Part shown: piece by piece, positions 1-64,000 of the stretch | Numbering within the stretch: position 1 is the first letter of the stretch | Layout: every line of letters begins with the position of its first letter | From: Hyaloraphidium curvatum SAG 235-1 | Lineage: Eukaryota > Fungi > Monoblepharomycota | NCBI GenBank assembly: GCA_025558095.1 | Contig: JAIVFI010000012.1 | Span: 310,001 to 374,000 of the forward strand | DNA: 64,000 nucleotides | Direction of reading: 5' to 3' | Position numbers and translations under genes: made by a program | The notes under the pieces: model-generated | Told to the model about the DNA's origin: nothing | Databases searched by the model: none | The model's input: the letters and a program-made list of their open reading frames with translations, nothing else

Positions 1-2238
1 AAAGTCCATCTCCCCCGGATCCTCCAGCTTCGCCCGCTCCTTGGTCCCGATCCGGATCCCGCCGTCGGTACTCACGTCCGACAACCCCGCGTAGCCGTCC
101 GGGGTTGCGCACCACGTCTGGATGGCGCGCATGATCTGCCACGCCCAGTCGCGGTACCGCTGCTCGTGGGTCAGGCGCCACATGTAGAAGATGCTCTCGA
201 CGGTCTCGGGGCGGAGGAGGTACTGCCGAGCGTACGATGAGGGGAAGGGGCGCAGATGGGGGCCGGAAAAGTCGATGACTTCCGGTCCGATGCCCGTCGC
301 TGGCGATTGAGGACGAAATCAGCCCTTCGGAACGGCGAGCAACGGGGGAGGATGCCCACGTTGGTCCGCGTACGAATCCCGGCACGTCTTGGTGAACCCC
401 TCCCCCCACCGGAACAGCTTCTCCTGCTCCGCCTTCCCCTTTGCGTCCTTGCCCTCCCACGTGCGCGCACCGAGCGCCAACGTCCCCCCCATGAAGCACG
501 CCAGGTGCTCCAGCGACGAACCCCCGCCCCCTGCGGGCCCGTCGGGGAAATATGTGAGCACGCGGCCGTCCTTAGTCACGTTGCGGCCCAAGTGGGCGAC
601 GATGGAGACGGCGGCCTCATCCCAAGCCTCGCGGAGGTGCGATTCCGAGGCGTCCTTGCCCGAGAGGAGCCACTGCTTGAGGAGGTACTCGTAGAACGAG
701 TCGACGCCGCCCCCGATCTTGTAGTTTTCTGCGGAGGAGCGGGGATCAGAGGCAGCCGGCATTCGCACGACGGGAGCACCCACGTTCGTAAACCCACGAC
801 GGGCTCATCCCCATCGCCGCGCTTATCCCCGGCATGATCTTGAACGGGTACAGCCCCTTGACCTTGAGCTGCTTCCTCAGCTGCATGAGCTGCGAGTTTG
901 CCCCCTCCACCCTCGCCGAGTACTTGCGCCCCTCCTTGCCGCCCACCGCCCTCGCCAGGTACGTGAACTCGAGCTGGAACGTGCCCACCTCGGCCAGGCC
1001 GAGGCCGCCGCCCATCCACCCCAAGGGGGCCGCGGAGCCGTCGCGGAGGTTGACCTGGCCCATGGGGAGGCCGGCGCCGGACTCGGTGAAGGCGCCCGAG
1101 AGGCGGTCGGCGAGGTCGCGCGCTTTGGAGAGGAGGCCGGGGTCGGAGGTGAGGGCGTAGGCGGAGAGGAGGCCGCCGAGCTGGCGGATGGTGGTCTCGA
1201 AGAAGGAGACCAGGACGGGCTTCAAGGGCGGAATCAGCGAGGGGCAGACATGCGAGCAAAGAGGCGACCCACGGCATTGGGGTCGAAGGTGTCGACGAGT
1301 TTGCGCGCCTCCTCGTACTCGGCCTTGAGCCCGGCCAGCCAGAGCGTGTCGAGCGAGTCGATGGGCGTGTTGAGCAGCGGGTAGTTGCGCGAGTACCAGT
1401 TCCTGGGTCCCTTTTGCATCGGATACAGGTCGTCTGCGCCCTTGGCGTAGCGCATGTACGAGCCCCAGGCGTGCTTGATCATGGTGCGTGCGTAGGTGAG
1501 GTTGGCGGGGTCGCAGAGCGGGGTGTGGCAGCCCGTGGGTCCGGCGAGCTCCGGAAATTCGGAGGTGGGGTAAGGTGGGCCGCCGGCGCGGGGCTCTGTG
1601 CGCCCGGGCGCGGGGCGGGGGCCCGGAGGGGCGAAATGGGGCTGCTGCTTCGAGACCGCGGCGCCCGAGAGCCTGTCCACGATATCCTGCGCGTTCGGCA
1701 GGCCCTCGAAGATGGGCTCGGCCATCTTGATCTTGGGCGGGCCCTTGCCCTCGGCGTCTGCGCCGCCGGCCTCCTCCGCGCCGCCGGCGTGCTCGGACCC
1801 GTCTGCCTTGCCGCCGTCGCCCCCGCCGTACGCGCCGGGCTTCTTCCCCTTGCGCTCCTTCTCCGCGTTTTTCAGCTCGCTGCGGTCCTTCTTGCGGCGC
1901 GCCTCCCACTCCTTGCGCAGCGCGTCGCCCTTTCCCGGCTTTGGCGACAGGATGATGCCGTCGCGCGCGCCCCGCTCGTCGTCGCCTTTATCGGCCTTGC
2001 GCAGCGTGTCCTTTGCGATATACTCCGCGTCGACGTCGTCCGTATCGTCCTCGGCGGCGCCCCATTCGGTCAGGAAAAAGAACGCGGCGGCGGCGGCGAC
2101 CGCAGCGAGCAGCAGCGCGGCGCGGCGGCCCACGCGCGGCCACCGCCGTCCGCCCGCCACCGCCGGCTGCGGCCCGACGCTCTTCTTCGTGTCGGCATAG
2201 TCCTCCTTCCACCGAGGCAGCACAGGCGGCGTGGACAT
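1..2238 (-). CDS. Glycoside hydrolase family 47 alpha-1,2-mannosidase, type II membrane protein; 3' end runs off the window; multi-exon
   Basis: N-terminal TM (AALLLAAVAAAAAFFFL), then GH47 motifs spread over ORFs joined by GT-AG introns: HAWGSY, IDSLDTLWL, VSFFETTIRQLGGLLSAY, LAEVGTFQLEF, DSFYEYLLKQW, EHLACFMGG, TGIGPE, YLLRPETVES. Confidence 0.95.
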
Positions 2239-2625
2239 GGCCGACGCGAACGGCGGCCAACTCCAACAAGGGATCACTGGTCAGTTCGCGCCTGCAAAGG
2301 GTGGCAGCGTGGGCACCATCCGCTGACCCATAACTGAGCATTCAACAGACGTCTCCGGATGCATGCATACTGCATCTATCGCGTGGATGGGCGTGCTTCG
2401 GCCTGTCGGGGCAGGGAACCCGCTGGACCTGGCAGAAGGAGTTGAGCCAATCGGAGTCGTGCAGATTCGGACGAATCCCGCCTCAGCTCCCTGTCAGCCT
2501 TATTGGACACAGAGTTCCGTCTGTCGATCCATACACTTTTGCCTTGAACCGAATGGGAGCGATCGGGGGCTCGGACAGGGCTTCCGCCCGCCGCGCTCAC
2601 CGCCACGGAGCTCCAAACACCCACC

Positions 2626-3475
2626 ATGGCGTCCTCCCCCGTGTCGCCGTCGGCGGCGTCGCTCGCCGAGGAGAACGAGCGCCTCCGCGAGCGCGTCGAG
2701 CAGCTCAAGCGGGAAAAGGCGGACCTGATGGTCAAGCTGGAGGAGGAGGAAGAGTGCGTCCGCCCGGCCTCCCCCGCCCCGCCCCTCACCCCGCGGGACG
2801 CGTCGCAGCTACATCACAAACACGCTCACGCGCAAGCTGCACGCGCTGCAGCGCGACAAGGTCGACATCGAGAACCAGCTCGAGCAGGAACAGGAGTTCA
2901 TCGTCAACAGGCTGCAGAAGCAGCTCGAGGACGCTCGCGTCGGCGCGCCGGTCGGCGTGGCGATCGACACGGGGATGGCGAGGTGCGCGACGCCCCGCGG
3001 GCGAGGGGCCGCGGTCTGACGCCGAGAAGGAGCAGGTCGAGGAGCGGGAGCATGTCGACGCGGGACGAGCCGCCGCCGTCGCCCGGGGTCGCCGACATCC
3101 TGAGGGTCTGTTGTTCGTTGCCGCCCTGCCGTCTTACTTTCTGACGCCGCCCGCGCGTAGGCCGAGGTCACCTCCCTCCGGCAAAAGATCAACTCGATGG
3201 AGCAGTCCCACGAGCACATCGTCCGCGCCTTCCGCACCTGCACCTCCTCCCTCAAATCCGCCCTCCTCGCGGCGCGCGGCCTCCCGGAATCCGCGCGCGC
3301 GGAGCTGGACGCCGAGTTCGCGGAGCCCGAGACGCCGCGGCCGCTTTTGGGGGCCGCGCCGCTGGGGGGGAAGGAGTTCGCGGTGCCGACGCCCAGGGCG
3401 AGGAGCAGGAGCAGGAGGGGGAGCGGGGGCGGGGACGCGTGGACGCCGAGCACGGCGGTGGGCGGGCCGGCGTGA
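2626..3475 (+). CDS. CCDC6/H4-like coiled-coil protein (DUF2046); multi-exon
   Basis: Spliced translation KLEEEEEYITNTLTRKLHALQRDKVDIENQLEQEQEFIVNRLQKQL carries the repeated E-E-E-(Y/F)I-x-N-x-L motif of CCDC6. Confidence 0.75.
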
Positions 3476-3640
3476 GGACTTTGGTGGGCCGAGAAGGCGG
3501 ACGCGGTTTCGTGGACCGCGTGGGGAGAGGGACATGATTGTACAGTATTCTTGGGCTGCGGGCGACGGGGTAAAGGGCGTCCATGGTCTGTTTCGTGTTT
3601 CTGTACTGCTGGTTTAATCCAATCAATAGCTCCAAACGTC

Positions 3641-5227
3641 CTACATCTTCGCCTTGTCCCCAGTCTTCACCTCGGGCCACGTGTCGAAGCACCCTGTTGC
3701 CTTCTCATACTCGGCCGCGAGCGCAAACAGGACGTGGTCCTCGTGCTTGCGGCCGACGATCTGGAACGACAGTGGCAAGCCCGATTCCGAGAGCCCGCAC
3801 CGCATGACGCAGGCCGGGTTGCCGTTGAAGTTGAAAGGCTGCAAAAGTGCGGGAAACGGCGGTCAGCTGCTGGCGCGGACGGGCCGCCGTCTCGGAGAGC
3901 TCACCATGGAGAAGCCCCAAAAGTCGGTCGCGTTCCCGTCCGCCCCGCGCCTCACCTCCACCCCGCCGATGAACTTGGGCATCTCTGGCATGGCCGCCGG
4001 CGCGACGAACGGCATCGCCGGGGTGACCAGCGCATCGTACCCTGCCTCCTCATCCTCCTCCCTGCTCGGGAAAAAGCCCTCGGCGATCGCACCGGCAAAC
4101 TCGGCGAACCTCCTCAGCGTCCCCGCCAGGTCCGCGATCCCGATCCCCTCGGCCCCCTTGATCCCGTCGACGAACATGGCATCCAGCTCCCCCTCCCGCC
4201 CGCGGATGGCCTCGCCGGCCGTGACCCACGAGTTGCCCCCCGCGCCGACGGACCAGGTCCTGCCTAGCTTGGGCAGCGCAAACGCGGATTCCTCGACGCG
4301 GTGGCCTAGCGCAGCGAGCGCGGCGCACGCGCGCTCCACCCCGCGGAGCACCTCGGCGTCGACGCCGGGGACGATCCCCAGGGTGCGCGAGAAGGCGATC
4401 CTGAGGCGGCGCGCGGGGGGCGATCGGACCACGTCGGCGTACTTGATCCCCGGCGCCGGGAGGGACGACGGGTCGAGGGGATGGTACCCCGCGCACGCAT
4501 CCAGGAACAGCGCCGCGTCGAGCACGGTCCTGGTGATCGGGCCGTTGTGGGCGTGCTCGATCAGGTGCCTGTGCGCCGGGAACGGCGGGTCCCCCGTCAG
4601 CGGCACGCGGCCGTAGCTCCCCTTGAACCCGAAGCACCCCGTCCAGCACGCCGGCCCGCGGATCGAACCGCCGCCGTCCGAGGCCGTGGAGAGGGGCACC
4701 ATGCGCGCGGCGATGGCGGCCGAGGTGCCGCCGCTGGAGCCGCCGGGGGTGCGGGAGGGGTCCCAGGGGTTGCGGGTGACGCCGTGGAAGTTGGAAAACG
4801 TCCAGGCGGTGAAGCCCAGCGAGGGCGCCGCGGTCTTGCCGACGACGATGCAGCCGGCGCGCCTGAGCCGCGCGACGTGGACCGAGTCGGCCCGCGGCAT
4901 GTGGTCCTTCCATATCGCGCAGCCGTGGCTCGTCGGCAGGCCCGCGACGTCCTCGAGGTCCTTGACGCCCAGCGGCACGCCGGCCAGGGGCAGCTTCAGG
5001 GAGCGGTCGCGGTCCAGCCGGCGCCCGAGCTCCTCCGCGTCGGCGAGCGCGCCCTCGCGCCTCAACACGACGAACGCGTTCAGGACCGGGTCCAGCGCGT
5101 CGATGCGCTCGAACGCGGCGAGCACCGCGCGCACGGGCGACACGGCGCGCGCGTTGACGAGGTCCGCCAGCTCCGCGGCGGAGAGGTCCATCAGGTGGAC
5201 GCCGCCGTGGTGCGTCGGCGTCGGCAT
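3641..5227 (-). CDS. Amidase-signature family amidase, paralog 1; C-terminal AKM (PTS1-like)
   Basis: PLAGVPLGVKD, GKT, TRNPW, TPGGSSGG, SDGGGSIRGPA (Ser-cisSer-Lys triad); one intron near 3840-3905; ends GDKAKM*. Confidence 0.93.
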
Positions 5228-6006
5228 CGCTGGAGCTGCGCGGGGAACGATGTTGGGCAACAATCGCGATCCGATCCGGCGAGCTGCGGGTAGAATGGAA
5301 GCGTTTGGAGGGGAGCGGCACCCGGATTGGGAGACAGCGCGGCGGACCAGGAGGCAGCCGATTCGCCCACCGCGTTCATCGAACAACTCCGTAGGCCCCG
5401 ACAAGTGCTTAGCTGCTACGTGCCTGAATTTGCAACGGCCGAAGCCGGAAAGAAAGCCTGATCAGGTAGATCAAGCGAGTGGGTGGAAGCATCCGGGCGA
5501 AGGCGTATCTTGCAAGGATCACGTCACAGCTGCGGTCTCACCACGAATGCAGGTGATTCAACTTTCTTTCCGATCGCCGAACGCAGAATATGATGGATAT
5601 GGTCCGCTCTGGCCGGGATCAGGCCAAGGCCGTTGCCGCGAAAGGCCAGCTTTTCCGTCCGCCTGGCGCGCGCAATCCAGGCCAATCCGCCCCGGCCTCC
5701 CCGGAGCTTGCTTGCATTTACCGACAGAGCAGTATGCTGCATTCGTCCGGGCATCGGCTGGCTGTGCGCGGGTTCCGTGCAAGCTCGTGATTACCCCAAT
5801 GATGGGGCGGCGGGGCGGCCGTCTCCGCGCCGCCACACCTCACTCCCGGCAACCCCAGCCGGCCCACCATTCTGGCTTCGCGCGACGCCGTACGCCGCCG
5901 GCGGCCAGCGGGCGCGCCGCTCGGAGATGGCGCGCCGCAGCTGAGCGGGCCGGACGGCTCGTCGGACTCGGAGGCCGACTCGGACGCCGCAGACGACCCC
6001 GCGGCG

Positions 6007-7406
6007 ATGCTGTTCAGGCGGCCGTCGGGCGACCCGGCCGCGGACGCGGAGGCCGCGCTGGCGGTGCCGCACTCGGGCGCGCGGATCGTGTCGGCGACCG
6101 TCGGTGGGTGATCTGCGTGTGCCGCATGTCGCTCTGCCTGACTGGATTCCACGTCCGCCCCCCAATGCAGTCCACCAGAGCACCGAGGTGGCGCACCCGC
6201 TGTCGTCGTCCAACATCTCAATCGGCTCGCTCGTCTCGTCGGCGCTGCCGCAGTCGCTGGTCGACGCGCTGCCCGCGATCGACCCCAACGCGAGAGTGGC
6301 GCCCGCCGGCGTGGTCGCGGAGGTCATCGACGACTCGGCCTCGTCCGACGGCTCGGTCGCGGGCACCCCCGGTCCGCACGTCGTGCGCGTGCGCCTGCGC
6401 GCCGCGGACGCAAAGGCCGCGGAGGGCTCGCGCCGCAGGCTGCCCCCCGGCGCGCGCACGTACGAGCCGCTGCTGCGGCCGCGGAAGAACCCGCATGGCC
6501 TGCTGCGCTTCGAGGACCTGCCGGCGTGGCTGCGCGACAACTTCTACATCATCACGGGATACAGGCCCGAGCTGTCCACCTACACGGCCTGCCTGCGCTC
6601 CATCTTCTACGTGCACAACGAGTCGGGCAACATCTGGACCCACCTCTTCGGCGCCGCCCTCTTCGTCGGCCTGGCCGCCTACACCTACGCGGGCGTGTTC
6701 CCCGCCCTCGGCGCCGCGGACTGGCGGGACGCGGGCGTCTTTGCCGCCTTCTTCCTCGGCGCTTTCGTGTGCCTCTCCATGTCGGGCTTCTTCCACACCT
6801 TTTGCGCGCACTCGGCCGAGGTCTCGTGCCGCTGGAACAAGATCGACTACGTCGGCATCGTCGCCCTCATCGTCGGCTCCTTCTTCCCGCCCGTGTTCTA
6901 CGGGTTCTACTGCCAGCCCGCGTGGCAGTACGCCTACCTGGCCGGCATGACGATCCTGGGCTCCCTATGCGTGGGTTCCGCCCCTCTCTGCCGCCCTCCC
7001 CATACCCTTACGCTCCCGCCCCGCCTCGCAGGCCATCTTTGCCGTCGCCGACGCCTTCCAGCACCCCTCGTGGCGGTGGTTCCGCACCTCCCTCTTCCTC
7101 GCCCTCGGCTGCTGCGGCGTCGTCCCGCTGATCCACATCCTCGTCTCCCTGGGCTACCCCGCCGCCGTCTCGATGGGCATGTGGTACATGGTCGCCATGG
7201 GCCTCATGTACGTCGCCGGCGCGATGCTGTACGGGTTCAGGTGGCCCGAGAGGCAGTGGCCGGGGAGGTTCGACTACGTGGGGCAGAGCCACCAGATTTT
7301 CCACGTGCTCGTGGTGGCGGCGGCCGCGGCGCATTGGTTGGGGACGGTGGGGAGCGCGAGGTGGAGGCACGATCCGGCGGAGGGGAGGTGGGCGTGCGGG
7401 GCGTGA
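6007..7406 (+). CDS. PAQR / hemolysin-III family membrane protein (IZH / adiponectin-receptor-like); start uncertain
   Basis: LPAWLRDNFYIITGYR, HNESGNIWTH, SGFFHTF, DYVGI, PERQWPGRFDYVGQSHQIFH; introns near 6103-6170 and 6970-7031. Confidence 0.93.
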
Positions 7407-7588
7407 GGGAAGAACGCGCACGGTCGGAGGAGATAGATTAGACCGAGACGATGTGCAACAGGGGAACTGAAAACACCATCGAGCACTGATCTGCCGCCCA
7501 TACATGCTTCATGAGCGTCCGGTAGTTCGCACGCTGCGCAAGCGCCCCATCGGGCCCCAAATGGAGACCGACAACGAGCCCGGCAACG

Positions 7589-8165
7589 TCAGGAATCCCG
7601 GCACACCGTCTTGTGCTGCGGCCAGTGCGCCGTTTGGCACTCCTTGGAGCAGTAGTGCGCTGCGCGGCAGCGCGAGCACCGCTTCATCTCCCCGCCCTCC
7701 TTGGCCGACATCTTGCCGCAGCTCGCGCACCCATACAGCGGCGTTATCCCCCTCCTCCACCCCCGCAGCTCCGGCACGCCCTTGCGCAGGTTGTCCGCGG
7801 CCTCCCCGCACGACGATACGCCGCATATCGGGAACATGTAGTCGTGGACCGCTCCGTCGGCCACCGCGGAATAGTCATGCACCGCCTGTTTGCCCCGTCA
7901 TGCACCGCCTGTTTGCCTCGCCCGGCGGGAGCACCCTCCCGCACCCGCAGCACGTCCATTCCGGCTCCGCGGCGCGGATGAGCGGGATCGCGAAGCGGTT
8001 CCCGGCGTCCAGGCCCGCGCGCTCGAACGCGGCCTCGGAGGCCAGGTCCTGCCGCCGCGCGGGAAAGGGGAAGGTGCGGTCGATGATGGGGCCGGTGCGG
8101 GAATAGACGATGATGCGGTACGTGGCCGGGACGGTTGCCATTGTGGTGGTATCCTTCGTCGCCAT
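7589..8165 (-). CDS. MYND zinc-finger protein; frame broken by a tandem duplication, or rescued by a 49-nt intron (7886-7934)
   Basis: C-terminal CASCGK...KRCSRCRAAHYCSKECQTAHWPQHKTVC; upstream ORF 7875-8165 lies in a different frame. Confidence 0.75.
7874..7917. repeat. Direct tandem duplication, 21 nt identical, 23-nt period
   Basis: gtcatgcaccgcctgtttgcc at 7874-7894 and 7897-7917. Confidence 0.95.
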
Positions 8166-8269
8166 AGTCTGTGTTTGTGAGCGTTGTCATCCAGCCAGGA
8201 AGAGGCAGACGCAAGAAAGCGATCGTGGCACCCCCGGATCTATTCGCCCCAGCTTCCGCAAGACGGCCC

Positions 8270-11200
8270 TCACTCCTTCTTCTCACCCTCGCCCTCGTCC
8301 TCGTCATCCTTCCCGACCAGGCACTGCGGTCGATCCTTGCTGTCCGAGCGCGAGAGCGACTTTTCGGGGGGCGCCGCCTCTACTGGCCCGGCGGCGATGC
8401 GGACCATCCTGTCGGCGTGGATGTGGGCCTTCATGGCGCGGCGGACGTCGTCCAGGGTGACGGCGTTGACGATGGAGGGAAAATCTGAGGGGCTTGTGGC
8501 GTCAGCGACTCTGGACGGCGCCACTCGTCCGCCCCCCGCGCCGTTGCATCCGCTTGCGCAGGCGCAGCCGCATGCACCGGCACGAAAACCGGCAGGAACG
8601 AACACTCGCCATCGATGTACGTCAGGGGCTGCCCCCTCCTCACGGTGTTGAGGATCGCGTTCGCGATCCCCTCGCACTTGCCCAGCGAGACGACCTGGTT
8701 CCCGATGATGGTCTTCTTCTTGAGCTCCAGCTGCTCCTCCGTGAGCCCGTCCTCCGCCCACAGCGCGATCTGCTCCTCCGTGACCTCGATGCCGCGGGCC
8801 AGCAGGTTCGGGGCGAAGGTACCCGAAGAGATGATGACGCCGTCCAGGCCGTTCTCGGCCCAGCTCAGGTTCGAAGTAATCGTGTAGGTGAGCGAGTACT
8901 TATCGCGGACTGTCTGCATGAGTCGGGAGCAGAAGTTCCCGCCGAGCTCAAACGTCGCGAGCAGGAGCGGAAGGAAATCCGGGTGATCGCGATCGACTTC
9001 CGACGATTGCCCGATACTGAGCACAGCACTCGTCTTCCCAGGCATAGGAATGTTGATGACCTTGCGCTCCGCTGGATGAGCACGGACGGCCTGCTTGGGG
9101 ATGACAAAGTCGGACATCTTCCACCCGCCCAGGCTCTCCTTGAGCCCCTTTGCCGCTGCTTCCGGGTCGACGTCGCCAACGATGGCAATGAAAAAGTTCC
9201 CAAGCCCAAGTTGGGCCTGGAAAGCCTTCAGATCATCCGCGGTCACGGCTTCGAGGTCCGCGACAACCTCGTCGAACGGCTTGGCGTAGTTCGGGTGCTC
9301 CGGCGGGAACAGCTCCTGCAGCAGCCGCTGGCTGGCGACGCTCGCGGGCGACTCCTTCGCCTGGCCGACCGCGGCCACCATCCGCTTCTTGACCCGGGCA
9401 AAGTCCCCGGCGTTGAGGCGCGGCTCCCTAAGCATCTCGCCGAGGAGGGACAGGATCATCCCCAGGTCGGGCGTGAGGCAGCGGGCGGTGAACCTCGTCC
9501 GAAAGCTGTCGATCCCCGAGTCGAACGAAAGGGAAGCGCCTTTGCTCTCGAGGAGCTCGCCGACCTCGAACTTGGTGCGCTTGAGGGTCCCTTCCTGGAG
9601 CATGGTGGCAAAAGCAGGCGCCACCATGGGCTTCCCCAGCTTCTCGCCTCCCGAAAGGAAGCCTACGATCTTGATCATGCCCGCGGCAGGGGTTTTGACC
9701 GCGTAGAGCGTGCATCCGGGCACGGGCTCGAGCTGCACGATGCGAGAGGCGAGTTTGCTCCGCGTCGGTTTCGTGGGGGTGCCTGTACCCGGGGCAACGG
9801 GGCTGGGACCGGGATTGGCGATGTTGTCCTTTCCATCGAGGTCCGGGATGGTCTCCGAGTTGTCCACGCCCACGTTGGGATCCTTGTCCTTCTTGGGGAT
9901 AAAGGTGACCTAGTTGCGGCCGTTCAGTACGAAGGATCACTTCTCACAGACGGCTAACGCACCGTGGTGCGCCAATCTTCGTCAAAATACTTCGCGGCCA
10001 CCCGCTTGATGTCCACGGCAGTGACCTTGTCCGACTTCTCGGGCAGCTCAATGTACATCTTCCAGTCGCCCGCGGCGATGGCATCGTTGAGCAGAGTGGC
10101 CACGGTCACTGCGCGTGAAAATGCTCAGATGACGGCACGACTTGATGCGCCGCGCAGAGCCTTACGTGTTCCGTCCTTCATGAACGCAAGCTCCGCCTTG
10201 AGCTGGGCCTTGGCGTTCGCCAGCTCGTCCGCCGTTACGCCATCCTTCTTGACCTTCTCCAGCTCATCAATCACCGCGGCTTCCACTTCCTCCAGGGACG
10301 TTCCGGGCGTCAGATACGCCAGGACCTGGAACAACCCCCCGTCACGGTGCGTGGTGTTGTTGGCGAATGCCTTGGTGCACTTGGCGGCGTCCACGAGGCG
10401 CCGGTACATCCGCGAGAGCTTTCCGGTCGAGAGAATCGAGGAGAGCAGGTTAAGAGCAGGCGAATCGGGGTGGAGCGCATGCGGGGTTTTGTGTGCGATG
10501 CAGAGGAGGGTCAGGGCGCCAGGGCGCCGGATGACGGCCCGGCGGGGGCCTTCCTGGGCAGGCTCGGCAGTGTAAGGCTGGGGTATGGGATTCGGCGAGC
10601 GTGCGATGCGGGAAAAACGCTTCTCGACGATGGAGAGGGCCGTTGGGACGTCAAGGTCGCCAACTGGTATCGCTGGGTCAGTGACAGTCGGAGGATCTAC
10701 CACCGACGAGTACAAACCGATGATGGCGAAGGCGTTATTAGGATGGTAGAACGTGTTGTAAAACTGCGAGACGCAATGAGAAACGTACGCCGTTCAGGGC
10801 ATAGTAGGCGTCCCACCTCCTTCAGCTTTTCGATCGGAGCCTGCTCGATGTCGGCTTTCCATCCGATGGTTGTGCAATGATATGCGTGGGCGTGGTATGC
10901 GGTCGCGTACAAGGCCTTCATGACAAGGCGCATGGGGTCGTTCTCTGTCGCGGCGCAGATCGGTCGCTCCTCATCGCGAGCAGCTCGCTGAATGCGCACC
11001 GTTCTTCTCGAACTCGTTTCGAACCACGGGCATCTCGTCCTCTTTGTCCTGGGCGCGAATGAATGCGCCCCGCATCCGATCCGCCTCGATTTCGGCCGCC
11101 ACGTCCACTGACTCCACAGGGAGCATCGCAAAGTAGTTGGTCCGGTCCAGAGAGGTCGTCGCGTTCATGACGGCTCCAAGGTTCTGCAGGACGGAGAAGA

Positions 11201-11438
11201 CGGGCCTGCCATTCTCCTTGTTGAAATTCTCCGATCCTTTAAACAGGATGTGTTCTAGAAGGTGAGTCGACCCAGTGTATCCGCTGGCCTCATTGCGGGA
11301 GCCGACTTTGTAAGTGACCATGAAGGTGGCGACCGGGGCAGAGTGATCCTCGCACACGAGCACTCGCAATCCGTTGGCGAGAAGCTCGAAAGAGTGTACA
11401 TCTCCGGCAGAGCCAGTGTACTTGAACGCGTCCAACAT
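8270..11438 (-). CDS. M16 (insulinase/pitrilysin-family) zinc metallopeptidase, fused two-half PqqL-like architecture; multi-exon
   Basis: NGLRVLV..DHSAPVATFMVTYKVGSRNE, inverted zinc motif HLLEH, NATTSLDRTNY, VVRNE; second half has MLQEGT and SRLMQTVRDKYSLTY. Confidence 0.9.
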
Positions 11439-12019
11439 TCTGCGAAGGGAGTGACAGGACGGCGAGAGGAGTAGTTGGCGCGTGCGCCGAAGCGAATCCT
11501 GGAGCCGAAGGGCACTCCGCGAGTCCTAGACGGGTCAGGAATGGAGGCGCCTTCCCAGATTGGTCGAAATGGGGAGAAAGGAGGGTCGGCCGGGCGTTCT
11601 AAGCAACTCCGGTGGTCGAACCCTGAAAATTGGGATTGCATGCAGCGTGCGAGCCCTGATTTCCAAACACAATATACACGAAAAGCGAAGCCCTGCCCCC
11701 CGAAATCTACCCTTCCATCTCGTAGAGCCACTGAGCCGTGCCCTCCACCCGACTACTTACCTCACCGGCCGCCCTCCCAGCCGCCGTGGACGCCCCCTGC
11801 AGCGACCCCGATCCTGATTCCTGATTTGTTGGCTGGACCGGCCGCCTACGTGCTTGGCCATCAGACCCATCAATTGTTTGCCACTGGTGTGATTCTAGCT
11901 TTCAGAAGTCGATCCGCATGTGGCGGAACGATTTGGGCCGTACAGGACCAGTGAGGACAGGCGAAGCTAGGTTTCAACTGCACGCCGATCACCGCACCCC
12001 ATTCCACCGCCGACCGCCA

Positions 12020-13822
12020 TCACCCGTACCCGTAGGCATGCGGATGCGGATCCTCAAACTGCGGCAGCCATGCCGCCAGCCCGCGGTGCAGCTGCTCCAG
12101 CGCCTTCGCGAGGGCCGAGACGGGCGAAGTCCTGTCCACCTGCCCTGCGCTGGCAAACTGCGCGTCGTGCACCTCGTCCAAGGCCTCCTCGGGCACTTTT
12201 GACGCTGGAAAATCCTCCCCCAGCGCCCCCGCCGCCCTCGCCGCGCGGATGAAGTCGGCCGTCAACTTTGCCAGCACGAGGTGGCTTCCCGACCCGAGCG
12301 TCGCCAGGCCGCGCGCCGTTCCCTCGACGTTCCTGCGCAGGCGTTCCGCCGGTCCCCTCGCCTCGGGGCTGTTGTCCGCGCGCAGGACGTCAAAGAGGAT
12401 GAGGCTGACTATCCCCACGCGGACCGAGTGCAGCGCCACGACCGGGTACAGCAGCGGCAAGTCCTCGTCCCTGAGGTGCTCCATCAGCTCCGACATGAGC
12501 TGCGCGCGGTCAAGGACGCGCAGGAAAGTTGGCGAACCAAACACTACGGTGGCGGGCGGAGGGGCCGAGGGGCCTTGGGGCGGGTCGACCGCGGCCTCGA
12601 GCCAGGTGCAGAGCACGGCAAAGATCATGGCGAAAAAAGCATGCGCGTAGGCCGGATGAGTGAAACAGGGGGCCGTGAGCAAGGGAACGGGATCGCCCGC
12701 GAGCAGAGAGCGGGAAATGTCCGGGGGCATGGCATGGACGAGCACGTAAGTAAGATTGTCCACCAATTCCAGGCTGTCGCAGTAGGTGATCTCGCTCGGC
12801 GTCAGCTGGTCCCGCTCCTTGCACGTGAGTGCTATCGGATCCACGCCGTAGTTGCGGGCGAATGCCCGCAGCTTGCCGCGGATGCTCCGGAAAAAGGCGT
12901 GGAGGGAGTGGCCGGTGACGAAGCTGGCTCGCCCGGAAAAGAGCTCGACGACCATGTGGCGGAGCGCGCCCTTGACGGCATCGACTTCGGGTCCGCGAGC
13001 AAATGCCGCCAGATCAGCGAATCGATGCGGGCCGAAGGCTCCAGCGGCGACCAGGGCGTCGAAGGCCCCCTTTGGATCGGGGCTGTGGAAGAAGCGCTCG
13101 TGCGCCGCTAGCGGCGCCGGCCAGGCCGTGGCGTCGATCAAAGCTGGATAGCCAAAGTAGGATGAGGCGCCATTGTCGAATGCAGTAAAGACGCAGAAGC
13201 ACCGCAGAGCCGAATCGACCCTGATCCACTCGTCGACGGTCCGCGGCCAGCTCATGGCCCAGGCGAAGCCGCCCGACGCGTCCAGGCACAGAGCCGAAAG
13301 GGCAGCGTGACCGGCCCTGAGCAGCGGCATGACAGCGGCAGATGCGGTCCTGAACATGGCCACATGGATCAGGAGAGCGACGCACTGGGCCGCCTCGAGG
13401 GGGTCGTGGAGGCCCTGGAGCACGCGTTCCCGGGCGGCCGCCGCAAACGCTCCCGCCAGCGCCGGTTGAGACGCGCCGGCAGCCGCCATTGCCAGCAGCA
13501 GCGTCGGCGGCGGCGCCGCGAGCGTGCTTCGGTGGACCACGGGTGGCGAGGCCCCTGCCGAAACGAACGCCGCCGCCGCCTCCGACACCCCCGAGGCCGC
13601 TGCCGTCTCGGCGAGCGACGCCGTGCTCGGCGTCTGATGCGGGAATGGTGCCGGTGGAGCCGCAGCAACCCCGCCGTCGGCCGCCGCGGGCGCCCGCAGA
13701 ACGCAAGTCCTGCCCAACTTCAGACACCGTGCGCAGCACTGCGGGTCTTCTGAAGGCAGGCACTTCTTTTTATCGCTGAAGCAGTTTCTGCAGCTCTTTT
13801 TCGGGGGGTCCGAGGCGGTCAT
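12020..13822 (-). CDS. Zn(II)2Cys6 transcription factor with middle homology region, paralog 1; single ORF
   Basis: SCRNCFSDKKKC-x7-CARCLKLGRTC binuclear cluster; 600-aa ORF collinear with 16939-18765. Confidence 0.9.
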   Translation of the reverse strand: MTASDPPKKSCRNCFSDKKKCLPSEDPQCCARCLKLGRTCVLRAPAAADGGVAAAPPAPFPHQTPSTASLAETAAASGVSEAAAAFVSAGASPPVVHRSTLAAPPPTLLLAMAAAGASQPALAGAFAAAARERVLQGLHDPLEAAQCVALLIHVAMFRTASAAVMPLLRAGHAALSALCLDASGGFAWAMSWPRTVDEWIRVDSALRCFCVFTAFDNGASSYFGYPALIDATAWPAPLAAHERFFHSPDPKGAFDALVAAGAFGPHRFADLAAFARGPEVDAVKGALRHMVVELFSGRASFVTGHSLHAFFRSIRGKLRAFARNYGVDPIALTCKERDQLTPSEITYCDSLELVDNLTYVLVHAMPPDISRSLLAGDPVPLLTAPCFTHPAYAHAFFAMIFAVLCTWLEAAVDPPQGPSAPPPATVVFGSPTFLRVLDRAQLMSELMEHLRDEDLPLLYPVVALHSVRVGIVSLILFDVLRADNSPEARGPAERLRRNVEGTARGLATLGSGSHLVLAKLTADFIRAARAAGALGEDFPASKVPEEALDEVHDAQFASAGQVDRTSPVSALAKALEQLHRGLAAWLPQFEDPHPHAYGYG

Positions 13823-14735
13823 CCTTCAGGCGTCCATGAGAAGTGGAAGCTCGGGAGGCAATGCAAGGACTCATCAACCAGGGACGCATGCACCATCCTA
13901 CATCCCAAGTGAGCCCGAATACCCGTCCATCCAGACGGCATCTTTCGATGATGTGTTGGTAAAGGAAGCCGCGGCGCCGGAGACGAGCCTCGCGTGCGTG
14001 TTTCTCGCAAGACCCTCATTCCAAGCCAAGGACTAGGCTACACTTGTACAGAGACGTCGTACTGCGTTGTCAAATCTATAAGAGATCATAAACAGCGACA
14101 AAGTATTGGTGCCTGCTTTGGCCCTTCCTTCTTTCTTTCGCCGAATCGAGCCGAACAGACCAGAAGATGTAGCGCTCTGGCCACGAACGGGCAGAACCAT
14201 ACGAGAACATGTAGGTGCCTTGAACTGAAGCGCATCGAGGAGTGCTCAATGTTGTCGGTTTGGCACTGTGCGCTGTGGGCTTGGCCCGGCGTGGAAGAGC
14301 TGGGCTCGAGCGGGATACGGATGTGGTTCGGCGCGACGAGACCCTAGTGCTCGAAACATCCAAACGTGCATTCTCCTGTTGTGGTAGATGGTTGCCCGTC
14401 GAGCAGTGAGACCGGAAAGCACAGCGCATGCGCACGTGAACCAGTGATTCTCCTAAAGTTCCCCAGCTGCCCGAAGTAGAGCCCGGCGCCAGAACGTGCC
14501 TGATAAAAGGCCGCTCGAAGCTTATCAGATTGAGCTTGGGCGTACGAGCTTCGCTATTGGCCGAGGTGTGGTAGCACAAAACACCCGGGAAAAGGGTCCT
14601 GGGTCGGGGGTTTCTCTAGCCGAATCGGGGCTTGTGCGCCGGAGCTGGGCCGGGCGGCCGCCGGCACCGGACACCCCGCGGACCAAGTTGAATCGGAAGT
14701 CTTGAAATCCGAACCGCAAGCCCACGAAGCGCGCC

Positions 14736-16677
14736 ATGGGGACGTGCAACGTCACTACCCCTCAATTCTGGGAGGATCCAGTCAAATACTGGGCGGTACG
14801 CATATTCCCCGCGGCACCTCGCGGAACCCGTGGCGTGGTGCGGAGCACTGACGTTCTTTCCCTCCACTCCTCGCAGTCGACTCCATGCGCGCCCATTACG
14901 CAGAACCAGACGGCGACTCCCAATGCCGCTGGCATGGCCTTCTTGCCGTGGTACGGCATCGGCACCCAGTACATGACCGAATCTATCGGCTGCGGGATCA
15001 TTACGAGCGTAACGGTATCCATGTCAGCAAACATGTTGCTCCGTCGCACTGCGGGCGCCGACACCGGCTGGTCTAACTGGGTGTTTGTCGTGAGTGCCGA
15101 ACCTCGCCCGATTCGGCCGCTTTCCCCGGATCTGAGCTGTTCCTCCCTCGCAGGCCGCTGTCAACTCTGCCGTCTACACCATCACCACCGTCATGATGTC
15201 CCAGTCGTCCGGCCTTTTCAATCCCGCCTTCCTGTTTGGCTACGCCATCATGGGCAGGATCACGTGGGCGCAGTGGATCATCCTCTCCCTCGCGAACGTT
15301 GGTTTTCGCCACTTCTGTGGCCAAAGCTTGCAACCCTGAACCTTATCTGCCCCAGATTGTCGGCTCGTTCATGGGTGCCCTCATCTCATACCTTCAAGTC
15401 CTCCAGCAGATGTGCCGTGTGCCAACCCCGAAGCGCCTTCCCAACGGGGATTTCGTTTACATCGAGGTCAATGCGTGGCGTCTCTGGCGGCTTGGCAAGC
15501 ACCCGCTGAAGACCTGGGGCGACGCGGACAGGAACCACGTTATACGGGAAAAGAACATTGAAAGGCAAGCGGCACGGACGTGGAATCCCCAGGTTGTTGC
15601 TGACGTTTAATCTGCTCGTTCCTGGACAGCTGGGCCATGAGGATCGTCCACGACAAGGAACACTGGCTCGGCAAGAACTCTGACGACGACCGCGACGAAG
15701 TCCTTGGCCAGCTTGTCGACCCCAGTGTGCGCACGGAGGCCGAGCCGTCGGTCGGCGCCAACGGCCCCAAGGCTGCAGAGGAAGGAAACGGCGCTGCCGC
15801 CGCCGATCAGTCGGACAATGCCACGGCCCACCTGACCGACGGCGCTTACCGCGCTGAGCTGATCAAGGACCGTCGTCGCAAGCTGATCTGCTTCTGCGAA
15901 AGCCCGATCATGTGGTCGCCCTTCTTCATCTACCCTGTGATAGCTCACATTATGGCTGGGACGACGGCAATGCATTGGACTTCCTTCATTACAGGGACCG
16001 CGTCGCAGGTACGTGATCCACCGAGGTGGCTGCCGAGCCGTCCGAATAACCTCACCCGCCATTCGTAAAGGGCACGAACACCAACGCCTACCTCGTTCAA
16101 GCGTTCCCCGCGCGGGACAACAACGGGCTCCCGGGCCAGACGATCGCTTGGTGAGTGTTTGCGCCGGGGCGCTCCGCCAGACAGCGGACCGCTAACCCGC
16201 ACAACATCTCGCATTCAGGCAAGTGATGGTCTCCGAGGCTTGGCTCATGTTCCTCGTGTATGTTCTGCGTCTGCCGAGCCCCTCGATCGCGTTGACACTC
16301 TACTTGGTGCCCCCCAGCTACTTTCTGCTCTCGGTCTCGGCTGGCGCCCCCAACTACATGATTCTCAACCCTGCAATCGACCTCGGCGGCCGCCTCGTGC
16401 ACTGGCTGTTTCCGATCGCGAACAAGGGCTCGACTGAATGGTAAGCGACCGTCTCCGAAAGTTGATGAGGCTGATACGTCTGATACATCGCTTTCAGGGA
16501 CTACGCCTGGGTTCCCTTCTTCATTCCTTTCGTCGGAGCGACCATCGCCGCCGCGATGATGTACCTGTTCGTATTTGGTCGCCTCCAGGCTTTCCTCGAA
16601 CTAATCCGGTCATTTCCAGTGGGATGTGGGCGCACTTTGGCTGGCCGTGGACGCCCTACGGCACCATGCGCGTGTAA
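14736..16677 (+). CDS. MIP-family aquaglyceroporin of GlpF/GIP type; multi-exon; alternative last exon to 16760
   Basis: Spliced translation ANMLLRRTAG..., SSGLFNPAFLFG (NPA1), KLICFCESP, ILNPAIDLGGRLVHWLFPIANKGSTEW|DYAWVPFFIPFVGA (NPA2). Confidence 0.88.
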
Positions 16678-16824
16678 CGGACTATGGAGACCCCATTTCC
16701 AGGGGTATGTGGGCCCACTTTGCCTGGCCGTGGACTCCGTACGGCACCATGCGCGTGTGATTCTCAGCCAACGCCTTTGATTCGGGTGGACGCCGTACAG
16801 CCGCGCGGCACCATGCGCGGATGA
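16611..16824 (+). repeat. Tandem copies of the aquaporin terminal exon (two full copies, one degenerate)
   Basis: catttccag + exon at 16611-16677 and 16694-16760 (83-nt period); partial third copy at about 16786-16824. Confidence 0.92.
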
Positions 16825-16938
16825 TCCGCGATCGGCAACCGGGTGGTTATCGTTTGTCCTTTGTTACCGTATGGAATGAGAATTACTTTGCCTCCGAATC
16901 CAACCCAACTCCTGATGAAAACTAAACATCCGATGAAA

Positions 16939-18765
16939 CTAAGCATGCAACTCTCCCGAAGCCGCCCTGGCCCAATCTTCCAATCGAGGCACCCACGTCG
17001 TCAGCCCCCGATCGAGCTGGCCCAACGCCCTGGACAGAGCTGCCGCGGGCGCGCTGCGATCGACTCCTTCGGGGCTCGTGAACTCGGCCTGCACCTCCTC
17101 CAGGGCCACCTCGGATAGAGGAGAGCCAGGAAACTCCTCCCCCAGGGCACCAGCAGCTCGTGCGGCGCGGAAAAAGTCGGCGTTGAGCTTGGCCAAGGCA
17201 GGAGAGATGTCGGTGCCGATGCTGGCGAGCACCCGCGCGACGTACTCGACATTTCTCCTCAAACGCTCCACGGGTTCCGTGGCGGCGTGCTCGGCATCGC
17301 CTTGAAGAATGTCGAAAAGCGTCAGGCTGATGAGGCCGACCCGAACCGAGGCCAAGCCAACGGCGGGGTAAAGCAGCGGCAGGTCCTCGTCGCGGAGGCT
17401 CTCCAGCAGGTCGCACAAGACCTGCGCACGGTCGAGAATGCGCACGAAGGTGTGAGAGCCAAAGAGGCCCTCGGAAACCGGTGTGTCGGATTGACCATTC
17501 AGGGGATCCGCGGCCGCTTCAACCCACGTCGCCAAGATCACGAAGCTGAGGGCGAAGAAGATCTGTGCAATAGCCGGGCTCATGAAGATAGAATCGGATA
17601 GCAGGGGCGCGGCGTCTCCCGCGAGGAAGGGGCCACCTACACCCTCTGGCATTGAGGCAAAGAAAGCCCTCGTAAGGTCGTCTGTAAGGTCCAGCGCATC
17701 GCAGTAGGTGAGCTCGTCCGCCGTCAGCTGCTCGCGTTCTTTGCCCATGATGGCAAGCGGCTCTATGCCCCGATCTCGAGCGAATCCGCGGAGCTTGCCG
17801 CGCATGCTCCGCATGAAGGCGTGGATCGAATACACCGCGACGCAGCTTGCCCGTTGCTCGAAAATGCTGCGGACGATGTGCCGTATGGGGCCACTGGCGG
17901 CCTCGAACACCGGCGTCCGGGCAAAGGCCGAAAAGTCGACGAAGCGGCCTGGGCCAAAGGCACCCGCCGCGCGCAGTTCCTCAAAGGCGGCGTGGGGATC
18001 GGCACTATCGAAGAAGCTCTCGTGCGCAGGCAGCGGCGCTGGACAGGCAGTGGCATCGAAGAGCGCAGCGTCCCCGAAGTGGGAGTTGGCGCCATTGTCC
18101 AAGGAGCTGAAAACACACCAGCACCTCAAAGCCGACTCCGCAATGATCCACTCCTCAACGTTGCTTGGCTCTCGCATTTCCCGGGAGAACCCGCCTGACG
18201 AGTCGAGGCAGAGAGAGGCCAGGGCCGCGCGGCCGGCGACGAGGAGCGGCGGTATCGCGGCCGACATCGAGCGGAACATGGTAAAGTGCAGAAGAAGCAC
18301 GACGGTCTGGGCGGTCTCAAGTGAATCCGCCGCCAAGCCCGCCAGCACCCGATCGGTTGCCGCTCCAGCGAACAGACGCGCCGAAGACAACTCGGAAGCG
18401 CCCATCGCCGCCATGGCGAGAATCAGGGTCGGCGGGGGCGAGGCAAGCGTTGTGCGGTGTATGACTGGAGGAGAGGCCCCTGCCGCGATGAAGCCCTGTG
18501 CCGCTGCGGCCACGCCGGGGAGCGACGCAATGTCGGCAACGGCGACATCGTCAGCTGGTTCCGAACTTTCCAGCGGCCAAGAACGGTCCGTCAACTCGGA
18601 TGGGCCCGACGGTGACGCCGGGCTCTGGGCCCCAAACACACATTCTCGGTTCAACCGTGCGCAGCGTTCGCAGGGTCCGGGTTCGGGGCTCCGCACGCAC
18701 TTCTTGCGATCGTGGAAGCAGGCGTCGCAGGATTTCCTAGGAACTCCCGTCCTCTTGGGGGGCAT
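16939..18765 (-). CDS. Zn(II)2Cys6 transcription factor, paralog 2; single ORF
   Basis: SCDACFHDRKKC-x7-CERCARLNREC; shares AGASPPV.HR.TLA.PPPTL, SALRC.CVF, LRDEDLPLLYP, ERLRRNVE with paralog 1. Confidence 0.9.
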   Translation of the reverse strand: MPPKRTGVPRKSCDACFHDRKKCVRSPEPGPCERCARLNRECVFGAQSPASPSGPSELTDRSWPLESSEPADDVAVADIASLPGVAAAAQGFIAAGASPPVIHRTTLASPPPTLILAMAAMGASELSSARLFAGAATDRVLAGLAADSLETAQTVVLLLHFTMFRSMSAAIPPLLVAGRAALASLCLDSSGGFSREMREPSNVEEWIIAESALRCWCVFSSLDNGANSHFGDAALFDATACPAPLPAHESFFDSADPHAAFEELRAAGAFGPGRFVDFSAFARTPVFEAASGPIRHIVRSIFEQRASCVAVYSIHAFMRSMRGKLRGFARDRGIEPLAIMGKEREQLTADELTYCDALDLTDDLTRAFFASMPEGVGGPFLAGDAAPLLSDSIFMSPAIAQIFFALSFVILATWVEAAADPLNGQSDTPVSEGLFGSHTFVRILDRAQVLCDLLESLRDEDLPLLYPAVGLASVRVGLISLTLFDILQGDAEHAATEPVERLRRNVEYVARVLASIGTDISPALAKLNADFFRAARAAGALGEEFPGSPLSEVALEEVQAEFTSPEGVDRSAPAAALSRALGQLDRGLTTWVPRLEDWARAASGELHA

Positions 18766-19287
18766 ATTGATTGTCGGTGGAGCGAACGGGCAAGTCTCCG
18801 AACCGTCGCTGCAGTGTCGCTAGCGCCAAATCGAGTGCAGGCTATTCTCCGCGGGGGCACGGCGTCGGCAAGGAAGGCAAGGTTCCGGATCCTTTCTGCG
18901 CGGCGCGGGATTTGACGGGGGGAGTTCCGTCGCCTCTGGTCAACCACTCGCGCCGTCGGTGCGGGGCGCCTCTCGCTCGCCCGCGGCGCGTTGGTCCCAC
19001 GCGCAACTGCAGTTCGCGCGTTCGAGCCGCCACCTCCGGCCCGTTCGGCGGGGAGACAACGTGGCCGGTTGGAGAGCGCGTCCGGGTCTCGCCGGCGGCC
19101 GCGAACGGGCCCTGAACCACTGTCTGATGTAATCACCGACAAAAGGGAGAGGGGAGGAAGGAAGGGAAATCGGCCATCAGCAGCTCTATCATCTGTTTTC
19201 TGCGCCTTTATGCGGGCTCGCGCGGGAACCCGTCGCCCGGCCGCAGCGAATGTGTTTCCAGCTCTTCCCGGTACAGAGAATGTGGAC

Positions 19288-20002
19288 TCAGCTCTTCCCC
19301 AGCACCAGCGCATCCAGCGCCTGCCCCGTTCTGTCCTTCGACTCCTTCACGATGCCCTGCACCGCCTTGAACTGCGGGTCCTTCGCGTCGCCGAGGAGCT
19401 GGAAGATGACGCTCTCGGAGCTGGCCACTTGGGCGCCCGCCTGCTTCATCCGGTCCAGGGCGAGGGAAACCTCTCCAGGGTGCATTGAGGAGACGCCGTC
19501 GGCGAGGACGATCACATCGGTAGAGGGCAGGAGCTCCAGCGCGGTCTGGGTGACGCAGACGTGGGATTCTGACGCCCGGTCAGCACGAGATAGTAGACGG
19601 AAGCCGAAACCGGAGCTACCGATGCCAAAGAGAACGACAGTCTTGATGCCCAACTGCTGCAGAAGCTCCTGCGTCTCGGGAACGCACATGGAAAACAGCC
19701 TTCCGGGGCGGGGGCGGTTCGTCATGGCTCCGCAAGTCAAACAGCCTCGATTCCGCGACGTACGTCTTGCCCAGCCTCAGCTTGGCGTGAGACACGTCGA
19801 TGTCCGCCACGGTCGGCCCCAGCGCCTTGGGGTTCTGTTCCGTGACCACGAGCGGTATGCCCAGCAGCTTCCCTGCTTCGACGACCTTCTTGGCCGTCGC
19901 CACGACCAGGTCGAAACGGTGTATGTGCGGCGCGAACTTTTCTTGGATGTCGCAGCAGAAAAGCGCGGTTGTGGCGCGCGAGGGTCGGAACCGGGAGGAC
20001 AT
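19288..20002 (-). CDS. Isochorismatase-domain protein (ISOC1/ISOC2-like); 2 introns
   Basis: LFCCDIQEKF, TEQNPKALGPTV, KT|LFSM, FGIESHVCVTQTALEL, ADGVSS, SSESVIFQLLGDAKDPQFK. Confidence 0.93.
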
Positions 20003-20280
20003 CGCGCGGCGGGTTTCGGGGGGTGCACGGCAAGCCGCGAACGCGCCTGCAGAGGCAAAAGCGGGGGGGAAGGCAGAGTGCGGCGGTCGGAGCACGCGAA
20101 GCGCGGCACCGGCTGGCATCCAGGCCCGAAATGCGCGATGAGGCCGAAGGACGATATGAGGTTGCGACTGATCGATCGAGGCGTCACGCACGCCAGACGC
20201 GCTCCAACAGCTCGCAGCTTGTCAAGATCCCTCATTAGTTGCTACATTTTCGTCCGAGATAGTTGTCCGTCCCGCCTTCT

Positions 20281-21963
20281 TCACAGGACCCACCCTGCGG
20301 TCCAGTCCCACGCCCACTCGGCCCACGTCCGCACCCGCTCCTTGTCGAACGGCTTCCCCGCCTGGCCCTCCTTCCCGACCCACACCACCTTCCCCAGCCC
20401 CTCGCCCACCCGCACGCGCCGTCCGCGCTCCAGACCTTCCCGGAACTCGAAGTGGCCCTCGCCGTGCGGCGGCCCGCGGAAGACGAGCACGATCGAGGAG
20501 CCGAGCTTGAAGCCGCCTAGCTGGGAGAGCATGGGCGCCGAGGCGGGAGGGGAGAATGCGGTGGTGTAGTGGTTCGGGTTCTTGCGCTTCTGGTTGGTTT
20601 TGATGTTCTGCGGGTGGTGAGCGGGCGGGTGAGAAGGTGTGCGGGAGCCGTTCCAGTGTGGCAGCCCACCTCGTCCAGGTCGATCATGATGCGGCCCACG
20701 TTGGTCGCGCCGACGGCCACCATCGAAAACCAGTCGAACGCCTCACGGCCCCCTTCCGCGCCGCCGCCCGAGCCCACCATGGCCACGCGCTCGTTCAGCA
20801 CAAAGAGGTTCTTGAGCCACTCGACCATGTACGGCGACACAGAGTACAGCTCCCCGGGAATGTGGCGCACCGTCTTCACCGAGAACGGGGCCAGCGGCGA
20901 GTGGAAGCGGTGGTAGTCCCCTGGCCCGAGGTAGATGAGCATGAAGTAGAGCGGCTGCTGCGCGGCCTCGGAGGTCGGCGACGCCGGCGCCGTTTCCATC
21001 CGCGTGACCTCGTCCGACTCGAGGAGCTGCCCGACCGAGAGCTCCACCGGCGCGTCCGTGAGCTGGGGCAGGCGCTCGCCCGAGACGATCTCGGGCGAGT
21101 GCGACTCGCCCACAAGGCTCTTGAGCGAGTAGCTGTGCCCCTTGACCTGCTCGATGGTCTCGTCCGACGCGACGATGCCGAAGTGAAGCACGCGGCCGTC
21201 GGCGGGCGAGACGAGGTCCCAGCCGGGCTCCGCCGCGCGCGCGCCGGGTCGGAGCTCACGGTAGAAGAAGTCACCCAGGGTGGGGAACGAGTCCAGGGGC
21301 TCAGCAATCTCGTCGAAATTGCACGCGAACATGCGCCCGTAGGTTTTGTATATCGGGGCCCGGAGCGGTTTGGGGATGGTCATGGCCGTCAGCCGGCCCC
21401 ACAGGCGCGACAGCATGCGCAGAGGCAGCGTGGCATACAGCTGGATCTGTGAAACGGGCAAGGGAGGGTGAGATGGGTGCCTCCGGCTGCGGATCCGCGG
21501 GAAAACGCACGTGCCACGGGCCCTCAACCGACACCATCTCCGCGCCGTCCTCCTCGGCCTGCATCCTCAGCTCCTCCTCGCGCAGCCGCTGCTCGCGCCG
21601 CACCACGTGCGTAAAGCCGATGAGCGTCATGACCAACAGTCCGAGCCACGCGGGGATCGAGGTCCATTTTGCGGGGTTGAGGAAGCCGAGGCGCTGGCGC
21701 AGGCGCGGGCGCCGCCGCTCCTCGCGGGGCGCGTCCGACTGCGCGCCGTTGCCATTGCGCTTTTTGTCGTCGCGGAAGCGCGTGTCACGGCGGCGCAGGT
21801 CGGGCTCGCGGGCGTCCCGCGCGGGGAACGCCGTCTGGAAGAGCCGCTGCGGGAAGAGCCGCTGCGGGAGCAGCCGCTGCGGCAGCAGCCGCCCGCGCGG
21901 CCGCGGCATGCGGAGTCCGCGCAGCCCACGGAGGAGCGCCGGCAGCGCTGGCAGGCGCCGCAT
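20281..21963 (-). CDS. PSD1: Phosphatidylserine decarboxylase proenzyme, mitochondrial type
   Basis: Arg/Leu-rich presequence and TM; LPLRMLSRLWG, FFYRELRPG, SPADG, QVKGHSYSL, YLGPGDYHRFHSP, LNERV, VGATNVG, GGFKLGSSIVL cleavage motif. Confidence 0.95.
21836..21892. repeat. 15-nt coding minisatellite in the PSD1 presequence
   Basis: (g/c)agccgctgcgg(g/c)a(a/g) repeated about 3.5 times, encoding RLLPQ RLLPQ RLFPQ RLFQ. Confidence 0.85.
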
Positions 21964-22256
21964 GATCCCGGACTTGGGGAGGGGATGAGGTGGCGCGATT
22001 TCGGCGGCCCCAAACGCTGGCCGCCACCCGCGTCCCGACATGGGGTGGACGTCCGGACCCCACGTCAACGAGGCATTTGCATTGATAAAGAACAGTAGCA
22101 CAGAGTAACAACGAACTACTACGCATCCCGAGTCGTGCCGCCGCCGTGAAGACGGAATGCTTGCTCCCGCCCCGGATCACGTGTCAAAGCGTCCCGAGCA
22201 CCCAAACACACTTCAAGCCGCGATCCGGCTGCCACTGGACGCCGATCCGCCGAGAA

Positions 22257-22886
22257 TCACATCTTGCTTTCGACTGCGCTCAGTAGCGCCGCCACGTCGG
22301 CCTCGACGGGCCCGACGATCGCCTCGGCCTCGCGCAGCGCCTCCCTCGCCGGGCCCGTCCCGTCCTTGCCTTGGACCTCGAGGTGGTACATGGCGACAAA
22401 GGCCCGCTCGTGGGAGTGGAGCAGTGCCATCCTCCGCGCGTAGTCCGGGGGCGCACCGGGATCCTTGTAGTGCCTTGCCGCGTAGCTCTCCATCAGACCA
22501 TACGTGTCAGCGATCCCCTCGAGGTCCAACAGGCCATCGACCTCCTCCTTCCACGAAACGACCTTGCGCGCAAGGCCAACCCCCTTGGCCCTCAGCTGCT
22601 CGGCGGGACGCGCCGCGATCCCGTGGTGGGCCGCCACCGGCGCGAGCACTTTCCCCACCGCGACCTCGAGCCGCAGGAGCAGGCGGATCTTGTCGAGCAC
22701 GCCGGGCAGGCCGCCTTCGGGGATGTCCAAGAGGGTGGGCGCGCGGCGGAGGAGCTCGGCGTAGTATGCGCTTGCCCAGAGCTCGCCTTCGTAGGCGATT
22801 CGGAGCCATTTGTTGAAAGTCGCGGCGTCCATGGCGGCAGGGTAGCCGCGGGCGGCGGGTGCGGCGGACGGCGCCTGCGTCGCCAT
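22257..22886 (-). CDS. Hypothetical helical protein, possibly ferritin-like; intronless; C-terminal SKM (PTS1-like)
   Basis: 209-aa ORF with GC3-rich codons; AYEGE...LLLRLE...HSHERAF pattern; ends ESKM*. Confidence 0.7.
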   Translation of the reverse strand: MATQAPSAAPAARGYPAAMDAATFNKWLRIAYEGELWASAYYAELLRRAPTLLDIPEGGLPGVLDKIRLLLRLEVAVGKVLAPVAAHHGIAARPAEQLRAKGVGLARKVVSWKEEVDGLLDLEGIADTYGLMESYAARHYKDPGAPPDYARRMALLHSHERAFVAMYHLEVQGKDGTGPAREALREAEAIVGPVEADVAALLSAVESKM

Positions 22887-23548
22887 CGGTGGGCCTCTGC
22901 GGGAAACCGCTAGCTAGGGCGGAAGACCCGCCGAGCGGAACAGCGTTGGGCGGAAAGATTGGCGTTGCGCGGGAGACATCCGCTCCGCCTGGCACTGCGG
23001 CAGCCCGCGTTCCGTCCGTGCCGGCAAAGTAGCAAAGAAGTACAGCATCCGATGGATTGTGAAGATTGGCACGGCTCCGCTCGCCACCCTTGTGATCGAA
23101 TATCGCAGCCGGGGTTCCAAGTCGCCCCCGCACCCGGCACCGTCGTGCCCCCGACCGCACCCGCCGAACCTGGCCTCTCCGTTCCCGCCCCTGTCGCCAA
23201 CCCCTCCCCGCGCCGGCGATGCTCAAGGTCAAGCGGGAGAACGAGCAGGTGCGGGTCAAACCCGAGCCGGCCAAGAAGCTCGAGACGGAGCGACCTGCTG
23301 CGTGCTGCGAGGGAGGCGTCGATCAGACACATGACATTCTACGCTGGGCGCAAGGCCCCGCCGGCGCAAGCACCACGATGATACCATACCACATACCAGA
23401 TACCGTCTGTTTCGATGATTAGATCGAACAACCCGTTTCTCGTTTCAATCGGGCCAGGTCCGGTTAGCGGGTTTTTGTGCCGCGAACCACTGCTACCGAA
23501 ATTGCCAGCACTCGTCGCCCGGACCGCGTCCGCAGGGAGCTCTCCGCG

Positions 23549-25235
23549 ATGCGGCTCTCCGCGGCAGCGAGCGCGCTGTCTGCGCTCCTGGCGCTGTCGG
23601 CGAGCGCGTCGGCGTTCCAGCCGCACAGCGTATACGAGGACTTCTTTGCCCGGCCTCAGTACCAGGTGCTCTTCACGAAACACCTCGTGCGCGAGTCGGA
23701 CCTCGCGCCGGCGGGCGACCTCGTGGTGCTGCCGGGGCCGGCCGGCGGGCGGTGGGCGTGCCGCATCCCCGAGCCCGAGGCCGAGGCGGAGGAGGACGCG
23801 GCCGGCGCGCGCGACCCCGAGGAGGAGCGGCGCGAGGCCGAGGCGAAGCTGTCCGGGCTGTCGGGTGGCTGCCTGTACTACGTGCAGGGCTGGTTCACAT
23901 ACGAGTATTGCCAGTGGGTCTCATTGCTGCCTGTCTGTGGAAACAGACCCGACGAGGCTTGACCGGGAACCCCCTTCTGCCAACAGTTTAGGGCACGTGC
24001 GGCAGTTCCACAAGCGCAACGGACCCGACGACACGTCGATAGAGTCGCAGTACATGCTCGGCCGCACTCACTCGGGCATCGAGGTGCGCGCCGGCCTCGA
24101 CGGCAAGAAGTACGCCCGGGCCCGCTTCGAGGGCGGCACCGTGTGCGACCTCACCGGCCAGCCGCGCGCCATCGAGGTCCAGTTCCACTGCCCGCCGCCG
24201 TCGGTCGCCGCCCTGGACCACATCTCGCTGCTGCAGGAGACGTCGACGTGCAATTACCTGCTGCTCGTGCAGACGCCCCGGCTGTGCGGCGGCGCCTTCT
24301 CGCCCGCAAAGCACGGCCGCGTCAACAACATCCGCTGCGGCTCTGTCGTCTCGGACGGGTACTACGAGCTGGCAAAGGCCGGCGGCGAGCTGAAGGAGGT
24401 GGACTCGGACGGCGTGAGCGCGGCCCAGGCCGAGCGCGCCGAGGCGCGAGAGAACGAGCCCGAGGACGCCCCGCGCCGCGTCGTTGACCCCCGTGAGCCT
24501 GAAATCAAGATCATGTTGGACCTCGAATCCGGGCCGGTGGGCTCGCAGGCGGAGCAGGCTGCCGCGCAGAAGGTGCTCGCGGGGATGCTCGCGTCCGTGG
24601 CCACGGAGCTGAAGCGGAAGCTGCAAGAGGCGCAGGAGCGCGCCGAGGAGGCACGCAGGGAGCGGCGCCGCGGCGCGGAAGAGGTGCGGAGAAACCGCGA
24701 GGGCCTGGAAAAGGGCGGACGGGTGCTGGTGGATGCCCAAGGCCGGGCGCGGGTCGTCGATGACCCGCCGCCGAAGCCCGACGCCCCCGCGCAGTCGGAT
24801 GAGGAAGTTGCGGGCAGCGTGCAGCCTTCCTGGGCCGAGGTAGAGGACGAGATCGACGGCGTGGTGGTGCGCAAGCTGGTCCTGCGGAGCGTGCAGGGCC
24901 GGCAGGGCGAAGACCTGGGCAGGTTCGAGGTCCCCGTCGAGAACGACGTAGAGATTTCGCCCGAGCTTGTGCGCAGGGTCAAGGAGGGCCTGTCGAGGAT
25001 GCTCGCGGAGGACCATGCTGAGGCGGCGGGCGCGCACGCCCCGCCCGCCGCGCCGGCTCCGGCTGGCGAGCCGGCGGCACAGGCTCCGCAGGAGCCGGAG
25101 CTGGAGGCAGCGACGCCGTGGATGAAAGACGCGGAGAAGGAGATGCGCGAGGAGGAGGAGAAGGAGAAGCCGGGCTTCACCGTCGCAGACGGCGGAGAGG
25201 ATGACGAGGGCGACGGCATCGTGCTGGAGCTCTGA
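23549..25235 (+). CDS. OS-9/Yos9-like ER lectin (MRH domain); 1 intron
   Basis: Signal peptide MRLSAAASALSALLAL; CLYYVQGWFTYEYCH|LGHVRQFH, GTVCDLTGQPRAIEVQFHC, ETSTCNYLLLVQTPRLC; ends VLEL. Confidence 0.92.
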
Positions 25236-25270
25236 ACTATGTCTTGGGAAATGGAATCTACAGAAGAGCA

Positions 25271-26986
25271 TCATATCTTGCTGCCTTGTCCGCCTATGAT
25301 GCCCAATTTCGCGGCCTGTGCCTCGATGTCCTCAGGCGTGGGCCAGTCGGCGAGCAGCCCAGGCACCGCCCCGATGTACTCCTTCACCGCGGCCAAAACC
25401 AGGTCATCGCGGTGCTTTGCGCCCACAATCTTAAGGCGCGGTGTCAGAAGGACTGCGGAAAGCTATGTGCGCGCGACTTACCTGAAGCGAAGACATGACC
25501 TCACGAAACTCCGAAATGCCCCCGGGCGCAGCGCAGCGCACGACGGCCGCCGGATTACCTAAGAAATTCCAGATTGCCATCGTCCCGTACAGATCCGACG
25601 CGTCGACCGACTCGCCGTTGACCTCCTTGGGCATCTTGCCGTTGGCCGGGACGGGCGGGATCGGAAGCCCGGGCGTGACAAACAGATCGTAGCCGCCAGA
25701 CTCGCCCTCCCCCGGAAACACATTCTCCGCAACGAACGCGTTGAGCTCGAACACATCCCGCATCAAGTCGCCCATCCTTTCGAGGTCCACGATCGACTTG
25801 ACGGCATCCCAGGAGCGCACGACGCCCTTTTCGATCTTTGCCAGCGCCTCGTCGCCGAACTTGTCGACGATGTAGGGACGAACGGTTGCTGCAAGCTGCG
25901 AGCCCATCAGCAGGCCCCAGGGCGCCAGGATGGAGGGGATTTCGAAGGTGCGCTCCTCGACCGTGTGGCCGAGTCGACGGAAAACGGCAAGCGAGTTGGA
26001 AACGTGCGCCGCAATCCTGGGGTCCAGAACAGGGGTGAGGGAGGGGGTGTAGACGATGCGAAGGCGGGGAGGAGCAGGAACGGTGAGGTAAGGAGAAGGA
26101 GGTCGGGGGAGGGATTGCATGTCAAGAGGGTGGTATCCCGACGCCTGTATAGAGCAATCAAGGTGAGCGATTCAATGTGACAAGGTGCACAAAGCACCCA
26201 CAGCATCCATGTAAGCGGCGGCGTCGTCCCACGTGCGGGTCATGGGACCGAAATGGACGCAGAGGATCCACGGCGAGGTACGGAAGAGCGCGTTCTCCTG
26301 CTGCGGGATCCGTCCGACTGGCAAGACGACTTTGAGTCTTCAAATGCCAAGGCGATCAGCAATGTCATACCGGTGCCCTTGAACCCCACGAGGCCGGTGT
26401 TTGCCGCGGGGATCCTAATGGACCCGCCGCCGTCGGCTCCGGTCGCGAGCGGAACCATTTTCGCGGCTACCGCGGCACTGCTCCCGCCGCTGGAGCCACC
26501 GGGCGTCAGCTGCAGGTTCCACGGGTTCCGAGTCGTGCCGAAGGGCAGGTTCTGCGTGAACCCGCTGGATCCAAAGATGGGCGTGTTGGTCTTGCCGACT
26601 ACTATGCAGCCGGCCACCTTCAGGCGGGCAACCTGGACGGAATCGCGTTCGGCGATGTTGTCCACAAAGAGAGCACACCCGAAAGAGGTCGGCAATCCGG
26701 CAGCGTCTTCGAGATCCTTCACTCCAAGAGGGACGCCGGCGAGTGGCATCCTCAGATTCGGGTCCTCCTTGAGCTTCCTGTCCAACTCCTCGGCGGCTTT
26801 GAGCGCACTTTCGCGTCCCAGAGCTACGAACGCGTTGAGGATTCCATTGAGGCGGTCGATGCGTTCGAAAGACGCGAGAACAACAGCAACGGGAGACACG
26901 GCGCGGGAGTTGACCAGCGCCGCAATCTCGGTCGCGGAGTAGTCCATGAGATGGCGACCGGCATGAAGATGTTTCTCTGGCGCCAT
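25271..26986 (-). CDS. Amidase-signature family amidase, paralog 2; multi-exon; C-terminal SKI (PTS1-like)
   Basis: PLAGVPLGVKD, GKTNTP, TPGGSSGGS, ADGGGSIRIPA; collinear with 3641-5227; last exon ...DWPTPEDIEAQAAKLGIIGGQGSKI*. Confidence 0.9.
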
Positions 26987-27042
26987 TTCGCCCAATATCT
27001 CACAGCGACGTGGTTAAGCAAGCAGGTTTCAGCGTCGCAGCG

Positions 27043-27069
27043 TCGCGCGATGGCCGGCGCATCGCGCGA
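27043..27069. promoter_or_regulatory. Perfect 10-bp inverted repeat in a 118-bp divergent promoter
   Basis: TCGCGCGATG-N7-CATCGCGCGA between the amidase ATG (26986) and the lyase-like ATG (27105); regulatory function is inferred. Confidence 0.4.
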
Positions 27070-27104
27070 TCGCACTTCCCTGGACTGTCGTCGTACTGCC
27101 AACG

Positions 27105-27587
27105 ATGTCTGCGGTGGACATTAGCGAAGCAAATGTGGAGCCTTACGGTCGCCTCGTCGTGCCCGTCGCGGACGGCCACCAGAGCCCCCCCGCGTTCCCG
27201 TTGGAGCTCAACGGGGGACAACCAACGCTGTACATAATGAAGCTGAAGGACCGGCAACCGGTGATCCGATACATTGCGCGACACAACAAGGTCACGCAGA
27301 CGTTGGCTTCGGCGTCGGGTCGGCCGTGGTTCATTGGACTCGCGCCTCCCGGGTATCCTCCTGCTCGAGAGGCGATCCGGCTCTTCCGGGTGCCCGGCGG
27401 CGCAGCGCTGACGCTGAGAAAGGGAACTTGGCACGCGGGACCGTACTTTGCTGGATCGGAGGCCGACTTTTTCAATCTCGAGCTAACGACGACGAACGAC
27501 GACGACAAGGACGAAGTCGAGGTCCGACCTCCGATCGAGATTGACGTGGGGGACGATGGGGAACGCGCGGCAGCAGCTCGGCTGTAG
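27105..27587 (+). CDS. Ureidoglycolate lyase-like cupin (cyanobacterial/plant-type); intronless; C-terminal ARL (PTS1-like)
   Basis: PYGRLV, LELNGGQPTLYIM, IARHNKVTQTL, GTWHAGPYF, FFNLELTTTN; ends AAARL*. Confidence 0.82.
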   Translation: MSAVDISEANVEPYGRLVVPVADGHQSPPAFPLELNGGQPTLYIMKLKDRQPVIRYIARHNKVTQTLASASGRPWFIGLAPPGYPPAREAIRLFRVPGGAALTLRKGTWHAGPYFAGSEADFFNLELTTTNDDDKDEVEVRPPIEIDVGDDGERAAAARL

Positions 27588-27637
27588 TGCAACGATGCTC
27601 GTCTATGGAGATGTCATCTTCGGCTCGCGTCTGCGAA

Positions 27638-29081
27638 TCAATAGCACTGGATCGTGACGGACTGCACCGTCATCTCGTAACCCCGTTCTCCTTCCGCGGT
27701 TTCCCAGGGAATGTATCCCCCAGCCCAGTCCCTGGTCCCCGCAGCACCGGCGCCGCCGTCCCAAATGCCGAACTGAACGAGGGGTTCCTCTTCGGGGAAG
27801 AGGTATCCTGACGGGTATTCGGGTCCACGCGGGTAGTCCCACTTCCGTATGTCCTTGCAATAGGCTCCATCGACGGTCCAGGTAATCTTGTCGGCGGTCC
27901 ATTCGATAGAGTAGTCGTGGAAGGTGTAGCGCGGATCGGCGTTGATCCAGCACTTGGTGTCTCTGCCGTAGTCTGCAATCGCGCGGCTGAACCCTGGAGG
28001 AGAACGGTGTTGTGAGGACAGGCTTCCAAAACGCGCACACAATGACCTACAATTGACGCTGACTTGGTTTGGCTCCTTCCCAGCTAGCCACTCAAAGTCG
28101 ATTTCGTCTCCGAGCTGGGACATGGTGATGAAGGCGGAAACAACGCCCGGGGCCTGGTTCGGGCCGATCCGCATCCGCGCCGTGACCCTGCCGTGTGCAA
28201 ACTTGCGCACGGAGCTGATGACAGCGGCCAGACCTGGCACCAAGGAAAAGACAATCGTGAATCAAGCATTGGTGCATCGAAGGACGACGAAGATGCCCAC
28301 CGCGAAAGCGACCGTCTGCCTGGCGCTCCCGGGACCTCTGAAGCTTCATTTGCAAGCCTTCAGGCGTCAAAAAGACGTTGTCGCCGCGGCCGTTGAACGA
28401 TACAACCCATTCAGTCTTGTCGTTGACAGCTCCGTTAAACGAGACGGTCTCGCCCGTGAAGTAGTAGGTTCCCGACTTGCATTGATAGCGGTCCGGGGAG
28501 GGCGCGGGCGGCGGCGGGGGCGACGGGGGGGGCGGCGGAGGGGGGGCAGGTGCCGGGGCCTTTGGTGCGCACCGTCCTTGGGGATCAACAGGGAGTTTGT
28601 GCCTGCGGAGGCGGTCGCAGGTGCCGAGAGCCGCGCATTGATCCGAGTAGGTGCAAACCCCGCCCCTGCAGCAGCTGCTCAAGCAGAAGCTTGCGTTGCT
28701 GGACGGCCAGTGGCCGCGAGGGACGGAGCACTTCGCGCCGAGCTGGAGACACCCTCCAGACGACACTTGACGCTTGGCGCGGATGCACCATTCACAACGG
28801 CGAGGATTACCGGCCTGGCACTTGTCGCATGCCGCGCATCTCCCGTTCAGGCAGCACGAGCTTGCACATCCGCCCCATGGCTTTCCGGGAACAACGGCGC
28901 AGGCCGCCCCGGTCGGGCTCATGGCGTTTGGCTCCAGGGCGCTGACGTCGCCGAGTGCGCCATTCGGGGAGAGCCCGAGGGCGGGAAAAGGAGCAATCGC
29001 AGCGAGCGAGTTGGGCCTCTGAGCGGCGGCCGTCGCTGCCAGAATGCCGACGAGGAACGCCGCGAATGCGAACCGCTGCAT
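27638..29081 (-). CDS. Secreted GH16 Crh/Utr2-like transglycosylase with N-terminal Cys-rich modules; 2 introns
   Basis: Signal peptide MQRFAFAAFLVGILAATAAA; GVVSAFITMS, DEIDFEW catalytic motif, FHDYSIEW, GIWDGG..GTRDWAGG. Confidence 0.92.
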
Positions 29082-29524
29082 CGCCGCCACGGAGCCCACT
29101 GGAAGCGCCACAATTCTCAGCGACAGCGGGCAGCACGTTCCGAAGCAAAGCCTACTCTGGCCTGTGGGGTGCCGATGCGTAGTTTGCGGTGCTGTGCGGG
29201 GCCGATTCTCGTGCCCGACGGGGAAGATTCGTCGGCGCGGTAGGACTGGGGGCCCGGCGGGCAGGCGGAACAAGCCAATTTTTGTCGCTTTGCGCGGATC
29301 CCCCAAGCACCCTCGAAGATGCAGCGTGCCTGTCCAAGCACTGCAAAAGAGCAAAGGGCATGCTCAATCAGGTGCATCGATGCTATTTGGCGCTCATCAT
29401 CGCATTCCGGGGACCACCTACTGCATCGAGTCGAGCCGCTCGGCCTTCATTCCTTCTACAAACATGGGAAACCAGAACGAAGACACATCTAATTGACGCC
29501 GGAAACGTAATCTAAACGGAACAT

Positions 29525-30692
29525 CTAGGGCTGCGCAACAGTGGCAGACGAGCTGGAACCTTCGACGGCGTCCACGGAGCTGGAAAGGAAACTCGATCAA
29601 TGGGGATGATTGCATTCGGTGGCACAAGTTCGCCTACCTCTTCGAGATGCTCCCAGCGCACTCCTCGGGAAGACCGTCCAAGCTGGCGACAGATGTTAGC
29701 ACTCGGCACCGGTGATCAGGAACGAACAGCTCACGTCGACGACGAGTCCTGGCGGACGGTTGACTTCCTCCGCCGCTGCTGCACGACTTCGAGATGGGCG
29801 CGAATATTGGCAACCCGGGCGCCCTCAAAGGAGGCACGGCGGGCCGCGGCGGCATCGAGCTGCTTGACGATCTGCGCCGGCGACGATCTGCAACAGACGT
29901 TCAGACCTCGTATCCAGCTGTGCTCAACCCCACTCACGGAGCTCCGAGCTTGGCTCGCTCCTTGCGCTCCTCCACATCGCGCCAATGCTTGGCCAGCTCC
30001 TCCCGCTTCACGTTCTGCAGGGCGTCGCGACGGGATGCCGCTGCCTGCTGCTTGGATTCAATGTCGTCCAGCCCCGGAGCCAGGCTTTCGGTTTCGAATG
30101 GTCCAAGATCAGCGCCAGTCGAAGGAGCTGCGGCAGCAATGTAGACCCACGAGTCGGCCAGGGCTGCGGCCTTGCGTACGGCGACGGCCTCGTTGTGCTT
30201 CTTGATCTTTTCGAGCCGCGACTGCTGCTCCTCGACGCGCTTGATCTCCACGAGTTGCATTTTCGAGAGGATGCCCTGCAGTCTCTCGACTGCTCCGAGC
30301 TCGGCCGTCCGCTTGGCGAACTGCGAGACGTCGTGCGCTCTGGTCGCAGAGACGTGCGCGCGGGCGGCAGTGGTCGCGTCCAGCATCTGGGACCTCAATG
30401 AATCTCCTGGGAAATTGAAAGTCTTTCGAGCGCCTTCACCTTTTTGCGCTCGGCGGCGCGGGCCAGCTTGGCGGCAACGTCCGCGGGGGAGCTGATTGAC
30501 GTCCGAAATGAGCCTCCTGCACCTCCTCATCCGCCGGAAGACGACGTCGCCAGCAAAACATGCTCACGTTTCGATTGGCACGGTCGCGGCCAGCTTCGGC
30601 TTCCGAGCGGGAGTGGTCAGTCCCTCGAGGGGGACTTCAAACGCGACAGCGCGCGCTGCCGGCTCTCCGGCGGCGAGAGAGGCCTGGTCCAT
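29525..30692 (-). CDS. Stathmin-like protein with four helical repeats; multi-exon; 3' end at 29525 or 29634
   Basis: Introns 30492-30567, 30387-30439 and 29888-29937 give AVAFEVPL...SPADVAAKLARAAERKK-x41-KMQLVEIKR..., matching stathmin motif spacing. Confidence 0.72.
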
Positions 30693-31318
30693 GTTGAAAT
30701 TGGGAGAATTGGCGTCGGCTCGGTGTTCTTGAATTGAAGGAAATATGGGCGGCGCCACCGGGGAAGTGGGTGTTGCCGGGGTAGGGGGGCGGGGAAGCAG
30801 AAGCGACAGGGACCGAGTCCCCCGGCAAGGTGTCCGCGATTTCGACCGGCGGCCGGGCAACAGTGCCGAATTGCACTGAAAGCGCTACTCCGGGGGTGCG
30901 CTTCTGACCGGCGGCCCAGAATTCTGCGTTTGCGCGACGCTTTCGGACTTCGGGAAGTGACGAGGGCCACAGCCCGCAACTGCAACACCCATTTTGGCGT
31001 CCGATCACTTCGACTCAATTCTCCACAACCATCAAGAACAGGCAATGTCAACAGTCGCTCAGAAGACGCCCGCGATCCTGTCTAGGTCCCGCCGGCCGGC
31101 GACCCGCCGCCAATGAAACTTTCAGGCGCTTAGAAAAGCGAGGATCATGCATTCAGCAACGACTAGCCCCTTAATTGGAGCTCAAAGGATTCAAGTCTCC
31201 TGTTCAGTTAGCGCGATTCCCTGTCGCAGGCTGCTCCGGCAAATCCCGGGATGCTCGAACGCTGACTGTGCGCGTTCCTCAACAACCAACAACCCGGGGA
31301 AACCCGGCCGTGCCTGCC

Positions 31319-32680
31319 ATGCCGCGCACGACGACGCTGGTCATTGTGGACTACGCCGATGAGAGCACCACGGCCTACGGCACAGGGACGGGCTCCGCCA
31401 GCTCGGCGCCGACTGCCACGCGCGTCAGAGTGACCTACACCAACCCGGCCCCCACCCTCCCCGTGCCCACCTTTGCCGGCGGCGACGTACCGCAATCTGC
31501 ATCTCAGACGAGACTCCTTCTTCCGGCGGGGCTGATCGCCGTGTACTTCGGTGGGTCGCCCATGGAGATCGATCGTCGCCCGCGCTGAGTGACGTGCCCG
31601 CTTAGTCCTCGCGCTCGGCTGCTGCGTCCTCGCGCTGGCCCTGGGGTGCACCATCAGGTCAGTGCGGCGATTTTTGCTTCATTCCTTAGGGCTCATACGA
31701 CCGAAGGGCCTGCCTGGTGATCCACCGGCGCAGGGCGAGGAACCGCCGGAGGCTCGAAGCCGCGGCCGCGGCCGACGGACCCGCCGAGGAAATGGCCGAG
31801 GGGAGCCGTCGGGCCGTGCAAACGAACGGGGTGCCGAAGGAGGTGGGTTTTCTGCCGAGCGGGGCAACTTTGGTTGTCTGCAAACCATAGGATGATGACT
31901 CGCGGCCATAGATGCTCGACCAGTTCCATGTGAAGGACTACGACCCCAAAGACCCCTGGTGGACCGACCGCAGCCTCCTTTACTTTTCCGGCCTCGCCCC
32001 CGACCCACCCGGCGACGCCCCCCCGGGCGCGCAGCACGAATCGATCGGCATCCCCCTTTCCCCGGCCAAGATCGCCACCCCCTCCGCCTCCCCGCCCTCC
32101 GCCCACCCCAGCCCGCGCTCCACCATCATCCCCGTATCCCCCGGAGCCCACCACGGGGAGGACTACTTCTCGCTCCCGCCCCGCAGGGAGAGCATCGCGC
32201 ACGTTCCCGCGGGGGGCTTCCCGTCGCCGGCGCCGACCGCGGCCTCGGAGCTGCGCACGTGCGCCATCTGCGTGGATTCGTTCGAGCCGGACGAGGCGGT
32301 GAGGGTGCTGCCGTGCGGGCACAGGTTCCACCGGGACGTGGGTCGGCGTTGCGCGCTGGATGCGATCGGCATCTGACTCGTCGATTTGCACGGCGACTGT
32401 CCCACAGTGCATCGATCCCTGGCTGCTCGAACTCTCGCGCCTCTGCCCGCTCTGCAAGGCCGACACGGCGGAGCTCTGGCGCGCCAAGCACCCCGATCTC
32501 GAGCTGCCCGCGCACGAGGAGGAGGAGCCCGAGGTGCACCTCGATCCGCCCCCGCCCGCGGCGCAGGTGCAGGCGCAGGGCAGGAGGGAGAGCAGGAGGG
32601 CAGAGTACATCCGCCGGATCAGGCTGTTTGGCCGCGGGACGGGGCGGACGGGCGGGGGCGGGGCAGGTTTGAGCACGTGA
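31319..32680 (+). CDS. Transmembrane RING-H2 E3 ubiquitin ligase (ATL/RNF13-like); multi-exon
   Basis: TM segment, basic stretch, GLD-like GVPKE|MLDQFHVKDY, CAICVDSFEPDEAVRVLPCGHRFHRD|CIDPWL...CPLCK. Confidence 0.88.
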
Positions 32681-32843
32681 TGTAGACGGACATTTCGATC
32701 CGAAGCAGGTATAACGTGCGACAATCTTAATCGTATACCACATGCCGTCCCAAAGAAGAGGAAAAGCATCCCGCTATCACATGCTCGAAACAAGGCAACC
32801 GATCCAACCCCCCCGATCCGCCGCCCCGCACCATCTCCGGCGC

Positions 32844-34938
32844 TCACCCGCCCCCGCCCTTCCCGTCCACATCGATCAGCTCCCTCTCCCACTCCTCCAC
32901 CCCCGCCAGATCCTGCCCGCTCCCGAACTCCCCCTGCTGCGCGCGCCCGCCGAACGCATGCACGTCGCCCATCCCCACCCCCGTCGGCATCCCCTCGTGC
33001 GCCCAGGTGCCGGCGCCGGCGTGGTGCGCGATCCGCGAGATCTCGTACCCCCCCGGCGCGCTGCGCGACCGCGCGCGCTCCCCCGCCTGCGCGGGCGGCG
33101 CGAGCGACCCGTGGTCGTGGTGGAACGGGTGCGAGATGGGGTGGTACCCGTGGTCGTGCATGCGCATCAGCGCGTCCAGGTCCAGGCCCGCCGTGGGCGG
33201 GCTGGTGCTGCCCTGCGGCCCGTGGGCCGGGGGAGGCGGCTGGATCGAGGGGACCTGGAACATCTGCATGGGCGTGGCGGGGTACTGCCACGCGTAGGGG
33301 TCGTGCGGGATCACGTAGCCCGTCGCGGTGCGCTGCAGGCGGTATGGGTCCGCGTGGGTGGGGTGGTTGGGCTCCACGAGGGGGAGGGCGGTCGCGGGGG
33401 CGCGGGGGAGGGAGCCGAAGGGCGAGGGGCGTTCCGGGAGCTTGGGCGCGCGGACCGAGGAGGGCGAGTGGCCGCGCGGGGAGAGGGCGTGAGGGGAGCG
33501 CGGCGCCCGGGTGGGAACGGGGTGCGGCTCGGGCTCGTGGATCACGCGGATGGAGGGGATGTCGACGGGGGAGACCTGGTGCTGGTGCTGCTCCAGGCCG
33601 TCCATGCGCAGGTGCATGTCGGGGGCGGCGCGGCGGCGCGAGCCCGAGCCCGGGTTGGGCGAGTGGCCGCGGGTGCTGGCTTCCTCGTACTCGCCGTCCG
33701 AGTCCTCGTCCGTGTAGTTGCCGCCGACGCCGTTGTGGCGGTCAATGTGCCGGTGCAGAGTCGACTTGCGCGTGAAGAACTTGTTGCAGATGTGGCAGCC
33801 GAATGGCCGCTCCTGAGTGTGGATGCGGCGGTGGCGCGTGAGCGAGGAGCTCTGTAGTCGGTACGGCAAGGCGGGGAGGGCGGGACGGCGCAAGGTCAGC
33901 GGCGAGCCAGGCGGAGCATCGGCGGGACCGACCTCGGTGAACTTGCGGTCGCACAGGTCGCACGCGAACGGGCGCTCCCCCGTGTGCTTGCGCATGTGCA
34001 CCACGAGAGCGTGGCGCTGGATGAAGCGCTTGGGGCAGTCGGGGCACGCGAATGGCCGTTCGTTGAGGTGGATCTTGACGTGCCGCATGCAGTCGGCGCG
34101 GCGGGTGAAGCGGCGGCCGCAGTCGGGATATTGGCTGCAGGGACGGGGGCGAGTCAGCACGTGCACAACAAAGGGCAATCGCAGCGGAGGACGCCCACCA
34201 TTGGTACGGCCGCTCGGCGTCGTCGGTGGTGGTGACGGCGTAGCCCGCGGCGACGCTGTTCAGGTTCTGGCTCGAGGCGCTCTGGTTGCTCTCGATGCTG
34301 GCGACCGACGGCTTGCGCGCGCGGTGGCGCTGGTGGCGGGGGCGTGCGGGCTCGCCGTAGGTGGGGTCCTCGATTGCCGAGTACGAGGCGTCGGTGTCGT
34401 CGGTCATGCCGTAGTCCGAGCCCTCCGAGTCGGATGAGTCCGAGCCATCGTCGTGCTGGCCGTGGCCGTTCTGCGGCTGCTGCTGCAGCTGCTGCTGCTG
34501 CTCCATCGAGCGCGAGATCATCTGCAGCAGGGCGTCGCCGTCGATGTGGCCGGCGGCGCCGTGCACCTGCACGGGCACGGGGATGGGCGCTGCGCCCGAG
34601 GCGGACGATGCCGAGCCGCGGCGGCTCCCGGGCGCCTGCTTGTCGGCCAAGAGTGCGGCGCCGAGCAGGGCGTTTGCCTCGACGGGGGTGAGTGGGCGCT
34701 GGGGCGCCTCCGAGCTCTGGTGGTACGGCTGCTGGTGCACCACGTGGTAGCCCTGCGCCTGGTAGGCGGCGAGCAGCTCCGCGTTTGACGCGAGCATGCC
34801 CTGCGGCACCTCCCACGGCATGAGGCCGACGTTTAGCGGGGATAGCTGGATGGTGTGCGCGGTGGAGAGCAGCGGGAGCAGCGGGCGGGGCGCGCCGGGC
34901 TGCGTCGGCGTGAGCACGCGCGGGCCGCTCGACGCCAT
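32844..34938 (-). CDS. C2H2 zinc-finger transcription factor (4 fingers); 2 introns
   Basis: CQYPDCGRRF..H..H, NERPFACPDC, HTGERPFACDLC, HTQERPFGCHIC; Gln/Ser/Pro-rich flanks. Confidence 0.9.
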
Positions 34939-36544
34939 CGGGCGGGCGGAGTCCCGCGGGAGTCCGGGGTGTCTGCCGCGGGGGCGCGCGCGGCGGGTCG
35001 GCTAAAGTCGGCAACGCCCGCGGGGCACGGCGCGCGCGGGCGGCGCCGGGTCACAGCACCACGGGCAAACGGAGCGGGCGGGCGCGCTCTCAAGCCGCCG
35101 CCGGGGGGGGTCGCGCGGCGATGTGTGTTGTCTTGGGAACGGCGAGCGGGAGCGGATCGATCGGGAACCCCAGCCACCCTCTCTTCTGCCCTTGCGCACA
35201 GGCCCCGGCCGCGGCCGGCACCTCACCACAGCTGCTTTCCGAGCAAGCCGCCGCTTGGCCACCGGGCGCCGGGCAACCCGGCGGCCCTCCGGACTCGGCT
35301 GCAGGCAGCAACGTCGCGATCTCCCCGAAAGCGTGAGGAGAGATCGCCGGCCGAAACGTCCCTCAAACACTCCGCCGCCCCGCCCCTTGGTTCCCGGAAA
35401 CCCAACAAGCCCCGATCTGCCGCCATCATTTGCTCCGGACCGCCCATCCGCCAGCAAAACGAGTCAATCTGTGGCCGTCCGGCACCGCCAGGATGGATGG
35501 GTAAATATTCCGCAACCCCGCGCAGTCCTTCCTCCTTCGCAGCACCACACCGCCCGCCCCAGCGACCGCACCCGCCGATCCCCGGCCCCATCGAAAGCTC
35601 CCCATCGGGCCCGTCTCCCAGCAGCCCCAATCCGCCGCCCTTGCGCCGCAGAGTCCGCGGTCGCGGCTCGTTCCACCCCTTTGGGACTGGCCGGCGGCGG
35701 GACGTGGCCGTACGGCGGCCCGCATACCCATCCGGGACGGCCGCGCGCGGCCGTTTCACCCTCGAACCTGGGCTTGCCTACCAATCTGTTGGGAGCCGAT
35801 TGATACCAGCGGCCATCGAGTTCCGACCCCGCCAAACACGACCTCCCGACGGCCATCCATCCCTGGCCCAGCGGAGCCCATCCGCCACCCTCCCCACCAC
35901 CGCCCGACGCCCGCAGTCCCTCTCCGACCCCCCCGCCCATCGGATGCCCGCCGGCCGCCCTCCCCCGCGCGCGAACCGGTTTCCGGGTCCGCCGCCGCCC
36001 GGCGCAACGCCACTTCCCTGCGGGACGGACCCCCTATCCCCGCCCCGCCAAGGCTTTGCGCCGATCGCGGGGAATCCCAGCAGCTTTCTTCGCGGGTGTC
36101 GCGGGCGGTTGATGATCCGAGGGCGTCCCGGATGCCCGCCGGCGGGGGGAGGCCAAAGCCCCGCCCGCGCCGCCGTGGCTTCATCCCGCTTGCCCGGCGG
36201 CTCGTTCGCTCACTCCGTTCCGGCAGCACAGGATCTCCGTGGCAAACAAACAGGCGGGCTTCCATCCGCCGTTCGACCTTGACGTGCGGATTGGATGCCG
36301 GGAAAGTCCGAGGGGACATCTTGCAGCGGGCGCTCGGGTCTCGGTCATCACGGGGAGTGGTCGATCCCCGGTCGCGAGGGCCGGGGTAGGTCCTGCTGCG
36401 TGCCGCGGAAGATCTCCGCCGGGCGGACGGTCGTGAGGACGCCGGGGTTGCCAGAAACCGCGGATCCCGGCTTCCTGTTTGCTTTGTTTGTTTGCTCGAC
36501 ATCGGCTCTCCCGAACATGCTTGCACGGTAGCCTCCGTCCTGCG

Positions 36545-38943
36545 ATGGGCAAGCGCGACAAGCGCCGCAAGGCGCCCGACGCGTCCAAGGCCAAATCCGC
36601 GTCCAAGGACGCGCAAAAGGCCGCCAAAAAGTCGTCCAAGCTCCGCGCCAAGGAGAAGGAGCGCGACGCGGCGGTCCGCGCGCGGGACAAAAAGTCCAGG
36701 GGGAAGGGGAGCGATTCCGACGAGGAGGAGGACCTGGAGGCCGTGTTGGAGAGGCTGAGGGAGGAGCAGGAGGCCAGGACGAGGGTCGAGGTGCAAGCGC
36801 ACCCGGGGCCGTCGCCCAGGGTGCACGCGAGCTGGACCGCGAACCCGCTGAACCCGGCGGAGCTGGTGCTGTTCGGGGGCGAGCATTTCGACGGGAAGCA
36901 CCTGTTCGTCTACAATGACCGTGGGTCGATTCCCGTGGGCCGTCTTCCGTGGCTGCGGGAAGCTGACGGGTAACGGTTCAACTTCCCGACGGCAAACCCC
37001 CGGTGACGACCCAAATCGGTTGGACTCCGCTTGGTATCGGCTTTCCAGTCTTCGTCTACAATACCCAGCGCAACGAGTGGCGCCTCGTCTCGTCGCCCAA
37101 CACCCCCGGCCCGCGGTCCTCGCACCAAGCCGTCGCCACCCCGGCGGGCAAGCTGTTCCTCTTCGGGGGCGAGTTTGCGGGCCGCAACGGCAACAACTTC
37201 CACCATTTCCGCGATTTCTGGTGCCTGGACCTCAAGACATGGGCATGGGAACGCCTGGAGGTCGGCAGGCTGCCGACGCCGCGCTCGGGGCACCGCATGT
37301 GCCTGTGGAAGCAGCACATCGTCCTCTTCGGCGGCTTCAACGACGCCTCGGCGTCCAGCGCGCCCACCTACTTCGACGACCTGTGGCTCTTCTCGATCCC
37401 CGAGCACCGCTGGCACAAGGCCGAGCTCCCCGCCAACCTCCCCCGCCCGCAGCCCCGCAGCGGGCACCAGCTCTTCCCCCTTGCCGACGGCATCTGGCTC
37501 CACGGCGGGTACGCGCGCGTCCCCAAGCACGCGGAGCAGCGCATGCGCGAGGGCCACACGTTCGACGACGGCTGGGCGCTCAGGCCGCTGCCCGCGCCGC
37601 CGGGGACCGACCCGACGTTCCCGGCGTTCAAGTGGGAGCTCAAGGTGCGGCGGGCGCATCCCGACGTCGGGATCCGGTCGGGGGCGGTTATGGTGCCCTT
37701 TCGGGGGGACAGGGCGGCCATGTTCGGGGGGGTGAGGGACAAGGAGGACGAGGAGGCGATCGAGGGGACGTGCCTGAACGACCTGTTCGTGTGGCAGCCG
37801 GTGGGGAACAGGTGGTACCAGATGCGGGTCAAGACGGCGGACAACAAAGCACGGGAGGCGAGGAAGAGGGCGGAGCGCAAGGCGAAGCGCAAGGAGAAGA
37901 AGGTGGCGCGGGGCGGGGACGGGAGCGGGAGCGAGTATGACGGGTCGGACTCGGAGCCTGCGAGCCCCATGAAGGCGGAGGGTCCTTCTGTTGCCGAGGC
38001 TGCTGCGGCCGAGGACGACGACGAAGAGGGTTGGGCCGAGTGGGAGGAGCGGATCGCGCGGGAGGAGGCCGAGAGGGAAGGTCTGGCGCACACCAACGGC
38101 TCTTTGGCACCGGATGGGACCGCAAGTGCCCCGGCGACCGCGACCGAGGGCGCCGCCGCACCTGCCGAGGCAGCGGCCGCCGCGCAGCTCCCGAGCATGC
38201 CGGAGCAGCCCCTGGACCTGCCGCCTCCCCGCTTTTCGGCGCACCTGGCCGTGGTCAAGAACAACCTGTACCTCTTTGGCGGTATCCTGGAACTCACTAC
38301 TCCGGCGGGCGACGACATGGAGTTTGCTCTGGACGACATGTGGCTTCTGAACCTAGACAAGGCAGATGGCTGGAAGTGCCTGCGCCGGTGGGACGATGCG
38401 GAAGCGAAAAAGGCGTGGCTCGGCCAGGAGTCGGATTCTTCCGAATCGGAGGGCGAGGATGGCGAGGACGGCGAGGCTGGGGGGGAGGAAGCCGAGGAGG
38501 ACGGTGAAGAGGGAGCCGGCGAGGATGACGAAAAGGGCTCTTCGGACGGATCCGGCGGAGACAGCGACGCGGATGCCTCTGGAGGTGCGGCAAAGGCCAA
38601 AGCAGAGCCATCCGCGGCAAAGCCTGCCGTCGTGGACAAGGAGTTGGAGCTGCATGCCCCGCGGTACTCCGAGACCCTCAAGGACTACTTTGCCCGCACG
38701 AAGCAGTTCTGGCTGCAGCGTGCCCTTGCGTCGGCGGTGGAAACACTTTCGCTGACGGGCGAGAAGGGGCTCCGGGCGGGCGGGTTCGAGATGGCCAAGG
38801 TTGAGTGGGAGCGCATGCAGCCCATCCTCGAGGCGATGAAGGATCTGCTGCAGCTCGACGAGGAAACGGCGGCGGAGGTGGGACGCGGCCAGAAGGCGGC
38901 CGTCGGGAAGACGGGATCGGGGAGGGCTTCGGCACGGAAGTGA
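36545..38943 (+). CDS. Kelch-repeat protein, KLHDC4/Kel3-like, with C-terminal DUF4110; 1 intron
   Basis: Lys-rich N-terminus; PSPRVHAS, LFGGE, PRSSHQ, PRSGHRM, LFGGFND; C-terminal PRYSETLKDYFARTKQFW. Confidence 0.92.
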
Positions 38944-38994
38944 TGATCTTTGTCGCCTACATGGAAAGAAAGAAGATGTCCGACGCACATTTGC

Positions 38995-39798
38995 CTACCC
39001 GACCGTGACGCCTGCCGTGCGAAACGAGAGGCCAAAGACGGTGATCAAGAGGGCGCCGAGGACAAAGGTGAAGACCAGGTCGATGTATCCCGAGTCGAGC
39101 CCCAACTTCGTCAAGCTCCAAAGGGCCCACACGGCGAAGGCTGGCGAAAAGGTCGTGTGAGCGGGCAAGGCACAAAAGAGAGAATGATAGAACTCTTTAC
39201 CGGTCCAAAGAACGCCGATGACGGCCTGTGATGGCGGGATTAGATTATCGGCGACCAATGGACTTAGCAGGCCCACCGAATCCGCGCCGAAGCCCGTCTG
39301 CGTGATCATTACGGCCGCCAAGAAGAGGATGAAGCCGTCCCTGATCGCACGTGTGGCTGCCGCGAAGTAATCGCCCTAGCGTTTGACGAAGCTCAGTGCC
39401 CTTCACCGGACGCCTTCCAGGTGCGCTTTACAGACCCAGGTCGGCTCCTCGAGCCACTCCGCTCCCTTCTCCTCTCCAGGCACCGGCAGCTGCTCCTTTG
39501 TGACGGCGAAAATCTTGTAGAAGCTCTCGGCGAGGTAGCTGAACCACCAGAGGATCAGCTGTATGTACAAGATGACGTAGGCCGCTGGGAACGACCCCGA
39601 TACGTCAGACAGATGCTGCACTGCAATGCGAATCGCTGCAACGATGCTGCTTACATCGCAGAGTTCCGTACTGGGGGAGCGGGTAGAATGAGCGAACGTG
39701 CACCGTGCCGACGGGCTCTCACGCACAGGGAAGCCTATAACCCCGTCGATTGTCGGAGACTGTCCCGTAATAGGGTCGCCACGCTCGAACAGGGCCAT
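38995..39798 (-). CDS. Uncharacterised 4-TM protein, paralog A; 5 introns
   Basis: Spliced: MALFERG...FPYGTLRSAYVILYIQLILWWFSYLAESFYKIF...PTWGDYFAAATRAIRDGFILFLAAVMITQTGFG...LWTAFAVWALWSLTKL...IDLVFTFVLGALLITVFGLSF. Confidence 0.8.
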
Positions 39799-39943
39799 TT
39801 TGGAGGGAAGCTTGGACGGTGGACTGTCGGGGTGAAAGGTTGTCGGGCGCCCAGTCAGCGGTCGGAAGCGCCCCGCAGGCTTTCCACCAACACAACAACC
39901 AACCGCTCGTCCCTGGCGCCTAGGAGCGCCGATAGACAACGCC

Positions 39944-40806
39944 ATGGAGACTGCTGGAGAGCACCGTCTTCTCGCTCGGCAGCTGGGCGTCAACGTGACA
40001 GCCTTCGCTAGTGGGCTGCGTTCCGAGACCGTCTCACGGTCGACATCTGACCACGCCTCCCTGCTCCCTTTCTGGCTCGTATTCCACCCTCCTGCTCTTC
40101 TTTCCGATTCTTCGTTCGTTGGGAAGATGGAGGAATGTACTCCATCTGGATCATAGTCTAGTGAGGCTCCGTTGAACGATTTCCTCGACAGCGCCCCCGC
40201 TGAACGATGCGCTCCATCGCTGTGAACCTCGCTGAACGCGGCTCGGTCGTCCAAGCATCCTTCTCATCATGTGGATGGTCTCTTGGTTCTGCGAGTTTGT
40301 CTACGGCTTGCTCGCCGCGGGGAGGAAGGCTGCGGAGGGGGGCCAGAAACCGGGCGAGCGCAGGTCGGACTGGGGAGAGCGCTTTGCCAACTCGGTGCGC
40401 CTGCTGCGCGACGGACTGTTCCTCCTACTCGGGAGGTGCGACGAGCTTGCGTTGCGCATCTCGTCCCCTGACTGTCTGAATCCTTGCCCTTTGCAGCATC
40501 ATGATCAACCAGAGCTCTTTCGGGATCACGCGATCGGTAAGCGCAGTACCTGGAGTCAGCATTCGATGCTGCTGATCTGCAATCTGTTCAGGTGCTCGCG
40601 CTGACGTGGACGATATTTGCCCTCTTCATTGTCTGGTCTTTTGCCAAGCTCTTTACAACTTCAAAGTACGTGAATGCGAGCAACGCAGTCGAATTCGTCT
40701 TGCTGAGCCAGTTCGATGCGGCAGAATCGTCGACTTCGTCTTCTGGTGGCCTGTCGCAGGTCTTCTGATCGCAGTGTTCGCTCTTGCGTGGAATGCTTCG
40801 TCTTGA
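39944..40806 (+). CDS. Uncharacterised 4-TM protein, paralog B; 5 introns
   Basis: Spliced: METAGEHRLLARQ...FANGGMYSIWIIVYILLIMWMVSWFCEFVY...DWGERFANSVRLLRDGLFLLLGSIMINQSSFG...TWTIFALFIVWSFAKL...IVDFVFWWPVAGLLIAVFALAW. Confidence 0.8.
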
Positions 40807-40981
40807 GAGAGGAGGTGCCACTCTCTTTTAGCATTCTGAGTTGTACATCAACTGGAGAGAATGACAATGAGCCGTCGTCCTCGTTCGTTGCGTCGTTGCT
40901 TTTGGTGGCTTCCCTGACCGATGACGAAGCGGCAACTGTCAACAACTCCACTCCGAGCACACGCTCCCGCGCCGGTCCACG

Positions 40982-41668
40982 ATGAGCGCAGCTGCCTTTG
41001 ACGAAGCTACGCACTTCTCAAGCTTGCTACCGCGGCAGCCGGGCACCGGCGTTACCAACTATCTCCGCTTCCCCTGTAAGGACGCCCCCTCAACGACTCG
41101 ACGAGTCGGCCCGGAGCGCACTCACCGGGCCTTCCAGACAACAACCTCAGGTCCGTATGGGTGGCCGTCTTCGTCCTTGTGCTCATTTGGCACGTGGCTT
41201 GGCTCATCGAGATCTTTTGGGTCCGTGACATCGCGTTGCTGCCGCTGCCCTGGTTCACCGTCTTCCCGCCGAGCAGAAACTCTTTGTCCGCCGCCTTGAA
41301 GCCCCTCCGCCTCCGCGAGCTGGGCAGCTCCAGCCGCCTGAGCCTTACAAGCCGACCTGGGGCGAGAAGCTGGCCAACGCCTCGCGGATCATTCGAGACA
41401 GCTTCGCCCTGCTCTTTGCGGCCATTGTCATCAGCCAAGTCTCCATCGGCGTTCCCGGATACACCCTCGGGCTCCTTTGGGCAGTGTGGGCGGTGCTCGT
41501 CTTCTGGACGCTGGTGAAGCTGGTCACCGACAATGCGTAAGCTGATCCACCGGTCTGCTCACGGTCCCAGCTTATCCGGCCACGCGCAGATGGGTCGACC
41601 TCGTGCTCTGGCTTCCCGTTTCGGTCTTTCTCATTGCAATCTTCTCCTTGGCTTTCGGACGTGGCTGA
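40982..41668 (+). CDS. Uncharacterised 4-TM protein, paralog C; 3 introns
   Basis: Spliced: MSAAAF...LLPRQ...FPYNNLRSVWVAVFVLVLIWHVAWLIEIFWKLF...PTWGEKLANASRIIRDSFALLFAAIVISQVSIG...LWAVWAVLVFWTLVKL...WVDLVLWLPVSVFLIAIFSLAF. Confidence 0.82.
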
Positions 41669-41723
41669 ACGGAGGACTCTAGTGTTGCTGTGCTGTATCC
41701 ATGTCTTGAATCTCATCGTCTCT

Positions 41724-43670
41724 TCAGGTTGATGCAGTTGACGTTCGATACATGCGCCAGAAGATCCAGACTACCAGCGCCGATGTCACGAGACTGATGA
41801 CGGTTCCGCGCACGAGAAGGTACGCAACGGCAACGAGGAACACAAGCCCACCGTACACGAACTTTGCATGCTCGCGCGGCGGCCCTGTCGTCCCGGAACC
41901 CCGCCGGTTCTTCCGCACCACAACCTTGGCGCTCGAGCGTTTGAGGCTTCGCGCTTTGATGTTCGCAGCGTTGAGTGCGGGCAGGGATGGCTCCGGCACT
42001 CCTTCGGTGAAGCCCAGGAGGCGTCCTTCGACACTCCAGCGACCTGCTCCGACAATCTCGACGTCGACCATGCGCCCGAGCACCTCGTCATCCCGACCCT
42101 CGGCATCTACAAGGATTTGAGTGTAGCTCTTGTCATGTCCGATAAGCTTAACCCCGTCGTGCGCGCGATCCGTCACCAAGACGGCTCTGATCGTGTGGCC
42201 GACCAGGGCCTCGTACGGCCGGAACGCTTCAAAAACCTGGGTAATTTCCCGCGTCCGGTCCTTCTTCACGCTTTGCGGCACGACGGGCACCATGCGCGCG
42301 GCAGGAGTCCCGGGCCGGGGATAGAATTGCGAGATGTGGAGAATGGGGAAGGAGTAGCGCCGCACGAGCTCCACAGTCTCGCGGTGGTCCTCCTCCGTTT
42401 CGCCCGGGAATCCGCAAATCACGTCCGTGGCGATGGTTATGCCGGGCACGGAGCCGAGGAGGCTGTCACAGACGCGACAAAACTCGGCGGCGGAATAAAG
42501 GCGCTTCATTCGCTCCAGGATGCTGTCCGACCCCGACTGGACAGGGATATGCAGGAAGGCAAAGACGCCTGGATGATTCAAGACGGCCGATATCCTTTCC
42601 AAGTGGTCCACAATGTAAGGCGGGTTCGTCATGCCGACCCGAAGCCTGACATGCGGGTGGTGGTCCAGGATCCCCGTGATGCTCTCCAGAAGCTCGGCGA
42701 TGTTGGTCCCAATGTCGAGCCCATAGGCGCCCGTGTCCTCGGAAGTCAACCAGATCTCCACCACTCCCTCGCCAATGACCTGCTCGATCCGGTCCAGAAT
42801 TGCCCGCGGTTCGTAAGATCCCAGATTGCCGCGGGCAAACTTGGTTTTGCAGTAGGTGCAGGAGTTGAGGCATCCCGTGTTGATGGGCACGACCTCGATC
42901 AGCGGATTCCGGCGAATCTTCGGCAGGTCCAACGGGGCGCCGCCCGCTTTGCGCTTTCCGCTCTTTGACGTAGCCTCGATTTGTCCGTGGTCCGCGAGCT
43001 CCGCATCTGACGGCTGCGACTCCACAACATCTTCCGTCCGCTCCCGCACGAGCTGAACGGAACCCCCCTTCAGAGTTTCCTCGACAACCTCGACCACACG
43101 ATCGATCTGCTGAACTCCGACCACGCTCAGTCCATTCCAGCGTGGATCCCGCGGCGAATGTTGGGAAACGCAGCCAGCAAGAACGACCCTCTTCCCACTC
43201 TCCTTCGCCCGCTCAATCTCCTTGACAAAGGCGAGCTCCGAAGGATTCTTGACAGAGCACGAGTTGATCAGCCACAGATCGGAATCCTCCCTCCCTTCGT
43301 CGTCGTCCAGCACCACATCGTATCCCTCGCGCGAAAGTAGACCGGCCATGACCTCGGAATCGGAACGATTGTGGCTACAACCGTAGGTCTTGACGTAGAT
43401 CGTAGCTCGCCCGGGAAGGAAGTACGTTCCGCTGCCGATTTCCTTCCCGGGAGCCTCAGACCCGGCGTCCATCGATGGAACATGCCGCCTCTGTTTCGCC
43501 CCCGGCGGCTTGACGGCCCTCGTCGTCCGTGGCCGGGCAGACGAATGGACGAGAACTTCGGCGGCCTCCCCGCTTCCACTCCACAAATCCACCTTTCTTC
43601 CGCCACTCCGACCCCGTGCAACGTCTTCCACGGACAGTTCCTCGATGTCCTCTATGGCTTCCCCGTCCAT
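41724..43670 (-). CDS. CDKAL1: Threonylcarbamoyladenosine tRNA methylthiotransferase (radical SAM, C-terminal TM anchor); intronless
   Basis: KTYGCSHNRSDSE, LWLINSCSVKNP, AGCV, GCLNSCTYCKTKFARG (CxxxCxxC), EIWLTSEDTGAYG, RVGMTNPPYI, TRAM-like region, hydrophobic tail. Confidence 0.96.
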   Translation of the reverse strand: MDGEAIEDIEELSVEDVARGRSGGRKVDLWSGSGEAAEVLVHSSARPRTTRAVKPPGAKQRRHVPSMDAGSEAPGKEIGSGTYFLPGRATIYVKTYGCSHNRSDSEVMAGLLSREGYDVVLDDDEGREDSDLWLINSCSVKNPSELAFVKEIERAKESGKRVVLAGCVSQHSPRDPRWNGLSVVGVQQIDRVVEVVEETLKGGSVQLVRERTEDVVESQPSDAELADHGQIEATSKSGKRKAGGAPLDLPKIRRNPLIEVVPINTGCLNSCTYCKTKFARGNLGSYEPRAILDRIEQVIGEGVVEIWLTSEDTGAYGLDIGTNIAELLESITGILDHHPHVRLRVGMTNPPYIVDHLERISAVLNHPGVFAFLHIPVQSGSDSILERMKRLYSAAEFCRVCDSLLGSVPGITIATDVICGFPGETEEDHRETVELVRRYSFPILHISQFYPRPGTPAARMVPVVPQSVKKDRTREITQVFEAFRPYEALVGHTIRAVLVTDRAHDGVKLIGHDKSYTQILVDAEGRDDEVLGRMVDVEIVGAGRWSVEGRLLGFTEGVPEPSLPALNAANIKARSLKRSSAKVVVRKNRRGSGTTGPPREHAKFVYGGLVFLVAVAYLLVRGTVISLVTSALVVWIFWRMYRTSTAST

Positions 43671-43752
43671 CGCGGGCGCCAAGAGCAATGAACACGATGC
43701 CGTTTACCTCGCGTCTCAGAAAACAAGAAACAACCCGCGACCCGCACAGGGC

Positions 43753-45255
43753 ATGCGTCCAACTCGGGGACATGTTCCTGGGCCCAGCTCGGGAGGGAGC
43801 CGGGTTGGCAAAGGAGGCCCATCGCGGCCTGCGGCGGGGAAGGGAGCTAAGATTCCTCCGAAGACGCGGACACAGGCGAAGGCCGCCAAGCCGGCAACGA
43901 ACCTGAACCGCTCCTTCTACGAGGTCGCCGGCGGGGTGGTTCGGAGCTGCTTGGATCGTAGAGGGACGCCGAAGTCCCTCGTGTTGGGACGTTTCGAACA
44001 CTGGACCGAGGGGCGCCGGAAGAGGCTGTTCGCCGTGGTGTCGGAGGCCCTGAAGTACAGTGCCGCCGTTGAGGACATTATCGGAGCGTCGGGGATCCTT
44101 GAGGCGGAGAAGGAGCTCCCGAAGGATGTCGCGCTTGTTCTGGTGTACGAGCTCCTGTTCGGCAAGGAAGCCTCCTCCGTTGGGTCGAGCAGCAGGTTCG
44201 GTGCCATGGTCGCCCGCCACAGGACCCGCTTGTTTGCCGAGCAAGCTAAACTAAAAGTGAAGCGAGGGGTGACTTCGGATACGGAACTGGCAGCGCGAGG
44301 GTCGGGATCGGCTGCTAGCGCTGCGGCCCGCGACAAGGAGCCTTTGTTGCCGCGCTACGTCCGGATCAATGTGCTCCGCGCAAGCGTCAACCGTGTTCTC
44401 AGCGCGCTTGCTGACGAAGGATTTGAGTCTGGATTTGGGGACTTTTCGGACTTGGAAAACATGAAAGCCGTCTTTCCGGACGAGCACATCCCGAACCTCT
44501 TCCTGCTGCCACCGCGGACGGCATTGCACAACAGCGCTCTCCTTACAAACGGCGAAATCATCATCCAGGATAAGGCTTCCTGCTTTTCCGCACACTGTCT
44601 CGATCCGCCGCCCGGTTCCGTCGTTATGGACTGTTGTGCTGCACCGGGAAACAAGACCACCCATCTGGCGGCGATCATGGGGGATCGTGGTGTTGTCTAT
44701 GCTGTTGAGAGGGACGAGAAACGGTGCCATACGCTTCGGAGCTTTGTCAAGCGCGCTGGAGCCAAGTGCATCCGAGTCAAGCGTGCCGACTTTCTTGCCC
44801 TCGATCCGAAGGCCTTCGCTGATGTTTCTCACATGCTACTTGATCCGAGCTGCAGCGGCAGCGGAATCGTGGGTCGTACGGACTACGGACCGGCGGAGGA
44901 CGACGTCGTGGACAATGCACCGGACAGGCTCGCGAAGCTCGCGGATTTCCAGGCCAAAGCCCTGTGTCACGCCATGTCTTTTTCGAACGCACGCAGGATT
45001 GCCTACTCCACGTGTTCGGTTCACGCCGTCGAGAACGAGGAGGTCGTGAAGCGAGGACTCAACTTTAGCGATGCCAACGGCTTGGGTTGGAAGCTTTCGC
45101 CCGCCCTGCCAGAATGGCCCAGGCGCGGTCAACCTATTGCGGGCTTTGATGGCCACGAGCTCGTCGCGAGAACCTTGCCCGTTGAGGATCGAACGATTGG
45201 TTTCTTTGTGGCCCTGTTTGAGCGACCGGACTCGTACTTTGTGGCACGTGCGTGA
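43753..45255 (+). CDS. NSUN5: 25S/28S rRNA cytosine-C5 methyltransferase (NSUN5/Rcm1)
   Basis: LVYELLFG, LPRYVRIN, IIQDKASCF, DCCAAPGNKTTHLA, LLDPSCSGSG, YSTCSVHAVENE, GFFVALFER. Confidence 0.94.
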   Translation: MRPTRGHVPGPSSGGSRVGKGGPSRPAAGKGAKIPPKTRTQAKAAKPATNLNRSFYEVAGGVVRSCLDRRGTPKSLVLGRFEHWTEGRRKRLFAVVSEALKYSAAVEDIIGASGILEAEKELPKDVALVLVYELLFGKEASSVGSSSRFGAMVARHRTRLFAEQAKLKVKRGVTSDTELAARGSGSAASAAARDKEPLLPRYVRINVLRASVNRVLSALADEGFESGFGDFSDLENMKAVFPDEHIPNLFLLPPRTALHNSALLTNGEIIIQDKASCFSAHCLDPPPGSVVMDCCAAPGNKTTHLAAIMGDRGVVYAVERDEKRCHTLRSFVKRAGAKCIRVKRADFLALDPKAFADVSHMLLDPSCSGSGIVGRTDYGPAEDDVVDNAPDRLAKLADFQAKALCHAMSFSNARRIAYSTCSVHAVENEEVVKRGLNFSDANGLGWKLSPALPEWPRRGQPIAGFDGHELVARTLPVEDRTIGFFVALFERPDSYFVARA

Positions 45256-45383
45256 ATTGACGATTACCCTGATGCTGATGCTCGGGGCTTCGAGCCATGT
45301 AACAGTCCAGAGTCATGAGCTCGCGAAGGCCGTTGTGCAACTGTTGATCACTTCATCTCAAAAGTTGTCTCCAAGTCGCGACC

Positions 45384-46039
45384 ATGGCCCTTGTTCCAGC
45401 CGACGTTGCCGCCATTCTGAGCAAAGTTACGAATGCCTTGAAAGCCAGAAACGAGACGGTGGCAGTCGCGGAGAGCGTGAGCGTCGCGTTCTCCCCAATC
45501 TACGTATGACATTCACCGATGTCCCCCACGCCTTGTTCGGGCCCGTAACGCGCCAAGTCGGCCGGAGGACTCATCAGCGCGTACCTTTTGTCTGTCCCTG
45601 GCGCCTCTGCATACTACCGTGGGGGCGCAGTGCTGTACACTCTGCAATCGCGCTTGGCGTGGGGGGGATGGACGGAGGAGAACGTAAAGAACTACAAAGG
45701 CCCAACGGCGGACGGCGCCGCTTCCTTGGGTCGCCAAGTTGGAAAATCTCTGGAGGCGACGTGGACGATTGCTGAAACGGGCATCGCCGGACCGGTAGGC
45801 CTTTGCCTGTCCTGTTCAGTCACTCCCACTGACAACGGGCGAATAAGACCGGAGGGAAACGCCCGAACCTGATTCCCGGCTACTGCACGTTTGCCGTGAT
45901 TGGTCCCGTCTCGAAACAGATTGAGTTCAACAGCGGCTCGGCGGATCGTGAGGCCAATATGGTCACGTTCACGAAACGAGCACTCGAACTACTAGACGAG
46001 GCGATGGAAGAGGCAGTGTTGGAGAAGGCAAAGCATTGA
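45384..46039 (+). CDS. CinA C-terminal / PncC-like protein; 2 introns
   Basis: Spliced: LKARNETVAVAES|SAGGLISAYLLSVPGASAYYRGG...AETGIAGP|TGG...DREANMVTFTKRALELL. Confidence 0.88.
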
Positions 46040-46046
46040 TTGCAAA

Positions 46047-47774
46047 TCAAATGCCTATGTGCCTAAGCTTGCGCAGATCGAGCCGGACGGAACCGTCACC
46101 AAAAAACCCCAGCTCTTCCTCATCATCTTCGGCTCCTTCCTTCTGGGCGTCCTCCCACTTGGAAACGTCCAACAAATCCGCCCCTTTCCCACGTCCGGTT
46201 CTCAGACTGGCTATGCGCTCGAAATCCGAAGAGGACGGACCCAGGGCTGCAAAGACGTTGAGACGCGGCAAAGCTCGTGCCATCGCGGCCAGAGCCGCGA
46301 CCGATGTGTCCTCTTCAAGCTCCTCCAAAGCATCCTCCAGATCGAGAATGTCGCCTGCCCATAGCTCGGTCATCACCCGCGGGAAGCACGCCGTCGAGGC
46401 CATATTTGCAAGTGCGGCAAAAGTTCCACGATCCTCAGCGGCGAGTTGCTTGCAGCCAACGAGAACCAATGACTCCAGGCTTTGACCAACTGCAGCCAGG
46501 ATGCTCTCCAACTGCTTGGGTGTAACGTCCGTCCAAGAAAGGTCCAGAGACCGAAGGTTTCGCGGGGAGGACCTGATCAAGAGATCGACCAAGAATGAAG
46601 ACAGCTCCGGCTTCATAGACACTCTCCGCGCACGCCGTCTCCGGGTCTCTTTCGAGTCCGACCAAACCACCACGGATCGAAGGGACGCAAGAATCGGCAC
46701 GGTGCCGTGGAACTCTGAGCCCCCGGAGGCGGCGGGTTGAGAGATAGAGTCAAAGAGGGTGAGCTGCAGTCGCTCTAGTTTGCGAAGCGACGAGCACAAT
46801 CGGAAGAAGCTGCTTAGGCATGAGGACGTGTTTGGAAGCGCAGCATCGAGAGACTTCAGATCAGTCAAAACGTTGGCCACATTGCCGATTCTGTCGAGAA
46901 TGCTTTCCTCCGGCGACTCCAGACATCGAGACAAGGAAATGTGGGTCAGCTGCGGACAGTGCATCGCAAGATCCAGTTGGCCGCAAGAACAGAGAGTCAT
47001 TCGTTTGAGCTGCGGAGCCGCTGCAACAAGCTCCGACAGGCCCGGAAAGCACTCCTTCTCGCCCTGGCAGCAAAGCTCGCTGCAGCCGATGTCGGTTAGG
47101 AAAGACGCAACCCGGAGCAATGCCGTAGGAACCCCAGTAGCGAACGCGGCATCAAGCGGGTTGAAGACAAGCTCGAGCTTCCCGACCGGTGCCTCGAGAG
47201 CGCCCCGTATCGCGTCGGCAACCCGCACCAAGGCTGCTTCTTTGCGCCTCTTCTCATCGCGAACAATGGACTTGAGTTTGCTGAGTGACACCGTGAGCTC
47301 CATCTTGATCGTGACGGGCCGATTCGCGTTCCGAGCAATGTGTCCCAGGATCGTTTCGAAGTGAGCCACTTCCCTCTCCAACGAATCCTTGGCCCGGACG
47401 ACGATGTCATCCTCGCTGTCCTCATCCCCTCCGAGCACGCTCTCCAAACGCTGCTCCGTAAGGGAGGCCCGACTACGCGATTCCACGTCGAAGCCAAGCC
47501 AGATCAATGGAACGTAGATACGTCTCACTAAAGACGCGTACGGGGCAAAAGACGCGTTCGGATCGATCGATATGGCTCGATGCACGTCCTGGAAGCGGTG
47601 TGAACCGTCCAACGGCAGGGAAATGTTCTTGTACAGCAGTCCGCACGCGGCATGGCCCCAGAGACGGCAGACTTGGAGCGGGGACCAGAGGCGTCGCGTG
47701 GAGCCGAAAGGTCCCTCCTCTGCCAAGTGGCGGAGGATCAGAATGACGACTTCGAGCGGCAGTGCGGGTGCCAT
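46047..47774 (-). CDS. F-box / LRR (RNI-like) protein; intronless
   Basis: LPLEVVILILRHL...LQVCRLW..ACGLLYKNI; LRR-like LRSLDLSWTDV and LESLVLVGCKQL. Confidence 0.8.
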   Translation of the reverse strand: MAPALPLEVVILILRHLAEEGPFGSTRRLWSPLQVCRLWGHAACGLLYKNISLPLDGSHRFQDVHRAISIDPNASFAPYASLVRRIYVPLIWLGFDVESRSRASLTEQRLESVLGGDEDSEDDIVVRAKDSLEREVAHFETILGHIARNANRPVTIKMELTVSLSKLKSIVRDEKRRKEAALVRVADAIRGALEAPVGKLELVFNPLDAAFATGVPTALLRVASFLTDIGCSELCCQGEKECFPGLSELVAAAPQLKRMTLCSCGQLDLAMHCPQLTHISLSRCLESPEESILDRIGNVANVLTDLKSLDAALPNTSSCLSSFFRLCSSLRKLERLQLTLFDSISQPAASGGSEFHGTVPILASLRSVVVWSDSKETRRRRARRVSMKPELSSFLVDLLIRSSPRNLRSLDLSWTDVTPKQLESILAAVGQSLESLVLVGCKQLAAEDRGTFAALANMASTACFPRVMTELWAGDILDLEDALEELEEDTSVAALAAMARALPRLNVFAALGPSSSDFERIASLRTGRGKGADLLDVSKWEDAQKEGAEDDEEELGFFGDGSVRLDLRKLRHIGI

Positions 47775-47798
47775 CGTCCGGAAGCTTCTACGTTTAGC

Positions 47799-47828
47799 GA
47801 GCGCTCGTTACAAGAGCGCTCGTTACAA
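47799..47828. repeat. 15-nt perfect direct repeat
   Basis: gagcgctcgttacaa x2, with palindromic core gagcgctc. Confidence 0.9.
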
Positions 47829-47960
47829 CAGCGAGTCGCGGAAGCGATTGAACAACACTGCTCGGAAGACGAGAGCAAAGGATAGATCAAGACAATACAT
47901 GATGTTTCGTTGCTTCATTCGCTTCCATGATAAAGACGGCATCATTTTCCGGTGAGGCCT

Positions 47961-49329
47961 TCAAAGCTTGCTCGTGTCCCACCCGTAGAGCCTGCGACGC
48001 TTCATCAGCGGAGGGACGTGCTATAGCAGCAAGCAAAACCCACTCGGATTTCATCTCCCTGGTCGCCAGAGCCTTGGCGCCTTCAGACACCGGCAGGCCT
48101 TCGAAGAGCACGGCGTGCATCGCGCGGATGATCGGAGCGTCGACCTGCAGCTCGTTGACGAGCTTGAACGCCGCTTCAGTTGTCGCGATGCCTTCTGCGG
48201 TTGAGCCGAGCGAGTTGAGGATGTCATCCAGCTTCTCGCCCTTGCCCATCCGAAATCCTGCAATCGACGACGACGCTCAGGCGCAATTCGGGCATGATTC
48301 ACTGAATGTCAACCCACCGACTGTAAAGTTCCGCGACGCCGTCGAAGAAGCAGTTAGCAAAAGGTCCCCGACGCCGGACAGTCCAACGAAGGTGAGCGGC
48401 TGCGCTCCTAGCCGCAGTCCGATCCGGGAAATCTCCGCAAGGCCCCGCGTAATGATTGCCGCCCTAGTTTAAGAGGCAAATGAGGCTACATTTCAACAAA
48501 TCGCAGCCGAAGGAACCCACCGAGTGTTGTTGCGGAGCCCCTGGCCGGAGGCGACGCCGGCAGCAACCGCAATCACGTTCTTCAATGCCCCCCCAATGAG
48601 GACCCCGATGATGTCCGGAGTGGTGTAGACGCGGAAGAAAGGCGCATGGAAGAGAGCCTGGCACCACTTTGCCCTCTCCTCGTCCCGCGACGCGCACGAT
48701 ACCGCCGTAGGAAGGCGCGACATGACCTCTTCCGCGAAGCTGGGCCCCGAAAGGAACACCGCCGTCGACTCGTACTCGGGCCCGAGCACCTCGCCGATGA
48801 TCTGGTTGGGCAGCTTGCCCGTGCTGCTCTCTATGCCTTTGTTGGCGAAAATCAGGAGCTTCTTGGGGGTCAGGCCCAGGGTGGGCAGGCCCGAGAGGAC
48901 GCGCCTCATCTGCTGGGTTGGGATGGTGTAGAGAATGACGGTCGAAGAGGCGATGAGCTCCGGCGTGAGCTCCGCAGTGGCCTTGAGCTTCTCATCGAGC
49001 TGGAAGTCGGGGAAGAACTTGGTATTCCGGCCCGTTTTCTGGATACCCTCAATCACGGAGAGGTCCTTGTCGAAGACCGTGACCGAGTTGCCGACGTGGG
49101 CGAGGTGGTCCGCGAGGCAAGTGCCTTTCAGAGGGCGACGAGTGACACCGACGTCGAGCAGTCCAAGCAGCACCAAGAGAAGGAAAGAGGCCGCGCGTCA
49201 GAAGACGAATGGAAAGACAACGTCGGCAATGCTACCGAAGTTTCCTGCTCCGAACACCAGGACGGTCTCCTTTGTGCGCTTCGAAGCATCTTCCGGAGAG
49301 AGGGGGATAATTGGCGTCCGCTCCGCCAT
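47961..49329 (-). CDS. NAD(P)H-dependent glycerol-3-phosphate dehydrogenase, GpsA-like; multi-exon; C-terminal SKL
   Basis: VFGAGNF|[52 protein letters not shown]; intron 47992-48043 gives ...[11 protein letters not shown]. Confidence 0.93.
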
Positions 49330-50762
49330 CGCGGCTATCGACGCTCAGAACAAGCGGCGGGCGACTAGAATGAAGGCTCCGCTGCCGTTCTTTGGGCCCG
49401 CTCGGCTCCGGCGCGCAAGGGAGCCGGGGGCGTTGGTGTGCGTCAGGAGCACGCGACACCTGCCTGGCAGCTGATTTCGGACCCCAAACCGCTCCTTCCA
49501 GGGACCCGCGAAAAAGGCTGTTCCAGAATGCAGAAGTTCAATCGCAAGTCGGCGTTACAAGAATACAGCGGGCGTCGGCCCGTTCCTATGGCAGCAGGTT
49601 TCGTCAACAGCCCCGGCGTCCCTCTTGCCGTGCTCCCGTCCTCGTTCAGCAGATTATGTGATGCCTGGCAGGATGCAAGAACGGCGTCAGCGCACAATGC
49701 ATGAGCCCGGCGGGGATGCTTCGTGGGGCGGGCTCGCGATCACGAATGCCGCGTCTCCCCCGATCACCGCCGCCTCCCGCGGGGCACCCACGTTTCCAAT
49801 CCCAATGCCCTTCCCGATCGCCACGATCATTCACTTCTTGGTGGTCGGGAAAGCCATCTTGCCCGAGGCGCCGCCGCTCATCTCGCGCGACCACGAGGCG
49901 CGCCTGGCGTACTGGGCTGGGATCGCCGGGCAGGAGGCATCAGAACGCGTCCCGCGCCCGCGATCGAGGCAAAGGGAAGCCCACCGTACGACGAGTGGTC
50001 GCCTCCCGAGATGGAGTTGCGCTTCACGGGCTTGGGGACGGAGTCCGTGGGCGAGGTGCCACCTGCGTCCGGTGGGGAGGGCGGGGACCGCGCGGCGCGG
50101 GGGAAGGGCGGAGTATCTAGCATCAGAGAGGAACCAGCGGGCACCGGGGGTGGCAGGCACCTGCGGCGACGTTCTGTGGAATCGAATCGCAGCAGGTCCC
50201 TGATGCGTCAGGCACGGACAGGGAGACACAACAGCGGGCCACCAACCGCGAGGTTCGTGGTGTTGACATTGGCCGACATTTCGGTGCGAAGAGGAGTTCT
50301 GGAGGTTCGGCCCGGTCAGCAGCTGGTGGGCGGGCGTGCAGCGCAGGGGCAGCGAGGGAAACTCCGCAGGGAACGGGGAACGCCGCCAAGCGGCGCCCCC
50401 AGCGATGCGGCCACCGCGCCGGCCCTGGTGGAGCATAGAGCATACCTCGAAGATGGCGCTGCGGGGGAGGGAGGCTGGCGGAACGGGCTCCGGAGCTTGG
50501 TTCGTGCGGCGATGGGGGCTTCGACCAGTCGATTCCAGATTCCGAACCCTTGAAAGCCAATCGGTCCCCGGTCTCCGGATCACGTGAGAGACACAAGAAC
50601 TTTGCTTCCGGCTACAGAGACAAAATGCGACTCCAGTTAAGCCGTACATGGCATACGTGAAAAGCTAGCTAGCATTCCGTGCTGCAGGCACTTCCATCCA
50701 TCGGTCTTCAAACGCACCATGCATCCCGTCCCTCCGTCCGATCGAGCCTCGCCGGTGGGACA

Positions 50763-51563
50763 TTAGAGAGCACCCCACGTCGAGTACTGCGACTCCATGT
50801 AATCGCCGCCCCTGTAGCCCTGGGCGGCGTATGACGAGGAGGAGACGAACGAGTCGGGCGAGCTCGGCGAGAAGGAGCTGCGGCCCGACGTCGACGAGTC
50901 CGTCGGGGATTCGGACGGCGCGTACCCCGGCGCCGCGGGCATCGCGGACGCATGGGTGACCTCGCCGTAGCCCGAGACGCCGCGCACGGTGGGGGTGGAG
51001 GGGCGGCCGACGCCGCGGAGGTGCGGGGGGGTGTTGGCGCTCTGGTGGATGATGACGACTTGGCCCGAGGGGCCGGTGCGGTAGGAGGAGGAGAAGGGGT
51101 CGGTCCAGACGACGAGGTCGGAGCTGCATGCGTTGGGGGTGGGAAGGTCAGGACCCCTGGGGGATCGGCTGCGGCGGGGATGCGCACGGGAAGCAGGAGG
51201 CGAGGTCCGCGGGGGAAAGCGACTTGAGGAGGCTGGAGGATTCCGCGGCGGCGAGGACCACGGGGTCGATGGAGCCGTTGTAGAACGAGATGGACCGATA
51301 TGCGTTGCCTGGAGATAGTGTGTCCCAGCATGCCCCGGAGGGGAGGGAGGGGCCACCACGATGAGCAACGGCCTCGGCCGTGTATCCGCCTGCAAAGCCA
51401 GCGCACCTCTGTGTGGCGCACTCGGGTCGTAGTGACCCGAGCACCTGGTCCGCAGCGCGGCCTCCAGGTCGGCCTGGAATGCCCGCTTGAGGCCCGGCGC
51501 TATGCGCTTCTGTTCGAGATAGCGAGCCACGAACGCGGCGGTTGCCTGGATTTCTTCGTCCAT
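50763..51563 (-). CDS. BTG/Tob (anti-proliferative) domain protein; 2 introns
   Basis: MDEEIQATAAF..., GHYDPSAPHRG|NAYRSI (box A), DPVVLAAA, P|SDLVVWTDPFSSSYRTG (box B). Confidence 0.85.
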   Translation of the reverse strand: MDEEIQATAAFVARYLEQKRIAPGLKRAFQADLEAALRTRCSGHYDPSAPHRGALALQADTRPRPLLIVVAPPSPPGHAGTHYLQATHIGPSRSTTAPSTPWSSPPRNPPASSSRFPPRTSPPASRAHPRRSRSPRGPDLPTPNACSSDLVVWTDPFSSSYRTGPSGQVVIIHQSANTPPHLRGVGRPSTPTVRGVSGYGEVTHASAMPAAPGYAPSESPTDSSTSGRSSFSPSSPDSFVSSSSYAAQGYRGGDYMESQYSTWGAL

Positions 51564-51950
51564 GGCGTGCTGCGGCGGGGCATCCGCGGGGGGCGATGGG
51601 GGCTGCGGTCCGCGGGGCGGGCGCGGGCGATGGCGCTGCGGCTGCCAGGCAGGCGGGTGCGTGTCTTTTGCAGTGCTCGGCGGCGCACCGCGGTGGGGCA
51701 GGGAGCGGCGATGCGGGCGGGGCGCGGGGACGGAGTTGAACGGAGGTCAGTTGACTGATCAGCGAGGCGCGGGTGCGGGGGCGCGGGTGCGGCGGTGCAA
51801 CCAGAACCTTCTGACGGACCCGGGGGCCCGATGCGACCCCGTTCGGCACAATTAGCCGCCCTCTGGCCGCGATATGTACCGCGATGCGCCCCCGGGCCGG
51901 GCCTTGGAGCGTTTCCGGGCCACTTCCGACGTGCCAGCTCCACCCCGAAA

Positions 51951-53036
51951 ATGTCCCCCTTGCAGGGCGGCGGCACGACGAGACTTGATGGCATTCCTGG
52001 CGTGGCACGGGTTGCCAGCACCGCTGTACAAGCGTCCACCTTGCAGTGCACGGAGCACCGAATCCAACTACCTTCGGGATTCGGCTTCGGCGCACGAATC
52101 TGGGGCGCGTCGCTGGAAGAGGCCAGGGAGGATCCATCGGTCATCAGGGTACTCGCAACGCATGGCTGGCTAGACAATGCGGCGAGTTTTGACCGGATGC
52201 TGCCCGAGATGCTGGCGCTGTCGAGAGGAGACCGCAAGTTCTGCTGCGTCGCGATGGACCTCGCAGGCCACGGGCTGTCGGACCACAGGCACGCGTCATC
52301 GCCGTACAGCTACACGTCTTTTGCTTCGGACGTCCTGAGCGTTGCCGAAGCGCTGGGCTGGGACAGATACGCGCTCCTGGGCCACAGTCTGGGAGCCGCC
52401 ATCGGCGCGCTTGTCGCCGCCGCGTTCCCGGAACGCATCCAGGCGCTGTGCATGATCGACAACATCGGCCCACTATCGCGACCGCCCGGGGAAACGGTTG
52501 CGGGATTCAGAAAGCATCACCTGGCCGCCGTCGAGTACGCCGCGGGCAGGAAGCGCAAGCCCGTGTACGACCGGATCGAGGACGCCATCACCGCACGGCA
52601 GAACGGGCTCGTGCCAATGACATACGAAGGCGCAAAGATGCTCGTCGAGCGCGGCACCGAGGTCGTTGCGAAGCCGGACGGCACCCGAGGGTGGACTTGG
52701 AGGACCGACCAGCTTTTGCTTCTGCCAAATGCCATGAACTTTACGGAAGAGTCCGTGCTCGCCATTCTCGGGGCCATCGCCTCTCCTACCCTCGTCATCA
52801 TCGCGACGGGGCAAAAGGCCTGGCTCCTGACAACATTCAAGTCGATGACGGAGAAGCGGATGCAGGTTTTGCGGGAGCACCACGATCCATCGCTGTTCAG
52901 GATCGTCGAACTGGAAGGATCCCATCACCTGATGCTCGAGGGCCGGGAGCGCGAGTGTGCCGAGGGAGCCTACGGCTTCTTCAAGGCGGCGATCGGCAAG
53001 ACGGCGGTCAGGGTGGATGACACTTCTTTCATGTGA
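51951..53036 (+). CDS. Alpha/beta hydrolase, serine hydrolase-like (SERHL) family; alternative start 51831
   Basis: HGWLDNAASFD, DLAGHGLSDH, GHSLG nucleophile elbow, WRTD, GSHHL. Confidence 0.9.
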   Translation: MSPLQGGGTTRLDGIPGVARVASTAVQASTLQCTEHRIQLPSGFGFGARIWGASLEEAREDPSVIRVLATHGWLDNAASFDRMLPEMLALSRGDRKFCCVAMDLAGHGLSDHRHASSPYSYTSFASDVLSVAEALGWDRYALLGHSLGAAIGALVAAAFPERIQALCMIDNIGPLSRPPGETVAGFRKHHLAAVEYAAGRKRKPVYDRIEDAITARQNGLVPMTYEGAKMLVERGTEVVAKPDGTRGWTWRTDQLLLLPNAMNFTEESVLAILGAIASPTLVIIATGQKAWLLTTFKSMTEKRMQVLREHHDPSLFRIVELEGSHHLMLEGRERECAEGAYGFFKAAIGKTAVRVDDTSFM

Positions 53037-53080
53037 TCAGCCTGCAGAAAGAGATCGCCAATTGATCTTCCGAAAAGACA

Positions 53081-54111
53081 TCAGAGCGACCCCTTGGCCG
53101 GCGAAACGATCTTCCAGCCGCCCGTGAGCCCCCGCATCATCCTCGTCTGCGTCCCCATCGCCACGATCTTCCCCTCCTCGTCCCACAGCTCGCACGTGCA
53201 GTCGTACCGCCCCCTCGTCAGGTGCCTCGTCCACACGCGCGTGTAGACCAGCTCCCCCTTTGGCACTCCGCGGAACTGCAGCGACAGGTCCATGGTCATC
53301 CCCCTGAACCCGCGGCCCTGGATCTCCGGGATACGGCGCACGGGCGAGTTGAACATGTCGGCCCAGAAGGCGAGGGAGACGAGGTCCGTGGGGCGGCCAT
53401 CGCGGAAGCGCGAGGCGTGGTAGACCAGGGGCTGGGGGAGGTTGCCTGGGGCCGTGGGGACGAGGTCGGGGAGGACGGTGACGCGCTCGGTGAGGTCCTA
53501 CGGGGCTTCGGTGTCAGATCGCAGCGAGGGCCTCACGGCGAAGGGGAGTTCGTTACCTGCATGCCAACGCCGGGCTGCTCCGGGCTCGGTTTCCACTCCA
53601 CCGCATCGGCATTGAACTCAAGCGGCGGCCTCCGCTCCGTCACGTGGTCCGGTCCCTCCTCTGCCGACAGGTCGCCGAACGTCGCCACTACGCAGAGGAT
53701 GTCGACAGTCTCAAACGCCCCCTGCTTCCCGCCCGTCTTTTTCGGCTGGTCCTGGCGCAGCACCGCCTCGGCGACGGCGGACCGCCCGCCCTCCTTGAGC
53801 CGCCGCACGTCCACGTAGGCCGGACCGGCGCGGGAGATGCTCAGGAAGGTCGCCTGCAGTGCGAGGGGGTCCGGCCAGCGCGGGCCGGACGACGGGCCGC
53901 CGGATCCGAAGGAGATGTCGTTGGAGGGGTCGCCGAAGTCCTTGACCAGGCAGTTGAGGACCGATGCGAGGATGATACCCCCGAACGGCGCCCCTCCCGC
54001 GAAGAAGCGCTGCTGGACGTCCACGTGGTAGCGCCGCACGGCCCGGTCGCCGAGGGTGATGTGCTCGACGCGGCCGACGCGCACGGCGTCGTCGAACGCG
54101 TAGCTCTTCAT
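53081..54111 (-). CDS. Double hot-dog thioesterase-like protein; at least 1 intron
   Basis: GAPFGG, PDPLALQATFL..GPA.VDVRRLKEG, SLAFWADM, TMDLSLQFR, GRYDCTCELWDEEGKIVAMGTQ. Confidence 0.85.
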
Positions 54112-54702
54112 GGGAAAGGCGCGGGATTCAGCGGGTGACGTGCCGACGTTTGAGCCGAGCCGCGAATCGATCGCACCCCCCACCATGCTGCTCGACAGTT
54201 CAAGGAAACCGTCAAGGAAACTGAGAAAGCGCCATTCGTTCGTGATAGAGTGATATGGCACAGATCGTTGTTGATCTCCCATTGCTCGGGCCTTGTCCTC
54301 AAGATGGATCGCCGACTGCCTCGGGCATCTGCGCGTCCATGTGGACTATGCCAGCGGAAGGAAGTGGATCTCCTTATCGATGTTGCTTGAAATACAAACT
54401 CGATTCGCAGAGCGAGCCCTCGGCGCCTCGGACTCCTTCGCGCCTCTGGTTGGAAATCGTCGCGGCTGCCGTCACCCCTGGCCAGCACCTCGTTTCCTTC
54501 CGCTTCGCCTGAGCCCCTCGGCGACCTCTGCGGCCGTCCTACGCGCCGCGTCTCCCTCTCTTCACCCGTACGGATCGCACGGGCGCGCATCGCTTTTCAT
54601 TCGCGGCGCGCTGCCGGGGAGAGACGCGGCCGTGGGCTCATTTCCGACGACCGCAGACCTCCCCTCCTCCCCGGCCATTGCGGCCGAACCCGCCCCGCAA
54701 GG

Positions 54703-56707
54703 ATGATGCAGCAGCCGATTATCGTGATCAGTGGGTTTCGCGCCCGCGCAGAGGCGCCGGGGAGCCGCTGGCTCACGCGGAAACCTCGCGACGCCAGACA
54801 ATGCCGAAAACCGCGAGACGGGCCGCAAGGCCCAGACGTCCAATATTACCGCGGCGAAAACGGTCTCGGACATCATCCGGACGTGCCTCGGCCCGCGGGC
54901 CATGCTGAAGATGATCCTGGATCCCATGGGCGGGATCGTCCTGACCAACGACGGCAACGCGATCCTGCGCGAGGTCGAGGTCGCGCACCCGGCGGCAAAA
55001 TCCATGATCGAGCTCGCGCGGACGCAGGACGAGGAGGTTGGCGACGGGACGACGTCGGTCATCATCCTGGGTGGGTATCTCCCCCGGCCGCCCCCGTCCG
55101 TTTCCTTCCGGGCTCATGCGCCGTCCCTGGCAGCCGGCGAGGTCCTGGCATCGGCTCTGCCCTCGCTCAACCGCAATATTCACCCGATCATGATCATCGC
55201 GGCCTACAAAAAGGCCCTGAACGACGCGCTGGGCGTCATTGACGAGATCTCGCTCAAGGTCGACACCGAGAACCGCGAGTCCATGATCCAGCTCATCAAG
55301 AGCACCATCGGGACCAAGTTCATCAGCCAGTGGGGCAATCTGATGTGCGAGCTCGCGCTCGACGCCGTCAGGACGGTGGCTCTCCTCCAGGAGAACGGGC
55401 GCAAGGAGGTGGACGTGAAGCGCTACGTCCGGATCGAGAAGGTGGGCCCACATCGTCCTGTCTTTGGACCGCAGCTGACGGGCGGCGGTCACCAGATCCC
55501 CGGCGGCGAGATCGAGGAGTCCCGCGTCCTGGACGGCGTCATGGTCAACAAGGACGTGACGCACCCCAAGATGCGTCGCCGCATCGAGAACCCGCGCATC
55601 GTCCTGCTCGACTGCCCCATGGAGTACAAGAAGGGCGAGTCGCAGACCAACGTGGAGCTGCAGAACGAGGGGCAGTGGGAGCGGCTGCTGGAGATTGAGG
55701 AGGAGCAGATCCGGGAGCTGTGCGAGAACATCATCCGGGTCAAGCCCGACCTCGTCATCACCGAAAAGGGCGTTTCGGACCTGGCGCAGCACTTTTTGCT
55801 CAAGGCCAACATTACTGCCATTCGCCGCGTCAAGAAGATGGACAACCACCGCATCGCCCGCGCCACGGGGGCGACGATCGTGAACCGGGTGGAGGACCTG
55901 AAGGAGTCGGACGTCGGGACCAAGTGCGGCCTGTTCGAGGTCAACAAGATCGGCGACGAGTACTTCATGTACCTGACCAAGTGCAGGGAACCCAAGGTGG
56001 GCCGCGCGGGCGCCTCCTCTCACTCGCCCTCACGCTGTCATCGCAGGCCTGCACCGTCATCCTCCGCGGCCCCTCCAAGGACATCATCAACGAGGTCGAG
56101 CGCAACCTGCAGGACGCCATGGCGGTGGCCCGCAACGTCATCTTCGAGCCCAAGCTTGCCCCCGGCGGGGGCGCGACCGAGATGGCCGTCGCGGTGCGGC
56201 TCGGGGAGAACGCAAAGGCCATCTCGGGGATCGAGGCGTGGCCGTACCGCGCGCTGGCCGAGGCGCTCGAGGTGATCCCGCGGACGCTGGTGCAGAACTG
56301 GTGCGTTATGCCGCTGCGGTGGATAATGGAGGGAGGCTGACGCCGGTTCAGCGGAGGCAACGCGATCCGCACGCTGACGCAGCTCCGGGCCAAGCACGCC
56401 GTCAAGGAGCACACCTGGGGCATCGACGGGATCTCGGGCCAGATCGTGGACATGAAGACGTACGGCGTGTGGGAACCCGTGGCCGTCAAGGCGCAGACCA
56501 TCAAGACGGCGATCGAGGTGGGTGCCCTTGCAAGGCGCGGGCGGACGGTTCGCTCACGTGGGACCCTCCCAGTCCGCGTGCCTCATCCTCCGCGTGGACG
56601 ACATCGTCTCCGGGGTCTCGAAAAAGAACAGGGAGGGCGCCGGGGGCTCCGGCGGCGGCATCCAGGCCGGCGAGGATTACGAGCCCGAGGAAGGCGAGGA
56701 GCGATGA
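54703..56707 (+). CDS. CCT3: T-complex protein 1 subunit gamma; multi-exon
   Basis: IIRTCLGPRAMLKM, TNDGNAILRE, QDEEVGDGTTSVIIL, NKDVTHPKMRRRIENPRIVLLDC, LLRVDDIVSG-like C-terminus. Confidence 0.98.
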
Positions 56708-56836
56708 GCGGCGGCCGCCGAGGAAATACCACCCGTGTAACGATAGCCTAGACCAAGATACCACCGACCGATGCAACGTGCAGCGCAGATTCAGGAAAGA
56801 ATCGTGTGGCAGACTGTACAGCGCCGAAACCCCGGC

Positions 56837-57680
56837 CTACTTCTTCGCCACCTTCTGCTGCGCCAGCACCTTCTTCACGATCTTCTGCTCCTCGATCAGG
56901 AACGCGCGCACCACCCTGTCCGAAAGCGTCAGCCGGGTCCGAAACAACGCGGAGCGGGGAAGGCAACCCACCGATTCCGGACGCACGAACCGCACCGCGA
57001 CCCGCCGTACGCGCGGGTGACGGTCTTTACCCGCTTCGACACGCGCATGTAGTCCTTCGGCCGCAGGCCGGGGATCTGGGGAAGGGGGGGATGGCGTCAG
57101 CCCCGGTCCACGGGAATCCGGTCCAGAAGAATCCCAGGGGTGTCCGTCCAGCCCAGCGGCGAGGGAAGGAGGGGCAAGGGGAGAGGTGTCCCGAGGCGGC
57201 GGGCTGGCAAGAGGGCAGGAGGGCCGAGGGCGCCGGGATGGGCGTTCCGGCAAACGCATGCCCTGTCCCCGTCCCGGTCTCCCTCCACACCCCCTGGCCC
57301 CCATCCCGCCCTCTTCGCCCGCCCTCCCATCTCCCAGACACCCCCTCCACCCCGCCGCACCGCCCCATCGCCCCCCAAGCCACGCCCCCGCAACCACCGC
57401 GACGCTCACCCCCGCCAGCGTGCTCCCGCAGTCCCCGCACTTCGGCCCCTTCCCGAGCTTCTTGGTGTACGAGAGGACGTGCTTCCCGCCTGCCCGAGAA
57501 ATCCGTCAGCGCTTCCTTCGGGGACCAGGAGGTGGCAAGTGCCCACCGGGCGTCTTGACGATCCGCGTCCGGTTGGACTTGGTGTTGTACGAGAGGCGGC
57601 GGCGGTAGGTCACGCGGGTGGCCTGCGAGGGCGGAGGGGTCAGAGGAGAACAGGGAGGAGGGAGGAGGGGCGCGCACCAT
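56837..57680 (-). CDS. RPL34: 60S ribosomal protein eL34; 4 introns
   Basis: M|[26 protein letters not shown]|GKHV..PKCGDCG..G|[24 protein letters not shown]|[14 protein letters not shown]. Confidence 0.98.
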
Positions 57681-58376
57681 GGCTGGGGCGGGCGGGGAGG
57701 AGGAGTTGGTAGTGGAGGCGGAGGGCGCGAACAATGATAGGTTCGGGGTAACCCTTGGCCCAATTCGCCACCCATCACGAGACCCCCGATCTCGCCCATT
57801 CCGGTGCGGGAAGAGCCATCCGAGGCGTTTCCATTCTATTCATACCCCGTCCATCCATTTTTCGGGCCGTCTAGTTCGGTTTTTGGGCCTTCGCGAGTGC
57901 GGCCGCAGGCCACGATCCCTCGGCGTAGTGGTGCAGGTGAAGGGCGGACCGGCGTCGGCGGCTGCGCCAACAGATTGCAGGGCACCCGGGCATGAATGCC
58001 GAGGGCGGCGACGCAGGCTGCGATGCGGCCCGGTGCGTGCGGTCGAACCGCCCGTGGGCCGCCCGCGAAATAGGCTCCTGGGCCTGGCCACCGGCACCGA
58101 TCGCCCTTCCGGTAAGGCATCCGGAGGGGCCGAGCCGGGTGCGGCATCCGTGGCTGATGGATGCCTGCTGAGTGGTAGCCGAGCAGCGCCGGTGTAGCTC
58201 GAGGGGCGGCAGGTGGGGCGCCTGACCCTCGTGAAAACGGCCCTCGGCGCGGCGGCTTGTGGCCAGACCCACCGTCTTTCTCCGGCCTCACCAGCTAGCT
58301 AGCCGCGGGGCGCCGGCCTGCTCCGGCGATGTGCGACGAGCGCTAGCGGGCTTTAGAGGAAGCGCAGCGGGCTTTG

Positions 58377-61300
58377 ATGGCGACGGCGGCGGGGCCGGCG
58401 GCGGGGCCCCCGTCGGGCCGCCGCCCTCTGCACCGGGTTTTGCTGGAGGCGGCGCTGGGCGGGCACGGTGCCGGCAGCCCGGGCAGCGCCGCCGCCGACG
58501 GCGCGCACGCCTTCGCGGCGCTGCCGGTCGCCGACCTGCTGCGGCCGGCCGGCGCCGAGCTGCCCGAGCTGTGGCGGCTGTCGACGCGGACAAAGGACGT
58601 GCTGCCGCACGGCGAGCGCCTCGAGAACCTCGCGTGGCGCGCGATGGCCATGCAGATGAAGCGGGAAAGGGCCGCGGAGGGGGGGCCGCCCGCGGAGGGC
58701 GCAGGAGCGGCCGCCCCCGTTCGCCTCGCCGCCAACCCGAAACCCGCGAAGCCGCTGTCGCCGGCGTCGTCGGACCGCACCGCCGAGCCAGACCAGATGG
58801 ACTGGGCGGGCTCGGTGCCGTCGTCGCTGCGCACCCGCGCATCGCCCGGCGCCTCCGAGTCCGATCCCTCGCGCAAGTGGTCGCAGTCGTCGGCCGATGC
58901 CATGGAGGGCCTGTCGGCGGACGACGTGCGCAAGGAGCTGCTGGCTGAGCTGGGCAACCACAAGTACCACCAGGTGCCGATGGGCGCCATCGTCTCGTTC
59001 CCCCCGCCCTCGCAGGTGCGTTTCCCTTCGCTCCCCGCTCCGGCTATCCTAAACGTCCCCGTGCGTTCTCCCCCTTTTCCAGGACCACCTCTCGATTCCC
59101 GTCTCGTCCCATCAACCCCTCTCCGTCGCCGACGCGCACTTTGCGCCCCACCTCGTGCGCAACGCGGCGTACCTCTCCGCATCCCCCCACCCCTACGACC
59201 CGCAACGGCAACTCTTCGACGCCGACTCGCCCATGTTCGGCGCCGGCTCCAACTTTCCCTCCTCGCCGATGATACCCGTGGGCGACGTCGTCCCTCCGCC
59301 CGATTTCCCCCCAGCCGGCGCCCCCGCGCCGCCCGCTGCCTCGCTGCTGCCCGACCCGTCCGGCATGGGCCTGGGCGGCGCCGACGCGGACGACTGGATC
59401 CGCCAGTACATGTCGCTGGACGGCCTTTCGGACACCACCATCCTGCACGGCGACCCGCTGGGCGACCTCGCCGGCGGCGCCAAGGCCACCGGCTCGCCCT
59501 CCGCCTTCTCCCCGTCCAATGCCGACGACGGCGACGGCGACACCGTCACCACGCGGCGGAGCGACTCGCACAGCCCCGACGACCCGCCCTCGCTCGACTT
59601 TGGCGGGCCGCAGGTAAAGCAGGAGGATGCCGAGGACTTTGCCGCGGCCGCAGAGGCGGACGCCGTCTTTGCCGAGCTCATGGCCGGCGGCGGCATCGGC
59701 ATCGGCGTCGGTGCCGGCCCGGCGCTGCCGCGGAACTACTCCCTGCCCGACCTCGCGGGGCTGCAGGGCCTGCACGGGCTGCAGCCGGGGTACGTCAACC
59801 CTGCCGCGTACGCGCAGGGCGGTATCCCACCGCAGGACGCGCTCGGGCGCGGATTCGGGATCGCGACCGCCGTCGGTGCGCCCGCGCCACCGCCGCAGCA
59901 AGCAGCGCCGCCCGCGCCCGCATCCACGCCAGGGCCTTCGGGCCGCGCACGGCGCCCGGCGCGCAAGGCCACCAACCAGGCGGAAGAGGGCACCGAGCCG
60001 GCCGTGGTCGAGTGCAGCAACTGCCGCACCACGCGGACCCCGCTCTGGCGCAGGGACGAGAAGGGCGCGCCGCTGTGCAACGCGTGCGGGCTTTTCTACA
60101 AGCTGCACGGCGTCACGAGGCCGATTTCCATGAAAACGGTGAGTCGCATCCTTTCGCGATGCGCTGCAAAACAGTCGCTCATCGTTTCCGTTTCCGCAGG
60201 ATGTGATCAAGAAGCGCAACCGGCAGTCCAACAAGAAGGCCGACACCGCCGTTTCGACGCCTTCGCCCCCGCCAAACAGCACCACGCCTCCGCCGACGAC
60301 GTCGCCCGCGGCCTTTGCCGCGCAGATGTCCATGTCGCTGCCCACGACCGGCTTCCTGCCGACCCGGCCGGCCAACGTGGGCAAGAGTGGGCTGTCGCCA
60401 AAGACCAAGCAGCAGCCGCAGAAGCAGGGCTCGCTCGACTTTGGCAAGACCCCCCGGAGCGGGCTCTCGGCGGGTCTCAAGGGGATGAGCATGATCAGCA
60501 CCGTCGCCGCGGCGGGGGCGGTGCCGCAGCAGCCCCTGTCGCCTCAAAACATGGTCATGGGCGTGCACCGCACGGGCTCGCCGGCCATCGGCGTTCCCGG
60601 CCGCGCCGACTCGCCCGCGCTGGTGTCGCCGCACACGTCCTCGGTGCCGATCCCCATCTCGGCCGCCGGCTCCAGCACGGCGTCGCTGGCCGCCCTGTCG
60701 CGCAAGGGCTCCGTCAGCAGCGCCTTCACCCCGCCCAACTTCCGCGAAGGCTCGCCGCTCGCCGGCCCCATGCACGTGCCGGCGCGTTTCGCCCCCGCGC
60801 CGCAGCAGGTGGCCGGCTCGCTGCCGGCCAACTGGGCCAACGCGCGCGGGACGACGTCGATGCGGATGCAGCGCAAGCGGCAGCGGACGGACCACGAGGG
60901 CGCCGACTTTGGCGACGACGACGGGGTGGCCTTCACCACCTTCCCCTCGTCGCCCGGGCTCTCCTTCATGCACTCGCACACGCTCGCGCACCCGGGCATG
61001 GCCGGCGGCGCGGTGCCGAGCATCTTCGGCGCCGCCGTCGCCGAGCCGGTCGTCTACTCCTCGCCGTCGCCGGCGCCGGTGCTCGATCCGAACGGGGGGA
61101 TGATGTCGGCCGAGGACCTGCTCCAGCAGCTGCAGAGCATCCTGACGCTGCAGCCGGCCGAGCCGCCGGCGCCGGTTTCGCCCGCGGGGAGGGAGACGCC
61201 GGGACCGGGAGGGCAGGGGCTGACGAACGAGATGATCTACTCGCAACTACAACAGCTGATCGAGCTGCAGCGGATGCAGGTTGGTTGCCTGGCCGTGCCG

Positions 61301-61512
61301 CTGATGACTCGGTGCTGACGACGATCCCCCCCCTCCAGCTGGAAGTGCAGCGGCAGAACGCCGAGCTGATCTCGATGGCCGCCAAGGCGCCGTCGATGAT
61401 GCCCGTCGTGGCGCAGCCGGGCGGGCCGATCTACTACCAGGCCATGCCGATGGAGGGGCCGCCGGGTGTGCCGCGCGCCGGGTCTGGCAACCTGGGGAGG
61501 AGGAAGCAATAG
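58377..61512 (+). CDS. AreA/Gat1-like GATA nitrogen-regulatory transcription factor; multi-exon
   Basis: DUF1752-like [27 protein letters not shown]; [14 protein letters not shown]...[22 protein letters not shown]|DVIKKRNR. Confidence 0.92.
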
Positions 61513-61811
61513 CTATGTCGCAACGGGTTAGCGGTTGTACGGAATTTCGGTTGCGATTTCGCATAGATTGGGGAGGTCGAAGTGTTCGATCCGTCTGGCC
61601 GATTTACGGGGTGTCGGCTCAATCGGCATTGCAGGTCCCCTGCCGACTCCACGCGCCCCACGTGACACGACCCAGCCCGCCTAGCCCTGAGGCGGCCGCT
61701 GCGACGCGGCACTTGGATTTCCGAGTCCTCCTCTTTCATTTCCGCCCGCCCGGCCCGTCGTTTCCGGGGGCGACGGGGTGACTCCGGGCGTGCGCTCAGT
61801 GTGAGCCGGAG

Positions 61812-63733
61812 ATGCTCCTCCCCGCCGCGCTGCTCCTCCTGGCCCTCGGCACGCCCGCCGCCGCCAAGCCGGCGACCGAGGGTATCGACCAGGTGCTCAT
61901 CATTGGAGTCGATGGGCTCTCAACGTCGTACTACCATTCCCTGCTGCGTCGGGGCGCCCTGCCGAACTTTGCGCGGCTCCGGAGCCAGTCGGCCTTTACG
62001 GACAATGCGCGGGCCGTCATGCCGACCGTGAGCTTCGTCAACTGGATGTCCATCTTGAGCTCGGCAGACCCGAGCTTCCACGGCGTCGACGGGAATGACT
62101 ATTCGCGGGCCACCTCCCCTGTCATTTCGGTGACGGGCCCTTGCAGCTTCTTCCCGAACGCATTCAGCGTGCTTCGGGTCGCTTATCCCGAGGCGTTCCT
62201 CGCCGCCCGATACAGTTGGCCCGTCATCGGCGAGGTCCTCGAGCCCTCAAAGTACCTCAACGTGTCGACTTCCGAGATGTCGGACGAGGCGGTCGCCGAC
62301 AACTGTGTTTCGGACCTCCAGCTCATGGGCCGCAAGAAGGCCGAGCTGCTGGCTGCGGGCAAGGGCGGCCGGGGAAGGCGCGGGGAGGGCGTTATGCTTC
62401 ACCTGTGCTACTTCGTCGCAGGTTCGTACCTTCTCCAGTTGATCTCGCCGAGATGCTGATGATCCATTCAGTGGACGAAACTGGCCATGTTTACGGCTAT
62501 AGTGATGATTACGAAGAAGCGATAATGGCGACGGACGCTCTGATCGGCCGGCTGCTCGACACGGTGGAATCATCGGGGCTAGCTTCCTCGACCCTGATCG
62601 TCCTGGTGTCGGACCACGGACGGGAACCGCTCACCGGCCATGAGCACGGATCCTTCACCATGGAGGAGCTTGAAACGCCGTGGTCTCTGGCCGGCCCAGG
62701 GATCCGGAAGGGCAGGCTACGGACCCCCGTGCACACCTTCGACACTGCCAGCACCGTCCTCGGCGCTCTCGGTGTGGAACCACCGCTGCAATGGCACGGC
62801 CGTATGGTGCTGGAAGCGTGGAGCGCCTACGAAATCGACGACCATCCGCTCGTCGACGGTGTGGGGGGAGCCGGGGAGGCTTTGAACCGGGCGGGGTGGC
62901 TCTACCAAGAGCCCATGAACCCGGACTTGGAATGCGTGGAGGACCTGGCGGTCCGGAAGGAGGCTTTCGACGCCTCCGTCATGGATGCCGAGACTTCCCT
63001 CCTTCCCAACATCTTTGGCGGCGGCTCCGAGAAGCCGAAACCGTCTTCGCGCCACCGGGAAGGAACGTGCAAAGCGAAGCATCACCAAAGAAGCTACCAC
63101 AGCGGCCATGGCTTCGGCGAAGATCCGCATTCCCTCCATCTCACGCACAAGCAGTTCTCTCACGACCACCTGTCTCACGCGCACTCTCACCAGCGGGCCA
63201 ACCTCACCCACCACGCGCACGTGCAACGCACGATGCCGTTGCTCATGAGGTGGTTCCGCGCCGTTCGGCTCGGGATCGCAAAGGTGATTCTGCGGGTCGC
63301 GACGTCGGCTGGCGACGGAAAGTTCCACTTGTTCTCCTTCGTTCTGGGGATCGCAGCCGCCTTCACCACCCTGCTGCTGCTCGGCAGCTCGGTCGGCTGC
63401 GGCGTGCTCCTGTGCCGGTTCAAGCGGAGGCGGTTGGGCAGCGGTGCGGGCGAGACGCCTCGATTGGGCCCCGTGTTGGTGGCACCGGACGCGAAGCCCC
63501 CAATGAGCCGGTTCCTGATGCGCAAGAGCTTGTCGCACGCGACGCTCGTGGACTTCAAGCTACCGCTCCCGCAAGCACAGCTTGGGGAGCCGCGGTTGCC
63601 GATCGCCAGGCCGCAATCATCGCCTCCGCGAGTTGCTGCCCCGCAAGCATTGCTCATGGAGCGGCCGTCTTCGGAAGATTCGGATTCGGACAGCGGCTCC
63701 AGCTTCACCGCACGACTCGATCACGCCAGATAG
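61812..63733 (+). CDS. Alkaline-phosphatase-superfamily (NPP/type I phosphodiesterase-like) ectoenzyme with His-rich linker and C-terminal TM; 1 intron
   Basis: Signal peptide; IIGVDGL, PTVSFVNWMS, HGV, DETGH, SDHG...HEHG; TM LFSFVLGIAAAFTTLLLLG. Confidence 0.88.
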
Positions 63734-63783
63734 AAACTTGTGCGCGGAATCAATTGCATCGATTGTTGGAATCCCGATTCTCG

Positions 63784-64000
63784 CTACATGTCCGAGAAGC
63801 CGAAGCTGCCGTCCAAGTCCCGCCTCTTGATATCCTCGACGAGTTTCTGGATCTCGGGATCGAGATCGAGCGAAGCGTTCGACACAAGACTTCCCGTGTC
63901 GCTTCGGCCGCGACGCATGTCCTCCTGCGATCGAGTGCGGATATCGCGCTCGCGTTCGCGCAATGCCGAGTAGCGGCCGCGACGGTCAAGCTCGTAATCT
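63784..64000 (-). CDS. 3' end of an unidentified gene running in from beyond the window
   Basis: Open frame ...RERERDIRTRSQEDMRR...DPEIQKLVEDIKRRDLDGSFGFSDM*. Confidence 0.5.
   Translation of the reverse strand, partial: DYELDRRGRYSALRERERDIRTRSQEDMRRGRSDTGSLVSNASLDLDPEIQKLVEDIKRRDLDGSFGFSDM

Follow-up and report, generated by a model that had tools for sequence, protein, structure and literature searches.

Stathmin biology has been worked out almost wholly in animals, and the family is absent from yeast models. Drosophila stathmins are reported to carry three or four tubulin-binding repeats and to bind up to four tubulin dimers. The title of the 2010 paper on these isoforms (Lachkar et al., J Biol Chem 285:11667) is cited in PMC3694009. 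In the animal stathmin-like domain, an N-terminal hairpin caps the longitudinal face of alpha-tubulin, and two dimers are bound along a helix in a curved arrangement that bars them from the lattice; designed stathmin-like domains bind from one to four dimers (PMC7491153; PMC11238091). Deng et al. (2024) assembled a set of 5446 proteins that contain a stathmin-like domain and placed non-animal stathmins in Fungi, ciliates and choanoflagellates, a mainly opisthokont range (PMC11238091); their main text names no fungal species. Searches of the literature returned no paper on stathmin in connection with holozoa or Chytridiomycota, so fungal stathmins are apparently unstudied; no experimental work on a member from Fungi came to light.

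The gene described here lies in a window of 64,000 nucleotides, the whole stretch of DNA of Hyaloraphidium curvatum (Monoblepharomycota) that was analysed, and all coordinates below are positions in that window. It occupies the minus strand, from its ATG at 30692 to its stop at 29525, and is split into seven exons. A database match through its largest open frame led to one protein of 270 residues, the NCBI entry "hypothetical protein DFJ74DRAFT_665813", here called P0001. The translations of all seven exons recur in P0001 letter for letter and in the same order, with one residue for each split codon. P0001 served as the query for all full-length analyses, and exons were searched singly. A transcript contig of 1215 nt from a public run maps to the locus with six skips, all of which read CT..AC on the plus strand and GT..AG on the strand of the gene. 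Six precise splices identify the contig as cDNA, so the stathmin-like gene is expressed and the gene model is right. The features of the locus are these.

30693..30900, minus strand: 5' leader, carried on by about 164 nt upstream of 30900 according to the contig; part of the contig piece 30568-30900.
30568..30692, minus strand: coding part of exon 1, Met1 to residue 41 plus 2 nt, with the motif AVAFEVPL (residues 15-22) and T27 in TPAR.
30492..30567, minus strand: intron 1, 76 nt, GT..AG, donor GTGAGC, supported by the transcript contig.
30440..30491, minus strand: exon 2, residues 43-59, with the SP site at S43; repeat 1 begins here, as does the long helix (predicted from residue 44).
30387..30439, minus strand: intron 2, 53 nt, GT..AG, donor GTGAAG, supported by the transcript contig.
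30151..30386, minus strand: exon 3, residues 60-137, the remainder of repeat 1 and the whole of repeat 2, contributing to the Pfam match of residues 16-131.
30085..30150, minus strand: intron 3, 66 nt, GT..AG, in frame and with no stop codon, supported by the transcript contig.
29938..30084, minus strand: exon 4, repeat 3 (residues 139-186), 147 nt, phase 2 to 2.
29888..29937, minus strand: intron 4, 50 nt, GT..AG, donor GTGAGT, supported by the transcript contig.
29735..29887, minus strand: exon 5, 153 nt, phase 2 to 2, residues 188-237, with the SP site at S189, repeat 4 and the basic cluster RRRK (225-228).
29683..29734, minus strand: intron 5, 52 nt, GT..AG, donor GTGAGC, supported by the transcript contig.
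29638..29682, minus strand: exon 6, 45 nt, phase 2 to 2, residues 239-252, in the disordered tail (pLDDT below 50 from residue 238).
29580..29637, minus strand: intron 6, 58 nt, GT..AG, donor GTAGGC, supported by the transcript contig.
29495..29579, minus strand: exon 7, residues 254-270, the stop codon TAG at 29527-29525 and a 3' UTR of 30 nt or more.

A preliminary description of this DNA, made from the letters alone, had quoted peptides from a spliced reading, and every one of them is found in translations of the minus strand from 30692 to 29525. The three introns it proposed are real according to the transcript contig, which supports the GT..AG junctions, while the full number is six. Two of the introns added lie near the 3' end, and the third is intron 3, between repeats 2 and 3; the reading had run through this intron, which is in frame, and the peptides quoted are unaffected by this. 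The gene cannot be called hidden, as that description had it, since the protein was already annotated by NCBI with a precomputed match to PF00836.

The open reading frame at 29934..30530 spans intron 3, the sequence of which is absent from P0001. Only the spliced form is seen, in a single contig; retention of this intron, if it occurs, would add 22 residues between repeats 2 and 3 and leave the frame intact. Exon 4 corresponds exactly to the third repeat unit and exon 5 exactly to the fourth, and the symmetric 2-to-2 phases of exons 4, 5 and 6 fit growth of the protein by exon duplication. Skipping or duplicating any one of these three exons would leave the frame intact; exon 6 of Drosophila stai, which may be compared, is alternatively included (PMC3694009). 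No alternative splicing of the H. curvatum gene is seen in the one contig.

On the strand of the gene, no ATG occurs between 30900 and 30693. If the leader beyond 30900 is real, it holds upstream ATGs at 31032 and 30992, the second of which opens a 35-codon upstream ORF ending at 30885 (region 30885-31064, minus strand). An ATG-led open frame on the plus strand (MSTVAQ...) begins within 30994-31116. The contig past 30900 may represent a merger of two divergent transcripts instead of a true leader.

Searches of the H. curvatum genome with P0001, with the family profile and with two of the relatives introduced below (P0005 and P0006) returned this locus and no other, and by these searches the stathmin-family gene appears to be single-copy. 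A six-frame search of the same genome with PF00836 gave no match, missing even this gene, and gave none in control genomes, which makes it uninformative. The best stray match in the genome, on contig C10, lies among long charged open frames devoid of stathmin features and was treated as a likely chance match.

P0001 matches the Pfam model Stathmin (PF00836) in two stretches, with 25.9 bits and an E-value of 1e-5. The gathering cut-off is 24.7 bits, so that HMMER places the protein in the family named by the preliminary description by a margin of 1.2 bits. The better stretch aligns residues 16-131 with profile positions 15-132, with about two indel positions over 118. Residues 1-62 alone have Stathmin as their sole Pfam match, with 16-61 aligned to 15-61 of the profile. 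Residues 1-136 alone score 23.2 bits, and their match covers the range that the full-length match covers; residues 137-237 alone score 15.9 bits in two stretches. Stathmin is also the best Pfam family for each of the two later repeat exons searched singly, at scores below the cut-off: exon 4 (repeat 3) has 14.2 bits, E 0.043, over profile positions 42-82, and exon 5 (repeat 4) has 15.7 bits, E 0.016, over positions 46-84. Apart from Stathmin, a weak match to Muted is the only other Pfam result for P0001 at E <=10. TCP11, which had been raised earlier as an alternative, has no profile match at that threshold. Ala, Arg, Glu and Lys are abundant in the protein, and sequences so composed tend to produce spurious helical matches. 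Searched alone against PDB with phmmer, P0001 finds no stathmin at E <=10, so its direct signal is weak and the case for homology passes through intermediates.

These intermediates are few. Among 1.8 billion representative proteins searched with P0001, only four others were found at E <=1e-3: P0003, of 241 residues, on a transcript-like contig (E 3e-9); P0005, of 340 residues, from the ichthyosporean Chromosphaera perkinsii in EukProt (E 1e-4); and two fragments, P0002 (143 residues) and P0004 (68 residues), from a close relative or relatives of Hyaloraphidium. Profile searches add proteins from Endogone sp. (P0006, E 9e-13) and Jimgerdemannia flammicorona (P0007), both Endogonales in the Mucoromycota, as well as P0008, of 437 residues. 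The Pfam Stathmin scores of P0003 (26.3 bits), Jimgerdemannia (31.3), Chromosphaera (38.8) and Endogone (44.5) all exceed that of P0001, and BLASTP aligns P0001 with the Endogone protein at 1e-5, collinearly.

Several of these sequences have peculiarities of their own. P0008 is represented by 14 near-identical members in JGI, Logan and NCBI, on contigs of 1.4-2.8 kb. It contains two consecutive stathmin-like modules, the second of which begins near residue 254 with AVAFDMDV and has SP/TP sites clustered behind this motif; P0008 has no Pfam match at E <=1 and is joined to the family through the family profile only (E 9e-6). The Endogone protein (sp. FLAS-F59071) has a hydrophobic stretch amid its helical repeats, at about residues 172-200, that is missing from P0007; an intron left in the deposited gene model is its probable source. 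A contig of run SRR26194948 (L008) carries a genomic orthologue on its plus strand at 5351-6432, with an identity of about 44-47% and with N-terminal motif and repeats in the same order; P0002 is merely the 3' half of this orthologue. Among its neighbours are an AAA gene of the ClpB/Hsp104 type and one encoding a RING finger, and its repeats 3 and 4 lie within one open frame with no intron between them.

The strongest single result for homology is the reverse search against PDB. A profile built from six non-animal members of the family was run against 177,635 distinct PDB sequences and returned 22 matches at E <=10, the best at 2.3e-4. All 22 are stathmin-4, stathmin or designed stathmin-like domains. 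The alignment of the family profile with stathmin-4 is gapless from the start of the helix through the 41-residue spacer, with one 3-residue gap near the end of repeat 2. The Endogone protein alone finds stathmin-4 constructs in PDB at 8e-5, its last unit lying close to the end of RB3 repeat 2; the Chromosphaera protein alone, searched by phmmer, finds no stathmin there. In a language-model search of the ESM Atlas, clusters of arthropod stathmin (stai) rank first, and 22 of the 30 matches belong to that family. Foldseek gave no match in PDB for the predicted model of P0001, as expected for long single helices, and a profile of the N-terminal region alone likewise gave none. A profile of the Hyaloraphidium clade alone was discarded, MAFFT having placed repeat 3 of a fragment on repeat 2 of P0001. 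Taken together, the Pfam score above cut-off, the higher-scoring relatives, the stathmin-only reverse search, the matches of Endogone to stathmin-4 and the ESM Atlas neighbours make it very likely that P0001 is homologous to stathmin, and the family membership proposed in the preliminary description is supported.

The anatomy of P0001 can be read against that of stathmin. In the AlphaFold2 model, built from a small alignment, residues 1-43 are disordered, a helix runs from 44 to 184, a break at 185-189 is followed by a second helix from 190 to 237, and the tail is disordered. Four repeats are anchored at K50, K101, K149 and K195, giving periods of 51, 48 and 46 residues, with Pro-Gly or Pro-Ser-Ser-Pro as helix breakers between repeats. 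By our own count, the spacing from RR to H is 14 residues in units 2-4, as against 17 in stathmin-4 and in the Endogone protein. Shuffling (500 permutations) shows the similarity of repeats 2 and 3, 3 and 4, 2 and 4, and 1 and 4 to be above what composition yields (z about 4, the score being reached by 0-2 of the 500), while the pairs 1-2 and 1-3 do not rise above composition. Two spacings noted earlier are recovered in the alignments: the 41-residue register, which runs from K59 to K101 in P0001, is a gapless span in the HMMER alignment with stathmin-4, and the spacing between AFE motif and helix is one position off that of the Pfam profile, as the pairing of residues 16-61 with profile positions 15-61 indicates.

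The motif AVAFEVPL at residues 15-22 stands outside the helix, in the region modelled as disordered. It has counterparts in the orthologue on the independent genomic contig (AFEIPL), in P0003 (AVAYQIDI), in P0005 (SVAFDVDV) and, in mid-protein ahead of the second set of repeats, in P0008 (AVAFDMDV). Since the N-terminal profile finds nothing, the correspondence with the stathmin cap rests on a short motif and its spacing. The SP/TP sites that the preliminary description placed in linkers, including a TPAR of CDK type, are indeed there: P0001 has only three, T27 (TPAR), S43 (SPAD) and S189 (SPAQ), and all are non-helical. P0003, P0005 and P0008 have S/T-P sites at matching linkers. The Endogonales models lack the AFE motif and the Endogonales proteins have no S/T-P sites, so these features are not universal among the fungal members. 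P0001 starts with MDQ, and has neither Gly2 nor a nearby Cys for lipidation.

A mechanism can be proposed by analogy with the animal proteins. Within the disordered N-terminus of about 43 residues, AVAFEVPL would be the counterpart of the N-terminal cap strand of the animal stathmin-like domain. It is followed by a candidate proline-directed site, T27 in TPAR, and then, from S43-P44, by a predicted helix with two repeats at a period of 51 residues; N-terminal region, T27 site and first two repeats would together constitute one complete stathmin-like domain. Beyond it come two further, shorter repeats (periods 48 and 46), with one symmetric exon for each and an SP site ahead of the last, and then the predicted disordered tail. 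In this scheme the longitudinal face of alpha-tubulin would be capped by the N-terminal motif. Soluble alpha/beta-tubulin dimers, one to a repeat and up to four in all, as the preliminary description had supposed, would be lined up head to tail along the helix in a curved row, and would be kept out of microtubules until phosphorylation of the linker sites freed them. The helical region, 44-237, is 194 residues long, which at 46-51 residues per dimer leaves room for about four. We regard this functional part of the stathmin reading as plausible, and the reading as a whole as probable: an expressed single-copy gene of the stathmin family, encoding a stathmin-like domain with two extra repeats that would, by analogy, sequester several tubulin dimers.

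A more specific proposal, to which we give somewhat less than even weight, is that non-flagellate fungi (Hyaloraphidium, Endogonales) have a working multi-site tubulin-sequestering stathmin whose units are modules, each with its own proline-directed kinase site, units 3 and 4 standing on symmetric exons of their own. If this is true, phospho-tunable buffering of tubulin existed before the animal-fungal split, the origin of stathmin is separated from cilia, contrary to the cilium-linked origin that has been proposed, and fungi gain a tubulin regulator that yeast models lack.

The chief alternative, which we consider unlikely, is that P0001 is a true relative of stathmin that has diverged in function, keeping fold and repeats while not sequestering tubulin, and acting instead as a scaffold, in the nucleus, or by sensing soluble tubulin and not buffering it, the role proposed for STMND1. 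Its identity to animal stathmins is low, alone it has no match in PDB, its repeats are three residues shorter, and helix breakers come between them. The RRRK cluster at 225-228 would suit a nuclear protein, and STMND1 has a nuclear localization signal within its stathmin-like domain (PMC11238091). Deng et al. argue, moreover, that membrane-bound and ancient stathmins may sense tubulin and not sequester it (PMC11238091). Against such a loss of function, the stathmin-like domain of P0001 is collinear and its N-terminal motif is correctly spaced, and STMND1, which is likewise divergent, still binds tubulin with a sub-micromolar KD (PMC11238091). The MDQ start, without residues for lipidation, also speaks against a role of the membrane-bound kind. 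Far less credible is that a charged, Ala-rich single helix or coiled coil unrelated to stathmin has passed the Pfam cut-off through composition: the 1.2-bit margin, the biased composition and the blank results of Foldseek and the N-terminal profile would agree with this, but 22 of 22 PDB matches in the reverse search are stathmins among many thousands of coiled coils, a chain of significant links runs from P0001 through P0003 and P0005 to Endogone and stathmin-4, the match is near-gapless and full-length and not local, the conserved N-terminal motif is non-helical, and an independent language-model search puts stathmin first.

The H. curvatum protein is an uncharacterised member of a known family, and not a new kind of system. 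The value of the finding is tempered by the fact that Fungi are already among the hosts listed by Deng et al. (PMC11238091) and in Pfam-based annotation, so a fungal stathmin is not in itself the novelty that the preliminary description took it for. A number of repeats greater than two is not new to the family either, given the Drosophila proteins with three or four that were mentioned at the outset. The presence of the family in Fungi and in an ichthyosporean, judged by sequence, fits an origin before the animal-fungal split. Neither Hyaloraphidium nor the Endogonales are known to have a flagellate stage, which goes against the connection with the flagellum that had been suggested for this gene. 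Presence in non-flagellate fungi is also awkward for a cilium-linked origin of the oldest stathmins. Should a fungal stathmin prove to bind tubulin, sequestration by a phospho-regulated helix would predate the animal-fungal split and would have been lost later, in Dikarya.

Five described systems bear comparison with P0001. The fusions of a stathmin-like domain to TCP11 found in Rhodosorus marinus (PMC11238091) also provide a stathmin-like region outside animals; P0001, unlike them, has no TCP11 match at E <=10, and in it the stathmin-like region is the whole protein. STMND1 and the "ancient" stathmins of choanoflagellate type resemble P0001 in being divergent, in falling outside the STMN1-4 clade and in having a basic cluster within the helical region (PMC11238091). 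STMND1 is found in cilia and bears a myristoyl/palmitoyl motif at its N-terminus (PMC11238091), whereas P0001, with its MDQ start, has no lipidation motif.

The vertebrate proteins STMN1-4, among which RB3/stathmin-4 forms the T2R complex with two tubulin dimers, share more of the layout. Like P0001 they have a disordered N-terminus, an AFE-type motif at a nearly equal distance from the helix, a proline-directed site just ahead of the helix, a 51-residue register along a long helix, predicted in the case of P0001, and a match to positions 15-132 of PF00836. They have two repeats where P0001 has four, and units 2-4 of P0001 are three residues shorter. P0001 differs further in its Pro-containing linkers between units 2 and 3 and between units 3 and 4 and in having no palmitoylated N-terminal extension, and its identity to the vertebrate proteins is too low for a match between single sequences. 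The isoforms of Drosophila stai are closer in scale, with more than two repeats, a length of about 240-290 residues and a repeat number tied to exons, and arthropod stai clusters are the nearest neighbours of P0001 in the ESM Atlas. Stai is an animal protein in which all four sites are reported to bind tubulin, whereas P0001 is fungal and its tubulin binding is putative.

The engineered stathmin-like domains R1-R4 (PDB 4f6r, 4f61) consist of one to four chained units, each a single repeat about 42 residues long (Mignot et al. 2012, cited in PMC7491153). The best alignment of the last Endogone unit is with a construct of the R1 type, and the family profile matches both R1 and R4. The engineered domains were designed from RB3, whereas the units of P0001 are natural and joined by Pro-rich linkers. 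The four-unit anatomy of P0001, with one symmetric exon for each of units 3 and 4, would make it a natural counterpart of the engineered scaffolds for one to four tubulins that are used in structural work.

What the first reader, a model, noticed from the sequence alone, without database searches (positions are those of the whole stretch)
38995..41668. Cryptic cluster of three divergent paralogs of an unknown small 4-TM family
Seen: three ~160-170-aa genes, fragmented or absent in the ORF track, arranged A(-) / 145 bp / B(+) / 175 bp / C(+). All share: (F)..S..., W..(S/A)(W/Y)..E, a variable loop, WG..(F/L)A...R.(I/L)RD...L, I.Q...G, W......W...KL, D.V.......LI..F.L.(F/W). B and C share the first and last intron positions, whereas A differs, so the duplications are old yet the genes stay tightly linked. 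I recognise no known domain. Inference: subunits of a co-expressed hetero-oligomeric channel, membrane scaffold or receptor. This is the best candidate here for an undescribed system.
Basis: partly seen in the sequence, partly recalled or inferred. Interest (0 to 1): 0.8.

Follow-up and report, generated by a model that had tools for sequence, protein, structure and literature searches.

The report
Paired four-helix membrane genes of chytrids
The three hidden genes are real, transcribed and conserved, and they belong to an unnamed family of small four-helix membrane proteins found only in chytrid fungi, nearly always encoded as a back-to-back pair, probably a distant relative of the MAPEG membrane enzymes that has lost their glutathione-binding motif.

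Summary
Observation confirmed. Window 38995-41668 of Hyaloraphidium curvatum holds three multi-exon genes: A(-) 168 aa, B(+) 158 aa and C(+) 171 aa. All 13 introns are GT-AG. The proteins are 35-37% identical to each other (Smith-Waterman z 33-44).

RNA contigs show 9 of the 13 introns spliced. An uncovered gap of about 80 bp separates the A and B transcripts, which points to a shared bidirectional promoter. B introns 1-3 and C's last intron rest on cross-species conservation only.

A relative (contig L007) keeps the same A/B/C cluster, with non-synonymous change about 0.2 per site against synonymous 0.64-0.78.

A search of 1.8 billion proteins found about 15 relatives, all from chytrid or monoblepharid fungi or from metagenomes, and none is characterised. 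Ten of 12 loci examined carry a head-to-head pair of family members. In Chytridiomycetes each pair has one alpha-clade and one beta-clade member. Gene A is orthologous to the Gonapodya minus-strand partner.

No Pfam family passes its threshold. There is a remote MAPEG link. Four members score 15-21 bits against a cut-off of 23.4. One AlphaFold2 (AF2) model hits mPGES-1, MGST2, MGST1 and FLAP first. Against it, the RX3NX2E/D motif is absent in 27 of 27 rows, profile-profile tests are blank, and the second model gives only generic bundles.

A hetero-oligomer is plausible but unproven.

The parts
38995..39798 (-). Gene A, 168 aa. CDS exons 39798-39727, 39670-39655 (16-nt microexon), 39584-39436, 39375-39277, 39225-39201, 39140-38995 (stop 38997-38995).
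   Evidence: All five introns are spliced in an RNA contig. ORF check. Exons match the family HMM. Ortholog in L007 with pN 0.18 against pS 0.64.
39824..39903 (.). Uncovered gap between the ends of the A and B transcript contigs: the presumed shared bidirectional promoter core.
   Evidence: The A contig ends at 39823, the B contig starts at 39904, and there is no RNA depth between them. Strand and exact transcription starts cannot be read from contigs.
39944..40806 (+). Gene B, 158 aa. CDS exons 39944-40010, 40127-40160, 40256-40435, 40497-40536, 40592-40665, 40725-40806.
   Evidence: Introns 4 and 5 are spliced in RNA. Introns 1-3 are retained in the contig 39904-40441. They are inferred from frame, GT-AG ends and conservation of the exon 1 and 2 peptides and splice sites in L007. 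Exons match the family HMM.
40982..41668 (+). Gene C, 171 aa. CDS exons 40982-41075, 41138-41220, 41277-41536, 41590-41668. The public model KAI9024692.1 (P0001, 146 aa) stops inside the donor of the last intron and lacks TM4.
   Evidence: Introns 1 and 2 are spliced in RNA. The last exon is inferred: 75% identical in L007 with pN 0.18 against pS 0.75, present in P0006 of a third organism, matches HMM positions 143-166, and the equivalent intron in B is RNA-verified.

Best explanation
A, B and C are three functional paralogues of a small, unnamed family restricted to chytrid-grade fungi. Each protein has four membrane helices. The order is a short N-terminal tail, TM1, a 25-60-residue Pro- and charge-rich loop, an amphipathic lead-in ending in a near-invariant Arg-Asp at the start of TM2, a tight Gly turn, TM3 with two invariant Trp, and TM4, which usually opens with Asp.

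Shown here: the genes are transcribed and spliced, are under purifying selection, and have stayed physically linked. The basic unit across chytrids is a divergently transcribed pair of family members. The Hyaloraphidium lineage carries a third copy in tandem.

Inferred (about 0.4): the partners are made together from a shared promoter and assemble into one hetero-oligomer in an endomembrane.

Inferred (about 0.55-0.6): the fold derives from, or at least resembles, the MAPEG four-helix protomer. MAPEG proteins work as trimers with ligand sites at subunit interfaces, so the assembly may be a mixed trimer.

The MAPEG glutathione motif is absent. The proteins are therefore more likely to bind or present a lipophilic ligand, or to act as a scaffold as FLAP does, than to be glutathione transferases.
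For: Gene models and expression. Paralogy. Purifying selection on all three genes against the L007 orthologues: dN/dS about 0.12-0.15, or dS saturated. Same trio and same order next to the same kelch gene in L007.

Family range: the exhaustive search gave 20 hits at E<=1e-3. About 15 are true relatives, and those named are from Gonapodya, Entophlyctis, Spizellomyces, Nowakowskiella, Blyttiomyces, Cladochytrium, Rhizophlyctis and Quaeritorhiza.

Head-to-head pairs: 10 of 12 loci. In the tree every chytridiomycete pair is one alpha plus one beta member (UFboot 97 and 92), and Hyaloraphidium A groups with the Gonapodya minus-strand partner (91).

MAPEG leads: Pfam PF01124 matches full length in four members at E 4e-4 to 0.02. 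Protein-language-model neighbours are MAPEG clusters at 0.75-0.77. UniRef names SPPG_06520 'MAPEG family protein'. The P0012 model (pLDDT 87) has MAPEG chains in its first 30 listed Foldseek rows, 29 of them at prob 0.96-1.00. In a Foldseek-independent scan of 48,161 chains its best hits are mPGES-1 at Z 12.4, MGST2 at 10.8, MGST1 at 9.4 and FLAP at 9.4.

General MAPEG facts come from PMC13605077: four helices, both termini on the same side, homotrimer, active site at the subunit interface.
Against: No direct evidence of any protein-protein contact. Pfam scores stay below the gathering cut-off, and only one subgroup (gamma) scores at all. No exon of A, B or C hits any Pfam family.

Profile-profile comparison with four of this genome's own MAPEG genes gives nothing. 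The family HMM scores about 0-5 bits on seven of them. Profile searches of PDB sequences give no MAPEG hit.

The model of the closest full-length relative of C (P0003, pLDDT 77) matches only generic four-helix bundles by geometry, and MAPEG only weakly in Foldseek (E 0.3). RX3NX2E/D is absent in 27 of 27 family rows.

The gamma subgroup is unpaired, so pairing is not obligatory for the family. The tree cannot say whether the monoblepharid and chytridiomycete pairs descend from one duplication. B's first three introns appear retained in the only RNA assembly available.
Confidence: 0.5

Rival explanations
1. The paralogues act separately. Each forms its own homo-oligomer with a different ligand, compartment or condition. 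The head-to-head arrangement persists only because an inverted tandem duplication left two genes dependent on one short bidirectional promoter that is hard to split.
For: Known MAPEG proteins are described as homotrimers (PMC13605077). The gamma-type members of Spizellomyces and of a Rhizophlyctis assembly stand alone. A, B and C are equidistant at about 36% identity, as expected after free divergence. The RNA contigs give B's 3' part a lower depth and show B's 5' introns retained, which hints at separate regulation, though contig depth is a poor measure.
Against: The pair is retained in 10 of 12 loci from lineages that are very old, with both members under constraint and one member of each clade per pair. 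Both partners share lineage-specific TM1 features, Glu in monoblepharids and Pro in chytridiomycetes. That fits co-evolution or gene conversion between partners.
Confidence: 0.3
2. The family is unrelated to MAPEG. It is a lineage-specific four-helix membrane bundle of independent origin, acting for example as a scaffold, a small-solute channel or an assembly factor. The MAPEG signals reflect only shared length, topology and hydrophobic periodicity.
For: All sequence-based MAPEG signals are sub-threshold or absent. The defining motif is missing. The P0003 model resembles generic bundles. The Atlas structure searches give no MAPEG cluster.
Against: Four different kinds of method point to the same family and no other. 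These are the Pfam HMM (4 members, full-length collinear), language-model features for two queries, Foldseek for two models, and a Foldseek-independent geometric scan in which 4 of the top 6 of 48,161 chains are MAPEG.
Confidence: 0.35
3. The genes are mis-modelled or decaying: chance ORF fragments or pseudogenes.
For: B introns 1-3 are retained in the RNA contig and C's last exon is missing from both the public model and the RNA contigs.
Against: The three models are complete ORFs with canonical introns. Nine introns are verified by RNA. All exons are conserved with pN far below pS. Homologues exist in at least 10 other genomes.
Confidence: 0.02

Closest known systems
MAPEG superfamily (Pfam PF01124: MGST1/2/3, LTC4 synthase, FLAP, mPGES-1)
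   Same: Size of about 150-190 aa. Four membrane helices with both termini on the same side. A long loop between TM1 and TM2. Conserved charged residues where TM2 begins. The predicted fold of one family member is closest to mPGES-1, MGST2, MGST1 and FLAP. Pfam matches are sub-threshold but full length.
   Different: Scores are below the Pfam cut-off. The TM2 motif RX3NX2E/D is absent in all 27 rows, and a near-invariant Arg-Asp appears to stand near that place (the non-significant local alignment puts the Asp on the MAPEG Glu). No conserved Arg or Tyr is seen in TM3 or TM4. The genes come as head-to-head paralogue pairs, whereas MAPEG enzymes are described as homotrimers (PMC13605077). The family is restricted to chytrid-grade fungi.
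The canonical MAPEG genes of the same genome (7-8 loci on other contigs, for example the MGST3-like gene at L008)
   Same: Same organism, similar length and topology.
   Different: They pass the Pfam cut-off (28-74 bits), and six of the seven read out show an N-x2-E-x2-P core (seen). They are unlinked to the cluster. They give no score with the family HMM or hhalign.
FLAP (5-lipoxygenase-activating protein), the non-enzymatic MAPEG member
   Same: A possible functional analogy: a MAPEG-fold protein that is listed among the six eukaryotic members without glutathione transferase activity of its own (PMC13605077; its ligand-binding role is from my own knowledge).
   Different: No specific sequence similarity. 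FLAP ranks below the LTC4S and mPGES-1 chains in the Foldseek list and below mPGES-1 and MGST2 in the geometric scan. This is an analogy only.

Membership tests
MAPEG (PF01124) | Score at or above the Pfam gathering cut-off (23.4 bits) | tested here: not met
   Exons of A, B and C give no hit at E<=10. Of 15 homologues only 4 score, at 15.2-20.9 bits. The six-frame scan of the genome with PF01124 finds 7-8 other loci but not this cluster.
MAPEG (PF01124) | Motif RX3NX2E/D in TM2 (PMC13605077) | tested here: not met
   Regex over 27 family rows, including A, B and C, gives 0 matches. The strict motif is present in 2 of 7 own-genome MAPEGs.
MAPEG (PF01124) | Four transmembrane helices, N- and C-termini on the same side | tested here: met
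   AF2 models show four long helices. Hydropathy scans of the sandbox models recover TM1, TM3 and TM4 in B and all four in C, but only the C-terminal segments in A. An even helix count puts both termini on the same side. Which side faces the cytosol was not computed.
MAPEG (PF01124) | Fold superposes on solved MAPEG protomers better than on other folds | tested here: inconclusive
   P0012 model: mPGES-1 Z 12.4 (rmsd 3.2, 126 aligned), MGST2 10.8, MGST1 9.4 and FLAP 9.4 among the top 6 of 48,161 chains, and Foldseek prob up to 1.00 but E about 0.1. P0003 model: only generic bundles by geometry.
MAPEG (PF01124) | Homotrimer with a glutathione site at the subunit interface, and GSH-dependent activity | not testable with these tools
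   No multimer prediction or assay is available here.
Chytrid paired four-helix family (unnamed, defined here) | Collinear match of the whole protein to the family profile, with the W (TM1), R-D (TM2 start), G (turn) and W...W (TM3) invariants | tested here: met
   Summed exon scores against an HMM built without the window's protein are about 89 bits (A), 67 (B) and 118 (C). The invariants are listed and are present in all three genes.
Chytrid paired four-helix family (unnamed, defined here) | Head-to-head partner of the same family within about 1 kb | tested here: met
   A and B are divergent with 145 bp between their ATGs. The same arrangement is seen in L007, L016, L018-L024.
   None of these families appears in the Pfam scans at E<=10 or in the listed rows of any structure search.

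The most novel reading that the evidence does not exclude
The family is the first MAPEG-type membrane protein that works as an obligate mixed oligomer. In most chytrids two different subunits would be made from one bidirectional promoter. In the Hyaloraphidium lineage three different subunits (A, B, C) would build an asymmetric trimer. Its interface pockets would use an Arg-Asp pair instead of the glutathione motif and would bind a still unknown ligand specific to zoosporic fungi.
Probability: 0.2. Interest if true: 0.75.

Novelty: new variant of a known kind. Interest (0 to 1): 0.55.

Why it matters
Every member of this family is filed as 'hypothetical protein'. No paper in the library mentions the locus tags. 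No Pfam family covers it. Even so, the gene pair has kept its back-to-back arrangement in every monoblepharid and chytridiomycete pair locus examined, which is unusually stable micro-synteny for fungi and argues for a function that needs both partners. If the MAPEG link is real, it would extend a medically important fold of homotrimeric glutathione and eicosanoid enzymes to a motif-less and possibly heteromeric form. It would also give a clean natural system for asking how symmetric membrane trimers become asymmetric. On the practical side, this report corrects one public gene model (C lacks its fourth helix), supplies models for A and B, and flags unannotated partners in several chytrid genomes.

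Tried and rejected
- Pfam on nine exon translations gave nothing.
- Word-index searches with exon references found only the public model of C and one ortholog of B. With the family alignment they found only four known members.
- The own-genome six-frame search found no further copies.
- Profile searches of PDB sequences returned only noise.
- hhalign against four own-genome MAPEGs was blank. The family HMM against seven of them was also blank.
- The Atlas structure searches gave unrelated bacterial bundles.
- The idea that A-type and partner-type form two clades across all chytrids was tested by tree and is not resolved. The alpha/beta split is clear only inside Chytridiomycetes.
- C is not a gamma-type member despite weak grouping in the tree (support 38/66). 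It keeps the monoblepharid TM1 Glu and the TM4 Asp.
They were assembled only inside the sandbox, from window coordinates, for the ORF check, pairwise comparison, hydropathy and tree rows.

Full report
**What is there.** The window is contig 12 (310001-374000) of Hyaloraphidium curvatum. Reading the three frames and laying the only public RNA assembly (run X1) gives three complete genes.
- Gene A is on the minus strand and encodes 168 aa in six exons, one of them a 16-nt microexon at 39655-39670.
- Gene B is on the plus strand and encodes 158 aa in six exons.
- Gene C is on the plus strand and encodes 171 aa in four exons.
- All 13 introns are GT-AG, 51-116 nt long, and the joined frames are open to a stop codon.

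**RNA support.** The X1 contigs are 100% identical to the window and skip introns with canonical ends, so they derive from RNA.
- All five A introns, B introns 4 and 5, and C introns 1 and 2 are spliced.
- The A contig ends at 39823 and the B contig begins at 39904, with no depth between them. This suggests two divergent transcription starts about 80 bp apart.
- First weak point: the contig covering 39904-40441 is colinear with the genome, so B introns 1-3 are retained in it.
- Second weak point: at the 3' end of C the contig carries a minus-strand intron (41511-41562) instead of C's own last intron (41537-41589). This is probably because the 3' UTR of the convergent CDKAL1-like gene overlaps C.
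- For these four introns the evidence is comparative. In the relative L007 the B exon 1 and 2 peptides, both donor sites and the acceptor are conserved, and the frames agree. A 61-nt intron is needed in Hyaloraphidium to keep the conserved downstream frame.
- C's last exon is 75% identical in L007, with pN 0.18 against pS 0.75. It is also present in a third organism (P0006).
- The public model of C (146 aa) ends in the donor of that intron and so lacks the fourth helix.

**More than chance.**
- A, B and C are 35-37% identical over about 150 residues. Their Smith-Waterman scores lie 33-44 standard deviations above shuffles.
- Against a family HMM built without the window's own protein, their exons match collinear profile segments at 19-72 bits each.
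- A six-frame search of the whole genome finds only these three copies.
- Against the L007 orthologues all three are under purifying selection: pN 0.18-0.21, pS 0.64-0.78, dN/dS about 0.12-0.15 where dS is not saturated.

**Relatives.**
- Pfam finds nothing in the exons.
- The exhaustive search of 1.84 billion representatives with the public C model gave 20 hits at E<=1e-3. About 15 of them are true small membrane proteins of 108-214 aa.
- Where named, they come from Gonapodya (two species), Entophlyctis, Spizellomyces, Nowakowskiella, Blyttiomyces, Cladochytrium, Rhizophlyctis and Quaeritorhiza. The rest come from metagenomes or unnamed assemblies.
- All are labelled hypothetical, except one UniRef entry named 'MAPEG family protein'.
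- No paper in the library cites the locus tags.
- The language-model atlas also points to an unnamed Mucoromycota cluster at 0.85-0.88. I could not retrieve it, so the family's outer limit is open.

**Conserved pairing.** I fetched the genomic context of 11 relatives and scanned all six frames with the family HMM.
- L007, a relative with 54% G+C against 65% here, has the same kelch gene followed by A(-), B(+), C(+).
- Both Gonapodya species, Cladochytrium, Nowakowskiella, Entophlyctis, Rhizophlyctis, Blyttiomyces and a metagenome contig each carry exactly one head-to-head pair. In several of them the partner is unannotated or split in the public annotation.
- Only the two gamma-type loci (Spizellomyces, and a Rhizophlyctis-labelled assembly) are single.
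- A CDKAL1-like radical-SAM gene also neighbours the pair in Gonapodya sp. and in the metagenome contig, as it does here.
- In a maximum-likelihood tree of 27 rows, each chytridiomycete pair contributes one member to clade alpha (UFboot 97) and one to clade beta (92). Hyaloraphidium A and its L007 ortholog group with the Gonapodya minus-strand partner (91). The gamma group sits on a long branch.
- The positions of B and C, and the question whether the monoblepharid and chytridiomycete pairs stem from one duplication, are not resolved.
- Both partners share lineage-specific TM1 residues, Glu in monoblepharids and Pro in chytridiomycetes. This fits co-evolution, gene conversion or independent duplication alike.

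**What the protein looks like.**
- AF2 models of two members show four long helices. Hydropathy scans recover most of the corresponding segments in B and C but only the C-terminal ones in A.
- The loop between helices 1 and 2 is variable and rich in Pro and charged residues.
- Near-invariant positions are a Trp in TM1, Arg-Asp at the start of TM2, a Gly in the TM2-TM3 turn, and two Trp in TM3. TM4 usually opens with Asp.
- From my reading of the aligned sequences, most basic residues lie in loop 1 and at the TM2 start. This is a qualitative impression, not a computed count. It would place loop 1 in the cytosol and both termini outside.

**Relation to MAPEG: evidence for.**
- Pfam PF01124 aligns full length (profile positions 3-128 of 129) to all four gamma members, at 15-21 bits against a cut-off of 23.4.
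- MAPEG clusters are the only named language-model neighbours for two different queries.
- Foldseek ranks MAPEG chains first for both models. E is 0.3 for P0003. For P0012 MAPEG chains fill the first 30 listed rows, 29 of them at prob 0.96-1.00, with TM-scores of 0.50-0.61.
- A geometric scan that does not use Foldseek puts mPGES-1 (Z 12.4), MGST2 (10.8), MGST1 (9.4) and FLAP (9.4) among the top six of 48,161 chains for the P0012 model.

**Relation to MAPEG: evidence against.**
- Nothing reaches a curated threshold.
- Profile-profile comparison with four of this genome's canonical MAPEG genes, and HMM scoring against seven of them, give nothing. PDB profile searches are also blank.
- The lower-confidence P0003 model resembles only generic bundles by geometry.
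- The motif RX3NX2E/D, which the literature describes as conserved in TM2 (PMC13605077), is absent in all 27 rows.
- My estimate is about 0.55-0.6 that the family is a very diverged MAPEG-fold lineage. It should not be filed as a MAPEG member.

**Mechanism.**
- Shown: three expressed, constrained and linked paralogues, and an old, widely conserved divergent pair.
- Inferred: co-regulation from the shared promoter and assembly into a mixed oligomer.
- If the fold is MAPEG-like, the natural model is a trimer with ligand sites between subunits. That would be two kinds of subunit in most chytrids and three in Hyaloraphidium.
- Without the glutathione motif, a ligand-binding or scaffolding role like that of FLAP is more likely than transferase activity.
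- The main rival is separate homo-oligomers held together only by promoter sharing.

**Limits.**
- One RNA assembly only, kept as contigs, so strand, transcript ends and minor isoforms are unknown.
- No multimer prediction was available.
- Fungal genomes other than the window's own could be reached only through exact-protein look-ups.
- Joined spliced models were not sent to any search or fold tool. Database searches used exon references or public protein ids.

Noticed in passing
window 41511-41562 (minus strand): The RNA contig shows a canonical minus-strand intron (GTGAGC...CAG) that cuts through gene C's exon 3 and intron 3. The same contig runs on into the convergent CDKAL1-like gene (stop at 41724). 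The two convergent genes therefore appear to overlap at their 3' ends, with a spliced 3' UTR antisense to C.
   Followed up: partly
window 39904-40441: The RNA contig at depth about 89 retains B introns 1-3 and ends in Illumina adapter sequence at 40441. The downstream part of B has depth about 10 with introns 4 and 5 spliced. This could be regulated intron retention or an assembly artefact.
   Followed up: partly
window 40982-41668: The public protein model of gene C (KAI9024692.1, 146 aa) stops at a TAA inside the GTAAGC donor of the last intron and so lacks the fourth membrane helix.
   Followed up: yes
window 40943: The contig carrying gene C has 98 further letters at its 5' side that do not lie on the 2.85-kb stretch laid. 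They could be an upstream exon far away or a chimeric join.
   Followed up: no
G000 contigs C21, C23, C4 (two), C41, C45, C2, C26 (loci L008-L015): The genome holds seven canonical MAPEG loci above the Pfam cut-off and one just below, including an MGST3-like gene. None is linked to the cluster.
   Followed up: partly
L007:3838-3948: In the relative, the equivalents of B exons 4 and 5 are contiguous. The intron at 40537-40591 of the window is therefore absent there, through either gain or loss.
   Followed up: no
L018:6907-7765; L020:7070-7585; L021:4447-5207: The partner genes of the pair are split into two models (Cladochytrium) or not annotated at all (Gonapodya sp. JEL0774, Entophlyctis) in the public annotations.
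   Followed up: partly
L024:4986-5114: Blyttiomyces helicus has a third, partial match to the family HMM (positions 116-156, E 3e-5) about 2.5 kb downstream of its pair. It may be a further copy or a fragment.
   Followed up: no
L020:3843-6808; L023:879-2942; window 41724-43688: A CDKAL1-like radical-SAM gene neighbours the family pair in Gonapodya sp., in a metagenome contig and in this window. This is conserved micro-synteny beyond the pair itself.
   Followed up: partly
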